From an uncultured euryarchaeote (GTDB lineage: Archaea; Thermoplasmatota; Poseidoniia; Poseidoniales; Poseidoniaceae), in assembly GCA_937899865.1 (NCBI GenBank), contig CALBRH010000054.1, positions 1 to 64,000 of the forward strand: a stretch of DNA of 64,000 bases, read 5' to 3'. Below, piece after piece: positions 1-64,000 of this stretch. The notes under the pieces are model-generated. The model had not been told where the DNA came from, searched no databases, and worked only from the letters and a program-made list of their open reading frames with translations. The number at the start of each line of letters is the position of its first letter. Positions within the stretch are counted from its first letter, which is position 1. Both the position numbers and the translations under genes were made by a program.

Positions 1-1
1 A

Positions 2-373
2 TAATGGATCTGGATTATCAGCAGTACTTGGAAGAGGTATAAATTCGTCCGATTCAGCCTCGTCATTATCAAATAATCCACCATATTCTTGGCCAACCAA
101 GATTAGTAGTAAAATAAGTGAAGTCACTGTAACTAATAGCCAAAAACTTGTCTCATTTTTCCGGTTTTTATTACTCATCTTGTAATTATCATTAACAATT
201 TTTTTTGAGTTATGTTTGACTTTTTTTGATCGGTTTGATACTTTTTCTGATTTTTTGGTTTGCTTTTTTCCTAATTCATAAGCTTCGATAATTGCTTTTG
301 GATCATTGATTATATTGGTTTCAACATTATCACCCTGATGAACAGAGTCTGAATAACTGCTTTTTTGATTCAT
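2..373 (-). CDS. Hypothetical membrane-anchored protein, partial (runs off the window start)
   Basis: Hand translation from ATG at 373: MNQKSSYSDSVHQGDNVETNIINDPKAIIEAYELGKK...NETSFWLLVTVTSLILLLILVGQEYGGLFDND...; open to position 2; one hydrophobic segment. Not in the ORF track. Confidence 0.7.
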   Translation of the reverse strand, partial: MNQKSSYSDSVHQGDNVETNIINDPKAIIEAYELGKKQTKKSEKVSNRSKKVKHNSKKIVNDNYKMSNKNRKNETSFWLLVTVTSLILLLILVGQEYGGLFDNDEAESDEFIPLPSTADNPDPL

Positions 374-400
374 AATAAAACCAACTTAAGGCAATCACAT

Positions 401-1009
401 TTAATTAGATTTAGCTTTCCATGCAGATTTATCATCATAGAGTTTTCTTAATCGCAAGAAACCGATTAATGCAGCAACATTAGCTATGTGTGCAGTTGTA
501 CAATACAAGCAAATTTTATTCTCTTGAATCTCATATGAAATAAGTAGAAGAATGACTAAGATTCCCACGCCTGTAATCAATGTTCCAAAGGTGATAAATC
601 TCTCAGTATATTCGCCATTGGGTTCATTCTTAATCACTAAGACCAAGAACAGCAAAAATGCGAAGGTCAACATTCCTAGCATGCCCCAAGACAAGCCAAA
701 TAGAGGGTCAACATTGAGTTCATTATTACCCAGTAAATCATCACATGAAAAGACACTTGAAGAGGTACAAAAGTTACCGCCTTCACTGATTTTTGATGAA
801 ATCCAAAATGTCTGTGCTGAGACGGCGAAACCAAAGAATACAATCATCTGTAATCCTGCAGTTATTCTGCCTCTCTCAGTAGATAATATTTCGAAACGAC
901 CGGCTAGGCTATCCCCTGCAGATTTACCAAATGGTGTAACCAATAGTAATCCAAATAAAGTTGGTAGCAAATATGCAGCGACAAGTAAATTGTCAAGCAA
1001 TTCAAGCAC
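401..1009 (-). CDS. Vitamin K epoxide reductase (VKOR) family disulfide-bond formation protein
   Basis: Multi-TM protein with loop Cys pair (FCTSSSVFSC) and active-site CxxC (CLYC); GTG start overlaps the upstream thioredoxin-fold gene. Confidence 0.85.
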   Translation of the reverse strand: MLELLDNLLVAAYLLPTLFGLLLVTPFGKSAGDSLAGRFEILSTERGRITAGLQMIVFFGFAVSAQTFWISSKISEGGNFCTSSSVFSCDDLLGNNELNVDPLFGLSWGMLGMLTFAFLLFLVLVIKNEPNGEYTERFITFGTLITGVGILVILLLISYEIQENKICLYCTTAHIANVAALIGFLRLRKLYDDKSAWKAKSN

Positions 1010-1634
1010 CTTCCTGAGGAGTTAGTCTAACAATTGCCTGGGCTAAATCTTCATTACTATCATCAGAAACCCAAGCGATTATTCCATCTGGTTGAATCAA
1101 AAAGTATGTTGGAGTGCCAGGAATTCCCCACTCTTTCATATTGTCTTGATCGATGTCATCAATGTAAGGGAAATTATGACCATATTCCGCTCTAAAGTCT
1201 TGTATCTCCGCCCTACTTGTCTCATGACCTGGAATATCAAGTTCGGTTGCGCTAGCTAAAAAGTTGACATGTGGCCCATTCCAGTTAGGATTGTTAGCGC
1301 TGTATGTATTTGCCCATTGGCCATATTCATCAGCAGTTTGCTGACAATACGGACAATCAGTATCCATAAATTCAATTGCCACCCACTGCCCTGACATATT
1401 GCCTTCTTCCCATGAAGTATCGAAATAACTTTCAAAATCAAATTCTACCCATGAGGTGCCATTGTATGCTTTTCCTTCAACATCTGGAGCTCTTTCTCCA
1501 ACATCAGTACCAATGGCAATCGGATTTGCGGTAAAAGCAATAATCATTATTGCTATAAAAAATAATGATGCAACTGATAGTGCTGCACTACCAACTGCTC
1601 CAGCATTGTCATCTCTAGTTAATTTTCCTTGCAT
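1002..1634 (-). CDS. Membrane-anchored thioredoxin-fold redoxin (TlpA/ResA/DsbA-like)
   Basis: N-terminal TM helix, CPYC motif, cis-Pro motif GTPTYF. Confidence 0.85.
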   Translation of the reverse strand: MQGKLTRDDNAGAVGSAALSVASLFFIAIMIIAFTANPIAIGTDVGERAPDVEGKAYNGTSWVEFDFESYFDTSWEEGNMSGQWVAIEFMDTDCPYCQQTADEYGQWANTYSANNPNWNGPHVNFLASATELDIPGHETSRAEIQDFRAEYGHNFPYIDDIDQDNMKEWGIPGTPTYFLIQPDGIIAWVSDDSNEDLAQAIVRLTPQEGA

Positions 1635-1638
1635 ATTT

Positions 1639-2583
1639 TCACATTCCTATTTCTTCTATCAAGCATCTGGTTGTGTGTCTAACCGCCGCCTCGCTATTGT
1701 AGTTGACATCATATCCTGTTGAAAGCATTTTTTCAATACTGAGCATTGCTCTAGGAATATCTCCGGCCCATCCTCTATCACCGCCAGTATATTCTATTGT
1801 AGCATTGTTAAATCCTGTTTCTTCAACAACAATCTCTGCAATTCTTCTAACTGAACAAGTGTCATGACTGCCAAGGTTGTACAGATTTATTGATGAGTTT
1901 TGGTTGTTGTAAATATGCATAATAGCCTTGACACAATCTTTTACTTCCATGTATGATTTTTCTTGCAGACCATTTCCTAAAACTTCTAACCTTGAATTAT
2001 CCCGTTTTAATTTGTGAATAAAATCAAAGATTACACCATGGGTCCCACGCTCTCCAATAATATTGGCAAACCTAAAGATCCATGCTTGAAAATCAAATGT
2101 TCCAACCCAACTGGTAATCAATCCCTCTGAACCTAATTTACTTGCTCCATACAGAGATATTGGTAAACATGGACCATGATTTTCTGGTGTAGGCATCGGA
2201 GCTTCTTCGCCGTAAACAACTGATGAAGAGGCAAATACAATTTTCTTAACACCGTTAATTCGCATAGATTCCAAGATATTGTAAGTAGCGATAGTACCCT
2301 GCTTAAGATCAGTATCAGTGATTTTTGTTCCAAGTCTTATATCTGGATTTGCTGCCATATGGAATACACAATCAATATTTTTTGTAGCCTGCATTACATC
2401 ATCAAGAACGGTTAAGTCGCCATGGATAAATTCCACATTACCTGCTTCCATCTGGTGGGAAATCAAATTTAAATCTCCACTTGAAAGATTATCAATGATT
2501 TTTACATCATAACCTGCATCTACAAGTTCGTCAATTAGGTGTGAACCAATGAAACCTGCTCCACCAGTAACTAAGGCTCGCAT
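1639..2583 (-). CDS. NAD-dependent epimerase/dehydratase (UDP-glucose 4-epimerase-like)
   Basis: LVTGGAGFIG Rossmann motif, YGASK catalytic YxxxK; likely start MRALV at 2583. Confidence 0.9.
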   Translation of the reverse strand: MRALVTGGAGFIGSHLIDELVDAGYDVKIIDNLSSGDLNLISHQMEAGNVEFIHGDLTVLDDVMQATKNIDCVFHMAANPDIRLGTKITDTDLKQGTIATYNILESMRINGVKKIVFASSSVVYGEEAPMPTPENHGPCLPISLYGASKLGSEGLITSWVGTFDFQAWIFRFANIIGERGTHGVIFDFIHKLKRDNSRLEVLGNGLQEKSYMEVKDCVKAIMHIYNNQNSSINLYNLGSHDTCSVRRIAEIVVEETGFNNATIEYTGGDRGWAGDIPRAMLSIEKMLSTGYDVNYNSEAAVRHTTRCLIEEIGM

Positions 2584-2695
2584 AGCATTACGAAACATCA
2601 CATCCGTATAAGACAAATGGTAGTAAAACTAACTCTAGTTTGATAAACTTAGAGGCTAATCATGAGTTTTGCTGCAAAAGCAGTGGAGTGTTAAT

Positions 2696-2950
2696 ATGGC
2701 AAAAAATAGCAAAACTGAAAAAAATATGGACGATGTAGAAAACAAAAGTAACCTTGTAGGTTATGTTAGAAGAAGTAATGCTGGTGGAGCAATCAAAGTT
2801 TCCATCAACAATGATGCTTTTTCTGAATGTGAAACATATGTCACCAGTGATGGACAAGAATACGTACCTCTTGTCATATCACTAAATGCACTAAATAAAG
2901 TGCTAATTGGTGAAAGAGTGGTCACAACCATCAGTCAAATAGTTGACTAA
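2696..2950 (+). CDS. Small hypothetical protein
   Basis: ORF with ATG at 2696 after a GGAG-like RBS; beta-rich sequence; no family recognised with confidence. Confidence 0.65.
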   Translation: MAKNSKTEKNMDDVENKSNLVGYVRRSNAGGAIKVSINNDAFSECETYVTSDGQEYVPLVISLNALNKVLIGERVVTTISQIVD

Positions 2951-3119
2951 ATTTAGTTGGTCAGACTAGATACAGATCGCACAATTCAAACTAATTTGAA
3001 TTATATTTCCAGCAATTGCGCTTAATGTCGAAACTAATTTTAGGATTGGTCTCGATTTTTTTATAAAAAATCTATATTATATCAATACCCATAAATAGTC
3101 ACAGTTTTGCCCGAAAATT

Positions 3120-4061
3120 GTGAAAGATGGGGATTCACAATCTGACGCCAGTCCAATTATAGTTGCTGGCATGCCGATGTATAATGAAGAAGAGACCATT
3201 GGTACAGTTGTTACAATGGCTCTCAAACATGTTGATGCAGTAATTTGTGTTGATGATGGTTCATCTGACTCTAGTGCTCGAATTGCTGAATCCTGTGGAG
3301 CAATAGTTGTCCGACACAGAGTAAATCGAGGTTATGGAGGTGCTCTAAAATCTCTATTTATCAAAGCAAGAGAAATAGGTGCTGATGCTTTAGTAGTTCT
3401 TGACAGCGATGGTCAACACGAGGCTAGCGATATTCCAAAATTACTTGAGCCAATTATCAATGGCAATGATGACTTTGTGATTGGATCAAGATTCATCGAT
3501 GGTGGAGGGGGAACAGATATGCCTGCTTACAGAAGATTGGGCATTAAAGTAATAACTGCAGCAAGCAACCTCTCAAGAGATATCTCGATTAAAGATACTC
3601 AATCTGGATTTAGAGCATTCTCTAAAAGAGCATTAGAATTATTGAGATTTGATAGCGAAGGAATGGAGTTATCTCTTGAAATGTTAGAAGATGCTCATGA
3701 GAAGCAATTGAAAATAAGCGAAGTCCCTACATTGGTGAGATATGATGTCCCTAAGGGCTCTAACTTCACTGCAGTATCTCACGGATTCACTGTTTTATCT
3801 TGGGCCTTAATTTCTCTATCACACAAAAAACCAATATTAGTTCTTGGATTACCTGGATTAGGATTATTTGCTGCGGGTGCAGCGATGGGCCTTAATCTTG
3901 CACAGAATGTAACTGGTCAAATTGACAACTATATTGGCCCAGGATTATCAGCAGTTTGGATTGGTGTTTTGGGATTATCACTGATGGCAACAGGATTAGT
4001 TTTACAATCAGCTAGAGGTTTCTTAAGACACCTAATTGTTAGAGAGTTCGGTTTAGATTAA
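3120..4061 (+). CDS. GT2 glycosyltransferase (polyprenol-phosphate mannose synthase-like) with C-terminal TM helices
   Basis: PMYNEE, VDDGSSD, DSDGQH, DTQSGFRAF motifs. Confidence 0.9.
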   Translation: MKDGDSQSDASPIIVAGMPMYNEEETIGTVVTMALKHVDAVICVDDGSSDSSARIAESCGAIVVRHRVNRGYGGALKSLFIKAREIGADALVVLDSDGQHEASDIPKLLEPIINGNDDFVIGSRFIDGGGGTDMPAYRRLGIKVITAASNLSRDISIKDTQSGFRAFSKRALELLRFDSEGMELSLEMLEDAHEKQLKISEVPTLVRYDVPKGSNFTAVSHGFTVLSWALISLSHKKPILVLGLPGLGLFAAGAAMGLNLAQNVTGQIDNYIGPGLSAVWIGVLGLSLMATGLVLQSARGFLRHLIVREFGLD

Positions 4062-4132
4062 TCATCTAAAAAGAAGATTATATCAAATCCTGTAACAGGA
4101 TTATTCAAAGCCCTCTTTTTGATGCATTAACC

Positions 4133-6940
4133 ATGAGCGAGGCGCCCGTTAATCGAGATAGTCCGCTCAAAGATGTAAAAGAAAAATTTCAGCATGTGAA
4201 AAAAATAGCAGCAAAGAAATCCATGCAGTCTTTGGATAACATGTATAGTAATGTGCTAACATCACCTGCAACTGTAGTAATTTTGTTGATAATTATTTCA
4301 GCATTTTTTGCTCAACAAGGTATGGACTTCCAATCGCAAATTGATGATGACGTAGAAATATTCCTCCCTGATGGTGCTCCCTCTACTGAATTATTGCTTG
4401 AAGTAAGAGAAGAATGGTCTACCGATATCACTGTTATTTACATAAGAACAGAGAACGCTTTCGATATGTCTAGTGATTCAAATATTACTGACAAAGATAT
4501 TCTTGATGTAATCAGTTGGGTTGAAGGAGATGATTACAATGTTGGAGGAGATTCAATCAGCAGGGGCATTGATTATGATAAGAATGACAATGGCAGAAAC
4601 GATGGCGTGCTTTGGATTATTTCACCTGCTCAAGTAATTAAAGAAATAAATTCAGCAGATGGAAGATTCAATAATTCACTATGTGAACATGGTATTGACA
4701 CTAGAATACCAATAATTGACTTAGATTGTGAGTTATTACCCGGAGGTGGACAATATGTTATACCTGAACAGGAACGAATTGATACTATTATTGAACAGTC
4801 AAATGGTAGTTTTGAGCCACTGATTAAAGATACTAATGATGATGGTATTTGGGATACTACTGCAATTATTGTTGGTATGAATCAGAAATTTGATGAAATT
4901 GATGATTTCAATAACTTTGAAGAATTATTAGCTCACTTCGAAATGGTTGTAGAAAATCGTCCAAATTCTGACATTAGCGTAATGACTGTTACAGGTCTTA
5001 CAAAGGTATTAGAAGATATTTCTGATGCAATTTATGAAGACTTATTGATGATTTTACCGTGGTCTATTTTGTTTACTGTTTTGATAATTACTGCACTTCA
5101 CAGATCGCTAAAGGTAGTTGCAATCACTGGTACTCCTATCGTAATGGCGCTTGCATTTACTTTTGGTTCATCGGTTATTTTAGATATCACACTGACTCCA
5201 ATGATAGTAGCAACCTTCCCGATATTAATTGGTTTAGGGGTAGATTATGCTTTACACATGGTAAACAGAATTGAAGAAGTTCGGCGGAAAGAATTACAAA
5301 AAATGCAAGATGAAAATGTTAGAAGGAAAAAACGTGGTGAAAAAGAAGTAAAGATTCCAGATTTATGGGATATGGATTTTTACAAAAAATGTGTTTTGGA
5401 GATGGCGAGTTCAACTGGAGTAGCTGTATTCATTTCCGCCATCACTACAGTAATTGGTTTCTCTGTGTTGATTGCTCCTCAAATTGTAACAGTAGCGCCA
5501 ATACGCTCTGTTGGTGTAACATTAGTTCTAGGGATTGCCTCAACATTGGTACTTAGTATAATCTTAGTTCCAACTATTGCATGGATGTTAAGATACAACA
5601 AACGGACTAATCCCACAATGTGGAAAAATATTGGTAAATTACCAGTCAAAGGATTTTTGATAATCGTTCTAATTTTTGGCTCAATAACATTCTACGGCAT
5701 AATAAATCTTGATTCGATGAATGAGCCAATTACGGGTTCATCTGAAGCACCTGATGGCATAGATTCGCTAAATTCTTTAGCTGAATATTCTGAATATTTC
5801 AGCGGTGGACAGACATCTTTATTCATTTTTAGTGCAGAAGACAGGCCAAATAACAACAATACTGATCGGATTAGGGATTTGCCGGTTTTGGATGTTATAG
5901 ATGGCTTAGAGAAGCGAATTGGTGAAGTTGAGAGAACAAATACCACTAGCATTGTAACCTTCTTACGAGCAATTCCAGTAACAATTGGTTTGAATGACGA
6001 CATTGCACTTTATCAAGGAAGTCTTTGGGATTTATTGCATGAACCTTGTTGGGAATCTAATGACCCAGTAGAATGTCATGCATGGTTACTACTAGATGCT
6101 AGCGGCGAAGGTGGTAGAGAACAATTAAGAAAAGACATGGTGAATATAGTGTTTGATACTTTGAGCAATGAAGTAAAATCAATGCTACTTAATGAAGAAG
6201 GAACCAAGGGAATCGTATATGTTACTCAACCATATATGAATTTAAATGCAGCATCTGTTCTAAGAGACGAAATTGATGCTATGTTAATTGAAGATACTGG
6301 TTTAGAAGGTACTAAATCTTCGAAATTGACTGGTGGACTTCCAGTTTCTCTTGACATAAATGAAGGAATTCATAGTTCTCAAAATCTAACAACCATAGTA
6401 ACTATGATTATTCTAACAATCGTACTTTCTATAGTATTCAGGTCGCCTCGATTAGGAATCATTACTATGGTTCCTGTAGCAGTGGTAATTCTTTGGCAAC
6501 CATTATTGATGAATAGCCCTGATGTAAATGTCAATATATTTACTGCAATGATTGGAACCATTGTCTTCGGGATAGGAGTAGATGATGCAATTCACGTAAT
6601 GCATAGAATTCAAGAAGAAGGAGAAACACCTGTTGGAATTGCTAATTCGATTGAAGAAACTGGTCAGACTATCTTCGAAACTACCATTACTACTGTAAGC
6701 GGTATCGGTGCCGGTTTCTTAGTAACATTCCCAGGTTTAGAAAATTTCTTTATGATCATGTGTCTACTAATCATATTTGCATTCATAACAAGTACTTTCT
6801 TAATGCCGGCTGTAATTACTTCAGAAAAAGTAGTGAAATCGGCTATCAAGGGTGAGCCATACTGGGTAGATTACGGTGAGGGAATTGCTCTTGCATCAGC
6901 AATTTCAATGAAACCGATGGATGCTGTGTTAGAAGATTAG
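4133..6940 (+). CDS. MMPL/RND-superfamily transporter (archaeal HAE3 type)
   Basis: Two repeats of TM block plus large external loop; GLGVDYALH and GIGVDDAIH motifs. Confidence 0.9.
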   Translation: MSEAPVNRDSPLKDVKEKFQHVKKIAAKKSMQSLDNMYSNVLTSPATVVILLIIISAFFAQQGMDFQSQIDDDVEIFLPDGAPSTELLLEVREEWSTDITVIYIRTENAFDMSSDSNITDKDILDVISWVEGDDYNVGGDSISRGIDYDKNDNGRNDGVLWIISPAQVIKEINSADGRFNNSLCEHGIDTRIPIIDLDCELLPGGGQYVIPEQERIDTIIEQSNGSFEPLIKDTNDDGIWDTTAIIVGMNQKFDEIDDFNNFEELLAHFEMVVENRPNSDISVMTVTGLTKVLEDISDAIYEDLLMILPWSILFTVLIITALHRSLKVVAITGTPIVMALAFTFGSSVILDITLTPMIVATFPILIGLGVDYALHMVNRIEEVRRKELQKMQDENVRRKKRGEKEVKIPDLWDMDFYKKCVLEMASSTGVAVFISAITTVIGFSVLIAPQIVTVAPIRSVGVTLVLGIASTLVLSIILVPTIAWMLRYNKRTNPTMWKNIGKLPVKGFLIIVLIFGSITFYGIINLDSMNEPITGSSEAPDGIDSLNSLAEYSEYFSGGQTSLFIFSAEDRPNNNNTDRIRDLPVLDVIDGLEKRIGEVERTNTTSIVTFLRAIPVTIGLNDDIALYQGSLWDLLHEPCWESNDPVECHAWLLLDASGEGGREQLRKDMVNIVFDTLSNEVKSMLLNEEGTKGIVYVTQPYMNLNAASVLRDEIDAMLIEDTGLEGTKSSKLTGGLPVSLDINEGIHSSQNLTTIVTMIILTIVLSIVFRSPRLGIITMVPVAVVILWQPLLMNSPDVNVNIFTAMIGTIVFGIGVDDAIHVMHRIQEEGETPVGIANSIEETGQTIFETTITTVSGIGAGFLVTFPGLENFFMIMCLLIIFAFITSTFLMPAVITSEKVVKSAIKGEPYWVDYGEGIALASAISMKPMDAVLED

Positions 6941-6941
6941 C

Positions 6942-7242
6942 GAGGGAGTAGGGAGTAAGCCCCTTTCTGTTACCTTTCGGCGACTGCATTCAACTTAGCA
7001 TCCTACCTGTTCCTAGACGCGCTATCTCTCCGGAACTGCTTGGACTTGCTCCTGTGCGGTTGCTCGTTTCATCGACAATAAGGAAATCTCTGTCTTTCAA
7101 CATCATCGTACTACCCCTATATCGTTCGTTTCTATTGCATTAACCAAACCATCTCTAATTTCTCTCTTCTGTGAGGCACATGCGCTGTGGAGAGGGGACT
7201 TTCCTCAGAGTCGAACTCTGTCAGCAGCCCTCCTACTCCCTC
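6942..7242 (-). ncRNA. rnpB: RNase P RNA (archaeal type A-like)
   Basis: Minus strand has GAGGAAAGUCC, GAUGAAAC, GGAGCAAG and AACAGAAAGGGGCUUA; termini pair (GAGGGAGUAGG / CCUACUCCCUC); an L15-like GGUA is present. Confidence 0.95.
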
Positions 7243-7283
7243 AAATCAATCCTTTTTGGTTTGTCATTTGAACTCTTCTACTA

Positions 7284-10200
7284 TCACTGATATGGATTAT
7301 CTCCAGGTGATGCAGGTGCTTGCTGATGAGCATATTGATGATTTTGTTGCGGTCTCATCTGTTGATTTGATGGCTGATAATTTTTATTTCCAGGTAGACG
7401 TTGATATTGGGGCGGTTTCGGTGTCCTAAGACCAAATATTAGAATACCCACTAATGAAACTACTAAGAGGAAAATTACTACTAATAATACCGGATTAATT
7501 TCTGATATTCCACCAAAGAAGCTATCGTCTTCTCCGTCTCCAACATAGAAAGTTTCAGTCTGAACTGTTGGCCCTCCAACTATTATGAATTCAACCCACA
7601 TTGAACCATCTCTATCTGGCGTCCATCGATGATTAAATACCCCATTTCCTCCAGAATTAACCTTTACTTCTTGGGAGTGGATAATAGTCCTTGCTCCATT
7701 ACTTTCAACTCTTTCAACTCTTAATTGAGCATCTCCGTCTGTTTTACCAACATTTTGTATAACCACTGACAAATCAACTGATTTCCCTACCTCTAATTGG
7801 CCACTGTAATAGATAGCTGGTTGTATAAGAGCATATTCAGGTAATTGTTGTTCTAATTGCCACACTGCAAATGGAGTATATACTTCATCAGATACGGAGC
7901 CAAAAGAATTTCCTGCCATATCACTGCCATTTATCCAAATTCTTAGTTCTAATTCTTCAGTACGTATAACTTCAGGAACAGCAGTATCTAAATCTATACC
8001 AAAAGTTCCTATGATAGATTCGCCAAATGGCATTCCACCTAATATAGAGATTTTACCTGATCCATTGGCAATACTTGATGAGGCAAAGCCAAATCCTGAT
8101 GGATGAACTTCCCATTTTAAATTCATAGTGTCTTGATCTAAGAAATTGTCTTCTGATAAAGTCATAACTATTTCTAATGATTCCCATTCAACTTCTTCTA
8201 TAATTTGAGCCGGCAAAGGATAATTAATGCTAGTGATTGAAGGCGCCTCATCATCAACAATAAACCACAATAATGGAGAATTAGGATCTACAATAGTAGC
8301 ACCATTAGGTGCATTCTTTAGTGATATATCTAAGGCATAATTACCTGGTGTTGCGGGCGAAATAATATAACCACTGAACTGACCTTGTTGATAATCTACC
8401 TGTGCTTGATTGAGACCCAAAGTGAATAATAATTGCAAATCTTGCATTACATGCCTATTGGTTTTCACCCAATTCAATGAACCTGATATCAAAATGTCAT
8501 CTCTAGCCTTAATCCATGAACCTGTATTCGAGTCATTATTTCCTGAAGTAATATAACTCAAGTCTTCTTGACTAATCTCCATCTCACCAGAATATCGCCA
8601 ATTTAACTCTGATAATTCGATTGTTGTAGATTGACGGTTGAGGTCAGTCAAGCGAATTAGTGGTGTTCTAACAATACTATCATCTGGGTCGAATCCCCAT
8701 TTTAATTGGAAATTGATTTCAAAATTTCCAGAATTAGTAAATAATCCTGATTCACTATCACCTATCATTTTACAATTTGAGATTTGGATGTATAATGTTG
8801 AACTTGAGCAAACTCCTGTTTGTCTATTCCACAAAATTGACGAAGAGTCAGGTTGATTTATCGATAAATCCAATTCGATATCAGTTATATCTGTAACACC
8901 ATTTTTGTCCCATACAGGGATTGAGAGTGTAATGTCTTCACCTGGGTGCAACCAAGGAAGATATCCATAATCCCATGAAATATCTGAATAACCTAACTGT
9001 GGTGAACCATCACTACTGATTAATAAATTAAAAAGTGGCGATGAGATATTACCTGAGTCTACTAACATATTACCTGCAGAATCTGCAACTTCTAACCAAC
9101 CTCTAACATAGCCGCCATCTGGTGCGCTTGAGGAATCTAAATCATAGGAATAAATTCCTTCCAAATTGGTAAGAACACTTGGATATTCAAGCTCATGCCT
9201 CACCACTTCAGAAATATCAATTTGACCATTTTGATTAAAATCATGTTCCCAAGAATGCCACAAAATAATTTCAGCTTGAGTTGGTAAAATCGGGCGGTCT
9301 GTAATAGTAAACTCAAGAATATTAGAAGGACTTGATTGGAAATGATCAAACTCATCTATATTCATAGAAAGTAATTGGGGATTAACCGCATCATAACCAA
9401 ATTCGATCACATTAGGAACTTCATATGTTACTGATTGGCCTCGCAAAGGTTGTATGTCTATCTCTAATTCAACCGAATCCCCAAAAGTAGGAATTACCCA
9501 TGGTATGGAAACAATTCCTTCGTTAATTATTGATGAGGCGCCATATTCATTGCCATTGACCAATAGTCGTACTAAGGCATGTCCTGTCCTAGGAGCAGTG
9601 CCTTCATTTCCTTCAAATCCTAATTGTGCTTGAACGATAACTGGTTCTCCTCTTTGATTTTGTAGATAAGGGAATTCATTATCAGAAGAAACTCCATTTC
9701 CACCGACAATTGCCCAATGTTTGAGTGCTACATCATTTTCTACACCTTGTGAATTACCAAGCCCAAAGGATTTGCTAACCGATAACATTGGTCCAGTTGT
9801 TGAAACCATGTTTACAGACGCTAACAAAAATTCTTCATCATCCCACTCGACTGGGAACTTGAATCTATGATGGAATTCTAAAATTGAATTTGTTTCTGAC
9901 ATTTGAATTATACCATTTGCTCCCAAATCAGACCAAATTAGTTGTACACCACTCTGTATACAATTGCTAACTCCATTACCTACTATTGGTAATGCTAACG
10001 TACTGCATCGTATCTGAGCAATATTATCTTTCCCTACCAAATTAAAGTCTAACAACCATGAACCTGATTTGACAAAGGCTTCAGGATTGGATACGCCAAT
10101 ACTTGAAAAATCGAATGTACTAGTGACATCAATCCAATTCATTGACGGAGTAAAGGTGTCTGTAACATTGCTTACTTCCATTGTTAATGGATTAATTGAT

Positions 10201-12269
10201 GGTGCAGTTGAAATTGAATTAACTGTCATTCTAATCGCACCAGTACTCTTCATTCTTACAGGCAATGAAACTTCTCTATATCCGTTGACCAAATTCGAAT
10301 TTGGAAGTATGCTGTTAAGACCTATAATCAATCCATCAGTACCGATGAAGTCAAGATTCATCACGCTATCATATGTAGCCATTAATCCTCCTAAGTGGAT
10401 TGTTGATGTAGTTGAAGATGAGCCAATTTTGATTACTATTTTTGTAAACTCTAGACCATTTAAATTAATATCTGATACGGATTGTGAAACTGCATTGTTG
10501 ATACTGGTTATTTGAGAAGGGGTTAATCTAACAGTATTTATCTCAGAAAAATCATTTATTGAACTCGTTAGTATATCTTGATTATTATATGAAATTGTTA
10601 GATATGGGTTGACAAAGTTAGAATTAGGACTAGAGACTGAAAATTCAAAGTCATCAATTCCTTGTCTAGGAACGTATAATGAAAATTCTGCTGGTGATGA
10701 TGGATTGCTTTGAGAAGAAGACCAAAGTGAATCATCAGCTAATCGATCTTGAATACCAAGACGACCAATACCTATTCTGTCCATAGTCCAGTCACCAATT
10801 CCATCAAGTCCAAGATCAATTTCTAAACCATCGACAACACTTGTCCTAATCATCTCTACAGACATTTGATCAAAGACCCAATTCCCACCGGTGCTTAATA
10901 CTCTAAACATTATGCTGAACTGTGGCTCATTCATTGACTGCAAATTATCATTAAGCAAAACATTCCATGATTGTCCTGAATCAAGTGAATATTCGAGTCT
11001 TCCCGAACCATTGAGATAAGAATTTGATTTTACACCAACAAAACCGCTTCTAATAAAAAATTCTGGACTTTCAAGGGTACCTGTTCCAGAAACTGAACCA
11101 GAATTCCAACTGGAACCACTCATCAACCAACCGCTGCTTGTAGGATTGGAATCAAAATCTTCCTCGATTAATCCATCAAAATGAATTCCATGAATAATCG
11201 GTAGAGAACCTGTAGTTGTGGCCATATCGATTTGCATTTTGACTAATGGATATGTCTCCCAATCAATTATACCAAAATCCATTGTTGTATCTGTTAATCC
11301 AACAAATCCAGGAATCAAAGTATCTGTAGAAGCATCTAGTAGTCGCCATTCAAAATCAGCATCTGGAGGGATATAAGCATCCATGTACATCAAACCGAAT
11401 GACCTAGGTTCGCCTTGCCCTGAAAATTGTGGGCCGAAAGCGGGAGAAATCCAAGTTCCTTGGCCATTACCGGCTCCACCAGTTGGCGTGATTATTATAT
11501 CATCAATCCATGCGGTATCTTGACCTGAATTTACACTACCATCTTTAGTATATTTCCAAGTTAAGGATTGAGCAGTTGCAGGTATAGTAAAACTATGAGT
11601 CCCACTTGTTATTCCTGCCCATCGCTGACTGAAACCACTTGATCTACTACAAGCAGTATTATCTATACAAAATATTAGATAATCAAATCCACTTTCAGAA
11701 GATACTTGGTATTGAAAGGTTCCAGAACCAGCTGGAATTGCTGAAACGTCAAGTGTCAAAGAAGTTTCTTGATTACTACTTATAGTACCTGCTTTGGCAG
11801 TTTGGCTACCTGAAATAACTGTGGATGATTGTACATTCCAATTACTAGTGCCGCCAAGTCTCCATTCTGGACCAAAAGAACCTGATTCAAAATCCCATGA
11901 CCATTCTTGAGGCAACAAAGATAGAGATGAAGTGTTGACATTTACGCCTTCATAGTAATTAGAACTAGAAAAATCAACACTTTCAGTTAAAGAAAAACTT
12001 GTGGATGTTGCTAAATCAGCACCTTCGATATCGAGATTCATTGACTGAACAACTTGACCATCAGGGACTGAAATCATGACCTTTTCGACTGCACCATCTG
12101 GATAAGAACCGATTGCAATTTTTTCTTCTTGACCTAACACTTTAGAGGAAGTTGATTCTTTGTCATCAAAAACATTAGAGTCATTTGAAAAGTAATAAGA
12201 TTGGGTTGAAATAGAAAACAATACCAACATGAATACTGCAATAGCCTGACGGCCAATCCTTCCCCCCAT
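7284..12269 (-). CDS. Very large secreted/surface protein (about 1660 aa) with C-terminal CARDB/Ig-like domain, TM anchor and Gln-rich tail
   Basis: Signal-like N-terminus; beta-sandwich module SESGFDYLIF...WKYTKDGSVNSGQDTAWIDDI; VVIQNVGKTDG; C-terminal TM then QQMRPQQNHQYAHQQ. Confidence 0.75.
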   Translation of the reverse strand: MGGRIGRQAIAVFMLVLFSISTQSYYFSNDSNVFDDKESTSSKVLGQEEKIAIGSYPDGAVEKVMISVPDGQVVQSMNLDIEGADLATSTSFSLTESVDFSSSNYYEGVNVNTSSLSLLPQEWSWDFESGSFGPEWRLGGTSNWNVQSSTVISGSQTAKAGTISSNQETSLTLDVSAIPAGSGTFQYQVSSESGFDYLIFCIDNTACSRSSGFSQRWAGITSGTHSFTIPATAQSLTWKYTKDGSVNSGQDTAWIDDIIITPTGGAGNGQGTWISPAFGPQFSGQGEPRSFGLMYMDAYIPPDADFEWRLLDASTDTLIPGFVGLTDTTMDFGIIDWETYPLVKMQIDMATTTGSLPIIHGIHFDGLIEEDFDSNPTSSGWLMSGSSWNSGSVSGTGTLESPEFFIRSGFVGVKSNSYLNGSGRLEYSLDSGQSWNVLLNDNLQSMNEPQFSIMFRVLSTGGNWVFDQMSVEMIRTSVVDGLEIDLGLDGIGDWTMDRIGIGRLGIQDRLADDSLWSSSQSNPSSPAEFSLYVPRQGIDDFEFSVSSPNSNFVNPYLTISYNNQDILTSSINDFSEINTVRLTPSQITSINNAVSQSVSDINLNGLEFTKIVIKIGSSSTTSTIHLGGLMATYDSVMNLDFIGTDGLIIGLNSILPNSNLVNGYREVSLPVRMKSTGAIRMTVNSISTAPSINPLTMEVSNVTDTFTPSMNWIDVTSTFDFSSIGVSNPEAFVKSGSWLLDFNLVGKDNIAQIRCSTLALPIVGNGVSNCIQSGVQLIWSDLGANGIIQMSETNSILEFHHRFKFPVEWDDEEFLLASVNMVSTTGPMLSVSKSFGLGNSQGVENDVALKHWAIVGGNGVSSDNEFPYLQNQRGEPVIVQAQLGFEGNEGTAPRTGHALVRLLVNGNEYGASSIINEGIVSIPWVIPTFGDSVELEIDIQPLRGQSVTYEVPNVIEFGYDAVNPQLLSMNIDEFDHFQSSPSNILEFTITDRPILPTQAEIILWHSWEHDFNQNGQIDISEVVRHELEYPSVLTNLEGIYSYDLDSSSAPDGGYVRGWLEVADSAGNMLVDSGNISSPLFNLLISSDGSPQLGYSDISWDYGYLPWLHPGEDITLSIPVWDKNGVTDITDIELDLSINQPDSSSILWNRQTGVCSSSTLYIQISNCKMIGDSESGLFTNSGNFEINFQLKWGFDPDDSIVRTPLIRLTDLNRQSTTIELSELNWRYSGEMEISQEDLSYITSGNNDSNTGSWIKARDDILISGSLNWVKTNRHVMQDLQLLFTLGLNQAQVDYQQGQFSGYIISPATPGNYALDISLKNAPNGATIVDPNSPLLWFIVDDEAPSITSINYPLPAQIIEEVEWESLEIVMTLSEDNFLDQDTMNLKWEVHPSGFGFASSSIANGSGKISILGGMPFGESIIGTFGIDLDTAVPEVIRTEELELRIWINGSDMAGNSFGSVSDEVYTPFAVWQLEQQLPEYALIQPAIYYSGQLEVGKSVDLSVVIQNVGKTDGDAQLRVERVESNGARTIIHSQEVKVNSGGNGVFNHRWTPDRDGSMWVEFIIVGGPTVQTETFYVGDGEDDSFFGGISEINPVLLVVIFLLVVSLVGILIFGLRTPKPPQYQRLPGNKNYQPSNQQMRPQQNHQYAHQQAPASPGDNPYQ

Positions 12270-12365
12270 GGACAAGACATTCTATCTAAGGTCAAAACCT
12301 TTCGCCATAAACTCATGATACGTAATCATCACAATACTCAATAGCCGCATAACTTACCAACAATC

Positions 12366-13073
12366 ATGGACAGAGTAGAGTTGTTAAAACAGCAAGCTGG
12401 AATTGAAGCCTGCAAGTATGTCACTAATGGCATGAAAGTAGGTTTAGGGACAGGCTCTACTGTTAAGTATACAGTAATTGAATTAGGCAGAAGAATCGCT
12501 GAAGAAGGTTTAGAAATTGTCGGTGTACCTACATCGTTAGCAACTGAAAAACTAGCAACTAAGGTTGGTATTACACTAGTTGAACTTTCTGATTGCGACA
12601 ACTTAGACATAGTCATTGATGGTGCAGATGAGTTTGATTCTGAATTTAATTTAATCAAAGGCGGTGGAGCTGCTTTGCTAAGAGAAAAGATTGTTGCTCA
12701 AGAATCTCTTTCAATGGTAGTAGTGGCTGATGAAAGGAAAATGGTTGAAACTTTAGGAGCATTTCCACTTCCAATTGAAATCACACCTTTTTCCCATCAA
12801 GCAACAATACGCCAATTAACAAAATTGCTAGATTGTCGAGTCAACTGTCGAATGGCGGGAGATAATCCGGTGGTAACAGATAACGGCAACTACATCGCAG
12901 ATGCTCATTGCGGACCAAAAATCACTGACCCAGTAAATCTTGAGATTGAAATTCTAAAAATTGCCGGCGTTGTACAAGTGGGATTATTCAATAACATGTG
13001 TGATGTCGTGGTATTAGCCAAAGATTCGGGAGTTGAAATCAAAAATAATCCTAACGGACGAATACCAAATTAG
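12366..13073 (+). CDS. rpiA: Ribose-5-phosphate isomerase A
   Basis: GLGTGST, DGADE, KGGGAALLREK, VTDNGN motifs. Confidence 0.97.
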   Translation: MDRVELLKQQAGIEACKYVTNGMKVGLGTGSTVKYTVIELGRRIAEEGLEIVGVPTSLATEKLATKVGITLVELSDCDNLDIVIDGADEFDSEFNLIKGGGAALLREKIVAQESLSMVVVADERKMVETLGAFPLPIEITPFSHQATIRQLTKLLDCRVNCRMAGDNPVVTDNGNYIADAHCGPKITDPVNLEIEILKIAGVVQVGLFNNMCDVVVLAKDSGVEIKNNPNGRIPN

Positions 13074-13119
13074 CAATCAAGAAATCAATGATTAAATACG
13101 AAGTGTGGCAGGAAAGGTT

Positions 13120-13193
13120 GGGCCTGTAGCTTAGTCAGGTAGAGCGACGGACTCTTAATCCGTCGGTCGCGGGTTCGAACCCCGTCAGGCCCG
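13120..13193 (+). tRNA. tRNA-Lys(CTT)
   Basis: GGGCCTG/CAGGCCC acceptor stem, ACGGA-CTCTTAA-TCCGT anticodon arm, GTTCGAA T-loop; CCA not encoded. Confidence 0.97.
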
Positions 13194-13478
13194 CTAATCC
13201 GCAACTGCAATAACTGATTCAAAGTTAATCCAGCCAAAATTATGTGAATCATCGCTAGCGGTTGGATCAGGATTATCTCCTTCAACAAATAATTTCCTGT
13301 CCTGAATTTGTTTTACCCGCTTAGCAGCAATAATAGAATTGTTAAACGGATGGGTAAAAATTACCACTTGATTTAGAAAAATTGTTTGACCATTATATGG
13401 AGAGCAAATAATCTCTTGACCATCTTTTAATGATGGCCACATACTATCGCCACGAATGGTGACTTGCATTTTTTCCAT
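13194..13478 (-). CDS. sodX: Nickel superoxide dismutase maturation protease (S26 family)
   Basis: GDSMWPSL (catalytic Ser), AKRVK (Lys), EGDNP..SDDSHNFG; directly downstream of sodN. Confidence 0.9.
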   Translation of the reverse strand: MEKMQVTIRGDSMWPSLKDGQEIICSPYNGQTIFLNQVVIFTHPFNNSIIAAKRVKQIQDRKLFVEGDNPDPTASDDSHNFGWINFESVIAVAD

Positions 13479-13482
13479 GCAA

Positions 13483-13917
13483 TCAGCTTGCTCTAATCCA
13501 AGGAACTTCTCTTCCCTTAACTGCCCAAAACATATTGTGGATTTCTTCTACTGCATCCATCAATTCTTGAGCATGTTGGGCTGAGACCTCGACTTTACAG
13601 GCACTACAAAGTTTAGCAGCCTTCCAAAAGGTATCATGCAAATTTGGATTCGATTCAAGATGAATTGGTTTAAAGAAATCTGTCCAAAGTACAAGGAGTT
13701 CTTCCTTGCACTTGTGTGCTTCTTCTTCCTTAATTGTTGCATATCGGCTCATAGTATTAATGTAGGCTGCTGAGCCACAATCAGCTGAGTGATTTTCAGC
13801 CAAAGTCAACATTTTCTTTGTCATTGATTGTACTGCCTCAGCAGCAACTCTTGCGCTCGCAGGGTCGTATACTCCACAGGGTCCATCACAATGTGCACTT
13901 GCTTCTATCTTGTTCAT
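13483..13917 (-). CDS. sodN: Nickel superoxide dismutase precursor
   Basis: Ni-hook HCDGPCGVYDP after an 8-aa leader (MNKIEASA); LWTDFFKP, KLCSACK. Confidence 0.97.
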   Translation of the reverse strand: MNKIEASAHCDGPCGVYDPASARVAAEAVQSMTKKMLTLAENHSADCGSAAYINTMSRYATIKEEEAHKCKEELLVLWTDFFKPIHLESNPNLHDTFWKAAKLCSACKVEVSAQHAQELMDAVEEIHNMFWAVKGREVPWIRAS

Positions 13918-13949
13918 AATCTGTACGAAAAGGCTACGACTTATGAATA

Positions 13950-13969
13950 TGTGGTATTATTTTACCACA
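13950..13969. promoter_or_regulatory. 7-6-7 inverted repeat upstream of sodN, overlapping the carbamate kinase stop codon
   Basis: TGTGGTA-ttattt-TACCACA seen directly; function (operator or terminator) is inferred. Confidence 0.3.
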
Positions 13970-14868
13970 ATTTTTGTTCCAGCTTCCCCTCTAAGAGATT
14001 TCAACGCATCTCCAGGTTGACAAAGTATTGCTGTAAGTGATGGGTTGTGTAATGAAGCTTCCATTAGACTCCCTACTTTTGGCCCCATCGATCCATCTGG
14101 AAATTCCCCTTGAGCCATGAGTGTTTCACATTCATCCAAGGTCAATTTTCTGTGAGATTGTTCATTTTCAGTACCAAATCCTGTTTTTACTGAATCTACA
14201 GCAGTAGAAATAATCAATGCATCAGCGTTAAGTTTGATTGCAATCAGTGCAGATAATCGATCCTTATCGATAACTGCTGGAACACCCACATAATGCCTAT
14301 CCTTCTTGATTACAGGGATTCCTCCACCTCCTCCACAAATAACCACAGCTCTCAACTCAACTAATTTTCTGATGACTTCAATATCTAACACGCTCATTGG
14401 CATTGGACTTGCTACAACTCTTCTAGGACCATTTACTGTCTCAGCAATATCCCAATCTGCAGTCATAACCACCTTATCACTCAATATTGGTCCAACTGGT
14501 TTTGTAGGCAATTCAAATCCTGAATCGTTTGCATCAACTTCTACCCTCGTAATCACACATGCTGTTCTTTCAGGACGTCTTCTCTTTAGTAGAATTGAGT
14601 CTAAATTAAGTGCTAATGAATGCCCAATCATACCTTGAGTTGCTGAAACCCACTCATCCATTGTATGACTAAAATCACCATCTAACTGCATCAAATGCCC
14701 CACTTGTGGACCATTGCCATGAGTTAAAATTACCCCCCATCCCGACTCTAGTAAATCTACGACATCACTCATTACTTTAGCCAATATTTCAGATGATTGG
14801 TCAGAATCTGTCGGTATTGGATTTTGAAGAGCATTCCCTCCAATCGCATACACTACAATCTTGTGCAT
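13957..14868 (-). CDS. arcC: Carbamate kinase
   Basis: AIGGNAL, THGNGPQVG, KPVGP, GGGGIPV, AVIDKD, GSMGPKV; likely start MHKIVV at 14868, not 15090. Confidence 0.93.
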   Translation of the reverse strand: MHKIVVYAIGGNALQNPIPTDSDQSSEILAKVMSDVVDLLESGWGVILTHGNGPQVGHLMQLDGDFSHTMDEWVSATQGMIGHSLALNLDSILLKRRRPERTACVITRVEVDANDSGFELPTKPVGPILSDKVVMTADWDIAETVNGPRRVVASPMPMSVLDIEVIRKLVELRAVVICGGGGGIPVIKKDRHYVGVPAVIDKDRLSALIAIKLNADALIISTAVDSVKTGFGTENEQSHRKLTLDECETLMAQGEFPDGSMGPKVGSLMEASLHNPSLTAILCQPGDALKSLRGEAGTKIVVK

Positions 14869-14996
14869 TAGTGGAGTAACTAAAGTGATAAGTTTGAGGT
14901 TTTCCGTATTCTGTTCGAATAATACATAGATTTTGGAGGTCTTATTTTGAAGCGAGATTTCAATTATGGGCGCTTCTACGGTTAATTGGTGACGAT

Positions 14997-16325
14997 ATGA
15001 AGACAATTTGGATTTCTGATGTCTTAAATGGCAAATATGATGGCCAAAAAGTGGAATTAAAAGGTTGGGTAAAGCGTTCTCGAGGCTCAAATAAAATTCG
15101 ATTTGTTGTCCTTAGAGATTCTACTGGCTCTATTCAATGCGTAGCAAAGAGAGATACCATTGGAGATGATTGCTTTGAAAGTATCAAGTCTGCATTGATT
15201 GAATCTTCATTAATTATTCACGGGACTGCAAATCCTGATGAAAGAGCTGATGGTGGTTACGAGATTATTGTCGATAATGTCGAGATTATTGGGCCCGTAA
15301 ATCCAGAAACTCCATTTCCAATTACCGAGTCTGCTATGACTGCTGCTGATGGTGGGGAAACAGAATTCCTGTTAGATAACCGTCACCTTTACTTGAGAAC
15401 ATCAAGAATGACTACAATGCTAAAATTACGTAGTACTGTATTTGGTGCTATTCATTCGTATTTCCGTGATCAAGATTTCATTGAGTATCAAGCTCCAAAT
15501 TTTGTCGCTGGAGCAGTAGAAGGTGGCTCAACATTGTTTGAAGTTCCATACTTTGGTCGTAAAGCATACCTAACGCAATCTTGGCAACTCTATGCTGAAG
15601 CCGCAATGCCAGCATTGGAACGACTGTATACCATTGCACCATCATTCAGAGCTGAGAAATCGAGAACAAGACGTCACCTTACTGAATTCTGGCATGCTGA
15701 AATGGAAGTAGCATGGGCTGACAATCAAGAAATTATGAATTACGGAGAAGGAGTTGTACGAAAAATTGCTGCAACTTTACTTGAAGAAAGAAGTACTGAG
15801 TTAGAATCTCTTGGCCGAGATTTGGATGTTATTGCTCGATATGCTGATTCAAAATACCCGCGCATTAGATATGATGAGGCAGTAGAAACTCTACAAGGAC
15901 TTGGCGTTGAAATTGAGTGGGGACAAGACTTAGACTACTCAAAAGAAAAAATACTTACTCAAGATTTTGAAGTGCCACATTTCTTAACTCACTATCCAAA
16001 GATTGCCAAACCATTCTATCATAGAGTAGACCCGGATGATGAAAAGTATGTTCTATGTCACGATTTACTTGCACCTGAAGGTTATGGGGAAATTATTGGT
16101 GGTGGCGAAAGAACTTGGTCCGAGCAAGAAATTCTCGCTAGAATTGATGAAGAAGGCACCCCAAGAGAGCCATATCAATTCTATATTGATACTCGTACAT
16201 ACGGAGGTGTACCTCACGGTGGATTCGGTCTTGGAGTAGACAGGGTTTGCTCATGGCTTAGTGGTGCCGAGCACATCCGTGAAGTAATTCCATTCCCAAG
16301 AGATTCAAGAAGAGTAACTCCTTGA
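14997..16325 (+). CDS. asnS: Asparagine--tRNA ligase
   Basis: OB-fold N-terminus, GAVEGG, QSWQLYAE (Glu rather than the AspRS Lys), FRAEKSRTRRHLTEFW, GFGLGVDR. Confidence 0.92.
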   Translation: MKTIWISDVLNGKYDGQKVELKGWVKRSRGSNKIRFVVLRDSTGSIQCVAKRDTIGDDCFESIKSALIESSLIIHGTANPDERADGGYEIIVDNVEIIGPVNPETPFPITESAMTAADGGETEFLLDNRHLYLRTSRMTTMLKLRSTVFGAIHSYFRDQDFIEYQAPNFVAGAVEGGSTLFEVPYFGRKAYLTQSWQLYAEAAMPALERLYTIAPSFRAEKSRTRRHLTEFWHAEMEVAWADNQEIMNYGEGVVRKIAATLLEERSTELESLGRDLDVIARYADSKYPRIRYDEAVETLQGLGVEIEWGQDLDYSKEKILTQDFEVPHFLTHYPKIAKPFYHRVDPDDEKYVLCHDLLAPEGYGEIIGGGERTWSEQEILARIDEEGTPREPYQFYIDTRTYGGVPHGGFGLGVDRVCSWLSGAEHIREVIPFPRDSRRVTP

Positions 16326-16333
16326 GTGGTAAC

Positions 16334-17422
16334 ATGGCTGACATCATTGCTTTGGGATGTGGCTTGGTAGGTAATTTTGTTGTCACCAAATTGACACAAC
16401 TTGGACTCAATGTCCATGTTGTTGATTTAACTGTTCCACAAGATGTGAAATCCAACCCTTCAGTTACTTATCAAGAAGGCGACATATTTCAACTTCTAAA
16501 TGAAATGCCAAATTCAAGTATTGTTCTAAACTTACTTCCTGGAAGTATCGGGGAAAGAATAAGGCCATTACTAATTTCCATGAATAAAGACATAATTGAT
16601 CTTGCCTTTACTGAAACTGAGCCAACAATTCACAACCAACTTGCCATAGAGCATGAGTCAACTTTAATTTGGGATGTTGGTATTGCTCCTGGTTTATCAA
16701 ATATGATAATTAGAAAAGAGTATGAAAGAGATAGTAACATTACAGATATTAGCATAAAGGTGGGAGGAAACCCCTCATCCCCCGATGAAAACTGGTCTTA
16801 TATGGCTCCATTCTCGCCTTCTGATGTTATTGAAGAATATACTAGACCTGCGAGAATAATTGCCGACTCTAAAATTGAAAGTGTCGATGCCTTAACTGAC
16901 CTACATCAGATAAATGTAACAGGTTTTGGCACCATGGAAGCTTTTCTAACTGACGGTTTGCGAAGTTTGCTCAACTCAAAAATGTCACCAAATATGAGGG
17001 AGTATACAGTTAGGTGGCCAGGGCACATTCAAAAGTGGCAGGCTGAGAAAGATATCTTATCAAATGAAGAATTAATCGATGCTTGGAAGTTCGACATAAA
17101 TAATCAAGAATTCACTTGGATGGAAATCAAATTTTGTTATGATAATTATAGCATAGTTTGGGAAATTTCTGATAATGGTAAAGATGGATTTAGTTCAATG
17201 GCAAGAACTACAGGTTTGGTGACTATTGCTTGTGCAATGGATTTATTCAATAGTTCTAAACTAAATCAAAACACCTACAAATCAGGAGTTTTTGCTCCAG
17301 AAGATTTGCCGCTAGAATCTATAGAACATGTTATTGAGTTCATTAAATCTGAAGGAGTTGCAATTAAGCGTGACCTTATAGAAGAGGTTCGCCACACATT
17401 GGACACTCCATTCCAGGAATGA
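16334..17422 (+). CDS. Saccharopine dehydrogenase / lysine 6-dehydrogenase family oxidoreductase
   Basis: LGCGLVG Rossmann motif, DVGIAPGLSN, MARTTG. Confidence 0.85.
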   Translation: MADIIALGCGLVGNFVVTKLTQLGLNVHVVDLTVPQDVKSNPSVTYQEGDIFQLLNEMPNSSIVLNLLPGSIGERIRPLLISMNKDIIDLAFTETEPTIHNQLAIEHESTLIWDVGIAPGLSNMIIRKEYERDSNITDISIKVGGNPSSPDENWSYMAPFSPSDVIEEYTRPARIIADSKIESVDALTDLHQINVTGFGTMEAFLTDGLRSLLNSKMSPNMREYTVRWPGHIQKWQAEKDILSNEELIDAWKFDINNQEFTWMEIKFCYDNYSIVWEISDNGKDGFSSMARTTGLVTIACAMDLFNSSKLNQNTYKSGVFAPEDLPLESIEHVIEFIKSEGVAIKRDLIEEVRHTLDTPFQE

Positions 17423-17486
17423 ATTCGCCCAATGTAAATCCACAACTCAAGCAGATCGATGAGATGAAGGTATAATCATCAGTCAT
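17376..17486 (-). CDS. 36-aa CPxCG-type zinc-finger microprotein
   Basis: Hand translation MTDDYTFISSICLSCGFTLGEFIPGMECPMCGEPLL*; CxxCG...CPxCG; TATA-like TTTTATTA at -29 to -22 from the ATG. Confidence 0.7.
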   Translation of the reverse strand: MTDDYTFISSICLSCGFTLGEFIPGMECPMCGEPLL

Positions 17487-17502
17487 GAATATTGATTATA
17501 CC
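17469..17502. promoter_or_regulatory. Perfect 10-14-10 inverted repeat flanking the microprotein start codon
   Basis: GGTATAATCA (17469-17478) and TGATTATACC (17493-17502). Confidence 0.4.
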
Positions 17503-17515
17503 GGTACTAATAAAA

Positions 17516-18277
17516 TCATTCGCTAAATTTATTTTGAATTTCTTCCAAAACTAATTGCAAATCTTTTTCTTCAATTACAGTATTACAATACTGTTTTGGT
17601 CTTTCATCCCATGGATTAAAGCAAATCGCTAGACCGGATTCTTGAAACATTCCAATATCACCTGCTGAATCGCCTACTGATGCTGTGTATTCTTTGGAAA
17701 TATTGTACCTCCTTTGAAGCATTTTTACAATTGCACCCTTGCCATTCATTTGTACTTGATATCTACCGAAATCATCCAATTCATATTCACCATTAAAAGT
17801 AATTTTACCCCTTAGCCAGCCATTAGTGAAAATTGACAACTGTGAATCAAAACCATTACCAAATCTCTGAGCAGTAAATCGATCTATTCCACCCCATCTT
17901 CTAGACCAAGGTTTGTCTGATGGAAACTGTGCTGCTATGTCTCTTGCAGTTTGTTGTAGACCTCCTGAAATAATTGCAACTTTAGCACCATCATTCAACA
18001 GTTCAGAAATTAGAAGTTGCCAATTCTTCATCATTGGCATCCCCTCCATCAATGACCTAAGTTCAGCATCAGTAATTTTTCTATCTTTGATACTGTTTTT
18101 AATCAAAGCAATATCTAATTTTATCCAATCCCATTCATTAAGTAAGCCCTGATTATACAACTCAAATGATTCATCATTAGAGATACCTAATTTATCATAA
18201 ACATATTGCCATGTTGACAGATGGTCAACCAAAACACGATCCATATCTAAGCAAACTAAATAACGAAAATTGGACAT
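17516..18277 (-). CDS. HAD-superfamily hydrolase (phosphoserine phosphatase-like)
   Basis: DMD motif I, ISGG motif II, KG motif III, GDSAGD motif IV. Confidence 0.88.
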   Translation of the reverse strand: MSNFRYLVCLDMDRVLVDHLSTWQYVYDKLGISNDESFELYNQGLLNEWDWIKLDIALIKNSIKDRKITDAELRSLMEGMPMMKNWQLLISELLNDGAKVAIISGGLQQTARDIAAQFPSDKPWSRRWGGIDRFTAQRFGNGFDSQLSIFTNGWLRGKITFNGEYELDDFGRYQVQMNGKGAIVKMLQRRYNISKEYTASVGDSAGDIGMFQESGLAICFNPWDERPKQYCNTVIEEKDLQLVLEEIQNKFSE

Positions 18278-18290
18278 TGTTCAATCACCT

Positions 18291-19160
18291 CTAAGCTGAT
18301 TTATCATCATATTTATTCCAACCATACTGCGATTGTATCTGTTCAACTTGCTTACCCATAATGTACAGAATAAGTGCGACCATCATAGCGAATAATCCAA
18401 TCAAAGTCATTGCGATTGTGGCTAAAGTTACTCCGATAGAAACTGAATTCAATTCATTAAATGTATCAACTACGTTACCAGACAATCTGTAACCCAAGAA
18501 AAACAAAACAATACCCGGTATGCCAAATAAGAATAGTGGGTGCTTTGTTTCTAACATCCAATAGAATAATTGTGCAAATCTTGAAGCAGTTGCTAATGAT
18601 TCCCTTTGAGGGATTTGGATTTTGTCAGAGGATTCAATTACTCTTACTCTTAATTCATTGGAAAAATTATTTGTGCTTGTCATAGAATTGGCCTTAGCAA
18701 GTTCTTCTAGTCCGCGGTGTGACAAAAACAAATGATCGATTTTTAAAGAATCTATTACTAACTCTTCAGCTATTATGTCTTGATTTGCTTCAACATTGTT
18801 GAAAGATATGTAAATATCCCATCCCTCTCTAGAACGATTAACTACCACAGGTAATTCCTTCAATTTCCATTCATCCGTGATATAAATTACAAGATTAGAA
18901 AAATTATCATTACAATTTGATTCACAAAGAAACTTGGCTAATCTCGGTGCAGTGATTTCATTATCGGGATAGTTTAGAATTTTACAACCAAATTCACTTG
19001 CTAATTCCATAGTTCTATCATTTGAGCCCGCATCAACAAACATGACTTCTTCAGCAATCTCATTTGCCCTAACTAATAGTGAAATAATCCGCAATTCTAA
19101 ATCTCTACCGACATAGATTAACCTGAGATTCTTACTAGTCACAATGTGTTGTAAATTCAA
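18291..19160 (-). CDS. Degenerate GT2-like membrane protein
   Basis: VDAGSND retained, metal-binding DxD absent; C-terminal TM region resembles that of 3120-4061 (KHPLFLFGIPG vs KKPILVLGLPG). Confidence 0.6.
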   Translation of the reverse strand: MNLQHIVTSKNLRLIYVGRDLELRIISLLVRANEIAEEVMFVDAGSNDRTMELASEFGCKILNYPDNEITAPRLAKFLCESNCNDNFSNLVIYITDEWKLKELPVVVNRSREGWDIYISFNNVEANQDIIAEELVIDSLKIDHLFLSHRGLEELAKANSMTSTNNFSNELRVRVIESSDKIQIPQRESLATASRFAQLFYWMLETKHPLFLFGIPGIVLFFLGYRLSGNVVDTFNELNSVSIGVTLATIAMTLIGLFAMMVALILYIMGKQVEQIQSQYGWNKYDDKSA

Positions 19161-19266
19161 TTGAACTTATAATCTGCGTTTGATAACTACCATAATCATG
19201 CAATTTTAATCTAAATTTGCTTTACCGATAAGTTATGTTCATCAGCCTCGAGGACTTGGAAGATAT

Positions 19267-20211
19267 ATGCGTAATGAATGGCATGTTGGCGTTGTCATTC
19301 CAGCAAAGAATGAACAAGATTTCATAGAAGATGTAATCAATTCAATTCCAGATTTTGTTGACAAAATAGTTGTAATAAACGATGGGTCAAATGATGAAAC
19401 TCAAGCGATTGTTGAGAACAATATCTCAACAAATAACAAGATTACATTAGTTAACCTAACTGGAAAAGGTGTTGGATTTGCCATAGATACTGGACATAAA
19501 GAGATGCTTAAATTATTGGAAAAACCATTCGTTAGCGTGGTTATGGCAGGGGATGGTCAAATGGATCCAGAAGATTTACCCAGTCTCATTGAACCGATTA
19601 TCAATAATCAATCTGATTACGTAAAAGGAAATAGATTCCATCACAAAGATGGCGTTACAGAAATGCCTACATTGCGAAAATTAGCAAGTATATTGTTAGG
19701 ATTCCTTACCACATTAGCTGCTGGAAGACATTTCACTGATCCTCAATGCGGTTATACTGCTACAAGTCATAATGTGCTTGAAGAATGGAATTGGTCAAAG
19801 TCATGGAAAAATTATGGATATCCTAATTATTGGTTAATCGAATTATCTAGGAAATCACTTCGAGTTAAAGAAATACCAGTAAAATGTATTTATGGTAATG
19901 AGAAATCGGGACTAAAGATGTTTTCATTTTTTATTAGTGTTGGATTAATGATGCTAATTATGCATCACAAAAGATGTTTTTCAATGCTTTTCAGTAAATC
20001 TGTAGCTCCACATACGATTTTGTCATTTACTGCTTATGCAATTGGTTGGATAGCAATACTTCCTGAAATTAGTACTGATTTGGAAAGAGAGTTAACAAAT
20101 AGTTTCTTTTCAAAAATAGTGTTAGCGTTATTTTGTTGGATATGCGCTCATATTTTTGATAGATTAGCAGTAAAATCGAGAACGGAGTTGAGAATAAATG
20201 CGCAGACATGA
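19267..20211 (+). CDS. GT2 glycosyltransferase
   Basis: VIPAKNE, INDGSND, GDGQMDP, DPQCGY. Confidence 0.9.
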   Translation: MRNEWHVGVVIPAKNEQDFIEDVINSIPDFVDKIVVINDGSNDETQAIVENNISTNNKITLVNLTGKGVGFAIDTGHKEMLKLLEKPFVSVVMAGDGQMDPEDLPSLIEPIINNQSDYVKGNRFHHKDGVTEMPTLRKLASILLGFLTTLAAGRHFTDPQCGYTATSHNVLEEWNWSKSWKNYGYPNYWLIELSRKSLRVKEIPVKCIYGNEKSGLKMFSFFISVGLMMLIMHHKRCFSMLFSKSVAPHTILSFTAYAIGWIAILPEISTDLERELTNSFFSKIVLALFCWICAHIFDRLAVKSRTELRINAQT

Positions 20212-20521
20212 CAAGAGAAATAATCCTAGAAAAGCACATGTTAGACATATTTTAGTGCCAGATAAACCATCTGCAAGAGGAATAATTGAAGAGATATCTA
20301 AAGCTAAAAATCCATTGAAAGTTTTCAAAAAGTCCGCAAAGAAATTTTCAACCTGTCCAAGCGGTTCCAAAAAAGGTGATTTAGGCGAATTTGTTGAAGG
20401 TCAAATGGTAAAACAATTCGAGGATGCTGTTTGGCAAACTGATATTGATGAAGTACCAAGTAAATTTGTTAAAACTCAATTTGGTTATCACATTATATGG
20501 GTACACTCAAAGACTGAGTAA
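20198..20521 (+). CDS. ppiC: Parvulin-type peptidyl-prolyl cis-trans isomerase (PpiC-like)
   Basis: RHILV, STCPSG..KGDLG, GQMVKQFEDA, TQFGYHII. Confidence 0.92.
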   Translation: MRRHDKRNNPRKAHVRHILVPDKPSARGIIEEISKAKNPLKVFKKSAKKFSTCPSGSKKGDLGEFVEGQMVKQFEDAVWQTDIDEVPSKFVKTQFGYHIIWVHSKTE

Positions 20522-20528
20522 TGTAAAA

Positions 20529-20606
20529 TGGTGGGCGTACCAAGATTTGAACTTGGGTCCAAGCGTCCCAAACGCCCGAGTATAGGCCAAACTAACCCAT
20601 ACGCCC
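20529..20606 (-). tRNA. tRNA-Pro(TGG), CCA encoded
   Basis: GGGCGTA...TACGCCC ACCA; anticodon loop TTTGGGA; GTTCAAAT T-loop. Confidence 0.96.
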
Positions 20607-20640
20607 GTTGTGTTTGGCCACGACTTCCCTATTATCAACT

Positions 20641-21078
20641 TCACTCAAGAAATTGCCAAACTCCTTCACCTGCTCTAAGTATAATTCCTTGTGCCTCAGC
20701 CATTTCCAAAAATGCCACAACATCCTCATTAAAACCTCTTTCAGCAAAATTTGCTTTTACTATATCTAACGTTAATTTTCCCTCACTATCTGCGGATTTT
20801 CGCAATATATTGAGTCCTTTTGTTGAGGAAAAATTCGAACTAGTGTCAATTAATTGTTCATCTTTTTTGAGTTGTTTTTCTAATGATTCCCTTAACTCCG
20901 GAGGTGTATTGGCGATGATGACTTTCATCCGTAGATCCGTTGGATTATCCGCACTATCAATTACTAACGTTGCTTTATTGGTCCTTTGACCACAATGTGG
21001 GCAATTATGTCCTAATGATTTTCTACCATGGCACATTTTGCATGCAGAACACTTGAATACTTTCCATGGCTCTGGCAT
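20641..21078 (-). CDS. Zinc-ribbon protein, hypothetical
   Basis: N-terminal CSAC...CPHC followed by a helical domain. Confidence 0.65.
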   Translation of the reverse strand: MPEPWKVFKCSACKMCHGRKSLGHNCPHCGQRTNKATLVIDSADNPTDLRMKVIIANTPPELRESLEKQLKKDEQLIDTSSNFSSTKGLNILRKSADSEGKLTLDIVKANFAERGFNEDVVAFLEMAEAQGIILRAGEGVWQFLE

Positions 21079-21114
21079 GATTGTAAATCATGTCGAAGGT
21101 TCTTTTATTTGTCG

Positions 21115-21768
21115 TCACAATGAGAAATCAGTATTACTTCCACCGCCGCGCCGGCTACCCGGCCTTAATGCAGGAGCTGCTGGTGCTTTAACATCAACAC
21201 GCTTTTGTTGCTTTTCTTCAGGAACTGATAAACCACCTCTAATTGGTCCGGTTGATTGCCTTCCACCCATAGATAACGAGTTTGGCATTATCAAAGCAGC
21301 CATAGCCACGCCATGGTGGTCTGCACCAGCAGTTACTTCATCAACTGCAACATCAAAACTGACTACTTCCAAATCTCTAGTTGCTAACCTTCTCTGTAAA
21401 TTTCTTCGAAGCATTAATGAGGTTTCTTCATAATCTAAATCAGTACTAATTGTCGCAACAATTGCACATTCATCTCCTTCTGGAGTTACGCAAGATGCCC
21501 ATGCAACACCTGCACAAGCACTTGATCCATTGAAAGCATAAGAAGTAGCCATATGACATTCAACTAGAGTGCCCATAGGCAGTGCCCTAGGGGGTGTAGC
21601 CTCAAAATTCAATGGTAGCATTGCCCCTTTTGCTTCAATAAGACGGGTGTCTCCTAAGCCTAATTCCACAAGCCCTTGATCATAAGCATCCTCTGAATTT
21701 TCACCCCAAGGTGCTACTGCAGTCATCAACCATCCGTGACAAGATCTGGGTACTCTACCGGGCTTCAT
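21115..21768 (-). CDS. Pyruvoyl-dependent arginine decarboxylase (PdaD) homologue lacking the Ser-Ser cleavage site
   Basis: AYDQGL..LG...LIEAKGAMLP...LPMGTLV aligns with the recalled PdaD pattern AFDGAL..AG...LIRISSIMPP...LPMGALV. Confidence 0.7.
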   Translation of the reverse strand: MKPGRVPRSCHGWLMTAVAPWGENSEDAYDQGLVELGLGDTRLIEAKGAMLPLNFEATPPRALPMGTLVECHMATSYAFNGSSACAGVAWASCVTPEGDECAIVATISTDLDYEETSLMLRRNLQRRLATRDLEVVSFDVAVDEVTAGADHHGVAMAALIMPNSLSMGGRQSTGPIRGGLSVPEEKQQKRVDVKAPAAPALRPGSRRGGGSNTDFSL

Positions 21769-21797
21769 ATTGATGGACAGTCGCAAGAGGTTCTTGA

Positions 21798-22127
21798 ATG
21801 AAATGGTTATCGCAGTATGTGGCTCGGAGTTATAAATTCTTGATTTATATTTATGCTTCTACTTTGGTTTTAGTTGGACTATCCATAGCTGAAGATGGCT
21901 CCAGTGTGTCTTTTTCAACAATATTTTTCACTTTTATATTGTTAGTTATATTGACAATGTTTTGGAACTTGTTTGAGTCGAATACCCAAAAACAAACAAC
22001 AAACAATGCAAATCCAGGAGTTATATCGCAAAACAATATTTTGGAACAAGGAAATAATATTTGTTATGATTCAAATGAAAGCATACCTAATCCATTGGAT
22101 TCAGATATAGAAATCCCATTGATGTAA
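21798..22127 (+). CDS. Small two-TM hypothetical protein
   Basis: Two hydrophobic segments and an acidic tail ending PNPLDSDIEIPLM; stop abuts the aCPSF1 stop. Confidence 0.55.
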   Translation: MKWLSQYVARSYKFLIYIYASTLVLVGLSIAEDGSSVSFSTIFFTFILLVILTMFWNLFESNTQKQTTNNANPGVISQNNILEQGNNICYDSNESIPNPLDSDIEIPLM

Positions 22128-24032
22128 TCAAAGTAATCTAATTGTTTCAAGATTTTTTGGTGCGTAAGTCCTACATTTGTAACGTTCTCTTAAAGCATGA
22201 CCAAGTTCATTGCATTTGTGATAATCTCCATGATGACAAATAATATTTCTAGGCTTTGGATGAAGCTGTTCAACAAACTCTAGCAATTGTCTTCTATCTG
22301 AATGACCAGAAAATCCGTCAATAGTCGCCATTTCACAACCTACTTTGATAATTTCAGTTTGTCCGTTGATAATCATCGGAACCTCACTGAAGCCTTTTTG
22401 CAATCTTCTACCAAGTGTCCCCTCTGCTTGATAACCAACAAAACATAATGAATTACGCTCACTATGTGCCCAATTCTTGAAATATTCCACAACAGGTCCT
22501 GCATTCATCATTCCAGAAGTCGCTAATACAATACATGGAGATGAATCCATTAATATTCTCTCGCGCAAATCACGACCCTTCACGGGACGGAACCATTCAT
22601 TGCTAAATGGATTCCCTCCATCGTCTTTAAGCAATGATTTACGAAGACTATTAGTTAGATAATTTGGATGAGCAGCATGAATTGCAGTTGCTTCTTCAAT
22701 CATGCCATCTAACCAAACAGGCACAGGTTTAACATTTCCAGACCTAAACAATTCATCAATTGCAATCATGACCTCTTGACTCCTACCAACGGCAAAAACC
22801 GGGAATATCATTTTTCCACCTCTACTGATGGTTCTTGAAACGATGTCAACTAATTCTTGATTAGCTTCCTGTCGAGATGGCTGATAATCTCCTTCTGAAC
22901 CATAAGTAGATTCAAGAACGAGAGATTCAACTTTTGGGAACCTTGTATTGGCAGCATCAAATAACCATGATTTTTCATACTTTTGATCGCCGCTAAACAA
23001 GAGATTATGCTTACCATCGCCAATATGTAAATGCACTGCTGATGAGCCAAGAATGTGACCAGAATTGGAAAAAGTCATCTTAACATCTGGTGCAATATCT
23101 GTTGTCTGATCCCAAGCAACATCAATTACATGTCTTTGACAGGTTCGAATATCTTCCATACTGTATGGAGCCATCTTACCCTCCGAGCCACTTATTTTTA
23201 GATAGTCCGATTGGAGTAATAACATTAAATCCCTTGTTGGTGGTGTGCAGAAAACTGGTCCGCGATATCCATATTTGAATAAAACTGGCAGCATTCCTGC
23301 ATGATCTAGATGAGCATGTGTTAGAATTACTGCATCAAGTTTGTCAATGGGTAACGCCTCTGGAGCGTTGAAAAATGGCATCGGATCTAAATCATTAGCA
23401 ACGTTTACCCCTACATCAATCATTATTCGAGACTCATTAGTAGTGACAAGATGACATGCTCTACCAACTTCTCTATAAGAACCAAGAGCAGTAACTCTGG
23501 CCCAAGTCGAACCTGGACGCTTTGGGCGGTGCATATTTAGTCCAAAGTCCTTCAACAATTTCCTTCTCTCTTCGACATTTGCTTGTCGATAGCCTCTGAT
23601 ATCATGAACTGTCTTGGACAAAAGTGGCGGAGTTCTTTCTACAATTGGGATCCAACCTGTTTTGTCTCTAATTTCGTTTACATTAGCACCTTTACGACCT
23701 ACTGCTTCACCTGGATTCTGACATTGAATAATTACTTCACTAAAACATCCATCAAAATATATTTGAGTAATCTCTGCTTCTTCAGGAATAATAGATTCAA
23801 TAATTGTCTTTGCTTCCTGATCAGGTTTGATAATACTTGGGTCTGGTCTAATCTTGATTCTTCGCTTAATCTTCTTAGCAATCTTACCAACTAAGCCGTC
23901 TCCACCACCAAACTCTTTTGGAACATCAGTTACAATAGCAATATCTCCTGCCTCTAAATCAACTTTATAATTGATTGACTTAGGAACTATTTTGGCAATT
24001 TCATCTTTCAATTCTTTAAATGTTAGGCGCAT
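22128..24032 (-). CDS. fttA: aCPSF1/FttA beta-CASP ribonuclease with KH domains (transcription termination factor)
   Basis: N-terminal KH domains, THAHLDH, GHILGS, GFSGHSD; conserved linkage to psmB. Confidence 0.95.
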   Translation of the reverse strand: MRLTFKELKDEIAKIVPKSINYKVDLEAGDIAIVTDVPKEFGGGDGLVGKIAKKIKRRIKIRPDPSIIKPDQEAKTIIESIIPEEAEITQIYFDGCFSEVIIQCQNPGEAVGRKGANVNEIRDKTGWIPIVERTPPLLSKTVHDIRGYRQANVEERRKLLKDFGLNMHRPKRPGSTWARVTALGSYREVGRACHLVTTNESRIMIDVGVNVANDLDPMPFFNAPEALPIDKLDAVILTHAHLDHAGMLPVLFKYGYRGPVFCTPPTRDLMLLLQSDYLKISGSEGKMAPYSMEDIRTCQRHVIDVAWDQTTDIAPDVKMTFSNSGHILGSSAVHLHIGDGKHNLLFSGDQKYEKSWLFDAANTRFPKVESLVLESTYGSEGDYQPSRQEANQELVDIVSRTISRGGKMIFPVFAVGRSQEVMIAIDELFRSGNVKPVPVWLDGMIEEATAIHAAHPNYLTNSLRKSLLKDDGGNPFSNEWFRPVKGRDLRERILMDSSPCIVLATSGMMNAGPVVEYFKNWAHSERNSLCFVGYQAEGTLGRRLQKGFSEVPMIINGQTEIIKVGCEMATIDGFSGHSDRRQLLEFVEQLHPKPRNIICHHGDYHKCNELGHALRERYKCRTYAPKNLETIRLL

Positions 24033-24107
24033 TTTACCACCTTTAGTTTACCACAGATTCATGACAAATGTGTCTAGCACACTGCAGAAAACTGCGGGAA
24101 TAAAAAG

Positions 24108-24737
24108 TTAAGAAAGCAACTTGTTGATTTGGTCTTGAGTTTGCAATACAAAGCCGTCTTTCTTAGTAATTACTGCGAGATCCATGCCGTTGCCTGATGC
24201 AGCGTCACGCTGTCCCGATGCATGGAGGGCGCGGGCTGCAAGTTTCAATGCTTCGGCTTCAGACATATCTTCCCTAAAGCCATCTTCAAGAACACCGTAC
24301 ATGTATGGAGAACCCGAACCTGTTGCGCAGTAAACGTCTGGAATTGAGCCACCTGCAGAGTCAATAGAGTATACATGGCCACCGTCATCATCAACTCCGA
24401 CAATCAATAATTGCACCCAATGAGGTCTACCTGAAAGAATATTTGCCGTTAATGTAGCAGCTCCTTTGACAGTCATTGGTTGCTGTCGGCGTAGTTCAAA
24501 CAATGCAACTTCTGCTGATAGCGTTCTAGAAAGAGATTGAGCGTGCCCAACTAAACCGGCAGTTGTTAATGCCAGTTGGTCACCAATTTGGAATAATTTT
24601 TGAACAGATTTGTTGGCAATGAAGTGGCCCATTGTCGCTCTGTGGTCTGCTCCGACAACCACTCCCCCATTGAAAGTGATACCAAGAGTACTTGTTCCTG
24701 TTTTAAGCACATTAGTGTTGTTGTCCATCATCATCAC
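24108..24737 (-). CDS. psmB: Proteasome subunit beta
   Basis: Propeptide then KTG|TSTLG nucleophile Thr; ADHRAT, GSGS. Confidence 0.95.
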   Translation of the reverse strand: MMMMDNNTNVLKTGTSTLGITFNGGVVVGADHRATMGHFIANKSVQKLFQIGDQLALTTAGLVGHAQSLSRTLSAEVALFELRRQQPMTVKGAATLTANILSGRPHWVQLLIVGVDDDGGHVYSIDSAGGSIPDVYCATGSGSPYMYGVLEDGFREDMSEAEALKLAARALHASGQRDAASGNGMDLAVITKKDGFVLQTQDQINKLLS

Positions 24738-24898
24738 TTATCCCCTAAAGTCGGCACCTTTTGAACATTGGTACATAAACGCCTAGATTCCAATCTATTT
24801 GAATATTGATACTCGCCATCAGAGATTATTTTAACAAACGCATGTTTTGGCTCAAATTAATCGTAGTATTATTGAGATAGAAGTATTTAGACTAAGAT

Positions 24899-25477
24899 AT
24901 GAAGCGAAAGAAAGACGATGATCCCCATCAGTCTTCTTTAGATTCTTTTGCCAATATAGAATTGCCAAGTATGCCTGATTTAGACAAACTTGCAAAGGCT
25001 GATAAAATCCTCAAAGAAAATCAAACAAATGAGTCTGCAAAGCAAAATAAATCATTGAATACCTTTGACATGCCAAGTATGTCAAATACAAAAAAGAAAA
25101 ATGATGTACCTTCAAAATTGATTTTCCACAACCTAGGGAACAAATATTCCGATCCTCCGATTACTTCAGGTGATACTGGATTAGTTGTTCATCGTGCTAT
25201 TTTGAATGATATTACTGGAACTTCTACTTTACTTGACTGGTCTTCAGACGGGCATGCATCTATTGTTGAAATGGGACGGTTGATAAAAAGAGATACTGAA
25301 TTCAGTGCTGCTTTAGATGCTCTGCACACATTTATCGAAGGCGATTTAGGTGGCCAAATTATCCAAATAACAGACACTAGACTAATGTTACTACCTCCAG
25401 GATGTCGTGGTCTTAAAGGAGTGGAGATGGAAGCATTTGCAGCAGGTGCTGAAGAATTAGGTCGGAGACGGTTGTAA
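24899..25477 (+). CDS. Hypothetical protein
   Basis: 192-aa ORF, translationally coupled to ZPR1 (TAATG overlap). Confidence 0.65.
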   Translation: MKRKKDDDPHQSSLDSFANIELPSMPDLDKLAKADKILKENQTNESAKQNKSLNTFDMPSMSNTKKKNDVPSKLIFHNLGNKYSDPPITSGDTGLVVHRAILNDITGTSTLLDWSSDGHASIVEMGRLIKRDTEFSAALDALHTFIEGDLGGQIIQITDTRLMLLPPGCRGLKGVEMEAFAAGAEELGRRRL

Positions 25478-26109
25478 TGCAAGAGTCGCCAGTCGACATT
25501 CCGTGTCCAATTTGCAACTTAGAAGGCAGTTTATACATGATTGCTCATGTTGATGAAATACCATATTTTGGCGAGCATACTCAAGTCACGGTAATGTGCC
25601 ATTCGTGCGGTTGGAAACAAACTGATTTCATTCCAGCAGAAGGAAAGAAAGCTGGGTGTTGGTCACTGGTTTTGAACAATGCTGAACAATTAAAATCACG
25701 AGTTGTTAGATCATCATCTTGTACAATAAGAATTTCTGAATTAGACTTACAAGTAAATCCTGGAAGCAATTCAACCGGATATGTCTCTAATATAGAGGGC
25801 GTCATAAATAGATTCTTGGAAGTAATAAATATGGTTTTGAGAGATTTACAAAATGATGTTTCATCAAAACTAATCGAAAATGAAAGTACTGAATTAGGTC
25901 AAACAATTAAAGAAATTAATCAACTTGAAGAGATTATAGAAACATTGTCCAACATAGGGAGTGAAGAACAAGAACCATTCACACTTGAGTTATTAGATCC
26001 CCATGGACATTCGATGATTATTGATGAGTCTGCAACAGAAAGAAGCTTGACCGATGAAGAAATTGCAACTTTGCCTACTGGCCCTGACCCTGCTGTTTTT
26101 TCTGCTTAA
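25477..26109 (+). CDS. ZPR1 zinc-finger domain protein
   Basis: CPIC...EIPYFG...CHSCG, VVRSSS, SNIEGV, LDPHGHS. Confidence 0.92.
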   Translation: MQESPVDIPCPICNLEGSLYMIAHVDEIPYFGEHTQVTVMCHSCGWKQTDFIPAEGKKAGCWSLVLNNAEQLKSRVVRSSSCTIRISELDLQVNPGSNSTGYVSNIEGVINRFLEVINMVLRDLQNDVSSKLIENESTELGQTIKEINQLEEIIETLSNIGSEEQEPFTLELLDPHGHSMIIDESATERSLTDEEIATLPTGPDPAVFSA

Positions 26110-27495
26110 TCAGCGTGAATCTAAGGCAAGAAATTCTTCAACCAAGTGTTCGGTTTGATTGCGCAACTCTAAATGATTACTCATCCACTCTGTAGCTTTA
26201 TCAATGCATAATTGTTTCATTTCACCAGCTAAAATTTTTCCGTTTCGATAATCCGAATTTATCTCTGCAAGATAATTGTCATCTTGCTCAAAAAAGTACA
26301 TCATATACTGATAAGCAACATCAATATCTGGATCGCCACCCAACCTTCGATGCTCTTCAATTGTCGATTGTCCGCCAGAATAAGCCTTCTTGATTTTCTT
26401 AGTAATTGAACCAATATCATCATCGAGGAAAATTGTTGTTTTTGGCTTGCTACTGCTCATCTTTTCCCCGGTCAAACCAACTGCAAAATGATGGTATGTT
26501 GAAGATGGCGCTAGTAGACCCATACCTCCTAGTCTCCTCTCTAATTGAAGTAATTTCATTCTGATCGCATTCATATCTTTCTTTGTGGCACTAGGGACAA
26601 CTATTGTACCTTGCTTCGGATTTGAATTGATATCTGAAAAACCAAGTTGAACTAGTTCCTCAACAATCATGCCAAAAATATTGGACACTTTGTTCTTATC
26701 TATTCTGCCATTAGGCATCTGACCTAATAGTTCAGCGTTTTCATCCTGTACCGATAATCCAATCAAAATTCCTGGGCCATTATTGTCTTTAATATTAAAC
26801 CAGTTCGACTTAGATGCAATACCCCTTGTTAGTCTTAGGTGAGGGTCTTGGTCAACACCTACTGGCACCACTATTGGTCTTAATCCACCGAATTCATCCG
26901 TCTGAGGATGTAGTATATCTCCAACTTGAACCATTGGTGCTTGGACATGAGCAAGGTTGGTATCTCCTTTGAAACCGTATATCGATTCAAACTCACTTAA
27001 ATTTGTACGTTTTCCTAACTGAAAACCAAGTCGCTGAACTTCTGAACGTGTTGATTGAAAATAGACATTTGTTAAATTAGGATCAAGTCCTAAAGCAGCA
27101 TAATTTGCTACATATTCATTGAGGGCAATTTCTCTTCCTTTGGCGAGATTTACACCACGTGTTGCTTGACTTTCTAAATCGGCAACAGCAATAGTTACAT
27201 CGCCACCCAACTTTTGGAACCATTTAACTTGCTCAATAACCATTGAATGACCCAAATGCATCCTGCCACTGGGCATTAGTCCCGTTAATACTCCAAATGA
27301 GTTGCCCATTTTTTGAGCATCCAATACAAGATCTAAATCTCTATGAGCGAAAACAATCCCTCTTCTATGCAAGTGAGACGGATCTGGTAAAGTTAGATTA
27401 TTCAGGTTTGAAAGGCCAAATTGTTCAATTATCCTAGAATAATCTGTTGATTGAGTACTACTCCAAGGATCGATGTTTAATTCTCCATCACCCAT
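26110..27495 (-). CDS. trpS: Tryptophan--tRNA ligase (archaeal type with insertion)
   Basis: TGLMPSGRMHLGH, PVGVDQDPH, KMSSS. Confidence 0.95.
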   Translation of the reverse strand: MGDGELNIDPWSSTQSTDYSRIIEQFGLSNLNNLTLPDPSHLHRRGIVFAHRDLDLVLDAQKMGNSFGVLTGLMPSGRMHLGHSMVIEQVKWFQKLGGDVTIAVADLESQATRGVNLAKGREIALNEYVANYAALGLDPNLTNVYFQSTRSEVQRLGFQLGKRTNLSEFESIYGFKGDTNLAHVQAPMVQVGDILHPQTDEFGGLRPIVVPVGVDQDPHLRLTRGIASKSNWFNIKDNNGPGILIGLSVQDENAELLGQMPNGRIDKNKVSNIFGMIVEELVQLGFSDINSNPKQGTIVVPSATKKDMNAIRMKLLQLERRLGGMGLLAPSSTYHHFAVGLTGEKMSSSKPKTTIFLDDDIGSITKKIKKAYSGGQSTIEEHRRLGGDPDIDVAYQYMMYFFEQDDNYLAEINSDYRNGKILAGEMKQLCIDKATEWMSNHLELRNQTEHLVEEFLALDSR

Positions 27496-27570
27496 AGAAG
27501 TATCCCCCTTAAATGAAACTCATTAGACTTATTTCATCAAGCCTTCGATGAATATCGAACAATAAATGCG

Positions 27571-28770
27571 TTATTCTTCAGATTCTCGATTAGCTAGAGG
27601 TCCTAATCCTTCGCGCTTCAAAACTACTAGCATAGTCAAAATTGCTGTAGCACCTACTACTATTGCCGCATAGGGCAGCCAATCCGCATCTCCATCCATA
27701 GTTCTTGGTTCAAGTAGCCAAGTAAAAACTAAATCTTCTTGTCCAACAAATCTCTTAGACCACTTGAACAAATCTGATGTTTCATGTGCAGCTATAGTTA
27801 TTGCAGAAGTATGGTTATTCCAAAACTCGCTAATTCCCATGATATCATATTCATCAGATTCAATTGTGATGTTTACAGATTTACCATCTGTAATGCTAAG
27901 GTGTAAATACTGGTTGGGAAGTTTACTATATCCCTCGCGAGTATGGCGTTGCTGAGTGATATTTTCAAGTGGTTCACCGTCTGCTGAAATATTGATTATA
28001 TCCGAACTACCAATATCTAACATCCATGTGATTGGTACATTCCATCTCTCTGGCAATAAGTTTGTACATTGTTCTTTAATCAATGATTCAAAATTAAGAA
28101 TATAATTTTCACCTTGGCTAATAATTGAATGATCAAACTCATAGCATTTACTCTTAGCCCAATAGGACCATGATTGACCCCATGTAGTCAACCAAGCATC
28201 TGCATCATTAGAGATATAATCTTCAATATCGGAATCATGTCTAATCGTAGCCTCATGAACCCTACCTATCCAGTAAAGATTAACCAAGCCACCCTCTTCT
28301 ACAGCCTCTTTCACATCATCTACTGAACCAATAATTTGCTCGAGACTTCCACCCCTGCGACCTAAATTATACCAATCCCAAAGATCCTCGGGGACATCTG
28401 AACTATTATGCCAAGCAGTATAATCTAAGCCATTTAAGTCTCCATGGACAACAAATCCTTGCTTAGAAATTATTTGATGTTGAGACATTGACAAGTCATT
28501 TGGAGTGTAGGTAGAAATAGGATTTTCTCCCCAAATACTCGCTTCAGTGCGCTGTTCTATATATTGTCGGCATTCTCCGGCAACTGCGCCTGGATCGTTC
28601 TCCCAAGACAAGCCAGGGATATCATAACACCCAAATTCATCGCCATTGTTCAATCGCTCTTTGACAAGATTAGTGTTTAGCCAACCATCTTCTTCCCACT
28701 CAACATCTGCAATGACAGCAGGAGAAAAAACCAATCCTAAAACGAGAAGAAGAACACAAAATGAATTCAT
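27571..28770 (-). CDS. Secreted, C-terminally anchored hypothetical protein
   Basis: Signal peptide after MNSFC, C-terminal TM helix. Confidence 0.65.
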   Translation of the reverse strand: MNSFCVLLLVLGLVFSPAVIADVEWEEDGWLNTNLVKERLNNGDEFGCYDIPGLSWENDPGAVAGECRQYIEQRTEASIWGENPISTYTPNDLSMSQHQIISKQGFVVHGDLNGLDYTAWHNSSDVPEDLWDWYNLGRRGGSLEQIIGSVDDVKEAVEEGGLVNLYWIGRVHEATIRHDSDIEDYISNDADAWLTTWGQSWSYWAKSKCYEFDHSIISQGENYILNFESLIKEQCTNLLPERWNVPITWMLDIGSSDIINISADGEPLENITQQRHTREGYSKLPNQYLHLSITDGKSVNITIESDEYDIMGISEFWNNHTSAITIAAHETSDLFKWSKRFVGQEDLVFTWLLEPRTMDGDADWLPYAAIVVGATAILTMLVVLKREGLGPLANRESEE

Positions 28771-28923
28771 TGCTCTCCTCAACTTACCACTACCCGGACA
28801 TAAACTGCTCAAATAACATGTTTTTCATACTTCGTATTTGAAACAAAAAAAATCTGTCGCAAAAACTAACTTTTTTTAAAATCATCAAAGTAACTATCAA
28901 AGAGTATACCTCATGCAGAATGT

Positions 28924-29712
28924 ATGAACAAGCCACTGGCCAGTATCGAAGATGCTTGGCAGTTATTAGAAAATCATTGGAAAATTGAGCCGCATAATGG
29001 CGGCATTTCTTATACACCAGGATACTCAATAATACGGTTTATTTTCTCCCCTATAATCAGGAGTTGGGCGAGGATTAGGGCTACTGGTTCCGAAAATATA
29101 CCTGGAAAGGGTGCAACTATCTTTGCTGCAAATCATCTTTCACATGTAGATCCGATTTTAGTTATCGCTTCTTCTAGAAGAAAGGTTCATTATCTAGCAA
29201 AAGATGGTCACTTTAAGAATTTCTTTTTACGACTTATCATGAATCTAACTGGTCAAATTGAAACACATCGTGAAGCTGGTGGAGAAGAAGCATTAGCTAG
29301 TGCAGCAGATGTATTAGCTGACAATTCAGCATTAGGGATTTTTCCTGAAGGAACAAGATCTAAGAAAACTGAACACCCATTTTTATTACCAGGTAAAACA
29401 GGCATTGCTAGACTTGCTGCTTCATTCCCAAATGCCATAGTAATCCCAATTGCCTTAATTGGCACTAGAGAAATGATGGCTCCACAAAAGGATAAATTGC
29501 CAAAGTTGTGGCGTCCAGTTAAGGTAAATTTTGGACAAAGAATTACTTGGTATGAATGGCTTCAGGACCCTAATGGAGGGGCAATGACTTCCGATATTTT
29601 AGAGCAAATTTCTAAGCAAGAAAAGCATGAAATAAAATCTACTATATCAAGCCTATATAGAAAATTCACTGACCAACTAATGCAGAGTATCAGTTCTTTG
29701 GGAGCACCTTAA
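28924..29712 (+). CDS. plsC: 1-acyl-sn-glycerol-3-phosphate acyltransferase (PlsC/LPLAT family)
   Basis: NHLSHVD (HX4D), YLAK, FPEGTRS, KTG. Confidence 0.9.
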   Translation: MNKPLASIEDAWQLLENHWKIEPHNGGISYTPGYSIIRFIFSPIIRSWARIRATGSENIPGKGATIFAANHLSHVDPILVIASSRRKVHYLAKDGHFKNFFLRLIMNLTGQIETHREAGGEEALASAADVLADNSALGIFPEGTRSKKTEHPFLLPGKTGIARLAASFPNAIVIPIALIGTREMMAPQKDKLPKLWRPVKVNFGQRITWYEWLQDPNGGAMTSDILEQISKQEKHEIKSTISSLYRKFTDQLMQSISSLGAP

Positions 29713-29769
29713 CATTCTCTTGTTCAAAATTATCAAATGCTGGCTACCATTGGTAGGTTTGGTGATGGT

Positions 29770-30564
29770 GTGGAACAATATCTAAGTCTAATTCGCAGAA
29801 TCCTAAATGAGGGTGAACAGAAAGGCGATAGAACAGGCACTGGGACGCTATCAGTATTTGGACATCAAATGAGATTTGATTTATCTAAAGGATTTCCCAT
29901 GGTCACTACAAAAAAATTACATTTGAAATCTATAGTTTACGAATTGCTTTGGTTCCTCAAAGGAGATACCAATGTCAAATATCTGCAAGAAAATGGTGTC
30001 AGAATATGGAACGAATGGGCTGATGAGAATGGTGACCTTGGACCAGTTTATGGTAAGCAGTGGCGTAAATGGGAAGCAAAAGATGGCCGTATTATCGACC
30101 AAGTTGAAGATGCTATTGAGATGATTAAGAAAAATCCAAACAGTCGAAGAATCATTGTCTCTGCTTGGAATGTTGGTGAATTAGATGAAATGGCACTCAT
30201 GCCATGTCATGCCTTTTTCCAATTTCATGTAGCAAATGGAAAACTGAATTGCCAATTGTATCAAAGAAGTGCTGATGTATTTCTTGGAGTGCCATTTAAT
30301 ATTGCATCATATGCATTGCTTACTCATATGATGGCGCAAGTTTGTAATTTACAACCGGGAGTCTTTGTTCACACAATTGGTGATGCACACCTTTACAATA
30401 ATCATTTAGATCAAGCAAAACTACAAATTACTCGAGAACCAATGGCTTTACCTAAATTGAAATTAAATCCTGAAATTACCGATATAGACAATTTTGACTT
30501 TGATGATATAGAAGTTCTAGATTATCAACATCATCCTCATATTTCAGCACCAATTGCAGTTTGA
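29770..30564 (+). CDS. thyA: Thymidylate synthase, bacterial ThyA type
   Basis: [43 protein letters not shown]; GTG start after GGTGA RBS. Confidence 0.97.
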
Positions 30565-30573
30565 GTTGGTAAA

Positions 30574-31047
30574 ATGTTAACAATGATTTTTGCTTGTGAT
30601 TTACAAAATGCCATTGGTAAAGATGGTGATTTGCCTTGGCGACAATCTACAGATTTACAGCACTTCAAAAAAATCACCCTTGGAGGAACTATTGTAATGG
30701 GTAGAAAAACTTGGGAAAGTCTGCCTGGAAAATTACCTGAGCGTAGACACTTAGTGATGACTCGAGGACATCGTGATGATATAGAAACCACAACATTTGA
30801 AGAAGTGATTAAGTTGTCAATGGAGCAAAATGTATTCATTATTGGTGGTGGAGAGATATATTCTTTATTCTTACCTCATATCGAGAAAATTTATCGAACA
30901 ATAATTCATTGTAATGTCGAGCAACCAGATACATTTGCTCCAGAAATTGATGAAGATCTCTTTTCAGTTTCAGAAACAAAATTTGTCGAAAAATCTGATA
31001 AAGATCAATATGATATGACATTTGAAATATTGGTTAAAGGAAGCTGA
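30574..31047 (+). CDS. folA: Dihydrofolate reductase
   Basis: IGKDGDLPW, DLQHFK, MGRKTWESL, IIGGGEIY. Confidence 0.95.
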   Translation: MLTMIFACDLQNAIGKDGDLPWRQSTDLQHFKKITLGGTIVMGRKTWESLPGKLPERRHLVMTRGHRDDIETTTFEEVIKLSMEQNVFIIGGGEIYSLFLPHIEKIYRTIIHCNVEQPDTFAPEIDEDLFSVSETKFVEKSDKDQYDMTFEILVKGS

Positions 31048-31048
31048 T

Positions 31049-31420
31049 TTAATCTTGATTTTGGTACTCAGTGACTCTTACTCCAAGCCTACCAGTTAAG
31101 GCTTTACGTTGCATTATTCGATGATACTTCTTTTCAAATGCTGCTTTCAAGTCAATTTTCATTGCTATTGAATGACCCATTAACAAAATCAATACATCAG
31201 CCATCTCTTCAGCACACTCTTCTAACGGCTTACCCTTGGTAATTGCAGCAGATAATTCACCCAATTCTTCAACCGTCAATGCAATTCGATAGCCCATGTC
31301 ATGGCCATTTTTGCCAGCGAAATCATGCTTGTGATGGAATTCCGCGACTTTTTTCATCATTGTTTCCCATTCATTTGTTGGAGAATATTCAACCCAGTCT
31401 ACAACATCTTTACCGTCCAT
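31049..31420 (-). CDS. MazG-like nucleotide pyrophosphohydrolase
   Basis: EELGEL...EEMADV (EExxE...ExxD). Confidence 0.85.
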   Translation of the reverse strand: MDGKDVVDWVEYSPTNEWETMMKKVAEFHHKHDFAGKNGHDMGYRIALTVEELGELSAAITKGKPLEECAEEMADVLILLMGHSIAMKIDLKAAFEKKYHRIMQRKALTGRLGVRVTEYQNQD

Positions 31421-31454
31421 GAATGAGGTATAACATGGAGCAGAATATAACTTA

Positions 31455-32255
31455 CTAATTTGCTAGGACAGAAAAAATACAATGCATAACCGGATTTAAC
31501 CTATCATTAGCTTGGGAGGAAACTGATTCATGAGATAGTTCTGCACTTGGGTCACCTGGTTCTCGACCAGCTGCCCAGTTTGAAGAAATACAGATTGCTG
31601 AATAAGGTATTTCCATTTCATTGGCTAACTTAACTTCTCTTGGCATTGTCATACCAACCATTTCTCCTCCCAATTTTTCAATAGCATCAACTTCTGCACG
31701 GGTTTCAAAATGCGGACCTTGAGCAAGCCAATATGTGTAGTACATTTTTTCGTCATGCGTTAAATTTTGAGTTGATCTTAATACAGATTCAAGTTTTTCA
31801 TTTAATTTCTTTGAGAATGGTTCAGTAACTGATGTAAATACTGCAAATGTGTCGTTAAAACTGGTTGCAATACCTGAAAAATCGATATATTGTCCTGCTA
31901 ATGCTACTTTTCCAGGTGGTAAATCTTTGGCAAGAGATCCAATTGAGCAAACAGAAATTATTACATCGCAACCGGAATTGATTAATGCGCTAATATTGGC
32001 TTTGTGATTTATCATGTGAGGAGGTTTGTTTGATTCTCCATTATTATGATGTCTTTGTAAAAATATCAACTCTTTTGGTTTGCCGCCATAGGTCATTGAA
32101 ATGCATTTTAGAGGAACTTCACCATACTTTGTCTCTACAGTTACTTCATCAGTTCTAGTAATTCCTAAATGATACTCTGATAGAGTATCTAAGTAATCAC
32201 TTCCTAAATCAATAGAGATAAGTCCAGTTCCACCAATAATGCCAATGCGTTCCAT
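31455..32255 (-). CDS. Methylthioadenosine/purine nucleoside phosphorylase family protein
   Basis: GIIGGTG, SIGSL, GPHFETRAE, VGMT, SNWAAG. Confidence 0.88.
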   Translation of the reverse strand: MERIGIIGGTGLISIDLGSDYLDTLSEYHLGITRTDEVTVETKYGEVPLKCISMTYGGKPKELIFLQRHHNNGESNKPPHMINHKANISALINSGCDVIISVCSIGSLAKDLPPGKVALAGQYIDFSGIATSFNDTFAVFTSVTEPFSKKLNEKLESVLRSTQNLTHDEKMYYTYWLAQGPHFETRAEVDAIEKLGGEMVGMTMPREVKLANEMEIPYSAICISSNWAAGREPGDPSAELSHESVSSQANDRLNPVMHCIFSVLAN

Positions 32256-32282
32256 AGAGCATCACCAAATGGTGGAAGGAAA

Positions 32283-33251
32283 TTATTCCTCTAGTCGAGA
32301 AATCAAGTCTGCTTTCTTACCGGATACTGGTTTCCCAGCAGCCTTTAGAAGTTCCTTTAACTCTGCAACAGTCATACTACTATAATCAACTGCTTCAGCC
32401 TCAGAAACCTCTTCTGCGGCTTCTGCTGCTGACTCTTCGACTGCAGGAGCATCTTCCTCAGCATCTTGCTTTTCTGATTCAGGCTCCATCGCTTCTGCTG
32501 CATCTAGAATGGAAGGAGAATCTTCTTCGGTATCTTCTTCCATTGCTGCTTCGAGAGCTGCTGCTTTCTTTGCTTTCAATTCTGCAGCAACACGCTTTTC
32601 TTCAGCATGAATCTCATCAAGTGTTGGTCCTTTCTCAGTGACTACACCTGATTGAAGAAGTTGACTCTTTCTAATTGCGACTGACTTGATTGGATAAATT
32701 GGCTTGACTGCTTTTCTAATATCCTCTTCTAATTCGCCACCTAAAATTGACTCTTGAAGTTTAGAATAAGTGTTCTTAGCTGCATAACCAAGTAGTAATT
32801 CTCTAGTCTTTGAGCGCATTACTTGTTTTACTGATGTTTGAACTCTCTTTTGAGTGATAATTAATGGCTTTAGCCTTACAAGATATCCATCAGTAGTCAC
32901 AACATCAACAACATCATCTATCTTACCGCGGTAACGACGAATTTGTCTTCGGGTATGATCTGTTTGATGGTGGTGGCCGATGAAGGTAGTCAAAGCATCT
33001 TGCCCGACACACTCATGCACTCTAAATCTCAAAATTACATGCATCTTGGTGAAATCGCCATTGAATTCCTGCAAAGTCATTTCATAAACTCTGCCAACAA
33101 TAGATTCGTCAGACTCTCCCAAAGTTTCTCCGATGTTCTTGAAGTCCCATGGATGTCGTGGCGCACGTATTGTGTACCATCGCTTCATCTTCCACTTGTC
33201 ACGCTGCTTACGTGCTAACGCACGCCCTTTTGCACTCACTTTCTTTGCCAT
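32283..33251 (-). CDS. rps3ae: 30S ribosomal protein eS1 (S3Ae) with acidic linker and C-terminal SAP-like domain
   Basis: DKWKMKRWYTIRAP, GRVYE, IYPIK; tail YSSMTVAELKELLKAAGKPVSGKKADLISRL. Confidence 0.93.
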   Translation of the reverse strand: MAKKVSAKGRALARKQRDKWKMKRWYTIRAPRHPWDFKNIGETLGESDESIVGRVYEMTLQEFNGDFTKMHVILRFRVHECVGQDALTTFIGHHHQTDHTRRQIRRYRGKIDDVVDVVTTDGYLVRLKPLIITQKRVQTSVKQVMRSKTRELLLGYAAKNTYSKLQESILGGELEEDIRKAVKPIYPIKSVAIRKSQLLQSGVVTEKGPTLDEIHAEEKRVAAELKAKKAAALEAAMEEDTEEDSPSILDAAEAMEPESEKQDAEEDAPAVEESAAEAAEEVSEAEAVDYSSMTVAELKELLKAAGKPVSGKKADLISRLEE

Positions 33252-33263
33252 CGATATCAACTC

Positions 33264-33309
33264 GGTTAGTCTTGCGGGGGCTACCCCACTTGCAAGTTGC
33301 CGACTAACC
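33264..33309 (-). promoter_or_regulatory. Structured GC-rich 5' leader of rps3ae
   Basis: Outer stem GGUUAGUC/GACUAACC enclosing GUGGGG-UAGC-CCCCGC; ends 12 nt before the ATG. Confidence 0.5.
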
Positions 33310-33398
33310 TCCCCTATTTGAAAGAGACTATTGTAAACCGCAACAAATTAACTGGCATAATCAACAAACCTCATCAACAACTAATCAATCCAATAATC

Positions 33399-33815
33399 AT
33401 GGCGATACACCATATCAACTGTCGTACTGCATCTAGTGGAATCGACAATTTGGCTACAATTGTTGATGCTATGACATGGTTGTGTGGTGATGAAGAATTA
33501 CTTTTAATTGATCGAACAACCTCTTTTCATGGTTCAGAAATCAATCTCATAACATCACATATTTCCAAAAATCGTGATATAAAATCATTTGTTGACAAAC
33601 TTAAGCAAGCTGACTTGTTGAAGATTTCTGAAAACCTTTCAGATAGAATTGATGACAGCAATATTCTTCATTTTAGAATTTGCCTCGATTCTTTGATAAG
33701 TGGAGAAATTAGCCTCGCAGAAGCAGACAAAAAAACTGTGAAATGTTCAATTAAAATTGAAGTATATCCAGGTCAAAATGCTGTTGAAGAAATAACTAAT
33801 TTTTTAGGATTGTAA
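33399..33815 (+). CDS. Archaeal predicted RNA-binding protein (COG1325-like)
   Basis: TTSFHGSEI and LSDRIDDSNILHFRI resemble the recalled family pattern; likely start MAIHH. Confidence 0.65.
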   Translation: MAIHHINCRTASSGIDNLATIVDAMTWLCGDEELLLIDRTTSFHGSEINLITSHISKNRDIKSFVDKLKQADLLKISENLSDRIDDSNILHFRICLDSLISGEISLAEADKKTVKCSIKIEVYPGQNAVEEITNFLGL

Positions 33816-33898
33816 TGAAAAAATAATTACTTTGAAATTTAAGGTAAATCACAAGAGGTTAAGTATTCTAAGTGTGTCGGCTGAATGAGGAGAAAATT

Positions 33899-34174
33899 AT
33901 GCCACACGTTGTAACATCCCCATGTGTTAACCACAAGTATCAGGAATGTGTTGCAGTATGCCCTGTTGACGCATTTAGAGAAGCAGAAACATATCTAGTA
34001 ATCGACCCAGACGAATGCATAGACTGTGGCGCATGCATACCAGAGTGTCCAGTCGATGCTATCTTCGCTGATACAGATGTACCTGATGAAGAAGAAGAAT
34101 GGATCGATAGAAATGCTGACGAATCAGTTGATGCTGAAGTTGCCGAAGGCGAGTCGCCCGTTCTAGCAGACTAA
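33899..34174 (+). CDS. fdxA: 7Fe ([3Fe-4S]+[4Fe-4S]) ferredoxin, bacterial FdxA type
   Basis: Cys at mature positions 8,16,20,39,42,45,49, matching Azotobacter FdI ligand spacing; acidic tail. Confidence 0.88.
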
Positions 34175-34191
34175 ACTTAGGATGTTTTTCT

Positions 34192-35184
34192 ATGACCCAG
34201 TTAGATTTTAATCAATTCCGTAGCGGTAGCGAGTTACTCAAAAGAGGGCTTGCAAGAATGCAACAAGGTGGCGTCATTATGGACGTAGTTAATCCTGAGC
34301 AAGCCGCAATAGCTGAAGATGCTGGAGCAGTTGCAGTAATGGCACTTGAAAGAGTTCCTGCAGATATTCGAAAGCAAGGTGGAGTCGCAAGAATGAGCCA
34401 CCCAGACATGATTCAAGGAATCCTTGATTGTACATCTATTCCAGTTATGGCTAAATCAAGAATCGGGCATGAAGGTGAATCAAGAGTGTTAGAGTCTATG
34501 GGCGTCGATATGATTGATGAATCAGAAGTACTAACTCCTGCAGACCCATTTTTCCACATTAACAAAAAAGATTTTGATATACCATTTGTATGTGGTGCAA
34601 CCGAATTATCAGAAGCGGTTCGTCGAATATATGAGGGTGCAGCGATGATTAGAACAAAAGGTGAAGCAGGTACTGGTAATGTAGTTGCAGCGGTCACACA
34701 TGCTAGACTAATTGACCAAGAGATCAAACAAATGCAAAATTTGGATGACGAAAAATTGTCATTAGCTGCTGATTCAATTATCTCACGTTACAGAGTCTTA
34801 GCAGACAAGTCATCGCTGCCAGGAACATATGACATGACCCCATTTGGGCCAATTGATGGTGACATGCACAACGAAATAGTAGAGATTCTATCAGAGGTTA
34901 AAGAATATCAAAGATTACCAGTAGTTACCTTTTCAGCAGGTGGCATAGCTACACCAGCAGATGCATCCTTGATGATGAGAATGGGAATGGATGGAATCTT
35001 CGTTGGTTCTGGTATTTTCAAATCTGAAGATCCTAAAACTATGGCTGATGCAATAGTTCTTGCAACACATCATTATGATGATGGCGCCAAGGTTGCTGAA
35101 GCAATGGCTATGACTGAAGGTAGCCCAATGAAAGGCGATGAATTAGAGACTCTAGAAATTCGCTTGGACCAGCGTGGTTGGTAA
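34192..35184 (+). CDS. pdxS: Pyridoxal 5'-phosphate synthase lyase subunit
   Basis: [39 protein letters not shown]. Confidence 0.97.
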
Positions 35185-35203
35185 ATTAAACAATTTGTTT
35201 AAT
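35185..35203. terminator. AT-rich inverted repeat between convergent genes (candidate bidirectional terminator)
   Basis: ATTAAACAA-T-TTGTTTAAT immediately after the pdxS stop. Confidence 0.3.
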
Positions 35204-35226
35204 GACTCCAGACTTCATCAAACTAT

Positions 35227-36285
35227 TTATGATGATGAGACTTTTTGATCATTTAGTATTGTACCTTTGTCAATTGTTACATTATCACCAATTACACAAT
35301 TAAACAATTCACAACTATCGCTGATAGTTACATTTTCCCCAATAATTGATTCTATAATCTTACAGTTATCACCAATTTTCGAGCCACTCATAACTAAACT
35401 GTCAACAAGATTTGACTTTTTACCAACAATAGAATCTTCACATACCACTGTGGTCAAAATAGGTGATGCTGATGTTGAGTTTCCAATTATATAGCCCAAT
35501 TCTGGTGTCAACTCGCCATCGGGTAAATCAAATGGCAACATTTTGGAATTTTTGACTAGATGATTTTGAGCTTTAATCAATTCTTTTGGAGTGCCCACAT
35601 CAAACCAAACCCCATTTAATTTAATACCAAATAACGGATAACCAAGTTTCAATAAATGTGGAAATAACTCTTTACTAAAGTCGTACTTGGTATCTTTAGG
35701 AATATATTTCATTACTTCTGGTTCGATTATGTATAATCCTGCATTTATGACATTACTAAATGCTTCTTCTTGTTTTGGTTTTTCCAAAAATTTACTTATG
35801 TAACCTTGACTTAATGAGCCATCTACTTCTCCATTCTGAGTCTTTGACAAACCAACAATACCAAACTGGGTTGGATCTTCTACCTCCCATAGTGCCATTG
35901 TAACTTTAGCATTTGATGACTTGTGAGCATCAATTATTATTGAAAGGTCTGATGACAAAATTGCATCACCTGAAGCGACAATAAAGGTTTGAGTTAGTTT
36001 ATCCTCGAGTAATTTGACGCTACCTGCAGTACCCATTGGAGTACTTTCTTGATTTACTGAGCAAGTTGCTTGTAAATTCATATCCCAAGTATTGACAAGG
36101 TTTTGTAATCCCTGACCCTTGTACCCAGTGGTAACAATAATTTCATTGACATCGCTTTTGATTAGCGCATTTTTGACATAATCAATTACTGGCATCCCTA
36201 ATACATTTACTAATGGTTTAGGTTTGTTTTCAGTTAGAGGATATAGCCTTGTGCCTTTTCCACCAGCCATAATTATGCCAAGCAT
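35227..36285 (-). CDS. NDP-sugar synthase (sugar-phosphate nucleotidyltransferase with C-terminal beta-helix)
   Basis: MAGGKGTRLYPLT..KPKPL, MGTAG, FLEKP, INAGLY, WFDVGT. Confidence 0.9.
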   Translation of the reverse strand: MLGIIMAGGKGTRLYPLTENKPKPLVNVLGMPVIDYVKNALIKSDVNEIIVTTGYKGQGLQNLVNTWDMNLQATCSVNQESTPMGTAGSVKLLEDKLTQTFIVASGDAILSSDLSIIIDAHKSSNAKVTMALWEVEDPTQFGIVGLSKTQNGEVDGSLSQGYISKFLEKPKQEEAFSNVINAGLYIIEPEVMKYIPKDTKYDFSKELFPHLLKLGYPLFGIKLNGVWFDVGTPKELIKAQNHLVKNSKMLPFDLPDGELTPELGYIIGNSTSASPILTTVVCEDSIVGKKSNLVDSLVMSGSKIGDNCKIIESIIGENVTISDSCELFNCVIGDNVTIDKGTILNDQKVSSS

Positions 36286-36294
36286 AGGCACACC

Positions 36295-37299
36295 TTATCT
36301 TCGTCTTGTTGCGTTAATATCGATTCTTCGCATGTTCTTTTTCTTTTCAGATTTCTTTGACTTGCCTTTACTGACGAAATCTTCTCTACTTAAGCCACCA
36401 AATGTGATGCTGCCATTAGAAAGCAATGACTGTGCTAATTCATCTGCAACCTTCTCAGACTGTGCACCTGTTTGCATTTCTTGAGCGACTGCTGCATTGT
36501 GGTCGGTCAGCCAAGACTTTCTCTCTTCCCTTACTGATTTCAATTCATCTCTGGCCTTGTTAACATCAACCATCAATTCATCTATTTTGGCATGAACTTC
36601 ATTGGCTTTTTCCTTTAGTTCAACAAATTCTATATGGAATCTGTCGCCTTCCGACTTTAGGAAATCACGATGAGCAAATGCTTCATCTACTTCTGGAGTT
36701 TTAGCGTTGAGTCGCTCAACAGCTTGTATCATCTCATTATGGGCAGCATCTGCTTCAACCTTAAGAGTCTTAATAGCTGCGTCAATATCTGACATATCAA
36801 CCTCAACCATCTTGAATTTGGTTACTTCCGGTTCCAACTCTTCGATTCGCTTCGAAAATTCTTTGATTTTCTTAACCATTTCCTTTTCTTTATTTATACC
36901 AACTGAAGTTGTCTCAAATTTCTTCTCTAGTGAATCAACTTGTTGTTTCAAGTCAGCATATTCTGCAGTTGCAGAACGCTTGTTATTGTGATCTTTTCTC
37001 TTTCCCTTAATCTGAGAAATCAAATCTCTCATTTGGCTTTGAATTGTATTACGCTTTTCCTTGAAAGATTTAATCTCGGCTCGCATTGCTCTAACTTCAG
37101 TAACTAATAATTCGATTTTTACACGGTGCTCTTTGTATTGGCCTTGTACTGAATTTCTTTTCTCAGCAGAAACTTTTGCTTGAGCATTGAAATTGTTTCT
37201 TGTTTCACGCATCTTACGAACTTTAGTTTCCATTGCATGTAGTCTTTCACGTAAGTCTGCATCTGGCCTCTCATCGCCCTCATTCAGTCTACCGCGCAT
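36295..37299 (-). CDS. Archaeal coiled-coil protein (COG1340-like)
   Basis: Long heptad repeats with KRN/RD spacing and a central LEKKFETTSVGINKEKEMVKKIKE motif. Confidence 0.75.
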   Translation of the reverse strand: MRGRLNEGDERPDADLRERLHAMETKVRKMRETRNNFNAQAKVSAEKRNSVQGQYKEHRVKIELLVTEVRAMRAEIKSFKEKRNTIQSQMRDLISQIKGKRKDHNNKRSATAEYADLKQQVDSLEKKFETTSVGINKEKEMVKKIKEFSKRIEELEPEVTKFKMVEVDMSDIDAAIKTLKVEADAAHNEMIQAVERLNAKTPEVDEAFAHRDFLKSEGDRFHIEFVELKEKANEVHAKIDELMVDVNKARDELKSVREERKSWLTDHNAAVAQEMQTGAQSEKVADELAQSLLSNGSITFGGLSREDFVSKGKSKKSEKKKNMRRIDINATRRR

Positions 37300-37350
37300 G
37301 GTTAGTGGTATAGGTTTACCATTTCAAATTATGGCTTACCATAAAAAGCA

Positions 37351-38943
37351 TCAAACTATGATATATGTCAACAATGATGAAGAAATTATTGTTCCGACAA
37401 ATCCAATCACATTGAACACTGTAGATGATGCTGACCTTATCTTTTCTTTGAAAACCGACCTTATTCTTACATTCATCTGTGAACCAGTAAGAAGTTCACC
37501 GCTTACTTCCTCAAGCCTAACACTTACTGTAGCCTCGCCGAATCTTTCTGGCAGCAATGTTTGCCAAGCGACCGTGCCGTCTCTAAGCAAAGCAGACATT
37601 ATTGCAAGAATATCTTCATTCCCCGATTGTGAAAGTGGCACACCAGTATCAGGCCAAATCTTTTCTTCTCCAGGTTCAAGCAAGTATGTCAAAGCTAAGT
37701 CATGAGGCCTAAAATCAGGCGACTGTACTCTTAGAACAACGGTTCTTGACTCACTTGATAGGTTATGCATATAGGTGAATAAATTTGCTTTGCCATGTAC
37801 TACATTCTCCATATCTACCTCAAAAATTATGTCATCCTTAATTGATTTCCTACCCGAAGCCAAATCTTCCTCTATCCTACCAATCATACGGAAGAACGCA
37901 GGACATCGGTCTTGTAAGTGATCAATTATGACCAACCATTCTTCAATTGTAAATACTTCATGACTTTTGACATATTCAACTCCGGCTTTGGTAAAAATTT
38001 CACCAAATTCTGAATCGACTGATGATAAATCAAGACCTTGAGAGTGCTTGTATAGAGTCATCATCATTTTCTCTCTAGCAAATCTTGGATCAACTCCACG
38101 TTTTACATGAGACTCTAGTTCTCCGACAAAGTGTTCATACTCTGATTTCAACAATGGGTCTAACTGAGACTTAACCAAATCTGAGAATACCATGCCAAGA
38201 GTTGAAGGATGAATAGGAGAGTTATATGCATTTAACAAACCTGTCCTCTCAGCCATATTGAAAGTAGATGACCTGGTTGAAATATGCTGTCCTGTAGACA
38301 GGATTGTCAAAGAAAATGAAAGTGCTAAGAAATTTTTACCCATATCGGTTTGAATGCCATAAAATGCGATTGCTGAAAGAGATAAAATCGATAATAATGC
38401 GCACATTAGGGAAAAGAAATGTTTAGTAACAGACCGTTTTATTGATTCTTCTAAAGGCTCATAACCATGTAATGATTTAATCGAAAAGTGCTTCGATTGC
38501 GCTGATTTAACCTCTTTTTCAAATGTCCTAATTGTCAAATTCACCCTATGGCGATGCAAAGCTAGAGCAAGTATGTAACCAAGTAAAATTACGAAGGCAA
38601 GGGCAACTAGAATTGTTGAAAAACTCTGCCCCATAGTTGGTTCGATGAAATCTACCCACCAATTTGGCGACGAATTGGCGTAAGCCCAAGCACCGAAGAA
38701 TGCTAGAATTGCAAACCCAGGCAAGAATAACAGTAATCTAATTCCAAATGAGATTAATTGCCTATCAAAAGCATACAAAAAGGATTCATTATTCCATTTT
38801 GCTATTTGCTTTAATGATTTAGAACTAATATTCTTCACGGTTTCTGAGATTGTAGATTGATCTTCACTTTCTGTCTTTTCGTTTGAAGATTCTGATGATT
38901 TATCCTCTATTTCATCTAATTCATCAGGATTCGTATCAGTCAT
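37351..38943 (-). CDS. Multi-pass membrane protein, hypothetical
   Basis: Four N-terminal TM helices, a large soluble domain and a C-terminal TM. Confidence 0.7.
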   Translation of the reverse strand: MTDTNPDELDEIEDKSSESSNEKTESEDQSTISETVKNISSKSLKQIAKWNNESFLYAFDRQLISFGIRLLLFLPGFAILAFFGAWAYANSSPNWWVDFIEPTMGQSFSTILVALAFVILLGYILALALHRHRVNLTIRTFEKEVKSAQSKHFSIKSLHGYEPLEESIKRSVTKHFFSLMCALLSILSLSAIAFYGIQTDMGKNFLALSFSLTILSTGQHISTRSSTFNMAERTGLLNAYNSPIHPSTLGMVFSDLVKSQLDPLLKSEYEHFVGELESHVKRGVDPRFAREKMMMTLYKHSQGLDLSSVDSEFGEIFTKAGVEYVKSHEVFTIEEWLVIIDHLQDRCPAFFRMIGRIEEDLASGRKSIKDDIIFEVDMENVVHGKANLFTYMHNLSSESRTVVLRVQSPDFRPHDLALTYLLEPGEEKIWPDTGVPLSQSGNEDILAIMSALLRDGTVAWQTLLPERFGEATVSVRLEEVSGELLTGSQMNVRIRSVFKEKIRSASSTVFNVIGFVGTIISSSLLTYIIV

Positions 38944-38993
38944 ACTATGCCACCTTTAGTTAATTATGATTTTAATTTTAATGTTAACACTTT

Positions 38994-39647
38994 TTAGATA
39001 ATTATCCTATCAGCAATTTCTTTGCTAAGTTGGACAGTCATGTCAGCAACCTGATACGAACCCTGTTCAATTGACTTAATCTCAGCCCCTACTGCAATAT
39101 TCAAATTATTCAAAAAATGTATGTCTGATTTACCTGCAACTATCATTTTGATAGTTGAAGATTCACCTTGAGAAAGTTGATTTAAATTTTTAAAATCTTG
39201 AATTGAAGTGTTTACTCTTGATTCAATATCTTCGGACATTGAAGGTATGGGAGTTCCACTTGGATCAATTTGAGGATTATTGAAGTATATTGTAAGAGCA
39301 ACTTCTAGGTCGTCATCAATCGCATGCTCTAATCTGCAAGCCGTAGCATGTTGATTTCCATCAAATGGTAAATGCTGTAGCAGAACTTCAGCTAATCGAT
39401 GGCGTCGCTTCATTTTTTTTCCATAAACCAACCCTTTGTCAGTTAACGTAGAGCCTTTGTATGGAATATATTCCAAGTAGCCCTTAGAAGCCAGTCTTTG
39501 AACCATTTCAGTTGTTGAAGCAGGAGTCACTCTAAGCGCTTCTGCTAAATCTCCTGTCCTAACTCTAGCATCAGGGTCTTTTTCATAAAATTGATACATC
39601 ATCTCAAGATACTCATCTTCAAATTCTTGAAAATGTCCTGCTGACAT
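38994..39647 (-). CDS. DtxR/MntR-family metal-dependent repressor with FeoA-like C-terminus
   Basis: EYLEMMY, DLAEALRVTPASTTEMVQRL, RRHRLAE, ACRLEHAI. Confidence 0.9.
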   Translation of the reverse strand: MSAGHFQEFEDEYLEMMYQFYEKDPDARVRTGDLAEALRVTPASTTEMVQRLASKGYLEYIPYKGSTLTDKGLVYGKKMKRRHRLAEVLLQHLPFDGNQHATACRLEHAIDDDLEVALTIYFNNPQIDPSGTPIPSMSEDIESRVNTSIQDFKNLNQLSQGESSTIKMIVAGKSDIHFLNNLNIAVGAEIKSIEQGSYQVADMTVQLSKEIADRIII

Positions 39648-39678
39648 GTTATCACCCTTATATTATGCATTATTGAAG

Positions 39679-42174
39679 TTAACCATCTTTTGACTTAAAA
39701 ATCATCTTACATGAGGGGCATCTAACTGAGCCATCGTATGATTCTGGGATTCTGAGACTTTGAGAACATTCTGGGCATGAAATCTCAACCTTTCCATCAT
39801 TAATATCCTCTATTAACTCCTCTTCTTCTTGAACTTCTTCCTCATCTATATCTTCTGAACCCACTTCGAAACTATGTGAACAATCAGGACATCTCACAGA
39901 ACCTTGATAGTTTTCAGGAACTCGAAGTTGTCTGGAACAAACTGGACAACTGATTTCAATCTTAACATCGGATAATTGAACAGACTCATTTTTGCGAGTT
40001 TTAACCTCTGACTTTGGCTTCTTTGGCTGTCTATTTGAATTCTCACGAATTCGAATCATCAAAATAATTAGAGAAGATACTGCTAATCCTCCCAATATTC
40101 CTGACCAAGGAATAGTAAAACTATCAGATGATTCCTCTGTGACAATTGATGAGAGGAAGATATTATCGATTTGCAGTGTATCACCACCATAATCCCACTT
40201 ACAATTTAGTCTAACTTCATCTCCTTCTGGCCAAGCAAAACTAAAGGAAATTGTTTTAGATGACCCTGCAGCAATCGGTGTTGTGCTTGATTCTGCAAGT
40301 TTAAATCCATCTCTATCATAAAGAATAATTGTTCCACTTTCACCTGTAATAGAGCCTTGATTTTCCAACAACACTGTCACACTAGCTGTTTCACCTGCTA
40401 CAGGACGGTTTGGATTCGATTGTGAATTGAAGCTGATTGTGTATTGAGGCCTATCTTGAGGTATAGATTTAGTAAATGAGGAGAATGAAGATTCTGATGT
40501 CCAATTTATCTCTTGAACTCTAATTATTACATACTCCGCATCTACAAAACCAAAATTGAATGTATCGCCTGAAGAACCTGCACTAATTGTCATGTCAACA
40601 TCATAAACAATCGTATCATCTAAGTTACTACCATATCCCAATTTCACATTTATCTCCCGATCTATACCTGATGATAGATTAACCAGCCAATTGGCTGTCA
40701 CTCCATCATCAATAGTCCATGAAACATCATATAATGACAGTTCAAAACTTTGCCTTTCCGAGACAGGAAGTAATATCTCACCAGATATATCATCAGCAAT
40801 TTCACCATCAGTTGAATATAGTGACCAATTAAACTGTTCCGTACCAGAAACTAATATTGGAACAGTAATCGTAACTTCACCGGCCTCATCTGGCCCTAAT
40901 GACACCATACTGCCTTGATAATTTCCTGCAGAGGATTCCATTTTTAGTGAAACATTACCTTGCTTTGTACCGGTATTTCTTACTAACAACGAGAATGTTG
41001 ATTCATCCCCTACATGCCATGGCCCATCAGTTGTTGAAGGCGTAAAACTACCCGCATACTCGAATAATGCCGATTCGACAGTAAATGTCTCCGTTGAAGT
41101 ATTAATCGATGATGGGTCAATTCTTTGACCTGACAAGTAACATACTAATTCACCAGGCTTCAAAATAATAGTAAAGTCTACATTTGTATTCGAAGATGAT
41201 TGAACAATTATTGCTGAATTATAAACAATTTCTTGATCGAATAAACAGGTCTTTTCACCTGAAAAATCAACAGTACCATTATTGTAAGTTTGTACTGTAA
41301 TCTCTAAATTTTCGCCAGAAACTAAATTCTGACCATCATAAACTATTGAAGTTTCTAAAATTGGTAGTGGTGGAGGATTAACACTAGCAGTGAAATTTTG
41401 AAAGTTATCTGTAATGTAATCATCTATGGTCCCATTTAGGCTTATCGATATCGAAAAGAAGCCCTCAAAAACTTGTACTGTTGAATTAAAATATACGATT
41501 TTTGTTGACATTCCATTGAGGTCAAATACCGCTGAAGATTGCTGTTCTGAGGTAATTCCGTTATCTAAAGATAAATTTACGCTTCCAGTCCAAAGATAAT
41601 CTCCGCTATTGATTATGGGAATTTGAAGCTGAACAAAATCTCCATCACTTAAGGAATAATTACCAGTTAATACAGAATTAGAATCAATCGATTCTAAGAT
41701 AATTGATGATTCTGGTGCTATTGAAATATTTAGCGGATTCAATCTATGAATCGTTCTTTGAAAATTCGAAATATCGTTTTGTGATTCAATACCTACATCA
41801 CCTGTCAAGCCGACTGAAATTATTGTGTAGCCATAATTCAATGATGTGAAATTATACGAAATCTCTTGTTGCACTCCCTCGACTAAATCATAAGATATGC
41901 TTGAGTTGATTAGTACGGTTCCATCTATGGCTGAGGCTTCAAAATAAACCTGCCCAACATAATTTACTCCAAGCCCTTCATCGGTTGAAGAAAGGTTAAA
42001 TTCTAATTCGAAATATGATTCATCGGTAGTTTGAAAGTCAACCAGGTTAATAGATTCTGATTCAATAGTAACTCCACCTCCACTTGCAGATGCTATAGGA
42101 GCATTAAATAGAAATAAAAAAGTCACAAAAATAGCAAAAAATGTAACATAATTCCTGTTACAATCACCCGCCAT
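39679..42174 (-). CDS. Surface protein with CARDB/Ig-like domains, TM anchor and two cytoplasmic zinc ribbons
   Basis: Signal peptide; VRNTG and LENQG CARDB-like motifs; TM; CPVC..CPDC and CPEC..CPSC repeats. Confidence 0.75.
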   Translation of the reverse strand: MAGDCNRNYVTFFAIFVTFLFLFNAPIASASGGGVTIESESINLVDFQTTDESYFELEFNLSSTDEGLGVNYVGQVYFEASAIDGTVLINSSISYDLVEGVQQEISYNFTSLNYGYTIISVGLTGDVGIESQNDISNFQRTIHRLNPLNISIAPESSIILESIDSNSVLTGNYSLSDGDFVQLQIPIINSGDYLWTGSVNLSLDNGITSEQQSSAVFDLNGMSTKIVYFNSTVQVFEGFFSISISLNGTIDDYITDNFQNFTASVNPPPLPILETSIVYDGQNLVSGENLEITVQTYNNGTVDFSGEKTCLFDQEIVYNSAIIVQSSSNTNVDFTIILKPGELVCYLSGQRIDPSSINTSTETFTVESALFEYAGSFTPSTTDGPWHVGDESTFSLLVRNTGTKQGNVSLKMESSAGNYQGSMVSLGPDEAGEVTITVPILVSGTEQFNWSLYSTDGEIADDISGEILLPVSERQSFELSLYDVSWTIDDGVTANWLVNLSSGIDREINVKLGYGSNLDDTIVYDVDMTISAGSSGDTFNFGFVDAEYVIIRVQEINWTSESSFSSFTKSIPQDRPQYTISFNSQSNPNRPVAGETASVTVLLENQGSITGESGTIILYDRDGFKLAESSTTPIAAGSSKTISFSFAWPEGDEVRLNCKWDYGGDTLQIDNIFLSSIVTEESSDSFTIPWSGILGGLAVSSLIILMIRIRENSNRQPKKPKSEVKTRKNESVQLSDVKIEISCPVCSRQLRVPENYQGSVRCPDCSHSFEVGSEDIDEEEVQEEEELIEDINDGKVEISCPECSQSLRIPESYDGSVRCPSCKMIFKSKDG

Positions 42175-42263
42175 ATAACTCTCAATTCGTTATGGTTATT
42201 GACCTTCACGCAAAACCATCCCCCTGCGCCATGTTTTTCAACATTGAATTTCACCCGCCGTAT

Positions 42264-42953
42264 ATGACACCCGAGGACTTACTACGTGTTGAGCCAGAAG
42301 TCCTTGCAAAATTAATTCTCCACAAACGAGAAAGAATTTCACAATCACTACCAAAAATCATCGAATCATTAGGGGAAGAAAAGCACACTGCGGAGAATTT
42401 AGCACGAAAATCAAGAGCTGAAAAAGAAGACTTAGAGCCGAAGGTGAGTAACCTATACTATGAGCGAGCAAAGGTTGTTGCAGAACTCAATGACAAATTT
42501 GACACAATTAAATTTGAAAATGATGAAAAAGATAGGTTTGATGAAATTTCTGAAAAACTTAAGTCAAAACAAACGAGTGTTGAAAATTTTAATAAAATTC
42601 TTTCTGAAATCGTAGAACTTTGTTCAAAATATGGTGGAAAGATTGAGCAATTAACCTCATATAAATCTTCAATGAAGGCTAATGATGCATTATCCGAAAT
42701 AATTGATGATTTTGAAAATGCCAAAAACAGATGGAATGAAAATGAATCTAACAGACGCAGATTAGAATCAAAATTCACCAAACTATCTACGAATCTAAGA
42801 GATTCAAGTACCTCCAAAGATTATTGGCAAGATAAGTTGAATTCAGATTTTGAAGATTTATTGATTGATGCCAAACGTGTTGCTGAAGGAGGGCTTTCTA
42901 GTAGACAGCTGTCCCGTAACAATAAAGGTAAAAATAACTCAAGGAGGCCTTAA
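42264..42953 (+). CDS. Coiled-coil protein
   Basis: Heptad-rich ORF; likely start MTPEDLL; stop lies 1 nt before the proposed start of the nucleotidyltransferase. Confidence 0.7.
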   Translation: MTPEDLLRVEPEVLAKLILHKRERISQSLPKIIESLGEEKHTAENLARKSRAEKEDLEPKVSNLYYERAKVVAELNDKFDTIKFENDEKDRFDEISEKLKSKQTSVENFNKILSEIVELCSKYGGKIEQLTSYKSSMKANDALSEIIDDFENAKNRWNENESNRRRLESKFTKLSTNLRDSSTSKDYWQDKLNSDFEDLLIDAKRVAEGGLSSRQLSRNNKGKNNSRRP

Positions 42954-42954
42954 C

Positions 42955-45024
42955 TTGTTAGCAGATTTTGAACAATCAAATATTGATTTAAAATATCTAG
43001 TAAATTATGGATATGTGATAAAAGCAATCAAAGGTGATGAACTATTTAGCGAGACAAAAATAAGTTCTGATTACATCTCTAAACTTGAAAGCCAATTAAC
43101 TCTATTTGTCGAATCACAAAAAATTACCAAACCTCTAATTCAGCGAAGAAATGGTATCATCAAACACCTAAGGAAAATTTTGACAAACAAATTCATCAAT
43201 TCAAAACTATCCTCTTTTGGCTCCTTCGAGTCAGGGTTAAGCCTATCAAACGGTGATATCGATTTATGCTTAGAATTCAATGGAGAGTCCCCAAAGAAGG
43301 TTCTGAATAAAATCGCTAGAATGTTAAATCAAGATAGTATGAAAAATGTGAAATTAATCACTAATGCCAAAGTCCCAATTGTAAAATTTATTGATAGTCA
43401 ATCGATGATTCCTGTAGACATATCAGTGAATAACAATTTATCAGTTTACAATACAGAACTACTTCGAAGATATTGCGATGTCGATCCAAGGGTAAAACCA
43501 TTCATTCTAGCGATCAAGTATTGGGCTAGAAACAGAGGGATATGTGAACCAACATCTGGAACATTCTCATCTTATGCATGGACACTAATCGCGATAAATG
43601 CGCTGCAAACCATGCAAGAACCAGTAATACCTAACCTATGCACTAGAGATGGAACTAATGTTGTTGAGATTGATGGTCAAAATTATGATGTCTCTATGCA
43701 AGATGTTTCTAATTCTAAATTTATCTCGAAAAATAATGAAACTGTAGCCGAACTAATAATATCATTTTTCTCGAATTTAGCCACCAATTGGCCATGGGAT
43801 GATTTTGTTATTTCTGTTCGAGAAGGTGCACTTATTACAAGAAAGCAGAAAGGTTGGAATCATCAAAAACCCAAAATTAGCAATGCTATACAAGATAAAA
43901 AAATAATGCGTCTTGGTAAACACTCCCTTCCTGTAGAAGACCCATTTGATGAGATTCATGACTTGAGTATTGTTTTAGATGCTGAAGGAGTGTTTGAAAT
44001 TAGAGATGAAGTTTTACGTGCATATTCTTTGTTGCATGAATATAATAATTGGGAAACGATATGTGAAGTAAAATACCCTGAGTTAATTCCTGAATCACCT
44101 CAATTAGACCTTTTTGGCGACCTAAGAAATTTGTCAGAATCTGAAATTAAGACGGATTTGGAAAACTTATATTCTCAATTGAATATAGTAGAGAAAAGTG
44201 TATCTATTCGTGAAAGTGAGAGAAATGATGCAATAAGAATGTCAAAGGCTTTGAGAAGAAATGCTGAGTTAGCAAAAGAACAATCTGTACTATCATCTGA
44301 ATTAAGACCAAGAAGATCGCAAATCGATGAAGCTCAAAGTAAGCGAGATTCAAGTAACAATAACTACATACCCGTACATTTAATTGAGGATGAGTTACAC
44401 CGAACATATCACAACTTAACTAAGCAATCTGAAACTGGTATTGAATTATCATTTGAAAAAGAGAAGGCCTTATTTTCTTGGTTTTTTGAATTACAAAGCA
44501 TGCATGAACATGCTAAGATAACAAGAAAACACCATCGAGAATTTTTGCGATTGGTCAATCAACAAGAAAACGCAATTAATCATATTAAGGACATAAAGCA
44601 TGAAATCATCGATGTCAAAAATTTAGGGAATTTTAGAGACTTTGATGATTTAGCAAAAAGATTGCTTATTGAATTAAATCCTTTGAAGAAAGAACGGCGA
44701 AAACTCCGTCGTGAAGTTGGTCGATTAGAAGCATGGCTGAGAAAACAAAAACATACACCAAATAAGCAACAACATAAAAATCGAAAATCTCGAACTACGA
44801 GAAGAAAAAATGATACGAATGTTAAAGAAATCAAAAATAAAGTTATTTCTGGTGATTCCTTTTCCCTGCAAGACCTCGATTTATTACTGAAAAGTGGTGG
44901 GCTAAAATCTGTCAATAATCAATCTGATAATAATAAAAAAAGTAATAATCAAAAGACCAAGAAAAATAAACCTACTTTGCAACCACATAGAGGGAAAAGA
45001 GGCAAATCATCTAAAAATATTTGA
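42955..45024 (+). CDS. Cid1/TUT-family non-canonical terminal nucleotidyltransferase (predicted TUTase) fused to a COG1340-like coiled coil
   Basis: FGSFESGLSLSNGDIDLC, AKVPIVK, VDISVNN, YNTELL..Y...DPRVKP, IKYWAR, GTFSSYAWTL, KGW, VEDPFDEIHD. Proposed TTG start at 42955 follows AGGAGG; the ORF track opens at 42865. Confidence 0.85.
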   Translation: MLADFEQSNIDLKYLVNYGYVIKAIKGDELFSETKISSDYISKLESQLTLFVESQKITKPLIQRRNGIIKHLRKILTNKFINSKLSSFGSFESGLSLSNGDIDLCLEFNGESPKKVLNKIARMLNQDSMKNVKLITNAKVPIVKFIDSQSMIPVDISVNNNLSVYNTELLRRYCDVDPRVKPFILAIKYWARNRGICEPTSGTFSSYAWTLIAINALQTMQEPVIPNLCTRDGTNVVEIDGQNYDVSMQDVSNSKFISKNNETVAELIISFFSNLATNWPWDDFVISVREGALITRKQKGWNHQKPKISNAIQDKKIMRLGKHSLPVEDPFDEIHDLSIVLDAEGVFEIRDEVLRAYSLLHEYNNWETICEVKYPELIPESPQLDLFGDLRNLSESEIKTDLENLYSQLNIVEKSVSIRESERNDAIRMSKALRRNAELAKEQSVLSSELRPRRSQIDEAQSKRDSSNNNYIPVHLIEDELHRTYHNLTKQSETGIELSFEKEKALFSWFFELQSMHEHAKITRKHHREFLRLVNQQENAINHIKDIKHEIIDVKNLGNFRDFDDLAKRLLIELNPLKKERRKLRREVGRLEAWLRKQKHTPNKQQHKNRKSRTTRRKNDTNVKEIKNKVISGDSFSLQDLDLLLKSGGLKSVNNQSDNNKKSNNQKTKKNKPTLQPHRGKRGKSSKNI

Positions 45025-45078
45025 AGAGGTGATTAAATTTCCAACCTCCAGTGGATTTTAGGGCCAAAGCCAGAAGAA

Positions 45079-45513
45079 ATGCCAAAAAGCTGGCAATCAA
45101 AAATTACTGAATTATTCATATCTGAAACTGGTGAAAGTTATACAGAAAATACATTTAGAATGCTAAGTATACCCGAATGGTTTGGAAATAAAATCCTCAT
45201 AGACACTAGTCTCTATCCACTGCCAGAATCACTAATGGGAGTAATGTGGTCTAAGCCTTTATTGGAAAATCGGATTCGTATAGTAGCTTTAGTCATCGAT
45301 AAAAAAGTCCAAAATAATTCTCATGGGACAATGATACTTGATGATATAATTGGACACTCAAAATCTGAAGGTAAAATAATGATTCAGTTAGAAGTTCGTA
45401 AATCAAATATTAAGGCTCAAAAATTCTATTCTCGTCACGGCTTGAAAATAGAAAAGACACTTAAAAATTATTATTCAAACGAAGATGGATTTCTTATGGT
45501 AGGAAATCTTTGA
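45079..45513 (+). CDS. GNAT N-acetyltransferase (RimI-like C-terminal half)
   Basis: LEVRKSNIKAQKFY...NYYSNEDGFLM. Confidence 0.8.
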   Translation: MPKSWQSKITELFISETGESYTENTFRMLSIPEWFGNKILIDTSLYPLPESLMGVMWSKPLLENRIRIVALVIDKKVQNNSHGTMILDDIIGHSKSEGKIMIQLEVRKSNIKAQKFYSRHGLKIEKTLKNYYSNEDGFLMVGNL

Positions 45514-45553
45514 TTGTGACTAAAAATTATACACCCAACCGATATGACAAAGC

Positions 45554-45886
45554 ATGGAAGAGTTTGTAGTCTCCGACTTAATTGATTCAAGTTACATCCT
45601 CAGTGCTGCAATACTTGATGATCAAGGATTCGTTATCTCTTCAAAGCCTAATGATAGTAAAACCAAAGAGCAACTATCGAAGTTTGCTGAAATACTCTAC
45701 TCATCTGAAGATTATGACCAGACATCAATAATTACTGAAGAACGAATTATAATTATTCACAAATTGGTAAAAGATTTCACATTAGTCGTAGGATGTGAGA
45801 CAAATTCTAATTTAGGATTGTTAAGGAATGAAATTTCTAGCGCAGTATCTCGATTAAACACTTACTTCGATTCAACATCTCGTTAA
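45554..45886 (+). CDS. Roadblock/LC7- or profilin-like protein
   Basis: AAILDDQGFVISS...IIIHKL...LVVG...NLGLLR pattern, 110 aa. Confidence 0.6.
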   Translation: MEEFVVSDLIDSSYILSAAILDDQGFVISSKPNDSKTKEQLSKFAEILYSSEDYDQTSIITEERIIIIHKLVKDFTLVVGCETNSNLGLLRNEISSAVSRLNTYFDSTSR

Positions 45887-45991
45887 TCGATGGATTCATC
45901 CAAACAATTGATGATATCAAGCATTAAATGGGGGATACAGTTCGCCATAACAGTGTAAGGTGGGAATCTTGCACGCAAGGTGAGTATTGTA

Positions 45992-46861
45992 ATGAGCGAA
46001 ATTAATCAAGTTCTTGAGCAAAAAAAGAATATGGTAAATGAAAAAGCAACTAAATTCCGTGAGACACGAGACGAGTGGAACAAGAAATCCAAAACTCATT
46101 CTGCAGCAAGAAATGAATTAAATGCTGAAGTCAAAGAACTGATCGTTCAAGTTAGAGAGCAGAGAGAAATTAGAGAACAAATGAATGAAATGGTTCGTGA
46201 AAAGAAAGTTATTCGTCAAGAAGCAAATAAGAAAGTCAAAGAAATTAAATCTCGTATGGATTCATCAAGAGGCCCTGTAGAGCAAGATAATTCACGCGGT
46301 AAACGTGGCCAGAGACCTATTACTTCTCATCAACTCAGAAAAGAACTTGAAAGATTGGAAAGAGAATTCGAACAAGGTAGACACACCGGTAAGAATGAAA
46401 AGAAAGTTATGAAAAGAATGAAGGAAATAAGTTCCAAACTAAAACAAATGACTTCTATTGATGATAGTAATGAAGACATGAAAGGTCTTCGAGAAGAATT
46501 AAAAATTGCTCTTGCAGAACAAGAGGATGCTCATGAAGAAGTACAAACTGCTGCAAATGCTGCTCAAGAAGCACATGAATTAATGCTACAGTGGAACAAA
46601 GAAGTTGACAAGCAACGAGAAAAGGCGGAATCATGCCATAGAGAGTTACGCAAATCCAAGAAAGAAGCTGACAAAGCACATCACTTGTACATTGTATCTT
46701 TACGCTGCTTGCACTCAATACAAGACATGTCCGCTGCAATGTCTGGTAATGATGTAGAAGAAGGCGGTTCTAAGGCAAGAGTTGAGGTACAAGATTTGAT
46801 GACTAAATTGATGTCTGGAGATACTCTTTCTACTGAAGAATTGATGCAATTGCAAAAATAG
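45992..46861 (+). CDS. Archaeal coiled-coil protein (COG1340-like)
   Basis: RDEWN..RNELN..REQMN repeats, LRKELERLEREFE, C-terminal KLMSGDTLSTEELMQLQK; AGGTGAG RBS. Confidence 0.8.
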   Translation: MSEINQVLEQKKNMVNEKATKFRETRDEWNKKSKTHSAARNELNAEVKELIVQVREQREIREQMNEMVREKKVIRQEANKKVKEIKSRMDSSRGPVEQDNSRGKRGQRPITSHQLRKELERLEREFEQGRHTGKNEKKVMKRMKEISSKLKQMTSIDDSNEDMKGLREELKIALAEQEDAHEEVQTAANAAQEAHELMLQWNKEVDKQREKAESCHRELRKSKKEADKAHHLYIVSLRCLHSIQDMSAAMSGNDVEEGGSKARVEVQDLMTKLMSGDTLSTEELMQLQK

Positions 46862-46908
46862 AATAATGTCAAAAACAAAATACCGAGTCAACTAATCGAT
46901 GAAGAGGC

Positions 46909-48072
46909 ATGACCATGATACAGAAGGACGATATTGCCCAAATCGTCGAAGAATATGACCAATTGAAATTAAGAATTGGCATGACTGCTTCGCATTCAGC
47001 ATTGGATATATGTGATGGAGCAATAGAAGAAGGATTTCCTACCGTTGCATATTGTAAGGAAGGTAGACACAAAACATACGCCAATTATTTCAAGGCACAT
47101 CGTACAAATTCTGGAAGAGTTAAACGAGGCATGGTAGATAAAACAATTATTATGGAATCGTTTAATGATGTTATGAAAGAATCGATGCAAGTAGAAATGA
47201 GAAAGAGAAATGTAGTATACATACCTAATCGTTCATTTACTTCTTATTCAACAATAGATGATGTAGAAAATAATTTCCATGTTCCATTGTTTGGCTCAAG
47301 AAATATGCTTCGTATGGAAGAGCGCACTGAGGAACAAGATTATTATTGGATTCTAGAAAAAGCAGGATTACCATTTCCTGAAGCAATACAAAATCCTGAG
47401 GATATTGATTGTCTAGTAATCGTAAAACTGCATCATGCACAGAAAAAATTAGAACGTGGTTTCTTCACATGTGCATCTTATCAAGAATATACTGAGAAGT
47501 CTCAAGCGTTATTGAAAAACGGTGTTATTGATCAAGCATCACTAGATGGGGCAAGAATAGAAAAATACGTCATTGGACCAGTATTTAACTTAAATTTCTT
47601 TTACAGTCCATTAGCAGAACAAGGAGAAAAATTAGAATTGCTTGGGGTCGATTGGCGATTTGAATCTTCATTAGATGGTCATGTAAGATTACCTGCTCCA
47701 CAACAAATGACTATGCCATTGCATCAGCAAATTCCTGAGATGACTGTTGTAGGCCACAATACAGCTACAATTAGAGAATCTTTGCTGGAAAAAGCATTCG
47801 AACTAGGCGAGAAATTCATCAAGGCTAGTAAAGAGCATTACGACCCAGGTATTATCGGGCCATTCTGCTTGCAAACTTGTATTGACAAAGACATGAATTA
47901 CTACATTTATGATGTTGCACCTAGATTGGGCGGGGGCACAAATGTACATGTCAATGTTGGCCATCCTTATGGCAATGCTACTTGGAGAAAGCCTATGTCA
48001 AGTGGCAGAAGAATTGCTATGGAACTACGTATGGCAGCTGAGCAAGATAGACTTCTAGAAGTACTAACCTGA
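46909..48072 (+). CDS. purP: FAICAR synthetase PurP family (ATP-grasp)
   Basis: SHSALDI..GAIEEGF, IPNRSF, GHNTATIRESLL, IGPFCLQ, RLGGGTN, GRRIAMEL. Confidence 0.88.
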   Translation: MTMIQKDDIAQIVEEYDQLKLRIGMTASHSALDICDGAIEEGFPTVAYCKEGRHKTYANYFKAHRTNSGRVKRGMVDKTIIMESFNDVMKESMQVEMRKRNVVYIPNRSFTSYSTIDDVENNFHVPLFGSRNMLRMEERTEEQDYYWILEKAGLPFPEAIQNPEDIDCLVIVKLHHAQKKLERGFFTCASYQEYTEKSQALLKNGVIDQASLDGARIEKYVIGPVFNLNFFYSPLAEQGEKLELLGVDWRFESSLDGHVRLPAPQQMTMPLHQQIPEMTVVGHNTATIRESLLEKAFELGEKFIKASKEHYDPGIIGPFCLQTCIDKDMNYYIYDVAPRLGGGTNVHVNVGHPYGNATWRKPMSSGRRIAMELRMAAEQDRLLEVLT

Positions 48073-48104
48073 TAACTTAATTGTTTGTTATCAATTCTTT
48101 TCTA

Positions 48105-51100
48105 CTAACCCATAAATCCAGGGAAATACTGCTGTGTATATGCTACAGCGTGTTCATGTGGATAGCCTTGGTTGACTAGATTTTGGTAATACTCTCTCGC
48201 TGGATCTGCTTGAGCTACTGGTTGCTGAGGATAACTTTGGTTTTGTGCAACAGCAGCATAATTATGTTGTTGTACTGGTTGTTGTTGAACCATTGGATAG
48301 TTTTGCTGACCCATTTGATTCATCTGCATTGTATTGTATTGCTTATTGGAGTTTCGACCTCGCAAGAAAAATAGAGAACCAATTATTATCAAAATTAGAA
48401 CTCCGCCACCAGCAATTGCAATTGTCCCAAATGACGAACCATCTGCACTTGGAGGTGGACCCCATCTTGTTGGATCATCTGGATAACCATCTGCACCATC
48501 AGAGTAACCCCAATTATCATCTTTGTTTGAATGTCCATCACCATCACTATCATAGCAACCAAATCGGTCAACTGTTGAATTTCCAATAACACTTGAACAG
48601 GCATCAGCACCCATCGAAATGTTCCAATTTGCGGTTGGATCAGAATATCCATCAGAATCAAAATCAGAGCATCCCAATCTATCAATTGTTGAATCACCTG
48701 CAACATCTATACAATCATCTGATATTGGAGTTCCAGGATTATCTCCATATCCATCGCCATCGGAATCCGCCCATTGTGAAGAATCATTGGGAAATACATC
48801 TCCACCACTATATTTAGTCCAAAATTCATCAATATTTGAATAACCATCTCCATCAGAGTCAATGCAACCATTTCGATCTTGATTTGAATTACCTGCAATA
48901 TTTGGACAATAATCGCCATTGAATCCGTCCAAATTATCCCCAAAACCATCGCCATCAGAATCTAACCATTGGCTAGCTTCTTGAACAAAACCATCCATAT
49001 TATCATACCAGCCATCACCATCAAAGTCTGGACAACCGTAAACACCTTGCTGATTTGATGAACCTGCTTGGAATGGACATGCATCCTGCTCATTGAGATT
49101 AATTGACTCAACATATTCTCCTGGCCAATTTTCCGGCCTATCTAACCATGTCGAATTCCCCCAATTATCACCTAATCCATCGCCATCAAAATCTGACCAC
49201 TGAAGGGGATTTTGTGGGAATGCATCAGCACCATTTCCTGAATCCCAAAAATTATCGGGATCGGAATATCCATCCTCATCATAGTCATAACATCCTTGTC
49301 TATCAAATATCGAATCTCCTGATGTGTCAATACAATCATCTGCATTAACGCCTTCTTGATTATCACCAAAACCATCTCCATCCGAATCTAACCATTGTGA
49401 TGGTTCGAAATCGAATGCGTCATCGACATTTGCCCAGCCATCACCATCATTATCTAAACATCCAATTTTCCCATTAGCAGATGAATTACCGAATTGTAAA
49501 GGGCATGTATCGGTATCATCAGACCAAGTATCTCCATCTGAATCAGCACATCCTTGTTCACCTTGAGTTGAAGTCCCGTAATAGGTTGGACAGTCATCAA
49601 ATGAATCATCAAATGCATCGCCATCATCATTCAAGTCTTCATCACTATCTCGGCAACCATCACCATCCATATCTGTAATAGAATCTGAAATCCATGTTGG
49701 TCTTGGTGGATTATAGGATGTTCTTGGACAATTGTCATTCACATCAAGGATACCATCATTATCATCATCATTATCTTCCGGATGATTATCCTTACATCCA
49801 TCATTATCCCAATCAGTTGAATTAGATGGATTATTGAAATCTCTTGTACTAGTCCATCCAGTTTGACTATTTCGAGGGCAATTGTCTGGAAAGTTGTCTG
49901 TGATTCCATCGTTGTCATCATCAGAATCACATGCATCCCCTTCAGAATCTAAATCAGTATTCTCTTGACCAGGATTTGGAGTATTTGGACAGTTATCATC
50001 TTCATCAGCAACACCGTCACTATCAGCATCTAATACAGCAATAGTTGTTGTTAGCCAAATATAAGGTACCAAAACTGATGTGCTTTGACTTGGAGCGTTT
50101 GAACTTCCAAAATCAATAGTGCTATTGTAATTACCTGCTACCAATAATGCCCCATTAGGCATCAATGCAATGTCAGAAAGTTGATCATTTGTTGAACTAC
50201 CAGCATCAAATAATGCAACTTCATTACCATTTGAATTAAATGTTACAACTACCGAATCATTGAATCCCCGAGTAGAAAATGATTGACTACCGAATGACAG
50301 AGAGCTTTGAGATGAAAGCCCAAGTATAGTGTACCCTGTTGCTTCATCATATTGAACAGCAGAACCAGTATCATAACTTGAACCTCCTACTGATTTGGCC
50401 CATTGCCAAGCACCATTAGAACTCATACTTGCAACAAATGCATCATCTTCTCCTGCACTATTCAATTGGGTGCCAATTGTAACACTACCCGAAAATGAAC
50501 CAGACATGTACAAATTGTTTTGACTATCTACATCAATACCGGTAACCAATGAATTACCACTTCCAGATGTTGCATATGCTGATTGCCAGATGCCCGATGA
50601 ACTAATTTTGGCTAGGCCAATTGGAACTTCGTTTATCCCTGCATTAGCAGTTACACTACCAAATGTCATACTGACCTCAAAAGTAGTGGAAATCCAAACA
50701 TTGTTACTATTATCTGCAACCATACTATTGACTACCTGAAAACCTTGACCTCTAGCATCATCAATCCATTCACTGAAACCTGAATTGGAATATTTGGCAA
50801 CAAATATTTCTGCATCATTCAAATCTAATTGATTACCATTTATTCCATCACCACTATTACCTGCATCTGTATTGCCAAGGAAAAAGCCACCTATAGTTAC
50901 TGCATTATTTGAATCTGTAGTGATTGAAGTACTTTGAATCCAATCAATAGAAGTAACTAATGTCCCATCATAATCACCATTACCCCGTAAAGCCTCAGCC
51001 CAGACCCATTGGCCATTAGATGAGAGTTTTGCTACCCATGTGTCAAAATACCCAGTAGATGTTAAGGAAATACTGCCAAATGAAATTGACTCATAGAATC

Positions 51101-51557
51101 TACCTGTTGCAAAAATATCGCCATTAGGTGCGACTGAAATATCAGCAATATCTACCTCGGCAAAACTTGAAGTCCCGGTAACCGTAACTTTTTGTATCCA
51201 TTGCCAATTTCCATTAGCATCGCCTTTTGCTATCCATGGTTCTATATTTTGACTTGAAGTAATACTCTGTGATCCCAAAGACATTGTTGTTGAACCACTC
51301 ATTATTCCAGCAACTATAACTTCATTGTTATTTGAACTTTCAACTGAGGTTAATACAACAGGGTTTGCAGCACTAACCGAAGAAGACCAATCATTGGAGT
51401 TTTTTGATACAAAATAATCGATTGATGAATTACTATCATCGAGTATTGAAGATTCTTCTAAGTCTCTATTGTCCATTACTGAGTGAAAACTCATTGTTAA
51501 AAGAGTAAAAATCGTAAGAATAATTGCCACTGAATTAATCAATTTCGTAGTACTCAT
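48105..51557 (-). CDS. Surface protein: beta-propeller-like N-terminus, thrombospondin type-3 Ca-binding repeats, TM anchor, Gln-rich tail
   Basis: Repeated WIAK/WVAK..G.WQW units; many DxDxDG..D..DxCP units; C-terminal TM and QQPVQQH tail. Confidence 0.82.
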   Translation of the reverse strand: MSTTKLINSVAIILTIFTLLTMSFHSVMDNRDLEESSILDDSNSSIDYFVSKNSNDWSSSVSAANPVVLTSVESSNNNEVIVAGIMSGSTTMSLGSQSITSSQNIEPWIAKGDANGNWQWIQKVTVTGTSSFAEVDIADISVAPNGDIFATGRFYESISFGSISLTSTGYFDTWVAKLSSNGQWVWAEALRGNGDYDGTLVTSIDWIQSTSITTDSNNAVTIGGFFLGNTDAGNSGDGINGNQLDLNDAEIFVAKYSNSGFSEWIDDARGQGFQVVNSMVADNSNNVWISTTFEVSMTFGSVTANAGINEVPIGLAKISSSGIWQSAYATSGSGNSLVTGIDVDSQNNLYMSGSFSGSVTIGTQLNSAGEDDAFVASMSSNGAWQWAKSVGGSSYDTGSAVQYDEATGYTILGLSSQSSLSFGSQSFSTRGFNDSVVVTFNSNGNEVALFDAGSSTNDQLSDIALMPNGALLVAGNYNSTIDFGSSNAPSQSTSVLVPYIWLTTTIAVLDADSDGVADEDDNCPNTPNPGQENTDLDSEGDACDSDDDNDGITDNFPDNCPRNSQTGWTSTRDFNNPSNSTDWDNDGCKDNHPEDNDDDNDGILDVNDNCPRTSYNPPRPTWISDSITDMDGDGCRDSDEDLNDDGDAFDDSFDDCPTYYGTSTQGEQGCADSDGDTWSDDTDTCPLQFGNSSANGKIGCLDNDGDGWANVDDAFDFEPSQWLDSDGDGFGDNQEGVNADDCIDTSGDSIFDRQGCYDYDEDGYSDPDNFWDSGNGADAFPQNPLQWSDFDGDGLGDNWGNSTWLDRPENWPGEYVESINLNEQDACPFQAGSSNQQGVYGCPDFDGDGWYDNMDGFVQEASQWLDSDGDGFGDNLDGFNGDYCPNIAGNSNQDRNGCIDSDGDGYSNIDEFWTKYSGGDVFPNDSSQWADSDGDGYGDNPGTPISDDCIDVAGDSTIDRLGCSDFDSDGYSDPTANWNISMGADACSSVIGNSTVDRFGCYDSDGDGHSNKDDNWGYSDGADGYPDDPTRWGPPPSADGSSFGTIAIAGGGVLILIIIGSLFFLRGRNSNKQYNTMQMNQMGQQNYPMVQQQPVQQHNYAAVAQNQSYPQQPVAQADPAREYYQNLVNQGYPHEHAVAYTQQYFPGFMG
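48500..50040 (-). repeat. Protein-level thrombospondin type-3 repeat array
   Basis: About 20 degenerate D-x-D-x-D-G units, e.g. DADSDGVADEDDNCP, DSDGDGFGDN; boundaries approximate. Confidence 0.8.
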
Positions 51558-51584
51558 GACTCAGACCGTGTAGATGTAGTCATA

Positions 51585-51604
51585 GGAAGGAAATGAAACC
51601 TTCC
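51585..51604 (-). terminator. Hairpin downstream of rpl30e (candidate end of the RNAP operon)
   Basis: GGAAGG-N8-CCTTCC, 16 nt past the rpl30e stop. Confidence 0.35.
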
Positions 51605-51620
51605 CACGATTGATAGTTTA

Positions 51621-51920
51621 TCACTCAATGTTTGAGTCGAGTGATAAAATTTCGCTATCTCCGCCTTCTATAACGGTAATAGTTGATACTGCAAATGGCT
51701 TTCCACATGCAATACCAAGTTCACGATTGACCAATATTGCTCTGTGTTTAATTACACTAGGATGGTTTCCGTGCAAATTATCAATATATTCCTGAGGGCA
51801 ATTCGCTGCAAGGATGACTAGTTTCGCCTCCCCTGAAGCACATGCATCCAGTGCTTGTCTTTGTCCAAATAACAGTTTTCCTGTTGATATTGCTGTCTTT
51901 AATTGTCTACTCAAATCCAT
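51621..51920 (-). CDS. rpl30e: 50S ribosomal protein eL30
   Basis: AISTGKLLFG, AKLVILAANCP, ELGIACGKPF; GGAGG RBS. Confidence 0.95.
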   Translation of the reverse strand: MDLSRQLKTAISTGKLLFGQRQALDACASGEAKLVILAANCPQEYIDNLHGNHPSVIKHRAILVNRELGIACGKPFAVSTITVIEGGDSEILSLDSNIE

Positions 51921-51965
51921 ATTTTTTTCCTCCATACTCCACATTGTTTCTCATGGTTGGAATAA

Positions 51966-53537
51966 TCACTCCTCTGGGATGTAGTACAATTCTACACTAC
52001 CTGTTCCAAGGGAAATTGGTTGACCTACAATGATGTTTTCTGCAACACCAGTAAGTTGGTCTCTCTCACCGATAATACCTGCTTTTAGCAAGTGGTTAAC
52101 TGTAACTTCGAATGCAGCTCGTGCAAGGATACTGTGCTTTGTACCTGAAACACCGTGTCGCCCTATCGCTCTTACTTCACCTTCTGAAGTCATTACATCG
52201 GCAACTAATAACAAGTGTCTAACATCGACTTCAAGTCTCGCTCCATCTAGAGTTGCTTGTAATTCGTTAATGATTGCTTGTCTAGCAGCTTCAATACCTA
52301 GATATTCGTAAATCTCAATAATGTTGTTAGTATATGTTCTACTTCGATCAATTGTTTCAATTTCACTTACTCTAGAAAGATTTGAACCGATTGTGGATAA
52401 ATAATATTCACCAGTTTTGTCATCAAGTTGTACATTAGCTCTCTCGACATTAGGAATACCCTTTAATCTCAAATCTCTAATCTTCTCTTCAAGTTGTAAA
52501 AGCATAGTGTATGATGGCGGGTTTTCAGCAAGTTCTGCCAAATCTTCCTCTGCATGGACACCTGGAATCAAAGTTAACTTGGAAGGATTCTTTTCCTTGT
52601 CAGCCTGTACATATAATCTAGTTGCTTTTTCCAACTTGTCCTTAACTTCTGCAGGAGTCATATTTTTCTGCTTCAAATTAGTCTTGTTTAATTTTAGAAC
52701 AAGTCGTCTTTGTGCAACATCGGTCTCAAGGCTAGCAATGTTTACAGTTGTAGTAACTTCGATTGCTGCAGCCAACTTTTGAGCTTCCTCTGCAGATTCT
52801 TTCTTATCCGGATGTAGTCTAATTGTCATAGTTGGAGTTTGTGGGACTTTTCTAGCGTCAACAATTTCAATAATCCTTGGTAGACCTTGTGTTACGTTAA
52901 CAGTTGCAACACCCGCATAGTGGAAAGTACGCATAGTCATCTGGGTTCCTGGCTCACCAATTGATTGAGCAGTAATGATTCCTGCTGCTTCATAAGGGTC
53001 GATACTTGCTCTCTTTAGAGCAAAAATTGCCTCTTGAACGACTTTCTTTGCTTGTGGCTTAGTTAATTTCTTTTTATCTCTTGCATGAATTGCCATTGTC
53101 AAATCATGTAAAATACGATTAGTAAATCTCCTTGAACCTGATTCTTCAACCGCAGCAACAATACTCTTGTAAACAGGATCATTAGATAATTCATCCTCAA
53201 GTCCAGTCAATTTTGCATCTACATTGTAAACATCGATGTCTGCTGTAGTTTTTACTCTTGAGCGTGCTCTTGACTTTTTACCAGTTCTACTTAGTCTAAC
53301 TGAGGTAACTGGGCCAATTGCTTCATTATTTGCGAGTTTGTTTTTCTGATTTGCTCCATCAATAATACCTTTGATTTGAGTAGCAGTCTCTGAATCGGTT
53401 TCACAAATTTGAGCAATGTTTTCAGTAGGAAGAATCTTAACATCGTCCCACTTTCTATCATCTGCTAAGATATGAGCAAAGTTTTCTGCGATTCCTAAAT
53501 CCATTAGCTTCTTCTTAGTTGCACTCTTAACTACCAT
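51966..53537 (-). CDS. rpoA2: RNA polymerase subunit A'' (Rpo1C) with N-terminal extension
   Basis: [49 protein letters not shown]. Confidence 0.97.
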
Positions 53538-56500
53538 CAGATTTCACCTCCTTGTTCATCAGAACCTTCAAATTCCCAGCCACCCATGTCGTCTTCACTT
53601 TCTTGTCTTTCTCGAGAATCACGTTTGACAACTGTAGCACCTTCAGTACCCAATGCTTCATCAACAATTACATCGATATTGAATGGAGATCCGTGTACAC
53701 CTCTGGAAGGGTCGATTCCGTCTTCACCATAACTAAATTGAATAATTCTGTTTGCAGTGTTCCTAACTGAAAGCATTTCATCATCGTATACTTTCAAGTC
53801 ATCCATAGCGTTAATTAGTCTTCTTTGCATATAACCGGACTTAGCAGTACGAACCGCTGTATCTACCAAAGACTCTCTTCCTGAGACTGATAGCATAAAG
53901 AACTCTGTTGGCTCAAGTCCACGCTTGAATGAGTTAGAGATGAAACCTCTATCTAGAGCGCCACGACCTCCTCGCTTGAAGTGAGCTAATACTCTATCAT
54001 GGTAACCTCTTTCCAATCTCTTACCACGAACCTTTGCTTGGCCTATGGAACCAGCCATCATAGTTAGGTTATCCATCGAACCTCTAGCACCAGAAATCGC
54101 CATGTTAACTGCTGCGTTGGTCGAACCAGACTGATTTAGTTCATCTTTAGCAATGTCACCAGCCTTTTGCTTACCTTCATCAAGCATTACCATGATGTTT
54201 TCTTCCAAAGTCTCACGTGGAGTTCTACCTGGACGGGTCTCGTATCCTTTACCATCCTTGCCAAAGGCTTCCAATTCATCCTCAACTAATTTTCTTGCAT
54301 CAGCATTTGCTTTCTCAATTGCAGCTAATGATTCAGGAGATAGGTCCTCATCATCTATACCAGTGGTAAATCCTAATGCAGTACATGCTGCAATAGAGAG
54401 TTGAGTGAAATCATCAAGGAACTTAGCGCCCTTTTCAGGACCATTGGTTTGTACAATTGCGTCAAGTAACCTTCCGTCTTCAGCACCAATTGCTCTCTTG
54501 TCTAAAGTTCCATCAACACTACCGTCCTTGACAACAACATCATCATTTGATCTACTTCTAAATCGAAGATGGATATTATCTGGAATAATTAGAGAAATAA
54601 TATCTTGGCCTCTGAAACTATCTTTGCCATTCTCATCTTTGACAATCTCAGGCAATAAACCAGTCCAACCAATATTTCCAAGCATCTCAAGTCCATGTTC
54701 TACTGAAATCAATGTTCCAGGCCTAGATAGTAGGTAAGCACCAGAAATGTGGTCATGAATACCACCAATTACCGCACCACCATATCTTGGAGTCAAAATA
54801 TGTTCTTGCACTCGCATTAGAATCTTAGCTTCTGCTCTTGCTTCTTCTGACTGAATAACGTGAAGATTCATTTCATCGCCGTCAAAGTCAGCGTTATATG
54901 GAGTACATACTGCTAAATTGAATCTAAAAGTATGTCCTTGCATAACTCTTACTTCGTGAACCATCATGGACATTCTGTGTAATGATGGTTGTCTATTGAA
55001 GATAGCAACATCACCATCAATTAAGTGCCTCTCAACTAGCATACCAGGCTTAGGATTACCATCTCGGTCGAAAGTTGACAGTCTGTCCTCAACAGAGGTT
55101 CTTTCGCCCCATTCATCAGCAGGACTGCCACAGTGAGGACAAGTAATCTCCAAATGTTCTGGAATTGGATCTGAAGTAACTTTGTCAAGTTGCTCTAACT
55201 CCCACATCCATTTGTAATGCAGAATTGCTCTTGGGTCATCCTTTTCTAATGCATTTCCATTGATATCTTCTCCTCTAAGGTTAGCAACAGTTGAAGCAAC
55301 ATCAGCAACATAATTAGTTTCCTCAATACTTGGATCAGCAATAGATCTGCTAATCTCCTTTTTGATTACCAATCCGGGTAAGAAGTTTGGAGCAGGCATT
55401 ACTTTATTCAAGTCTGGTCTTAATGTGGTCTCATCTGTACATTCTGGATTATGACATCTAAAACCAGCATTGATAAATCTGCTTCTTGCATTAATTCGAA
55501 CTCTTCTCTTGTCACCACGAATAATGTAGTTTACACCTGGGTGCACATCAGGACCTCTAAGAATCATCTGTCGCATTTGCTCTCGATTCCTCATAGTTAC
55601 TCGGATTGGAACTGTTAGTTCTCTAGCAATCTTTTCAGGGACCCCAACTTCATTGACACCAAGATATGGGTCAGGTGAAATTACTGATCTGGCACAGAAG
55701 TTTACACGCTTTCCTGATAGATTACTTCTAAATCTTCCTTCCTTACCTTTCAATCTTTGAGTAAGTGTCTTCAAAGTTCTACCTGAACGGTGTCTTGCTG
55801 GTGGAATACCTGAAGTTTGATTATCAAAGTAAGTTGTTACGTGGTATTGTAGCAATTCCCACAAGTCTTCAACAATAAGTTGAGGTGCACCAGAATCTCT
55901 GTTTTCTCTAAGCCTTTGATTGATACGAAGGACGTCAACTAACTTGTGAGTCAAATCGTCTTCTGAGCGATCACCGCTGTCTAGGGTAATAGATGGTCTA
56001 ACAGTAATTGGTGGAACTGGTAAAACCTTCAAAACAGTCCATTCAGGTCTGTTTTGTGTATGCATACCAATAAAGATTAGATGTTCTAATGGAATACTGC
56101 TCAACCATTCTCTAACATCCCTAGGGTTAAGTTTTCTCTCCGTTTCCTTACCAGCACCTTGAGTCTCTAACTTTTCCTTGAATGTAGTTGGTTTGTCAAG
56201 TGTAATCTTACCTTGAGCCGCTCCACAGTGCATACAGACTTTTCTCTTAGCACCTGAAGTTACCTTCTCAATTTCTTTAATGATTTTTGAGAATTCTGTT
56301 GAACCTACACCGTGTTTCAAAATAATATCACGTACTCTTGTACGATAGTAATCTTGTTCACTTAATTCAGGATTTGAAGGGTGAGTATTTTTCTCATCGT
56401 GCAACAAAATCTTGCTGCAAGAATTACAAGTTGCCTTTAGTGCGGTCTTGATAAGCCCAACAAAACCAATGTGAATTACTGGAAGTTCAAGTTGAATATG

Positions 56501-56737
56501 ACCAAAATGCCCTGGGCTTTCATCATACTTGCAATTGTCAGTAGGACAAACAAGTCCTGGCTCAATTACACCCATATGAGGGTCCATCAAACCTTGTCTA
56601 TATGCATGACCATCATCCTTGTAAGTATCAGCAGTCTTAACTTCTACAGCTGACATCTTTCTAATTTCATTAGGGTCCATAAGACCAAATCTAATACTAG
56701 CGATTCGCTTTGGTATAAGGGTTGTAACTCTGCTCAT
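53537..56737 (-). CDS. rpoA1: RNA polymerase subunit A' (Rpo1N) with insertion
   Basis: [30 protein letters not shown] catalytic motif, [12 protein letters not shown]. Confidence 0.98.
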
Positions 56738-59700
56738 CTTCGATCCTCCAGTTCTAATCTCATGGCCACACCTAAACTCTTCATCTCATCTAACAACAAC
56801 TTGAATGCATAAGATGTTTGCACCTTGTAAACTTCAGCGCCATCTCCATGAATCGGACTTACATATGTTCGACGCTTTGGATCATACCAAGCAAGATGCC
56901 CAGATTGGGCACAGACATACATGTCGATACCATCGGATTCATCCAGCAATCTGTCTTTAATGACCATTGATGCACCGTGAGCAATCAAACAGTCACGTTC
57001 CATCTCACCAAACCTCAGTCCACCTTGTCGGGCACGACCTTCGGTTGGTTGACGTGTCAAAATTTGAACACGTCCTCTTGAACGGGCATGTATCTTTGAA
57101 CTTACCAAGTGATGTAATCTTTGGTAGTAAATACATCCAATGAAAATCTCTGCTGGATATGCTTGTCCAGTTTCACCATTAATCATAGTTTCACGTCCAG
57201 AGTGAGCGAATCCATTTCGAATTAGACCATCTCTTAGACTTCCTTCCTTCTCTCCTCTAAATGCAGTACCGTCGATTCTTCTACCTTCGAGTGAACCTAC
57301 TTTACCACCAATCATTTCCAAAACGTGAGCAACTGTCATTCGTGATGGAATAGCGTGTGGATTGATGATTAAATCTGGTACAACCCCTTCAGCAGTAAAT
57401 GGCATATCCTCAGGGTCTACTAATCTTCCAATTACACCCTTTTGTCCGTGTCGTGAAGCAAACTTATCGCCAACTTCTGGGACCTTATGACTTCTAACCA
57501 TGACTCTAACCATGCGCCCAGAGTCTAGAGATTCAGTGACATATACATTGTCGACCCATCCTTTCTCTCCGTGTCTTACAAGCATTGAGGATTCTCTTCT
57601 TTCTTGAGCCATCAAGAACGCTCCACCAGATGATTCTTCCAAGAATCTAGGTGGACTTGTCTTACCAACTAGAACATCTCCACCTTCAAGTTCTTTCTCA
57701 GGCAGAGGTAATCCATCTGCTTCAAGATGGAGATATGACTCATCGGGCTTCAATCCCTTTACTTCTTGTAGGGAAGAACCTGGCTTCTCGATTTCTTCAA
57801 CTTGACCACCTGGGAATCTTCGACGTTCTGCATTGTAAGTCCTCATGAAAGTAGAACGACCAAGTCCAAGATCTATTGAACCTCGATTCATGATTACTGC
57901 GTCTTGCATATTGTATCCATGTAGAGACATAATTGCAACTATGAAATTTTGACCTCCAGGTCTTTCATCAAAGTTTGTGGTTTCCATTGCTCTTGTACGA
58001 GTAATGGATCTTTGAGGATAGTGTAGAATATGAGCTCTTGTGTCTGGTCTTAGACGATAGTTGGATGATGGTAGACCAAGAGATTGCTTAACCATTGCAG
58101 TTCCACCAGTAACACGAGGTGTTGAGTTGTGTTCTGGGTAAGGAATTAGCGAAGCACAGACACCAAGTACTAATTGCGGATCAATTTCACAGTGAGTATG
58201 CTCTGTAGTATATTCCAAAGGTACTGAAATACTTGCAACTTCCCAATCATTGTTTGGCATTCTAATTTTAGCCTTCAGTTTAGCAGTTGTTGCGCCTGGC
58301 TCTCCCAAGTTAGTCCATTCTACACTTTCATTACTAATTGGTCTACCAGCATACTTTCCTTTAGGAATTGTAGCAGGTAAAACGAAAGGTTTTGGAGCGA
58401 TGTAAAGGTCTTCTTCTTCTTCAGCATCCACCCACTCAACAATCCCTTCATTTACTAGATCCTTAAAGGTCATCTCCCCAGATGACAGTTTTTGCAAATG
58501 TTCTGATTCAAGTCTAGGTGCACCATCGTATAGAATCAATAATGGACGTAGAATTCGACCTTTATCGGTATTGATGAAAATATCACGATTTTCACTATCG
58601 TATCGGATAGAAACTTCGGAAGGAATTGCTCCACGTCGTCGAGCAGATTTGAAGTGCCTAACTAGATTTGTTCCACGCTTATGGATACCATAAATATCAC
58701 CATTAACGTGGATTCTGTCACCATCGCTCCAATCCTCCGGCTGATATACATCTAGTTCATCTAATTGGTTTCTAACATCTTGCTCACTGATGTATTCTGA
58801 AACATCAATCATTTGAGCAGCATTCTTTACTAGACCACAGTTTTGTCCTTCAGGTGTTTCGTTAGGGCATAGTCTCCCCCAATGAGTAGGGTGAAGGTCA
58901 CGTGCCTCGAAGTGAGGTTGGCTTCTAACAAGAGGAGAAGTTACTCTTCTCATATGAGACAGCGCTGCTAAATATGTGGTTCTATCTAATAACTGGCTTA
59001 CGCCAGAACGACCACCAACCCAATTTCCAGTTGCTAATGCATGCATAATCTTGGAGGTTAGAACATCAGGCCTCAGACAGGAAGTTATTCTCAACTCTCT
59101 CTTTCTATTGTGATGTCTCTCAAGTTGGTACTTTAGATCTCTAGCTAGTTGGTTTGATGAGACTCTAAACAAATCTTCAATCAAATCACCAGCAAGCCTA
59201 ACTCTCTTGTTTGCGTAGTGGTCTTTGTCATTTGGCTGCTTGGAATGCATTGCCATTTCTAGAACTTGCCTAACAATTCTACCAAGGAAAACTGCCTTCT
59301 TCTTTCGATCAGTTCCTTGATCGCCAAGGTGAGGTAATAATTCTCTGTCCAGCAATTGATCGACTCTTGCCTCACGGTAATCTTTTTGTTGACCAGCAGC
59401 AAATTTCTTTTGCAACCATTCGTGGGCTTCAAGCATATTTTGAACTGCATATTCTTCATTGTCATTTACTTCGTTGATGTTTGCAACGATATACTTGAAA
59501 GTCTCTGTTGGACCTGCAATAGCAGTAAAGATTTCTTGGTCATTATCAATGCCAAGAGCACGCATTAGAAGAACTACTGGAATTGGAGTTGTTCCTGCAG
59601 TACTAATCTTAACCATCAACATTCCATCTCTTCTCTTCTCAACAGTTAGAGGTTTTCTCATACCGTCTTTTTGTGAGAAAATCTTTGCAACCTCTGTTTG

Positions 59701-60342
59701 CTTTGCATATCTGTTGTTAATCTCAACAGTTACTCTGTTCGGAGCTAGATCTTCAGTTGAAATTAGTACTCTTTCTGTACCATTGATGATAAAATAGCCA
59801 CCAGGGTCTAGTGGGTCCTCGCCTTTTGTCTTGAGGAGTTGTTTCCACAAATCTGAATCCTCATTGGAGGTCGTAGGATATAATTGTCTATCACCTGCTA
59901 TGTGCGCAGGATGTAAGTTGCATCTCTTTGAACGTACCATAATTGGCATGCTTCCGACTTGAACTCCCTCTTCCTTTGGAGATGGTATTCCGTTTCTAAC
60001 GATTTGGAAATCAATAGTTACTGGAGACATATATGTTAATTTTCTCAATCTACATTCCATAGGTGTTGAAGGGTGCTCAGAACCATTTGCTTCTCTAATG
60101 GTTGGCTCTCCAAGTTGAATATTCTTTAGTCGAATAACAATATCTTGGTCAACAACGTCGAGTTTGATGAAACCACCTTCATCGTCCTCTACTTCTCCAT
60201 CTATTCCTACACGAATGTTACGAATTATCTTCTCCATACGAGACAACATATTGTCTCCAGCAGGTATACAGTCATCATAAGATGCAATTTGGTGATTTAC
60301 TAAACTTCTTTCCTTGAAAAATGATTGAATTATTTCTTGCAT
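56734..60342 (-). CDS. rpoB: RNA polymerase subunit B (unsplit Rpo2)
   Basis: GGYFIINGTER, CPNETPEG, GDKFASRHGQKG, RFGEMERD. Confidence 0.98.
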   Translation of the reverse strand: MQEIIQSFFKERSLVNHQIASYDDCIPAGDNMLSRMEKIIRNIRVGIDGEVEDDEGGFIKLDVVDQDIVIRLKNIQLGEPTIREANGSEHPSTPMECRLRKLTYMSPVTIDFQIVRNGIPSPKEEGVQVGSMPIMVRSKRCNLHPAHIAGDRQLYPTTSNEDSDLWKQLLKTKGEDPLDPGGYFIINGTERVLISTEDLAPNRVTVEINNRYAKQTEVAKIFSQKDGMRKPLTVEKRRDGMLMVKISTAGTTPIPVVLLMRALGIDNDQEIFTAIAGPTETFKYIVANINEVNDNEEYAVQNMLEAHEWLQKKFAAGQQKDYREARVDQLLDRELLPHLGDQGTDRKKKAVFLGRIVRQVLEMAMHSKQPNDKDHYANKRVRLAGDLIEDLFRVSSNQLARDLKYQLERHHNRKRELRITSCLRPDVLTSKIMHALATGNWVGGRSGVSQLLDRTTYLAALSHMRRVTSPLVRSQPHFEARDLHPTHWGRLCPNETPEGQNCGLVKNAAQMIDVSEYISEQDVRNQLDELDVYQPEDWSDGDRIHVNGDIYGIHKRGTNLVRHFKSARRRGAIPSEVSIRYDSENRDIFINTDKGRILRPLLILYDGAPRLESEHLQKLSSGEMTFKDLVNEGIVEWVDAEEEEDLYIAPKPFVLPATIPKGKYAGRPISNESVEWTNLGEPGATTAKLKAKIRMPNNDWEVASISVPLEYTTEHTHCEIDPQLVLGVCASLIPYPEHNSTPRVTGGTAMVKQSLGLPSSNYRLRPDTRAHILHYPQRSITRTRAMETTNFDERPGGQNFIVAIMSLHGYNMQDAVIMNRGSIDLGLGRSTFMRTYNAERRRFPGGQVEEIEKPGSSLQEVKGLKPDESYLHLEADGLPLPEKELEGGDVLVGKTSPPRFLEESSGGAFLMAQERRESSMLVRHGEKGWVDNVYVTESLDSGRMVRVMVRSHKVPEVGDKFASRHGQKGVIGRLVDPEDMPFTAEGVVPDLIINPHAIPSRMTVAHVLEMIGGKVGSLEGRRIDGTAFRGEKEGSLRDGLIRNGFAHSGRETMINGETGQAYPAEIFIGCIYYQRLHHLVSSKIHARSRGRVQILTRQPTEGRARQGGLRFGEMERDCLIAHGASMVIKDRLLDESDGIDMYVCAQSGHLAWYDPKRRTYVSPIHGDGAEVYKVQTSYAFKLLLDEMKSLGVAMRLELEDRR

Positions 60343-60353
60343 TTTGATCCCTC

Positions 60354-61004
60354 TCAGTTACCCTCTACTATTAGCCTGTAAGCAACCGTCTTACCCGCTG
60401 ACGGTGAGCGTCTAACTACCTTGACAACCCTGTCAGCAATCCATCCTGCTGCTAGAGGTTTGTGTTCAGGATCTGCTGCCAATTTGGCGTTGTCAATTGC
60501 TTCTGCTTGTTCCTTCAATACTTGAACTACGGGGTCTGTAATCAGTATTTTAGGTAACAATTCTTTAGCAATCCTTTGTTCTCCTGTCTCTTCATCTAAC
60601 TCTAGCATTTGCCAGGGTGCCAACTCGGCATTCTCGATTTCAAATTGTTCTTCTTCGCTGATATTTGCATCTCCAACCAATTCCTGATGAGGAACTAATT
60701 CATGGTTTAATGCATTAAATCTAAGTGTGATTTCAGGTCTGTCAAAGTCATCTATTGCTCTTGACCTAATGGTAATTTTCTTGCTTTTCTTTTGAGCTCT
60801 TCTTCTCGAGCCTTGTTCGGCGATTACCGCCATAACATTAGTGAATGCTTCAGAATCCTTGGATGTACCCAAAATTGAGGCAATTTCATCATGAGATAGA
60901 GTTTTGATATCTGTCATGTTTCTGTCCGTTGCCAATTTATGAGCAAATTCTTCGGACACACCTAATTCCATTAATCGCTTTTTTGTTGCGCTTTTAACTA
61001 CCAT
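60354..61004 (-). CDS. rpoH: RNA polymerase subunit H (Rpo5) with N-terminal extension and insertions
   Basis: HELVPH, LPKI..TDPV, VVRRSPSAG..VAYRL; 216 aa versus about 80 aa for canonical RpoH. Confidence 0.92.
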   Translation of the reverse strand: MVVKSATKKRLMELGVSEEFAHKLATDRNMTDIKTLSHDEIASILGTSKDSEAFTNVMAVIAEQGSRRRAQKKSKKITIRSRAIDDFDRPEITLRFNALNHELVPHQELVGDANISEEEQFEIENAELAPWQMLELDEETGEQRIAKELLPKILITDPVVQVLKEQAEAIDNAKLAADPEHKPLAAGWIADRVVKVVRRSPSAGKTVAYRLIVEGN

Positions 61005-61054
61005 TTTAGACCCCTCAAAAAACCCGCAACAGGCTAGACCGGCAGCGAATCAGG

Positions 61055-61128
61055 CGGGCCCGACGGGGTTCGAACCCGCGACCGTCCGGTTAAAAGCCGG
61101 ATGCTCTACCTGACTGAGCTACAGGCCC
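61055..61128 (-). tRNA. tRNA-Lys(TTT)
   Basis: GGGCCTG...CGGGCCC G; TCCGG-CTTTTAA-CCGGA anticodon arm; GTTCGAA T-loop. Confidence 0.97.
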
Positions 61129-61264
61129 AACGTAGCAACTTGGGCTTAACAGCCGACTTGCCCTGCGTTCATATAATTTACGGCATGGGGAACCCAGCCT
61201 CGCAATAGCGAAGCGCTTCCAAAATCCGCCTTTTTGAGCGTCCTGAGGATATTAGCCGCTGGGC

Positions 61265-62776
61265 ATGGTAATGAATAAAGGCTTCGCATGGAACAAAACA
61301 TCTGTGAGCGGGCCAATTTTTACCGATGATTCTGTTGCCCGGGAACTCGAATTGATAGATAAAGATACCAAATTTTACGAATGGAAATCTCCGACTGGAG
61401 AACTTCTTTCAGTTGAATTACCGCACACAGTTTATCCGCCTAAAGAAGATACAACTTTTATGGCTGAAAATTTAGTAAGACTAGGACCTGGAAAAGGTCG
61501 CAAATGCCTAGAGATCGGAGTTGGCAGCGGAGTATTATCGCTACTTTGTCACCGCCAGGGATGGAAAGTTTCTGCATGTGATATCAATCCTTATTCAGTA
61601 GTTGCTGCTAAACGACTCTTTTCTCTAAATTCAGCTTCAGATATCGAAGTCAAAGAAGGCGGCCCGGGCCCGAAAGAAGATGGTGAATCAATACAATGGG
61701 CGACGAAGAAAAATTTTGAACTAATTTTCTGGAATATGCCTTACATTACTCCAACATTAAATGATGAAAGTCATTTAGGCCCTTTGGAAGATGCTGCTTT
61801 GATAGATACCTCAACTACCAGTTTAATTTCCATCACTCTTGCTAAAATAAAATTATCAAATCTACTTGCTAACTCTGGCATCGGTTTGTTTACTGTTGGA
61901 GAAAAGTTTACTCAAGATTATCTTGAAGACATTTGTTCAAAAAATGGATTTTCCTGTAGAATTATCAACCAGTTGCATTTTGATGATGGAGAATGTTTGA
62001 GAGTTATTGCTTTTTGGCACCCATATTCGAAAACTCCACCAATTCACAAAGAGGTAGTTGGCTCGACAAACAGTGAATTATTGACAAATGATTGGCCAGT
62101 TGGCAGTTCTTTGTCTACCGATCTTCAAACAAAAGGCCGAGGAAGATACGATAGAAAATGGATTAATTCTTCTGAATTGATGGCTTGTTCTTGGAAAATT
62201 GAAAAGCCAATTGAGATGTCTCCTGCAATATTGCAAATTATCTGCGGACACCTAGTTAAGCAATCACTTCAATCTATTGACGATTTTAGTAATGATTCAC
62301 AATTAATTCTAAAATGGCCAAACGATCTAATTATACTAAAGGGAGAAAAATTTGGCAAGGTTTCAGGAATTCTTGTAGAATCTGTATCGAAGGGCAAAAT
62401 AACACATACTGTTGTAGGGATTGGCATAAACATCTCAAACAATTCTGCCGTACAAAATGAAAATTTCCCAATAGCATATACTAATTGGTTTTCAAGTTCA
62501 GCAACTGCTGAATATTTGCAAAAACAAATCCACTGTAGGATTGCTGGTTTGTTTGAATCGGTTGAAGGAATACCTAATACTAATTTTGATTATGTAAAAA
62601 GTATGGCACTAACAACCATAAAAGAGGGTTTCATATCTTGCAAGAGTATTTTCTATAGAAATAGTAAAGTGACTTTTGTAAATGTAAATGATGATGGAAC
62701 TGTATCACTAAAGCATGAAGACGGCACTCAAATATCTTGTGATGAAGGTGAACATCTAGATTGGTTATTCCTTTGA
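61265..62776 (+). CDS. Fusion of HemK-family SAM methyltransferase and biotin-protein ligase (BirA/BPL)
   Basis: VYPPKEDT, LEIGVGSG, NMPY; then STNSEL, QTKGRGR, KWPNDL, KVSGILVE, GIGINI. Confidence 0.85.
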   Translation: MVMNKGFAWNKTSVSGPIFTDDSVARELELIDKDTKFYEWKSPTGELLSVELPHTVYPPKEDTTFMAENLVRLGPGKGRKCLEIGVGSGVLSLLCHRQGWKVSACDINPYSVVAAKRLFSLNSASDIEVKEGGPGPKEDGESIQWATKKNFELIFWNMPYITPTLNDESHLGPLEDAALIDTSTTSLISITLAKIKLSNLLANSGIGLFTVGEKFTQDYLEDICSKNGFSCRIINQLHFDDGECLRVIAFWHPYSKTPPIHKEVVGSTNSELLTNDWPVGSSLSTDLQTKGRGRYDRKWINSSELMACSWKIEKPIEMSPAILQIICGHLVKQSLQSIDDFSNDSQLILKWPNDLIILKGEKFGKVSGILVESVSKGKITHTVVGIGINISNNSAVQNENFPIAYTNWFSSSATAEYLQKQIHCRIAGLFESVEGIPNTNFDYVKSMALTTIKEGFISCKSIFYRNSKVTFVNVNDDGTVSLKHEDGTQISCDEGEHLDWLFL

Positions 62777-63268
62777 TTCTAATTCTGCATCAATTGATTC
62801 AACATCCATTTCATTGCGACGCTTTTGGAGACCAAATAGCAGAATTGCAGCACCTATTGGATAAATTATGAAATCAAGCATCAAGGTTCTATTGATGTCA
62901 ACATCTGCTTCAACAGAACCACTACTAATGGTAATTTCAACAGAGTACTTATCGTATTCTTTAGAAGTGAATGTCGGTGCTGAATAATCTTCACCAGAGG
63001 ATAATTGAAAATCTATTTGCTCAATTTCAACTGAGTCTTGAAAAATTACAATCTTACCTTCAGAATCTGTAATTGATTCAAGATCTATAGTTAATTTATC
63101 TCCGTTCAACAAATGTGCTGTTTTTAGATAGGTTTGATTTTCTTCATCATCTAATTCAATATTTCCAACCCATCCATGAATTATAAATCCAGCACACAAG
63201 ATACCTATGCCTACAAGTATCAATACGTCACTGAACTTCATAGCATCAGCGGAACCGCCAGCCCCCAT
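62765..63268 (-). CDS. Two-TM hypothetical membrane protein
   Basis: TM, beta-rich external domain, TM; start uncertain (63268 or 63241). Confidence 0.65.
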   Translation of the reverse strand: MGAGGSADAMKFSDVLILVGIGILCAGFIIHGWVGNIELDDEENQTYLKTAHLLNGDKLTIDLESITDSEGKIVIFQDSVEIEQIDFQLSSGEDYSAPTFTSKEYDKYSVEITISSGSVEADVDINRTLMLDFIIYPIGAAILLFGLQKRRNEMDVESIDAELESKE

Positions 63269-63305
63269 GTGTTGGACTCGCAGACTCCTGCAAATGAATC
63301 CTTCC

Positions 63306-63641
63306 TTAATCAAGATTTGAAAGTCTCTCTCTAACCAACCTAATTTTACCACTAGTCGTTAAGCTTGAAAGCCCATTTTTCTCGAGTGAATCATCTGCTT
63401 CTAAAAGCTCTCTAATTACAAATGAATCTGCTAATTTAACCTGTAAAATCCCTGTTCCGCATCCATCTGTAAATTGATTTACAGAAAAATCCATGAGTTT
63501 TGGACTGCTGCTAAGTTCTAACTTTTGCGATAATTTTTCAATGCTTGAAATCATTTGACTTTTTGATTTGATTTCTGGCGAAACTAAAACACCAAGCCAA
63601 CGCCTTTTTCCGCGTAATGCCTTGCTTAGACGTTTGGCCAT
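63306..63641 (-). CDS. rnp2: RNase P protein Pop5/Rpp14
   Basis: LRGKRRWLG...GILQV...TTSGKIRLVRE matches the Pop5 pattern. Confidence 0.8.
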   Translation of the reverse strand: MAKRLSKALRGKRRWLGVLVSPEIKSKSQMISSIEKLSQKLELSSSPKLMDFSVNQFTDGCGTGILQVKLADSFVIRELLEADDSLEKNGLSSLTTSGKIRLVRERLSNLD

Positions 63642-63721
63642 GACACGTGTTAATGATAATTTAACTTAATTTCTTTGGATAATATCAAAACATTTTCCTT
63701 TCTCGGTCTAATTGTTGCAGT

Positions 63722-64000
63722 ATGGAAAGTGATTCTAAAACGATTTCTAATTCCAGTGAAGATATTTTGTCACAGTTTGAAGAACAAAATATTTCTATGG
63801 TAAGTTTAGTCAAAACACTTCTTTCCACTTCCACAATGCCACACATTATCTTAATCACTTTATTATCAACAATATTGTACATAGTTGCAAAAGTGGATTC
63901 TCTTACGATTTTCTCTTCAATGGTATTTGCCAGTTTGTCAGTTTCTTATTGTGTAACTGCCTTACTTTCAAAAAATCCAAAAATCAGTAGTTGGATTACT
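63722..64000 (+). CDS. Membrane protein, partial (runs off the window end)
   Basis: Hand translation MESDSKTISNSSEDILSQFEEQNISMVSLVKTLLSTSTMPHIILITLLSTILYIVAKV..., open for 93 codons. Confidence 0.7.
   Translation, partial: MESDSKTISNSSEDILSQFEEQNISMVSLVKTLLSTSTMPHIILITLLSTILYIVAKVDSLTIFSSMVFASLSVSYCVTALLSKNPKISSWIT

Follow-up and report, generated by a model that had tools for sequence, protein, structure and literature searches.

A Cid1/TUT4-7/URT1-type terminal nucleotidyltransferase, most likely of eukaryotic origin, fused to a native coiled-coil protein in Marine Group IIa archaea

Reviews of non-canonical poly(A) polymerases (PAPs) place these enzymes in eukaryotes only (e.g. PMC11646218), and our search of the literature found no paper on an archaeal Cid1/TUT enzyme. 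Among the closest described systems, the Schizosaccharomyces pombe poly(U) polymerase Cid1 is a stand-alone enzyme of ~400 aa without an accessory domain. Human TUT4 and TUT7 (ZCCHC11/ZCCHC6) are proteins of 1,500-1,650 aa that also contain an inactive extra NTase domain, zinc knuckles of the CCHC type and a module for interaction with Lin28, and Arabidopsis URT1 (UTP:RNA uridylyltransferase 1; PDB 6L3F, 6L8K, 7XS4) combines a single catalytic module with a long disordered N-terminal region that binds partners. Aspergillus CutA, which adds C/U, and metazoan GLD-2 (TENT2), which adds A, have the same fold. The Cid1 residues D330, E333 and H336 have roles in nucleotide recognition: H336 contacts uracil O4, an Asn acts as pyrimidine sensor and the acidic residues hold a water at N3 (PMC3479196). 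Asn is the usual residue at the His position in the PAPs of this family (PMC3479196), and GLD-2 likewise lacks the His.

We analysed a 64,000-nt stretch of contig CALBRH010000054.1 (GenBank assembly GCA_937899865.1), here called the window, from an uncultured euryarchaeote of the Poseidoniaceae. Its source genome is a metagenome-assembled genome (MAG) of 65 contigs that is 91% complete. Within the window, a single open reading frame (ORF) with a TTG start codon at 42955 and zero internal stops encodes a two-part protein that we call TENT-X (Table 1); one base separates its start from the stop codon of the upstream gene, Y. A preliminary description, made from the sequence alone, had listed peptides of a eukaryote-type nucleotidyltransferase here, and these held, all in frame +1 of one ORF and with every codon position exact: FGSFESGLSLSNGDIDLC from aa 88 (nt 43216; Asp101 at 43255, Asp103 at 43261), VDISVNN (Asp155 at 43417), VEDPFDEIHD (His335 at 43957), and YNTELL, DPRVKP, IKYWAR, GTFSSY and ITRKQKGW. 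Native base composition and archaeal neighbours, which it had also claimed, were borne out by GC (0.33) and GC3 (0.26), which match the adjoining genes, and by synteny. The end that it had given, 44040, failed as a gene end, with the ORF continuing to 45024; the description had covered the catalytic half only and had not recognised the remainder as a native archaeal protein.

Table 1. Features of the TENT-X locus, in window coordinates
Feature	Position	Strand	Basis or remarks
TENT-X fusion gene, whole	42955..45024	+	689 aa + stop; single ORF
GGAGG, Shine-Dalgarno-like	42943..42947	+	8 nt 5′ of the TTG start; seen directly in the sequence
Catalytic module, Cid1/TUT4-7/URT1-type terminal nucleotidyltransferase, aa 1-380	42955..44094	+	Sequence, profile, AF2, Foldseek
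Palm domain PF22600, aa 44-174	43084..43476	+	Pfam; carries F88-G89-S90, Asp101, Asp103, Asp155
PAP-associated domain PF03828, aa 264-335	43744..43959	+	Pfam; ends in the nucleotide-recognition motif EDPFDEIH
Module X, native Poseidoniales coiled-coil protein, aa 381-689	44095..45021	+	Stand-alone homologues in the same operon slot
D[LI]FxDLR motif, aa 385-391	44107..44127	+	N-terminus of ancestral X; F387, D389, L390 invariant
Most conserved X block (EKEKALFSWFFELQSMH), aa 478-519	44386..44511	+	Conservation; predicted interface with Y
Gene Y, coiled-coil protein, 229 aa from ATG	42264..42953	+	Maximal ORF from 42192
RimI-like GNAT acetyltransferase	45079..45513	+	Third gene of the Y-X-GNAT unit; TIGR01575 58.6 bits, below cut-off
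Two conserved co-oriented genes	45554..46861	+	~110-aa protein; DUF7121 coiled-coil protein

By family and fold, the catalytic half is a terminal nucleotidyltransferase of the Cid1/TUT4-7/URT1 type with conserved active-site residues. It has a Pol-beta palm inserted into a PAP/OAS1 substrate-binding domain, and both Pfam models are matched above their cut-offs (PF22600, 104 bits versus 27, E 8e-30; PF03828, 38.9 bits versus 22.6, E 1e-9). Against PDB sequences, phmmer returned TUT7 (5.2e-47, 164 bits), URT1 (6.3e-47) and Cid1 (1.5e-34), with URT1 the best full-length match (E 6e-47 over aa 62-365). A profile built from 21 archaeal members gave the highest PDB scores to TUT7 (297 bits), TUT4 (288) and URT1 (255). 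CutA (214) and GLD-2 (186) are next-best matches under these TUTases; Cid1 scored 203, and TUT1 (117), MTPAP (111), Trf4 (95) and canonical PAP (37) were lower. The AF2 model of the module is confident (pLDDT 92.6, pTM 0.93), and its top Foldseek match is again URT1 (7xs4, E 4e-24, TMt 0.91, identity 29%), followed by Cid1, TUT7 and CutA at TMt 0.79-0.85. The preliminary description had claimed Cid1/TUT4-7-type membership and proposed an HMM search and a structure comparison with Cid1 as checks; both were done, both are supportive, and the claim holds by HMM, profile and fold. It had named a best match to a CCA-adding enzyme, an MNT antitoxin or a CD-NTase as grounds for refutation, and we found none among the matches: no CCA enzyme appears among PDB matches of the module at E <= 1e-3, the class I CCA body domain tRNA_NucTransf2 (PF09249) has no Pfam match in TENT-X, and the MntA model reaches 13 bits against a cut-off of 60, below threshold.

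The correspondence with the minimal core of Cid1 is residue for residue. Archaeal F88, S90, D101, D103, D155, N166, T167, K188, S206, Y207, D329, D332 and H335 equate to Cid1 F88, S90, D101, D103, D160, N171, T172, K193, S211, Y212, D330, E333 and H336, while Cid1 K197 is replaced by Arg192. The residues that contact UTP in Cid1 (N171, S211/Y212, D330, E333 and H336) are therefore all represented, as Asn166, Ser206/Tyr207, Asp329, Asp332 and His335, the last three lying in EDPFDEIH. The earlier claim of a His at the Cid1 H336 position held, as did, per PMC3479196, the role that it gave this His in UTP preference and the Asn of adenylyltransferases. URT1 shares the palm and PAP-associated core and an EDPFxxxHDL motif, the His of which aligns with His335 in an HMMER alignment, and the His and all NTP ligands are likewise conserved with TUT4/7. 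Across 40 archaeal family members, G89, S90, D101, D103, D155, N160, N166, S205, S206, Y207 and D329 are invariant (40/40), and position 335 is His in 35, Arg in four and Ile in one. The palm FGS and catalytic Asp, without variation in these 40, are nearly invariant over 85 archaeal and eukaryotic sequences. Position 339 is Ile in the window's own subclade and Arg in most family members and in Cid1 (R340). The archaeal protein differs from its eukaryotic counterparts in what surrounds this core: it has none of the additional modules of TUT4/7, with no CCHC domain found by Pfam search of the TENT-X protein, and in place of the N-terminal region of URT1 it has a C-terminal coiled-coil module.

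TENT-X is an in-frame fusion in which the catalytic module is joined to the 5′ end of X, itself a native gene. Stand-alone X proteins (274-354 aa, typically ~335 aa) occur in Marine Group IIb (MGIIb), in the group that we label f2 and in some Marine Group IIa (MGIIa) genera (Poseidonia, g17 and g21), and occupy the same slot as TENT-X, between Y and the gene for the RimI-like GNAT. All 71 of 71 match aa 381-683 with E values of 1e-16 to 1e-30, and stand-alone X is the state in the outgroups and in the MGIIa genera that probably branch early. The stand-alone X of Thalassarchaeaceae (MGIIb), annotated 'hypothetical protein', is a direct homologue of aa 381-689; the two share the operon slot, DLFxDL start, FSFFFELQ block, RREVGRLEA motif and basic tail, and differ in that a short basic N-terminus stands in place of the fusion's TENT. 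Stand-alone forms begin M-S-(basic stretch)-GLFDDL. Because the D[LI]FxDLR motif, whose invariance was counted over 51 fused and stand-alone sequences, marks the ancestral start of X, the fusion junction lies just upstream, at aa ~376-384.

Module X (AF2 pLDDT 82) combines long helical hairpins with a basic linker and a small unit of three helices (SGxxLSxxDL), and its Lys/Arg tail is disordered. The residues conserved in its best-preserved block are E503, F507, F510, F511, E512, L513 and M516. It belongs to no Pfam family, and no PDB fold matches it significantly: Foldseek against PDB gave nothing beyond coiled coils of a generic kind (SMC arms, SH3BP5), all at E > 3e-3. Assignment to a known family was rejected. 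The neighbouring DUF7121 family of archaeal coiled-coil proteins (PF23435; DUF7121/COG1340) resembles X in its helical-hairpin shape (atlas TM ~0.35) and C-terminal SGxxLSxE(D/E)L motif; kinship is weak, with hhalign giving a probability of 59% (E 9e-5) over the last ~76 columns only. PF23435 has no match in the window's X module and a precomputed match in 3/71 stand-alone X proteins. BLASTP of X against the DUF7121 neighbour and against Y gave nothing significant, and hhalign of X against Y gave a probability of 4%.

Gene Y, which has no Pfam family, lies upstream of TENT or X in all loci across three families, frequently with a 4-nt overlap, and its start at 42264 agrees with the family consensus MxPEELL. 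The GNAT is also native, being present at loci without TENT. Farther downstream, the ~110-aa protein has a faint Roadblock/LC7 match, and the DUF7121 neighbour has a C-terminal SGxxLSxEEL motif in common with X. X is predicted by structural modelling to bind Y: the Y-X complex reached an ipSAE of 0.66 in three runs, with 0.00 for the best control. Among solved complexes 58 of 80 score this high, compared with 2 of 110 mismatched pairs. Contacts were at least 90% concordant between runs, partner pLDDT was 78, and the interface coincides with the best-conserved stretches of Y and X (in X, residues 103-144 of the modelled segment). The prediction was made with our own alignments and is a model confidence score, without binding data.

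The fused gene is long established in its host lineage. It is single-copy with constant synteny in seven genera (identity 34-92%), and full-length alignment with orthologues of 673-763 aa holds down to 34% identity. Both halves are under purifying selection: dN/dS against the closest species is 0.10, and the same value is obtained for each half. PF03828 scores above cut-off in 98/149 Poseidoniaceae genomes and 99/301 in the order, all in family f1, compared with 0/149 genomes of the sister family MGIIb, none in ~338 other Thermoplasmatota genomes (47 other families) and none in 14 control genomes. A motif scan of 185,579 prokaryotic species found 79 loci, without exception of Poseidoniales type. 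In a tree of X, the stand-alone proteins of Poseidonia nest with fused ones from the same genus (SH-aLRT 99), and most Poseidonia species keep X while the catalytic module is absent. After vertical inheritance in Poseidoniaceae, the module disappeared from most Poseidonia species. The gene also occurs in MAGs of 1.4-2.0 Mb labelled Salipiger, Rhodobiaceae, Salinimicrobium and Thalassarchaeaceae, but a spread to bacteria or MGIIb was rejected; we take these titles to be mislabels, and three of the MAGs match family f1 genomes by contig number and position.

The catalytic module is likely of eukaryotic origin, although the direction of transfer does not come from a rooted tree. In trees that also sample animals, fungi, plants, amoebae and red algae, the archaeal TENTs group as a single clade (support 100) on a long stem among the eukaryotic sequences. 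These trees are unrooted and lack GLD-2 or Trf4 outgroup sequences, so the direction rests on distribution and on the score gradient. FastTree puts the archaeal clade beside the animal TUT4/7 split (support 81-93), whereas a quick IQ-TREE run (LG+C20) puts it beside a red-alga-like group including Galdieria (84); because the two placements disagree and both are weak, we name no donor. Scanning IMG/VR with the catalytic alignment gave 70 motif matches with no relative among them, and within the limits of this two-motif scan there is no sign of a viral or giant-virus vector.

Together, these findings support a main reading to which we give a probability of roughly 0.72: TENT-X contains a catalytically intact terminal nucleotidyltransferase, acquired once from a eukaryote and fused to X, that would tail RNA 3′ ends, probably with U. 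On this reading, the module most likely entered an ancestral member of Poseidoniaceae (Marine Group IIa) in a single event, and it became fused in frame onto X inside the conserved Y-X-GNAT operon. The enzyme would add non-templated nucleotides to RNA 3′ ends, an activity inferred without biochemical or expression evidence, and U is the most likely nucleotide because the set of UTP-contacting residues is present, which is likewise an inference. The coiled coil of X, its Lys/Arg-rich linker and tail, and its partner Y may supply RNA binding, assembly or targeting, a putative counterpart of the zinc knuckles or disordered regions of eukaryotic TUTases. Uridylation for decay, quality control or antiviral marking, as put forward in the preliminary description, remains inference, and the His is an imperfect predictor.

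The most serious alternative concerns the nucleotide added. The same enzyme with the same history could be an adenylyl-, cytidylyl- or mixed-nucleotide transferase (GLD-2-, CutA- or NPOL-1-like), and this remains possible. The His does not guarantee U: it is present in human TUT1/Star-PAP, which adds A, and in NPOL-1 and MUT-2, which accept purines, and it is missing from some enzymes that do add U (bioRxiv 10.1101/422972). CutA outscores Cid1, the His is replaced by Arg or Ile in 5/40 members, and the source genome encodes Rrp41/42; exosome-containing archaea already make A-rich tails. Against this reading, the best sequence and fold matches (TUT7, TUT4, URT1) are verified U-adders, the full Cid1 UTP-contact set is retained (including the pyrimidine sensor Asn166), and it is Asn rather than His that PAPs of the family usually have. 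We consider it very unlikely that the substrate is something other than an RNA 3′ end, as in OAS/cGAS-like second-messenger synthesis or protein nucleotidylylation in defence or signalling. The PAP/OAS1 fold is common to OAS and cGAS, and Y faintly matches the coiled coils of the defence proteins DruC and LmuB (E 1e-4 to 1e-3). However, PADLOC matched only the generic NTase model PDC-S09 at 22 bits and zero CD-NTase models, no OAS, cGAS or CD-NTase chain appears in PDB matches (E <= 0.001) or in 30 Foldseek rows (to rank 50), and the operon holds a fixed core position in two families, unlike a variable island. Assignment to a defence system was rejected on the negative PADLOC result. There is even less to commend a catalytically dead scaffold, akin to the inactive domain at the N-terminus of TUT4/7. 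In its favour, most Poseidonia species do without the module and keep X. Yet the three catalytic Asp, the GS motif and the residues that bind triphosphate and ribose do not vary between genera whose proteins share 34% identity overall, and the low dN/dS also speaks against a pseudoenzyme.

Two further objections bear on the gene's provenance. An ancient archaeal gene since lost elsewhere, be it a relic or even ancestral to the eukaryotic TENTs, cannot be excluded by topology alone, since the archaeal clade is monophyletic on a long stem and the root of the unrooted trees could lie there. We nevertheless regard it as very unlikely. The module is limited to part of one family and was not found in the others searched, it is an N-terminal add-on to a protein that stands alone in the outgroups, and its similarity is graded, peaking at TUT4/7 and URT1 and falling far below that for Trf4, MTPAP and canonical PAP, which fits an origin inside an already diversified eukaryotic family. 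Assembly or binning error, with a eukaryotic fragment mis-joined to archaeal DNA, is all but ruled out. We found nothing in its favour: the genome is a MAG, but contamination is 0.18% and base composition is native, and the fused ORF recurs with its gene order preserved in dozens of independent assemblies, among them CM001443.1, a closed single-contig MG-II chromosome of 2,064,136 bp. A chimeric assembly, which by the preliminary description would have refuted its claim, is not what we find, with gene and synteny recurring in about 100 genomes including this closed chromosome.

Eukaryotic acquisition followed by fusion to X remains our preferred reading, and a bolder version of it is possible, in which a eukaryote-style RNA 3′-uridylation pathway operates in an abundant marine archaeal family. 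The captured TUTase would be wired by fusion into the native Y-X complex beside a RimI-like acetyltransferase, and machinery acquired around the same node would read its U tails, a Poseidoniaceae-restricted RNase R/Dis3L2-like RNB exonuclease being the candidate reader. If true, the TUT-Dis3L2 decay axis would have been rebuilt convergently outside eukaryotes. The known eukaryotic U-tail readers are not evident in the source genome: no LSM (PF01423) was found in this 91%-complete assembly, and the RNB nuclease present is RNase R-like and only partly co-distributed with TENT. Replacement of the CCA-adding enzyme was rejected as a role for TENT-X, as PF09249, missing from searches of the source genome, was not found in MGIIb either (0/61 genomes in the order) and a separate class II CCA-type enzyme is present. 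The class I CCA enzyme, described in the preliminary account as the usual one in archaea, was thus not found in the 61 Poseidoniales genomes searched.

Cid1-type TUTases and U-tail-dependent decay are regarded as eukaryotic inventions, and here a module of this type has long resided, under selection, in Marine Group IIa, plankton that is abundant worldwide. The locus provides a clean, dated case in which a domain most likely passed from a eukaryote to an archaeon and was then joined to a native protein. Natural controls exist in MGIIb and most Poseidonia species, which have X without the enzyme, so non-templated 3′ tails could be compared between lineages in existing marine metatranscriptomes. 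If the inferred activity is real, the compact intronless enzyme may also serve for RNA 3′-end labelling. That archaea tag RNA 3′ ends in the eukaryotic manner is suggested by inference and is unproven; the fusion would give a first functional context, RNA 3′-end metabolism, to a hitherto uncharacterised coiled-coil operon of the Poseidoniales.

Members of Poseidoniaceae encode a TUT-type terminal nucleotidyltransferase (TENT) whose active site is intact and under selection; the module is fused to X, a coiled-coil protein native to these archaea, within a conserved operon (coordinates are collected in the table below). The preliminary description had recognized the Cid1-like motifs in a gene ending at 44040. 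That end did not hold, as the gene continues to 45024, and all 689 aa of its product can be aligned among orthologues. The remaining observations did hold: the motifs lie within one ORF, the peptides and codon positions are exact, and the Cid1 motif strings it gave agree with the numbering in PMC3479196, providing a consistency check on our residue mapping. The TTG taken as the likely start lies one base past the TAA of the upstream gene Y, has a GGAGG 8 nt upstream, and encodes the residue at which the orthologues' alignment begins.

Coordinates of the TENT-X gene, its neighbors and the additional enzymes discussed
Feature	Position	Strand	Remark
Further DUF7121-like coiled coil	36295-37299	-	
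CARDB protein and DtxR-type iron-dependent repressor with FeoA domain	38994-42174	-	CARDB protein of 831 aa with C-terminal zinc ribbons; divergent from operon
Conserved Poseidoniales unit	42264-46861		Y, X, GNAT, ~105-aa protein, DUF7121
Y, coiled-coil gene	42264-42953	+	
TENT-X, stop-to-stop frame	opens at 42865	+	
TENT-X, likely start TTG	42955	+	
TENT-X fusion	42955-45024	+	TENT, aa 1-380; X, aa ~381-689
Asp101 codon	43255	+	
Asp103 codon	43261	+	
Asp155 codon	43417	+	
His335 codon	43957	+	
RimI-like GNAT acetyltransferase	45079-45513	+	
RNB exoribonuclease, RNase R-like	L112:1051-3408 (locus on G000:C62)	-	785 aa
Class II CCA tRNA nucleotidyltransferase-like protein, bacterial-type	L121:661-2001 (locus on G000:C63)	-	

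The Cid1-type fold proposed from sequence alone was borne out by profile and structure searches. Two Pfam families score above their cut-offs, PF22600 (MTPAP-like central palm; aa 44-174, 8e-30) and PF03828 (PAP_assoc; aa 264-335, 1e-9). The best PDB sequence matches are human TUT7 (5.2e-47), Arabidopsis URT1 (6.3e-47), TUT4, CutA and Cid1 (1.5e-34), followed by GLD-2, TUT1, MTPAP and Trf4. A profile built from 21 archaeal TENT members gives the same ranking with a clearer gradient: TUT7 297 bits, TUT4 288, URT1 255, CutA 214, Cid1 203, GLD-2 186, TUT1 117, MTPAP 111, Trf4 95 and canonical PAP at most 37. An AF2 model of aa 1-385, computed from an 85-sequence alignment (pLDDT 92.6, pTM 0.93), finds URT1 as its best fold match (E 4e-24, TMt 0.91), then Cid1, TUT7 and CutA. 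NCBIfam and PADLOC searches of the protein returned nothing meaningful.

Across 40 orthologues, down to 34% identity, G89, S90, D101, D103, D155, N160, N166, S205, S206, Y207 and D329 are invariant. They correspond to the metal- and NTP-binding set of the Cid1 structures, in which the metal ligands are D101, D103 and D160, the triphosphate is held by S90, K193 and S211, and Y212 is the stacking tyrosine; N171 acts as the ribose/O2 'pyrimidine sensor', D330 and E333 are the acidic holders of the N3 water, and H336 contacts O4 directly, with the H336N mutation improving ATP use (PMC3479196). His335 occupies the H336 position and is kept in 35 of the 40 members. The others carry Arg (four) or Ile (one) in an otherwise intact active site (L011 of genus g19, L024 of genus g18, and P0125, P0127 and P0041), and could be natural specificity variants. 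Relative to the closest species, dN/dS is 0.10 for the TENT half and 0.10 for the X half.

The identity of the C-terminal half follows from synteny. Between Y and GNAT, two genera of the sister family Thalassarchaeaceae (MGIIb), a third family and Poseidonia carry a stand-alone protein of 274-354 aa that is homologous to the fusion's tail only; the tail is therefore the native protein X. Searching with the MGIIb X recovered 71 proteins of ~335 aa, labeled Thalassarchaeaceae, MGII or 'hypothetical', all of which match aa 381-683 of the fusion (E 1e-16 to 1e-30). Stand-alone X begins with Met-Ser, a short Lys/Arg run and GLFDDL, which corresponds to DLFGDLR at aa 385-391 of the fusion and thereby places the junction at ~aa 376-384. 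Invariant residues of this half are F387, D389, L390, E503, E587, G589, R590 and G680. No Pfam family covers X and no PDB entry matches it significantly; its model (pLDDT 82) shows long helical hairpins and a small three-helix unit, together with a linker and a disordered tail that are both basic. A link to DUF7121 is weak and local, consisting of a similar C-terminal helix motif, SGxxLSxE(D/E)L.

In TENT-less Poseidonia genomes, only residues ~380-667 of the Poseidonia orthologue find a match, in ORFs of ~300-450 aa. Stand-alone and fused X of Poseidonia group together in X trees (93-99 SH-aLRT) and have an internal deletion in common, indicating that the catalytic module was lost secondarily. 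In two further MGIIa genera, g17 and g21, X groups with the stand-alone side, and the fusion may thus have arisen within Poseidoniaceae after these genera split off. Because branches in the X trees are long, the order of these events remains inference. In one Poseidonia genome (locus L118, G070:C28), the stand-alone X match contains an in-frame TGA, possibly a pseudogene or a sequencing error.

X is also predicted to bind Y. Using our own alignments, complex prediction for Y and X (segment residues 5-285) gave an ipSAE of 0.66 in three runs, whereas the highest-scoring of three controls had 0.00. Among solved complexes, 58 of 80 reach the mark of the Y-X pair, as do 2 of 110 mismatched pairs. 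At least 90% of contacts agree between runs, partner pLDDT is 78, and the predicted interface joins the most conserved X block (aa 478-519, FSWFFELQ) to conserved N- and C-terminal parts of Y. The interaction is thereby supported rather than demonstrated. The unit of Y, X, GNAT, ~105-aa protein and DUF7121 is conserved in Poseidoniales with or without the TENT (loci L020-L032); its ~105-aa protein has a faint Roadblock match, and the divergent CARDB protein and DtxR-type repressor are both syntenic throughout the order.

The genome containing the gene is a 2.01-Mb MAG (91% complete, 0.18% contamination). The closest relatives (92% identity) are titled Candidatus Poseidoniaceae, MGIIa-L1, and the gene is also present in CM001443.1, a single-contig record of 2,064,136 bp titled as the chromosome of uncultured Candidatus Poseidoniales archaeon isolate MG-II. 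Atlas clusters are 100% Archaea, Thermoplasmatota. The survey of Poseidoniales MAGs that had been suggested recovered PF03828 from 98 of the 149 Poseidoniaceae genomes sampled, always as a single copy (by genus code: g1 45/48, g14 16/17, g15 19/19, g16 8/8, g18 3/3, g19 1/1, g13 6/43). No hit came from 149 MGIIb genomes, 2 of the third family, ~338 representing 47 further families in the phylum, or 14 control genomes. Scanning one genome per species across 185,579 prokaryotic species for GT[LF]SSY[ACT][YW][VTI][LCI] yielded 79 confirmed loci, all of the Poseidoniaceae TENT family; an IMG/VR scan for TENT relatives yielded none. Four MAG records of 1.4-2.0 Mb with the fused gene have odd titles: Thalassarchaeaceae (L079), Salipiger bermudensis (L098), Rhodobiaceae bacterium (L099) and Salinimicrobium sp. 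(L102). L079, L099 and L102 coincide with Poseidoniaceae genomes in contig number and position and are likely mislabeled, as is L098 on the weaker basis of MAG size and ORF length only.

Several alternative readings had been raised or can be envisaged. A chimeric assembly of neighboring genes is excluded by identical gene order at ten loci from seven genera: CARDB/zinc-ribbon (minus strand), Y, TENT, GNAT, ~105-aa protein, DUF7121 and PurP, with frequent 4-nt overlaps at the Y/TENT and TENT/GNAT borders. A best match to CCA-adding enzymes, MNT or CD-NTases would also have refuted the assignment, and none of these was among the PDB matches of the archaeal profile. The TENT might instead replace a missing CCA enzyme. 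We reject this reading: searching 61 Poseidoniales genomes, MGIIb included and 60 with a completeness of at least 90%, recovered no copy of the archaeal class I domain PF09249, and a class II CCA-type protein is encoded (PF01743, 114 bits; NF009814, 238 bits, below cut-off).

By inference, the TUT-type enzyme would tail RNA 3′ ends, with X, Y and the basic tails providing RNA binding, oligomerization or localization. The uridylation originally proposed is still inference: from the His/Asn/Asp constellation we lean modestly towards U as the preferred nucleotide (roughly 0.55-0.6), given exceptions to the His-U rule (bioRxiv 10.1101/422972). Exosome subunits Rrp41/42 are encoded by neighboring genes of the same genome (contig C51), which has its third RNase PH domain on contig C48; Sm/LSM (PF01423) was not found in a six-frame search of this 91%-complete genome. 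For the RNB protein, the closest matches are to RNase R (2.5e-51) and to Dis3L2 (2e-36), with NCBIfam RNase_R at 319 bits, below cut-off. Its gene is essentially restricted to Poseidoniaceae in the order sample (84/101, vs 2/63 in MGIIb; g13 27/29, g14 3/11, g18 0/2). Co-distribution with the TENT is only partial: Poseidonia has the RNB gene, most g14 and g18 genomes gave no hit for it, and g17, g20 and g21 gave no hit for either gene. The RNB gene seems to have been gained near the same node as the TENT, with different later losses, and the nuclease is a possible tail reader, nothing more.

When 1.84 billion representatives were searched, the top ranks (at least 214 bits) went to the archaeal family and the ranks directly below to eukaryotic proteins, the named ones being mollusc and spider TUT4/7, coconut URT1, a Balamuthia 'RNA uridylyltransferase', chytrid, zygomycete and ascomycete enzymes, and proteins of Fabomonas, Filamoeba, Pigoraptor, Galdieria and Prasinoderma. 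Phylogeny with eukaryotic TENTs, also suggested beforehand, places the archaeal sequences in one clade (support 100) on a long stem (0.8-1.1) in both trees, with its position among eukaryotic groups unresolved and method-dependent. The inferred direction of transfer, from a eukaryote to the archaea, rests on the very narrow archaeal range versus near-universal eukaryotic presence, the graded similarity across TENT subfamilies, and the TENT being an add-on to a gene that is unfused in the outgroups.

The enzyme family itself is well known. Its archaeal presence, long residence and fusion architecture were not reported in the full-text literature searched, and database entries for TENT-X carry the name 'hypothetical' or an automatic 'DNA polymerase sigma' label. 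New here are the syntenic proof that the tail is native X, the position of the junction, the TENT's loss in Poseidonia, its distribution at family level and the predicted Y-X complex. TENT-X, with its function inferred from sequence and predicted structure, is a real feature and should greatly interest those who study RNA biology or inter-domain gene transfer.

What the first reader, a model, noticed from the sequence alone, without database searches (positions are those of the whole stretch)
44040..45024. The nucleotidyltransferase is fused to an archaeal coiled-coil domain and a basic tail
The C-terminal third is helical. It contains IEDELHRTYHNLTKQSETGIELSFEKEKALF and KVISGDSFSLQDLDLLLK, which resemble LRKELERLEREFEQG...EKKVM and KLMSGDTLSTEELMQLQK in 45992-46861. 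It ends in a Lys/Arg-rich tail (KKNKPTLQPHRGKRGKSSK). Inference: a eukaryote-like catalytic core has been joined to a native archaeal scaffold that may supply oligomerisation or substrate targeting in place of the zinc knuckles of TUT4/7. The fusion also argues against contamination.
Basis: partly seen in the sequence, partly recalled or inferred. Interest (0 to 1): 0.7.

Follow-up and report, generated by a model that had tools for sequence, protein, structure and literature searches.

The report
RNA-tailing enzyme fused to archaeal coiled coil
In this marine archaeon, a eukaryote-type RNA U-tailing enzyme has been fused to the front of a resident, strongly basic helical protein that every relative carries at the same locus, which gives a first functional lead for a widespread, unstudied archaeal coiled-coil family.

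Summary
One 689-aa gene (42955-45024, TTG start) encodes an intact Cid1/TUT-type nucleotidyltransferase (aa 1-375) followed by a 314-aa helical module. The module has pI 9.95 and net charge +20, with a basic linker and a disordered Lys/Arg tail.

- **Native origin.** The C-module is the ortholog of a standalone 320-340 aa protein found throughout the order at the same locus. The transferase domain occurs only in this fusion and only in part of one family (31 of 81 genomes; 0 of 41 in the two other families).
- **Relation to DUF7121/COG1340.** The module is not a Pfam DUF7121 member, and pairwise or narrow-profile comparisons fail. Broad profiles give hhalign probabilities of 92-96% (scores 54-66, against at most 34 for reversed or shuffled controls). 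Bridging sequences, matching helix topology and a feature search agree, so it is a diverged paralogue.
- **New here.** The gene directly upstream (42264-42953) is a fourth paralogue, always adjacent. A complex prediction docks it on the module's most conserved motif (score 0.66; best control 0.25).

RNA targeting by the module is inferred and has not been tested. The scan has met this fusion before in other Marine Group II genomes. I found no published report.

The parts
42264..42953 (+). Upstream paralogue (229 aa from the invariant Met; the ORF as listed starts at 42192). It is a fast-evolving COG1340-like coiled-coil protein and the predicted docking partner of the C-module.
   Evidence: It lies directly upstream of the module in fused and standalone loci. 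Met25 is invariant. hhalign against DUF7121 gives 93.6%. Complex prediction.
42943..42947 (+). GGAGG ribosome-binding site, 8 nt before the TTG start. The upstream stop is TAA at 42951-42953.
   Evidence: Sequence read.
42955..45024 (+). The whole fusion gene: 689 aa, TTG start.
42955..44079 (+). Cid1/TUT-type nucleotidyltransferase module (aa 1-375). Key codons are the GS motif, Asp at 43255 and 43261, the third Asp at 43417, and the His aligned with the UTP-selecting His at 43957.
   Evidence: PF22600 at 9.7e-30 and PF03828 at 1.2e-9. Best solved relatives are TUT7 (3.3e-49), URT1 (3e-47) and Cid1 (6e-35). Motif alignment.
44080..44136 (+). Junction with the acidic DLFxDL motif. This motif is the conserved N-terminal landmark of the standalone proteins.
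   Evidence: Alignment A4. Standalone proteins begin with a short basic stretch followed by this motif.
44137..44355 (+). Long helix 1 of the module (module residues 20-92).
   Evidence: AF2 model, pLDDT 84-95. It corresponds to helix 2-96 of the DUF7121 model.
44374..44511 (+). Short 16-residue helix, loop and start of the second long helix (44386-44511 = module residues 103-144). This is the most conserved, non-heptad motif block (IP..I.E.L, LT, EKE, SWFFELQSM) and the predicted docking surface for the upstream paralogue.
   Evidence: Invariant columns. Conserved in standalone forms. Interface residues 103-144.
44452..44751 (+). Second long helical arm (module residues 125-224, with a break at 177-184). 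It ends in the conserved RRE.GRLEAW motif.
44752..44805 (+). Basic, mostly low-confidence linker (net +8 over aa 601-618).
   Evidence: pLDDT below 50 at module 230-244. Charge.
44806..44895 (+). Two-helix mini-domain carrying the SG(D/E)S(F/L)SL.DL..LL..GG motif, shared with the C-terminus of DUF7121 proteins.
   Evidence: Helices 243-257 and 263-271 correspond to 264-278 and 285-292 in the DUF7121 model.
44896..45024 (+). Disordered Lys/Arg-rich tail (aa 651-689 net +11) with the conserved P(H/Q)RGKRGK end, then the stop codon.
45079..45513 (+). GNAT acetyltransferase, a conserved downstream neighbour.
   Evidence: PF00583 at 1e-7. Synteny.
45554..45886 (+). Roadblock/LC7-like small protein, a conserved downstream neighbour.
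   Evidence: Weak PF03259 match in the window's copy (E 0.072). The ortholog in L007 carries the family on record. Synteny.
45992..46861 (+). Canonical DUF7121/COG1340 paralogue.
   Evidence: PF23435 at 1e-18. It is the only match over the family cut-off in this genome.
36295..37299 (-). Another diverged DUF7121-like paralogue (334 aa) with a basic tail. Of the paralogues, it is the one closest to the C-module by profile.
   Evidence: PF23435 at E 0.0012, below threshold. Found in 81 of 81 genomes of the order sample. hhalign against the module gives 95.6% over 263 columns.

Best explanation
**Shown.**
- The gene encodes a two-part protein.
- The N-terminal 375 residues are an apparently active terminal nucleotidyltransferase of the Cid1/TUT4-7/URT1 type. 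All catalytic residues are present, as is the His that these enzymes use to select UTP.
- The C-terminal 314 residues are this lineage's resident copy of a protein that is otherwise free-standing at the same locus in every sampled relative in the order.
- That protein is a long helical hairpin with a conserved non-heptad motif block, a basic linker, a small two-helix SG-motif domain and a disordered basic tail. It is a very diverged paralogue of the pan-archaeal DUF7121/COG1340 coiled-coil family.
- The transferase domain is foreign to the phylum sample.

**Probable.**
- The transferase domain was inserted once, between the upstream paralogue gene and the module's N-terminal DLFxDL motif, in an ancestor within one family.
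- It later lost its catalytic residues in some lineages and was lost altogether in others.

**Inferred mechanism.**
- The module does not act alone. Its conserved motif block docks the conserved ends of the protein encoded directly upstream, with which it is probably translationally coupled.
- The enzyme is therefore built into a pre-existing hetero-oligomeric coiled-coil assembly.
- The assembly's strongly positive surfaces (module net +20) would hold RNA or a ribonucleoprotein, presenting 3' ends to the catalytic domain.
- This would be the role that zinc knuckles, RRMs or partner proteins play for eukaryotic relatives.
For: **Architecture and catalytic residues.**

**Standalone orthologs.**
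- An exhaustive profile search found 84 hits, including many proteins of 310-350 aa that cover the whole module and match no Pfam family.
- In the order sample, the full-length profile matched 77 of 81 genomes. Only positions of about 375-686 matched in ORFs of 320-360 aa in families f2 and f3 and in part of f1.
- All 40 fetched loci held a full-length module.

**Same synteny with and without the enzyme.**

**Distribution of the enzyme.**
- PF22600 was found in 31 of 81 genomes: f1 30 of 39 plus the window's own genome, and 0 of 41 in f2 and f3. Every copy is inside this fusion.
- In 201 genomes of the phylum, the domain was found only in f1, apart from two weak partial hits.

**Relation to DUF7121.**
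- hhalign of the broad module profile gives 92.5-92.7% (E 4e-7) against the neighbour's family, and 95.6% (E 1e-8, 263 columns) against the 36295-37299 family. This is comparable to the two DUF7121-like families against each other (95.9%).
- Reversed and block-shuffled controls reach scores of at most 33.7, against 54-66 for the real comparisons.
- Proteins of about 300 aa from other families of the phylum match the module profile at 1e-14 to 1e-20. Two of the four scanned match PF23435 end to end at 7e-6 and 2e-5.
- Helix order is the same element for element in the two models.
- 27 of 30 named feature-search hits belong to the set of clusters that carries PF23435 (its recognition value was below the usual mark).

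**Partner.**
- The upstream gene is adjacent in essentially every locus examined.
- The complex prediction scored 0.66 against a best control of 0.25. That mark was reached by 58 of 80 solved complexes and 2 of 110 mismatched pairs. The counts hold only roughly here, because my own alignments were used.
- The runs agree in at least 85% of contacts, and partner pLDDT is at least 82.
- The interface falls on the most conserved residues of both families.

**Charge.**
Against: - No member of the module family reaches Pfam's DUF7121 threshold, or even E 10. Pairwise and narrow-profile comparisons are not significant. Coiled coils are prone to spurious profile matches, although the controls argue against that here.
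- The number and direction of gain and loss events are not settled. The AU test does not quite reject a tree with all fused modules in one clade (p 0.055), and the tree is unrooted.
- RNA binding by the module, enzyme activity and nucleotide preference are all untested.
- DUF7121/COG1340 has no known function. The wider cluster also holds membrane and surface proteins, so the scaffold may be a localisation device and not an RNA binder.
- The complex prediction is the model's own confidence, not a measurement. The two chains are distant paralogues, and cousins of a true partner can also pass.
Confidence: 0.75

Rival explanations
1. The likeness to DUF7121/COG1340 is convergent: heptad periodicity, shared composition and a short shared C-terminal motif. 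On this view the module is an unrelated helical family. The fusion to a native protein would still hold.
For: No Pfam DUF7121 hit for any of 22 members. BLASTP and the narrow hhalign are not significant. Foldseek finds only generic coiled coils, none at E 0.001 or better. The feature-search recognition value is below the usual mark.
Against: Broad-profile hhalign gives 92-96%, with scores nearly double the best of 42 reversed or shuffled controls. Bridging sequences match both profiles over nearly their full length. The helix order and the position of the SG turn are the same in both models.
Confidence: 0.12
2. The module is a localisation or assembly device and does not bind RNA. It would tether the enzyme to a coiled-coil scaffold near the envelope or another cell structure, with RNA recognised by the catalytic domain alone, as in Cid1.
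For: - The four paralogues bracket a conserved set of membrane and surface genes and a DtxR-type regulator.
- The most conserved block of the module is predicted to contact a protein.
- Cid1 itself works without a separate RNA-binding domain (established knowledge).
Against: - The module carries net +20, concentrated in flexible linker and tail segments, and this is conserved across most fused and standalone members. That is typical of nucleic-acid binders.
- The standalone proteins add a further basic N-terminal stretch.
- An RNA enzyme became fixed on this protein.
Confidence: 0.25
3. The fused form is the older state in the order, and the free-standing genes of the other families arose by loss of the transferase. 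This reverses the direction of events.
For: - The tree is unrooted.
- Within family f1 the enzyme appears to have been lost at least twice, and it has decayed catalytically in some lineages. Loss is therefore easy.
- The AU test is inconclusive.
Against: - No trace of the transferase was found in 41 genomes of families f2 and f3, or in 165 other genomes of the phylum sample.
- The more distant relatives of the module outside the order are free-standing proteins of about 300 aa.
- Standalone f2 and f3 modules fall on one side of the tree (support 84).
Confidence: 0.1
4. The helical half was acquired together with the enzyme from the donor, as a eukaryotic or viral accessory domain.
For: Two unrelated proteins end in a similar SG motif plus basic tail, with borderline E-values. 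One lies on a contig that looks like a giant virus.
Against: Orthologs of the whole module sit at the same locus in relatives without the enzyme. The enzyme's solved eukaryotic relatives match only residues of about 30-363.
Confidence: 0.02

Closest known systems
Eukaryotic terminal uridylyltransferases: human TUT7/TUT4 catalytic module, Arabidopsis URT1, S. pombe Cid1
   Same: Palm and PAP-associated domains, the GS motif, the Asp triad and the His aligned with the UTP-selecting His. phmmer E-values are 3e-49 (TUT7), 3e-47 (URT1) and 6e-35 (Cid1).
   Different: The host is archaeal. There are no CCHC zinc knuckles, no Lin28-interacting module and no URT1-type disordered N-terminus. Instead there is a C-terminal 314-aa helical, basic module of archaeal origin. 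Activity and substrates are unknown.
Pfam DUF7121 (PF23435) / COG1340, 'uncharacterized archaeal coiled-coil protein'
   Same: - Length of about 300 aa.
- Element order: long helix, 16-residue helix, long helix, linker, 15-residue helix, SG turn, short helix.
- The central EK-rich motif and the C-terminal SG(D/E)(S/T)LS..(D/E)L motif.
- Significant broad-profile similarity and bridging sequences.
   Different: The module does not reach the Pfam threshold. It has its own invariant motifs (DLFxDL, SWFFELQSM, RRE.GRLEAW) and adds a basic linker and tail. The canonical neighbour ends right after the SG motif. The family's function is unknown.
Non-catalytic partners that give non-canonical poly(A)/poly(U) polymerases their RNA binding (Trf4-Air2 in TRAMP, GLD-2 with GLD-3 or RNP-8)
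   Same: This is an analogy from established knowledge. A catalytic core with little RNA affinity of its own is coupled to a separate targeting module. Here the core is coupled by fusion to the module, and apparently also to a further subunit.
   Different: There is no sequence or fold relation. Those partners are zinc-knuckle or KH-type proteins bound non-covalently. RNA binding by the archaeal module has not been shown.
Helical-hairpin RNA-binding arms such as the N-terminal arm of seryl-tRNA synthetase
   Same: A long antiparallel helical hairpin. A paralogue (36295-37299) and one module relative give weak PF02403 matches (E 0.006 and 0.0007).
   Different: The matches are below threshold and probably compositional. 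This is only a lead on how such a shape could hold RNA.

Membership tests
Cid1/TUT-type non-canonical nucleotidyltransferase (PF22600 + PF03828) | Pol-beta-type palm domain scoring over the Pfam threshold | tested here: met
   PF22600 at 103.9 bits against a cut-off of 27. 109 bits in the genome search.
Cid1/TUT-type non-canonical nucleotidyltransferase (PF22600 + PF03828) | PAP-associated domain | tested here: met
   PF03828 at 38.8 bits against a cut-off of 22.6.
Cid1/TUT-type non-canonical nucleotidyltransferase (PF22600 + PF03828) | GS motif and three catalytic Asp residues | tested here: met
   FGS, then GDIDL (D101, D103) and VDIS (D155). These are conserved in most homologs and lost in P0245, P0247 and P0250.
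Cid1/TUT-type non-canonical nucleotidyltransferase (PF22600 + PF03828) | His that selects UTP (Cid1 H336 position) | tested here: met
   In EDPFDEIHD the His is residue 335, conserved in about 90% of homologs. The correspondence with Cid1 H336 rests on the motif and on recall, not on a structural superposition.
Cid1/TUT-type non-canonical nucleotidyltransferase (PF22600 + PF03828) | Template-independent addition of nucleotides to RNA 3' ends | not testable with these tools
   This needs an enzyme assay.
DUF7121 (PF23435) / COG1340 | Match to the Pfam model over the gathering score | tested here: not met
   No match at E 10 or better for any of 22 modules, and none for 10 standalone orthologs at E 0.1 or better. 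One standalone ortholog has a 'faint' hit on record.
DUF7121 (PF23435) / COG1340 | Profile-profile similarity beyond what coiled-coil composition gives | tested here: met
   hhalign gives 92.5-95.6%, scores 54-66. The two reversed and 40 shuffled templates score at most 33.7.
DUF7121 (PF23435) / COG1340 | Intermediate sequences that match both | tested here: met
   L119 and L121 proteins match the module profile at 3e-16 and 2.8e-14. They match PF23435 over positions 36-305 of 307 at 2.3e-5 and 6.8e-6, which is 24-26 bits and just under the 29-bit cut-off.
DUF7121 (PF23435) / COG1340 | Same order of secondary-structure elements and the C-terminal SG motif | tested here: met
   Models. Motif alignment.
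TUT4/7-type accessory apparatus | CCHC zinc knuckles flanking the catalytic module | tested here: not met
   No zinc-knuckle family appears among the Pfam matches. The C-terminal half holds no Cys (sequence).

The most novel reading that the evidence does not exclude
The four DUF7121-like paralogues form an archaeal RNA 3'-end handling scaffold. One family of Marine Group II archaea attached to it a eukaryote-type uridylyltransferase. The same family is also the only one in the order sample with an RNase R/Dis3-type exonuclease. Together these would create a uridylation-dependent RNA decay pathway of the eukaryotic kind in archaea.
Probability: 0.15. Interest if true: 0.85.

Novelty: new variant of a known kind. 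Interest (0 to 1): 0.6.

Why it matters
- **Uridylation outside eukaryotes.** Cid1/TUT-type RNA uridylyltransferases are described as eukaryotic enzymes. Three full-text searches found no report of one in archaea and no functional study of COG1340/DUF7121.
[quoted passage not shown] An RNA enzyme fused to one of its paralogues, at a locus where the paralogue is otherwise free-standing, is a natural experiment. It points to what the family associates with and names a concrete partner to test.
- **Ecology.** If the enzyme is active, RNA uridylation exists in one of the most abundant groups of ocean archaea.
- **Limits.** The fold and chemistry of the enzyme are ordinary, and the function of the scaffold is still inferred.

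Tried and rejected
- **Pairwise BLASTP** of the module against the three neighbouring coiled-coil proteins gave nothing significant.
- **Narrow profile comparison** (22 against 27 close sequences) aligned only the 30-column SG motif, at probability 4.8%. Against the single 334-aa paralogue the probability was 0.9%.
- **Pfam and NCBIfam** scans of the module gave only sub-threshold coiled-coil noise such as APG6_N, DUF6026 and VPS28.
- **Foldseek** of the module model against the PDB returned generic antiparallel coiled coils (Smc, RipA, SH3BP5, dynein stalk), none at E 0.001 or better.
- **Hits set aside from the exhaustive search:**
  - P0326 is a repeat protein and a false positive.
  - P0255 looks free-standing, but it starts 47 nt from a contig end and still carries the last helix of the transferase domain. 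It is probably a truncated fused gene.
- **Short transferase-only hits** are mostly fragments of the fused family. The nearest non-family relatives are at most 34% identical, so no donor was identified.
- **Ribonuclease-fusion lead.** The 1086-aa RNB frame in genome G022 is an artefact of masked bases that join a DnaJ gene to the RNB gene. I did not verify that note.
- **RNA evidence.** Two runs of one marine metatranscriptome sample hold exact contigs covering only 43490-43639 and 44076-44310. None bridges the domain boundary, and DNA carry-over cannot be excluded. This does not show transcription.
- **AU test** of a single clade of fused modules gave p 0.055, which is inconclusive.
- **RNB distribution.** It matches the enzyme at family level but not within the family. 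One genus has RNB mostly without the enzyme, and another has the enzyme mostly without RNB. This amounts to about one evolutionary event and proves nothing.
Full report
**1. What is there**

The ORF containing the finding runs from 42865 to 45024. More than 100 homologs of 686-695 aa, at 46-95% identity, start 30 codons further in. The sequence shows a TTG at 42955, one base after the upstream stop (TAA 42951-42953) and 8 nt after a GGAGG. The gene is therefore 42955-45024 and encodes 689 aa.

Pfam places a Cid1-type palm domain (PF22600, 9.7e-30) and a PAP-associated domain (PF03828, 1.2e-9) in the first 375 residues, and nothing credible in the rest. The closest solved proteins to the N-terminal half are TUT7 (3.3e-49), URT1 (3e-47), TUT4, CutA and Cid1. 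The following residues are all present:
- the GS motif
- the three catalytic Asp residues (D101, D103, D155)
- the His in EDPFDEIHD, which aligns with the UTP-selecting His

**2. The C-terminal half**

Residues 376-689 (44080-45021) are at least as well conserved as the enzyme half, with many invariant columns. These include DLF.DLR, MSKA.R, PRR, YIP, the block S-W-F-F-E-L-Q-S-M, RE.GR.E.W, the SG...SL..L..LL..GG motif and the R..R pair in the tail. That is more than a generic coiled coil would keep.

An AlphaFold2 model (mean pLDDT 77) gives this order of elements:
- a long helix (module residues 20-92)
- a 16-residue helix (99-114)
- a second long helical arm (125-224, with a break)
- a largely low-confidence linker
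- a 15-residue helix, a turn at SGDSF and a 9-residue helix
- a disordered tail

The module has pI 9.95 and net charge +20, concentrated at the end of the second arm (+7), in the linker (+8) and in the tail (+11). The enzyme half is neutral, with pI 6.6.

**3. The module is a native protein**

An exhaustive HMM search with the module alignment found 84 proteins. Besides fused forms of 666-726 aa, many proteins of 310-350 aa cover the whole module. None of them matches a Pfam family.

One of these, P0275, lies in the gene order: small coiled-coil gene, module, GNAT, Roadblock, (KaiC-like), DUF7121, PurP. This is the order seen in the window and in fused relatives at 48-50% identity.

In a sample of 81 genomes of the order:
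- The full-length profile matched 77 genomes.
- Families f2 and f3, and part of f1, matched only positions of about 375-686, in ORFs of 320-360 aa.
- All 40 loci that I fetched held a full-length module.
- The palm domain was found in 31 of 81 genomes, always inside this gene: genera g1 17/17, g3 4/4, g4 7/7, g5 1/1, g2 1/9, g6 0/1, and families f2 and f3 0/41.

In 201 genomes of the phylum, the catalytic domain was found only in that one family, apart from two weak partial hits.

Alignment A4 shows that free-standing proteins begin with a short basic stretch followed by the DLFxDL motif. That motif directly follows the enzyme in the fused forms. The whole resident protein was therefore appended to the enzyme.

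**4. History of the fusion**

In a tree of 41 modules, the f2 and f3 standalone forms fall on one side (support 84). In f1, fused and standalone forms are mixed. The one fused g2 genome is sister to five standalone g2 genomes (support 99).

One gain followed by at least two losses is the most economical reading. The tree is unrooted, however, and an AU test does not quite reject a single clade of fused modules (p 0.055).

Loss is plausible for a second reason. Three divergent fused lineages (P0245, P0247, P0250) have replaced the catalytic Asp residues, and P0072 has lost the first one, while all keep the module. The window's own enzyme is intact.

**5. Relation to DUF7121/COG1340**

The neighbour at 45992-46861 is a clear DUF7121 member (1e-18). 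The module is not: there is no hit at E 10 or better in 22 members, and pairwise and narrow-profile comparisons fail.

With a 60-sequence module profile the picture changes:
- hhalign gives 92.5% (E 4.9e-7, 141 columns) against the neighbour's family.
- It gives 95.6% (E 1.1e-8, 263 columns, nearly end to end including the tail) against the family of the 334-aa protein at 36295-37299.
- These values are as strong as those two families give against each other (95.9%).
- The tool's own run with A4 gives 92.7%.

Because coiled coils invite false matches, I reversed the templates and shuffled them in heptad blocks, 20 times each. The best control score was 33.7, against 54.4 and 66.0 for the real comparisons.

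Four further lines of evidence agree:
- Proteins of about 300 aa from other families of the phylum match the module profile at 1e-14 to 1e-20. Two of the four scanned match PF23435 over nearly its whole length at 7e-6 and 2e-5.
- A model of the neighbour has the same order of elements, down to the turn at the SG motif.
- A language-model feature search places 27 of 30 named hits in the set of clusters that carries PF23435, although its recognition value is below the usual mark.

I conclude that the module is a diverged paralogue within a DUF7121 superfamily. It is not a member of the Pfam family as defined.

**6. A fourth paralogue and a predicted complex**

The gene directly upstream has its true start at the invariant Met at 42264. 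It evolves fast but sits next to the module in essentially every locus, fused or not. Its family matches DUF7121 at 93.6% and the module family at 68.6%.

A complex prediction of the module with this protein gave these results:
- It scored 0.66 in three runs, against a best control of 0.25.
- That mark was reached by 58 of 80 solved complexes and 2 of 110 mismatched pairs. The counts hold only roughly here, because my own alignments were used.
- The runs agree in at least 85% of contacts, and partner pLDDT is at least 82.
- The confident contacts join module residues 103-144, the invariant motif block, to the partner's conserved N-terminal segment (25-49) and C-terminal segment (194-237).

This supports binding but does not demonstrate it, and distant paralogy could help such a score.

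**7. Mechanism**

Shown:
- the architecture
- the native origin of the module
- its superfamily
- the restricted distribution of the enzyme

Inferred:
- The enzyme is tethered through the module to a pre-existing assembly of coiled-coil paralogues.
- That assembly's basic, flexible segments hold RNA or an RNP and so supply substrates.

The main rival is that the scaffold only localises the enzyme. The cluster also carries membrane and surface genes.

The family with the enzyme is also the only one in the order sample with an RNB-type exonuclease: f1 35/39, f2 and f3 0/41. That exonuclease is closest to RNase R. The two traits do not co-vary within the family, so this is only a lead. The genome also has exosome RNase PH subunits.

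**8. What is known**

COG1340 is recorded only as a conserved archaeal group of unknown function (PMC1322226). My searches found no paper on an archaeal Cid1-type enzyme. Earlier notes of this scan describe the same cluster and fusion in other Marine Group II genomes. They agree with what I tested here, but they are not independent evidence.

Noticed in passing
G000 contig 62, 3424-4518 (locus L126:1054-3408, minus strand): A 785-aa RNB-domain exoribonuclease, closest to bacterial RNase R (2.5e-51) and then Dis3L2. In the order sample, RNB is found only in the family that also holds the uridylyltransferase (f1 35/39; f2 and f3 0/41). Within that family the two traits do not co-vary.
   Followed up: partly
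proteins P0245, P0247, P0250 and P0072 (fused relatives from other samples): The transferase domain has lost its catalytic Asp residues in P0245, P0247 and P0250, and the first Asp only in P0072. The helical module is kept in all four. The enzyme half appears to be expendable.
   Followed up: partly
window 42264-42953: In this genome the upstream paralogue lacks the central block (WAKEKL...LET...) that most of its family keeps. It is only 57% identical to its nearest relatives, whereas the fused gene is 72-95% identical to its own.
   Followed up: partly
window 32283-33260 (minus strand): The ribosomal protein S3Ae/S1e homolog carries a long acidic C-terminal extension that ends in a SAP-like helix-turn-helix motif (…VAELKELLKAAGKPVSGKKADLISRLEE).
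   Followed up: no
locus L125:8001-10232 (protein P0327) and protein P0321: Two unrelated proteins end in a similar segment: V(R/K)..(V/I)A.G.S…(L/V).(E/S)LL.KGG. In P0327 a basic tail follows it. P0327 has a SAP domain and lies on a contig with a large Rpb1-like RNA polymerase gene and many ORFans, possibly a giant virus. The E-values are borderline (1e-4 and 1e-3).
   Followed up: partly
window 39679-42174 (minus strand) and 48105-51557 (minus strand): Two large predicted surface proteins flank the operon and keep their positions in relatives. One has a C-terminal membrane anchor followed by two zinc-ribbon-like CxxC pairs. The other is built of thrombospondin-type-3-like Asp-rich repeats.
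   Followed up: no
genome G022, contig 1, 71500-77500 (locus L127): A run of masked bases joins a DnaJ gene and the RNB gene into one apparent 1086-aa frame. It is an artefact, not a fusion.
   Followed up: yes

Follow-up and report, generated by a model that had tools for sequence, protein, structure and literature searches.

The lower jaw of the archaeal RNA polymerase (RNAP) consists of subunits A', A'' and H; in the pre-initiation complex H cross-links to downstream DNA between positions +10 and +20, and A'' to at least +17 (PMC2847245). Archaeal Rpo5 lacks the jaw domain of Rpb5, giving rise to a positively charged groove, which is filled in the Sulfolobales by Rpo13, a helix-turn-helix protein with a Lys-rich tail near +8, and in Thermus by an insertion of the beta-prime subunit (PMC2675907). 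Archaeal RpoH is stated to have no N-terminal extension (PMC3906176), and a 2026 survey of domain changes in the small subunits describes them in Rpo6 and Rpo8 only (PMC13257274). In engineered enzymes, tethering of Sso7d or of a topoisomerase V helix-hairpin-helix (HhH) domain to polymerases increases template affinity, salt tolerance and processivity, and linkers of at least ~30 aa perform best (PMC12630135).

The window analysed here, the whole stretch of 64,000 nucleotides, contains rpoH, rpoB, rpoA' and rpoA'' as a single operon on the minus strand, as deduced from the list of open reading frames and a Pfam run on RpoA' (Table 1). This gene order is identical in the operons fetched from 20 relatives. 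The genome belongs to the order Candidatus Poseidoniales, Marine Group II according to the source names. The host proteins are archaeal RpoH/Rpo5 and RpoA''/Rpo1C, as identified by their cores and the operon order: Pfam recognizes Rpb5_C (PF01191) at residues 140-212 of RpoH and Rpb1_5 (PF04998) at residues 136-469 of RpoA'', and the RpoH core, which starts with the invariant motif RFN..LNH, matches in Foldseek subunit H of solved archaeal RNAPs and eukaryotic Rpb5. The N-termini of RpoH and RpoA'' have no Pfam match. A distance of 48 nt separates the tRNA-Lys(UUU) gene from the rpoH ATG at 61004.

Table 1. Position of the operon features within the window.
Feature	Position	Strand	Size, context or evidence
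RpoH ORF	60354..61004	minus	216 aa
RpoA'' ORF	51966..53537	minus	523 aa
rpoB	56734-60342	minus	between the module-bearing genes rpoH and rpoA''
rpoA'	53537-56737	minus	between the module-bearing genes rpoH and rpoA''
rpoB + rpoA' stretch separating rpoH and rpoA''	53537..60342	minus	ORF list, Pfam
RpoH predicted (HhH)2-type module, residues 1-64	60813..61004	minus	AlphaFold2, fold searches, hhalign against RadA-N
RpoH basic linker, residues 65-94	60723..60812	minus	low pLDDT, charge
RpoH canonical Rpb5_C core, residues 95-216, with stop codon	60354..60722	minus	Pfam PF01191, Foldseek
RpoA'' predicted (HhH)2-type module, residues 1-62	53352..53537	minus	identity to RpoH module; invariant order-wide
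RpoA'' basic Ser/Thr-rich linker, residues 63-98	53244..53351	minus	composition
RpoA'' canonical body (Rpb1 domain 5, trigger loop, jaw) with stop codon	51966..53243	minus	Pfam PF04998, alignment
G-rich ribosome-binding site upstream of rpoH start	61011..61016	minus	GAGGGG at -12..-7
tRNA-Lys(UUU) immediately upstream of rpoH	61053..61128	minus	ARAGORN
Shine-Dalgarno GGAGGTG for rpoA'', within the 3' end of rpoA'	53545..53551	minus	sequence, operon comparison

The first-pass annotation had noticed that RpoH and RpoA'' begin alike, with 27 identical residues among the first 45 (60870-61004 against 53403-53537), and a recount on the reverse-complement translations gives the same number. BLASTP extends the match to 33 identities in 61 residues (E 2e-15), and the module covers ~62 aa, each copy being followed by a basic linker of ~30 aa. 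The basic character of both linkers, also claimed before, is confirmed by net charges of +4 in RpoH and +9 in RpoA''. Among relatives the RpoH linker is 24-29 aa long with 28% K/R, and that of RpoA'' 29-38 aa long with 34% K/R and 23% S/T. Residues 69-97 of RpoH have a pLDDT below 50 in the AlphaFold2 model, and the RpoA'' linker is, by analogy, probably disordered as well. The module itself forms a charge dipole, with about +4 in residues 1-12 and about -5 in residues 13-62; the folded region as a whole has a small negative charge (about -1.5 to -2), and positive charge is found only in residues 1-12 and in the linker. The two copies within one genome are 31-58% identical, and at identical residues their third codon positions are 35-70% identical. 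These diverged third positions, together with the many synonymous codons at invariant residues, confirm the earlier view that the resemblance reflects conservation of the protein and not an assembly duplicate.

Both modules are translated from codon 1, as judged by start codons, ribosome-binding sites and codon usage. The same start codon is used in all 21 operons compared across the order (ATG, with TTG in five rpoH genes). It is preceded by a G-run at about -13 to -7 of rpoH in essentially all of them and by GGAGGTG at -14 to -8 of rpoA'' in 18 of the 21, and the stop codon of rpoA' overlaps the ATG of rpoA'' (TGATG). Many RpoH entries in the databases are 205 aa long and begin at Met12, as would be expected if the true start lay downstream, or if the N-terminal region were an annotation or assembly artefact that is absent from the mature proteins. 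This explanation is extremely improbable. Codon 12 of rpoH is ATG in only 8 of the 21 operons and encodes Ile or Val in the other 13, while codon 1 is ATG or TTG, with a conserved ribosome-binding site ahead of it; the overlap at the rpoA'' start also argues against it, and an artefact is hard to reconcile with a module pair found in 381 of 400 independent genomes. The most conserved stretch of RpoH is precisely residues 1-11, in which synonymous positions vary freely. Codon 12 variation, ribosome-binding sites and codon usage thus led to rejection of the Met12 start, and the translated domain assumed in the first-pass annotation stands, so that many database gene starts, those of the 205-aa entries, are corrected. 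Invariant residues are specified by many synonymous codons (Ser5 by both AGY and TCN, Leu11 by five codons, Arg10 of RpoH by six), which means that the constraint acts on the protein; a nucleotide-level element was discarded for this reason. Contigs from RNA libraries of one metatranscriptome study bridge module, linker and core, in data that leave the transcript start unresolved and may include DNA carry-over.

The likeness to HhH domains proposed earlier, with the RadA N-terminus and the NusA AR repeats as examples, is in accordance with both the predicted fold and the sequence profile. In the AlphaFold2 model of full-length RpoH the domain (pLDDT ~86) has helices at residues 6-13, 18-25, 30-34, 38-45 and 52-72, and the domain modelled alone (pLDDT 84.3) has them at 5-13, 18-24, 30-34, 38-45 and 52-65. 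The best Foldseek matches are (HhH)2 domains, namely those of FANCM-FAAP24 (top, TM 0.68), UvrC, XPF, the RAD51 N-lobe and NusA. VIA places SAM domains first (Z 7.0-8.0, rmsd ~2 Å over 60-64 residues, identity 6-19%) and also finds the HhH of topoisomerase V (Z 7.0), DisA (6.2), the NusA AR repeats (6.1-6.2), FANCM (6.0) and XPF (5.9), all VIA scores being Z 8 or less, a range in which, according to the warning of the tool, a common helical arrangement can explain the similarity. SAM and (HhH)2 domains belong to one fold class at the SCOP level and cannot be separated by a fold match. Accordingly described, the predicted model has the five helices of the (HhH)2 fold with moderate scores, this fold being common to SAM domains, and VIA likewise recovers the five-helix SAM fold. 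By sequence, none of the SAM Pfam families matched any of 44 module members at E values up to 1.

The sequence of the module was compared with the hairpin consensus h-x-x-h-x-G-h-G-x-x-x-A-x-x-h in both motifs. Hairpin 1 has L11, L14, G15, [VI]16, A21, L24 and A25 at HhH spacing (G15-[VI]-x-xxx-A21-xx-L24), with the second Gly absent. Hairpin 2 is degenerate, retaining I41, G46 (~50%), A52/54 and I57, with conserved Asp/Ser in RpoA''. An hhalign comparison with the N-terminal (HhH)2 domain of the phylum's own RadA gives a score of 22.2 (P 3.8e-4), which is reached by none of 200 column shuffles (9.6 +/- 2.1), and together with bridging sequences it connects the module at profile level, transitively, to accepted (HhH)2 members. 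Pfam HHH_5 (PF14520) stays below threshold, with matches in 3 of the 44 members and a best E of 0.053. Pfam detects neither the alpha-CTD family (PF03118) on the module nor Rpb5_N (PF03871), and the Foldseek alignment with eukaryotic Rpb5 is restricted to its C-terminal domain (~110 columns). Matches to Sigma70_r4 and HTH_Crp in Pfam and PHROGs (E 0.02-0.1) were treated as chance similarity of helical motifs.

The SAM domains of Smaug and Vts1 also appear among the VIA matches (Z 5.3-5.6), which raises the question of whether the module, like them, binds RNA, either the nascent transcript or a regulatory RNA; the basic N-terminal helix and the basic linker would suit such a function. This is very unlikely, as both matches rank low within a common fold, the sequence profiles favour HhH over RNA-binding SAM domains, and in the published architecture the attachment points of the tethers, at the lower jaw, lie on the DNA-entry side, far from the RNA exit. 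Model and profile support the assignment of the module as a divergent five-helix (HhH)2/SAM-like bundle.

In the sister families and the remaining phylum RpoH is short and canonical (frames of 80-181 aa), as had been supposed when the domain was called an addition to RpoH; the longer RpoH frames outside Marine Group II result from read-through of the upstream tRNA gene. The open frames of RpoA'' range from ~360 to 970 aa across the phylum. RpoA'' of the sister families carries a conserved extension of ~400 aa, whose first 70 residues are collinear, from the second residue onward, with the module of Marine Group II (hhalign score 21.4; shuffles 9.9 +/- 2.4, none of 150 reaching it). The second segment of this extension aligns with the RadA N-terminal domain, the middle domain serving as negative control in the profile alignment. 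Eight of 20 sampled RpoA'' extensions contain one to three canonical (HhH)2 domains (RadA-N HMM, E ~5e-7 to 3.5e-18); four of these eight and L185, the only ones scanned, pass Pfam HHH_5 with E 6e-8 to 6e-36. The canonical HhH extensions also touch the alpha-CTD Pfam model, a member of the same clan, at 25.9 bits against a cut-off of 23.8. Another six of the 20 begin with a module of the sister type (E 3e-5 to 2e-17), and five of these six match the Marine Group II module HMM as well, over 45-60 residues (E 7e-5 to 9e-3). HhH domains at the RpoA'' N-terminus throughout the phylum, and the sequences that bridge them, therefore point to the Marine Group II copy as a local divergent form. On these profile comparisons, RpoA'' of Marine Group II carries its own version of a phylum-wide extension at the A'/A'' split site, where the phylum displays a series of HhH arrays, and only the RpoH copy is specific to the order. 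The module had been described as something that this polymerase carries, which is correct for the order-specific RpoH copy but too narrow for a module that is phylum-wide in RpoA'' and also heads unrelated proteins.

Within Marine Group II, the presence of the domain follows from the 381 genomes with the module pair among the 400 Poseidoniales genomes sampled; all 67 genomes of high quality contain the module, and almost always there are exactly two copies. The source genome (a 2.0-Mb assembly, 91% complete) also has exactly two. A third candidate in it (contig C9, E 0.28) was set aside as spurious, since it sits within an SF1 helicase, and the additional copies in five genomes of the order with three are due to duplicate rpoH or rpoA'' genes. 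When run against the sister families of the class (45 genomes), the Marine Group II profile has no match, and in ~237 other genomes of the phylum it has only two marginal ones. The two marginal matches (E ~4e-4) fall in a 407-aa frame of another family (f17).

In the module tree all RpoA'' copies group in a single clade (support 100/98) that is separate from the RpoH copies, and this separation shows one old duplication and the absence of concerted evolution; recent gene conversion was rejected on the basis of the diverged third positions and of this same separation of the paralogues. The RpoH copy is best explained by a single duplication of the module onto rpoH in the ancestor of the Poseidoniales, maintained since then. 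The distribution, rather than a rooted tree, suggests that the duplication went from RpoA'' to RpoH. Purifying selection acts on the modules throughout the order.

The module is not limited to the polymerase. Among 1.84 billion representative proteins, a profile search gave only 211 matches, nearly all with the module at residue 1. Apart from fragments of RNAP subunits, there are 71 in which it runs on into non-RNAP sequence, forming 36 groups (14 multi-member), although these 71 include a few frameshift artefacts of rpoA''; P0205, P0209, P0228 and possibly P0237 were discounted as carriers for being such fragments. Among the carriers are families of ~330 aa and ~290 aa and several in the range of 120-230 aa, proteins rich in zinc ribbons, and P0194, a protein of 1292 aa with no PDB relative and weak leads only in the ESM-Atlas; in a further carrier, an AAA_15/AAA_21 ATPase of 851 aa, the module occupies residues 93-156. 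Most of them hold a module of the RpoA'' type, and few one of the RpoH type. The unrelated carriers share with RpoH and RpoA'' the same conserved positions (V3, K4, S5, T7, K8, K9, L11, G15, A21, H22, L24, A25, D27 and K34) and the same variable ones. Across the two subunits and no fewer than 14 unrelated families of carriers, residues 3-11 and hairpin 1 are near-invariant.

No non-RNAP carrier was found in the 400 Marine Group II genomes, and the carriers had no match in IMG/VR, in GenBank phage and archaeal-virus records searched by tblastn, or in a BFVD fold search; P0242 and P0214 gave none in whole-GTDB scans. Members of the carrier families lie on unbinned contigs of 52-160 kb, one of them from a Tara <0.22 um fraction. 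In its metagenome, P0185 is accompanied by ORFans, a ThiF-like gene and a protein with a Rho_N-like motif, at a GC content of 42.5% and with no rpoB downstream. A viral origin of the carriers is suggested only by the contig sizes and the one Tara <0.22 um sample. Magroviruses have linear genomes of ~100 kb, and the unresolved 'group D' elements carry a homologue of RNAP A (PMC5434244); a relationship of the carriers with these elements is offered as a lead only.

The proposed model for the role of the modules starts from the lower jaw: because H and A'' both form this DNA-contacting part of the enzyme, modules and tethers may clamp the downstream DNA. By analogy with tethered DNA-binding domains, each subunit would present an N-terminal (HhH)2-type domain on a basic tether, and both would grip the incoming duplex as sequence-independent clamps, a reading to which we assign a probability of about 0.55. 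Each ~62-aa module is joined to the subunit body by a presumably disordered, strongly basic tether of ~30 residues, and modules and tethers together would hold the DNA backbone of the incoming duplex regardless of its sequence. Such clamping would raise template affinity, open-complex stability and processivity. In a placement of both N-termini relative to the DNA that comes from published architecture, not from coordinates, the modules would occupy the site taken by the Rpb5 jaw domain in eukaryotes and by Rpo13 in the Sulfolobales. The first-pass annotation had pictured two tethered copies of a DNA- or factor-binding module, reminiscent of the two bacterial alpha-CTDs. Two homologous copies on flexible basic tethers are indeed present, the binding to DNA or to a factor being presumptive; the analogy is right in that two tethered HhH-class domains occur per enzyme, but the tethers are attached at the downstream jaw, and the Rpb5 jaw and Rpo13 are closer functional counterparts than the alpha-CTDs, which act upstream.

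Several observations count against a DNA clamp. The folded core is acidic, and HhH domains of acidic character, NusA AR1/AR2 among them, have proteins instead of DNA as ligands. Hairpin 1 lacks its second Gly, and the other hairpin is degenerate. The highest structural Z scores belong to SAM domains, whose ligands are proteins or RNA. Finally, residues 3-11 are near-invariant in unrelated carriers too, which would also fit recognition of a specific partner. Given the acidic core, the degenerate hairpin 2 and the matches of SAM and NusA-AR type, the main rival to DNA gripping is that the module serves as a handle for protein-protein docking. The copies of RpoH and RpoA'' could pair with each other, in the manner of the (HhH)2 domains of XPF-ERCC1 or FANCM-FAAP24, or share a partner, be it a transcription factor, a chromatin protein or a coupling factor, and captured copies could reach the same partner or the polymerase. 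The top Foldseek match is the heterodimerising (HhH)2 pair of FANCM-FAAP24, and the SAM and NusA-AR domains prominent in VIA are protein binders, in line with the acidic folded part. The shared pattern of invariant and variable positions in RpoH, RpoA'' and the carrier families, as well as the independent capture of both paralogue types, would also be expected of a docking surface. This possibility is nevertheless rather unlikely: in other lineages canonical HHH_5 domains of DNA-binding type are arrayed at this place in RpoA'', contact with nucleic acid would be favoured by the basic N-terminal helix and by tethers of strongly basic character, and (HhH)2 pairs can both dimerise and bind DNA.

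It could further be imagined that the module is an address tag of the transcription machinery. The polymerase copies would pair, and large unbinned elements of Marine Group II (~100 kb viruses, 'group D'-like elements or megaplasmids) would repeatedly have taken up either copy and joined it to their own proteins, among them small ORFans, zinc-ribbon proteins, the OLD/ABC-like ATPase and the 1292-aa protein. This is unlikely. If true, the fused proteins would dock on the host polymerase or its DNA and redirect or block host transcription, a molecular mimicry of the terminus of a polymerase subunit. The portable N-terminal module identifies a group of unexplored proteins on large unbinned contigs of marine origin.

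The clamp on downstream DNA is the reading that we prefer. Marine Group II, among the most abundant archaea in surface seawater, has placed copies of one HhH module on two jaw subunits, in a region that received a different addition in each of eukaryotes (Rpb5 jaw), Sulfolobales (Rpo13) and Thermus (beta-prime insertion). What appears to be new, according to sequence and model, is the natural fusion of a known DNA-binding fold, twice, to the jaw of a multisubunit polymerase, with a function that is presumed. No published description of the module in Marine Group II or Thermoplasmatota was found in a literature coverage that is incomplete, so its novelty is unproven. The arrangement would be a natural counterpart to the engineered polymerases with tethered DNA-binding domains, and the long-standing question of what extra downstream-DNA contact brings to a multisubunit RNAP becomes testable with recombinant parts.

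Among known systems, the N-terminal (HhH)2 domain of RadA/Rad51/Dmc1 (HHH_5, PF14520) likewise has five helices, with two HhH motifs and a connector helix, the same G-h-x-xxx-A-xx-h spacing, and an N-terminal position flexibly joined to the protein body. The Marine Group II module differs from it in lacking a match at the Pfam threshold, in the loss of the second hairpin glycine and the degenerate hairpin 2, in its location on RNAP subunits instead of a recombinase, and in a conserved basic N-terminal helix that starts at Met1. NusA AR1/AR2, XPF-ERCC1 and FANCM-FAAP24 belong to the same fold class (VIA Z 5.4-6.2; Foldseek TM 0.68); NusA AR1/AR2 and the heterodimeric (HhH)2 pairs share with the modules an acidic folded core and the occurrence of two related (HhH)2 domains, which in the polymerase would act together, but those domains are C-terminal and are part of elongation or repair factors, not of the polymerase.

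Bacterial alpha-CTDs (PF03118) are, like the modules, two small HhH-class domains per enzyme on flexible linkers. The Marine Group II modules, in contrast, are attached to the homologues of Rpb5 and Rpb1 (alpha is a homologue of Rpb3/11), at the N-terminus instead of the C-terminus, as two diverged paralogues instead of identical chains, and would lie at the downstream jaw instead of upstream of the promoter. The Rpb5 jaw and Rpo13 are likewise lineage-specific additions beside the assembly domain of Rpo5/Rpb5, in the downstream-DNA channel, and in Rpo13, too, a small helical motif goes together with a Lys-rich tail that is thought to touch DNA near +8 (PMC2675907). They have no homology to the module, which is fused, twofold and of HhH type, whereas Rpo13 is a separate helix-turn-helix polypeptide. 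The engineered chimeras with Sso7d or topoisomerase V HhH equally bear a domain on a ~30-residue linker at a polymerase terminus (PMC12630135); they are artificial single-subunit enzymes with a measured effect, whereas the Marine Group II fusion is natural and belongs to a multisubunit RNAP, on which its effect is presumed.

In the window's family, the Rpb5_C core of RpoH (PF01191) scores far more weakly in Pfam, with E values of 1e-6 to 1e-15 against 1e-21 to 1e-35 elsewhere in the phylum Thermoplasmatota, and it carries two lineage-specific insertions of ~9–10 residues, at about residues 114–122 and 174–183. For this group, many public RpoH models take Met12 as the first residue (205 aa; P0014, P0016, P0028 and many others) and lack the eleven most conserved RpoH residues; this Met12 start in the database entries is likely a systematic start-codon miscall. 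A 503-aa ORF lies divergent from the tRNA-Lys/rpoH region.

The same N-terminal module also heads at least 14 unrelated protein families outside the polymerase. One of these carriers, P0185, retains the RpoH module together with the entire RpoH linker, up to residue ~88, and has a zinc-ribbon-rich C-terminus where RpoH has its Rpb5_C core. It is surrounded by ORFs without a Pfam match and one ThiF/E1-like gene, on a contig whose GC content is 42.5%, versus 48–54% in related chromosomes. Neither 400 genome bins of Marine Group II nor the viral collections that were searched contained any of the carrier families. The contigs that encode carriers reach 160 kb, and one carrier comes from a Tara sample of <0.22 µm. 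The carriers may originate from a large virus, a megaplasmid or a genomic island.

Other HhH proteins were observed as well. The genome of the window (G000) encodes a 167-aa HhH protein that is free-standing and has a basic tail: its N-terminal HHH_5 domain (the canonical (HhH)2 domain, PF14520) is followed by a long Lys/Ala-rich, histone-H1-like extension. Two marginal matches to module positions 10–47 (E ~4e-4), in genomes of a single genus from another family of the phylum, both fall within a 407-aa frame, which is possibly a further distant HhH carrier.

Features and their coordinates (L, fetched loci; G, genomes; C, contigs; P, proteins)
Feature	Location	Strand	Remarks
RpoH core, Rpb5_C	window 60357-60722	-	
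RpoA'	window 53540-56737	-	1066 aa
503-aa ORF	window 61265-62776	+	
P0185 carrier	L058:10001-11239	+	JGI contig Ga0066376_10002453
Carrier proteins			including P0194; P0210/P0225/P0218/P0223; P0239/P0261/P0264; P0198 family; P0206/P0222 family; P0202; P0185; P0214
HHH_5 + basic-tail protein	G000 contig C65:14177-14338	+	
HHH_5 + basic-tail protein	L107:1468-1968	+	
Marginal module match	G541:C68:6641-6754	-	
Marginal module match	G655:C49:12526-12639	-	
RpoA'' with ~400-aa extension	L147:202-2496	+	sister family
Example RpoA''	L186:1542-2702	+	
Example RpoA''	L182:1754-2878	+	
Example RpoA''	L196:1223-2089	-	

In the window, RpoA' shows a Pfam gap of ~200 aa, as Rpb1 domain 1 extends to residue 340 and domain 2 begins at 559; Cys pairs inside this gap could form a zinc ribbon. 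RpoA' is closed by an acidic tail, immediately ahead of the basic start of RpoA''. In the sister families of the class Poseidoniia, RpoA'' is 758–860 aa long and harbors a conserved extension of ~400 aa (L147, L152-L181). It comprises an HhH-like module, a ~145-aa domain, another (HhH)2-like segment and a linker rich in Lys and Glu. The conserved ~145-aa domain, located at residues ~90–235, has no match in Pfam, and the RpoA'' extension at locus L199 opens with sequence related to this 'middle domain'. Across the phylum, the RpoA'' open frame ranges from ~360 to 970 aa (20 genomes, loci L182-L201); many of the N-terminal extensions at these loci combine Lys/Ala-rich spacers with two or three canonical HHH_5 domains; a single divergent HhH module occurs in others, and some carry neither. 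The A'/A'' split site looks like a hot spot for the gain of putative DNA-binding domains.
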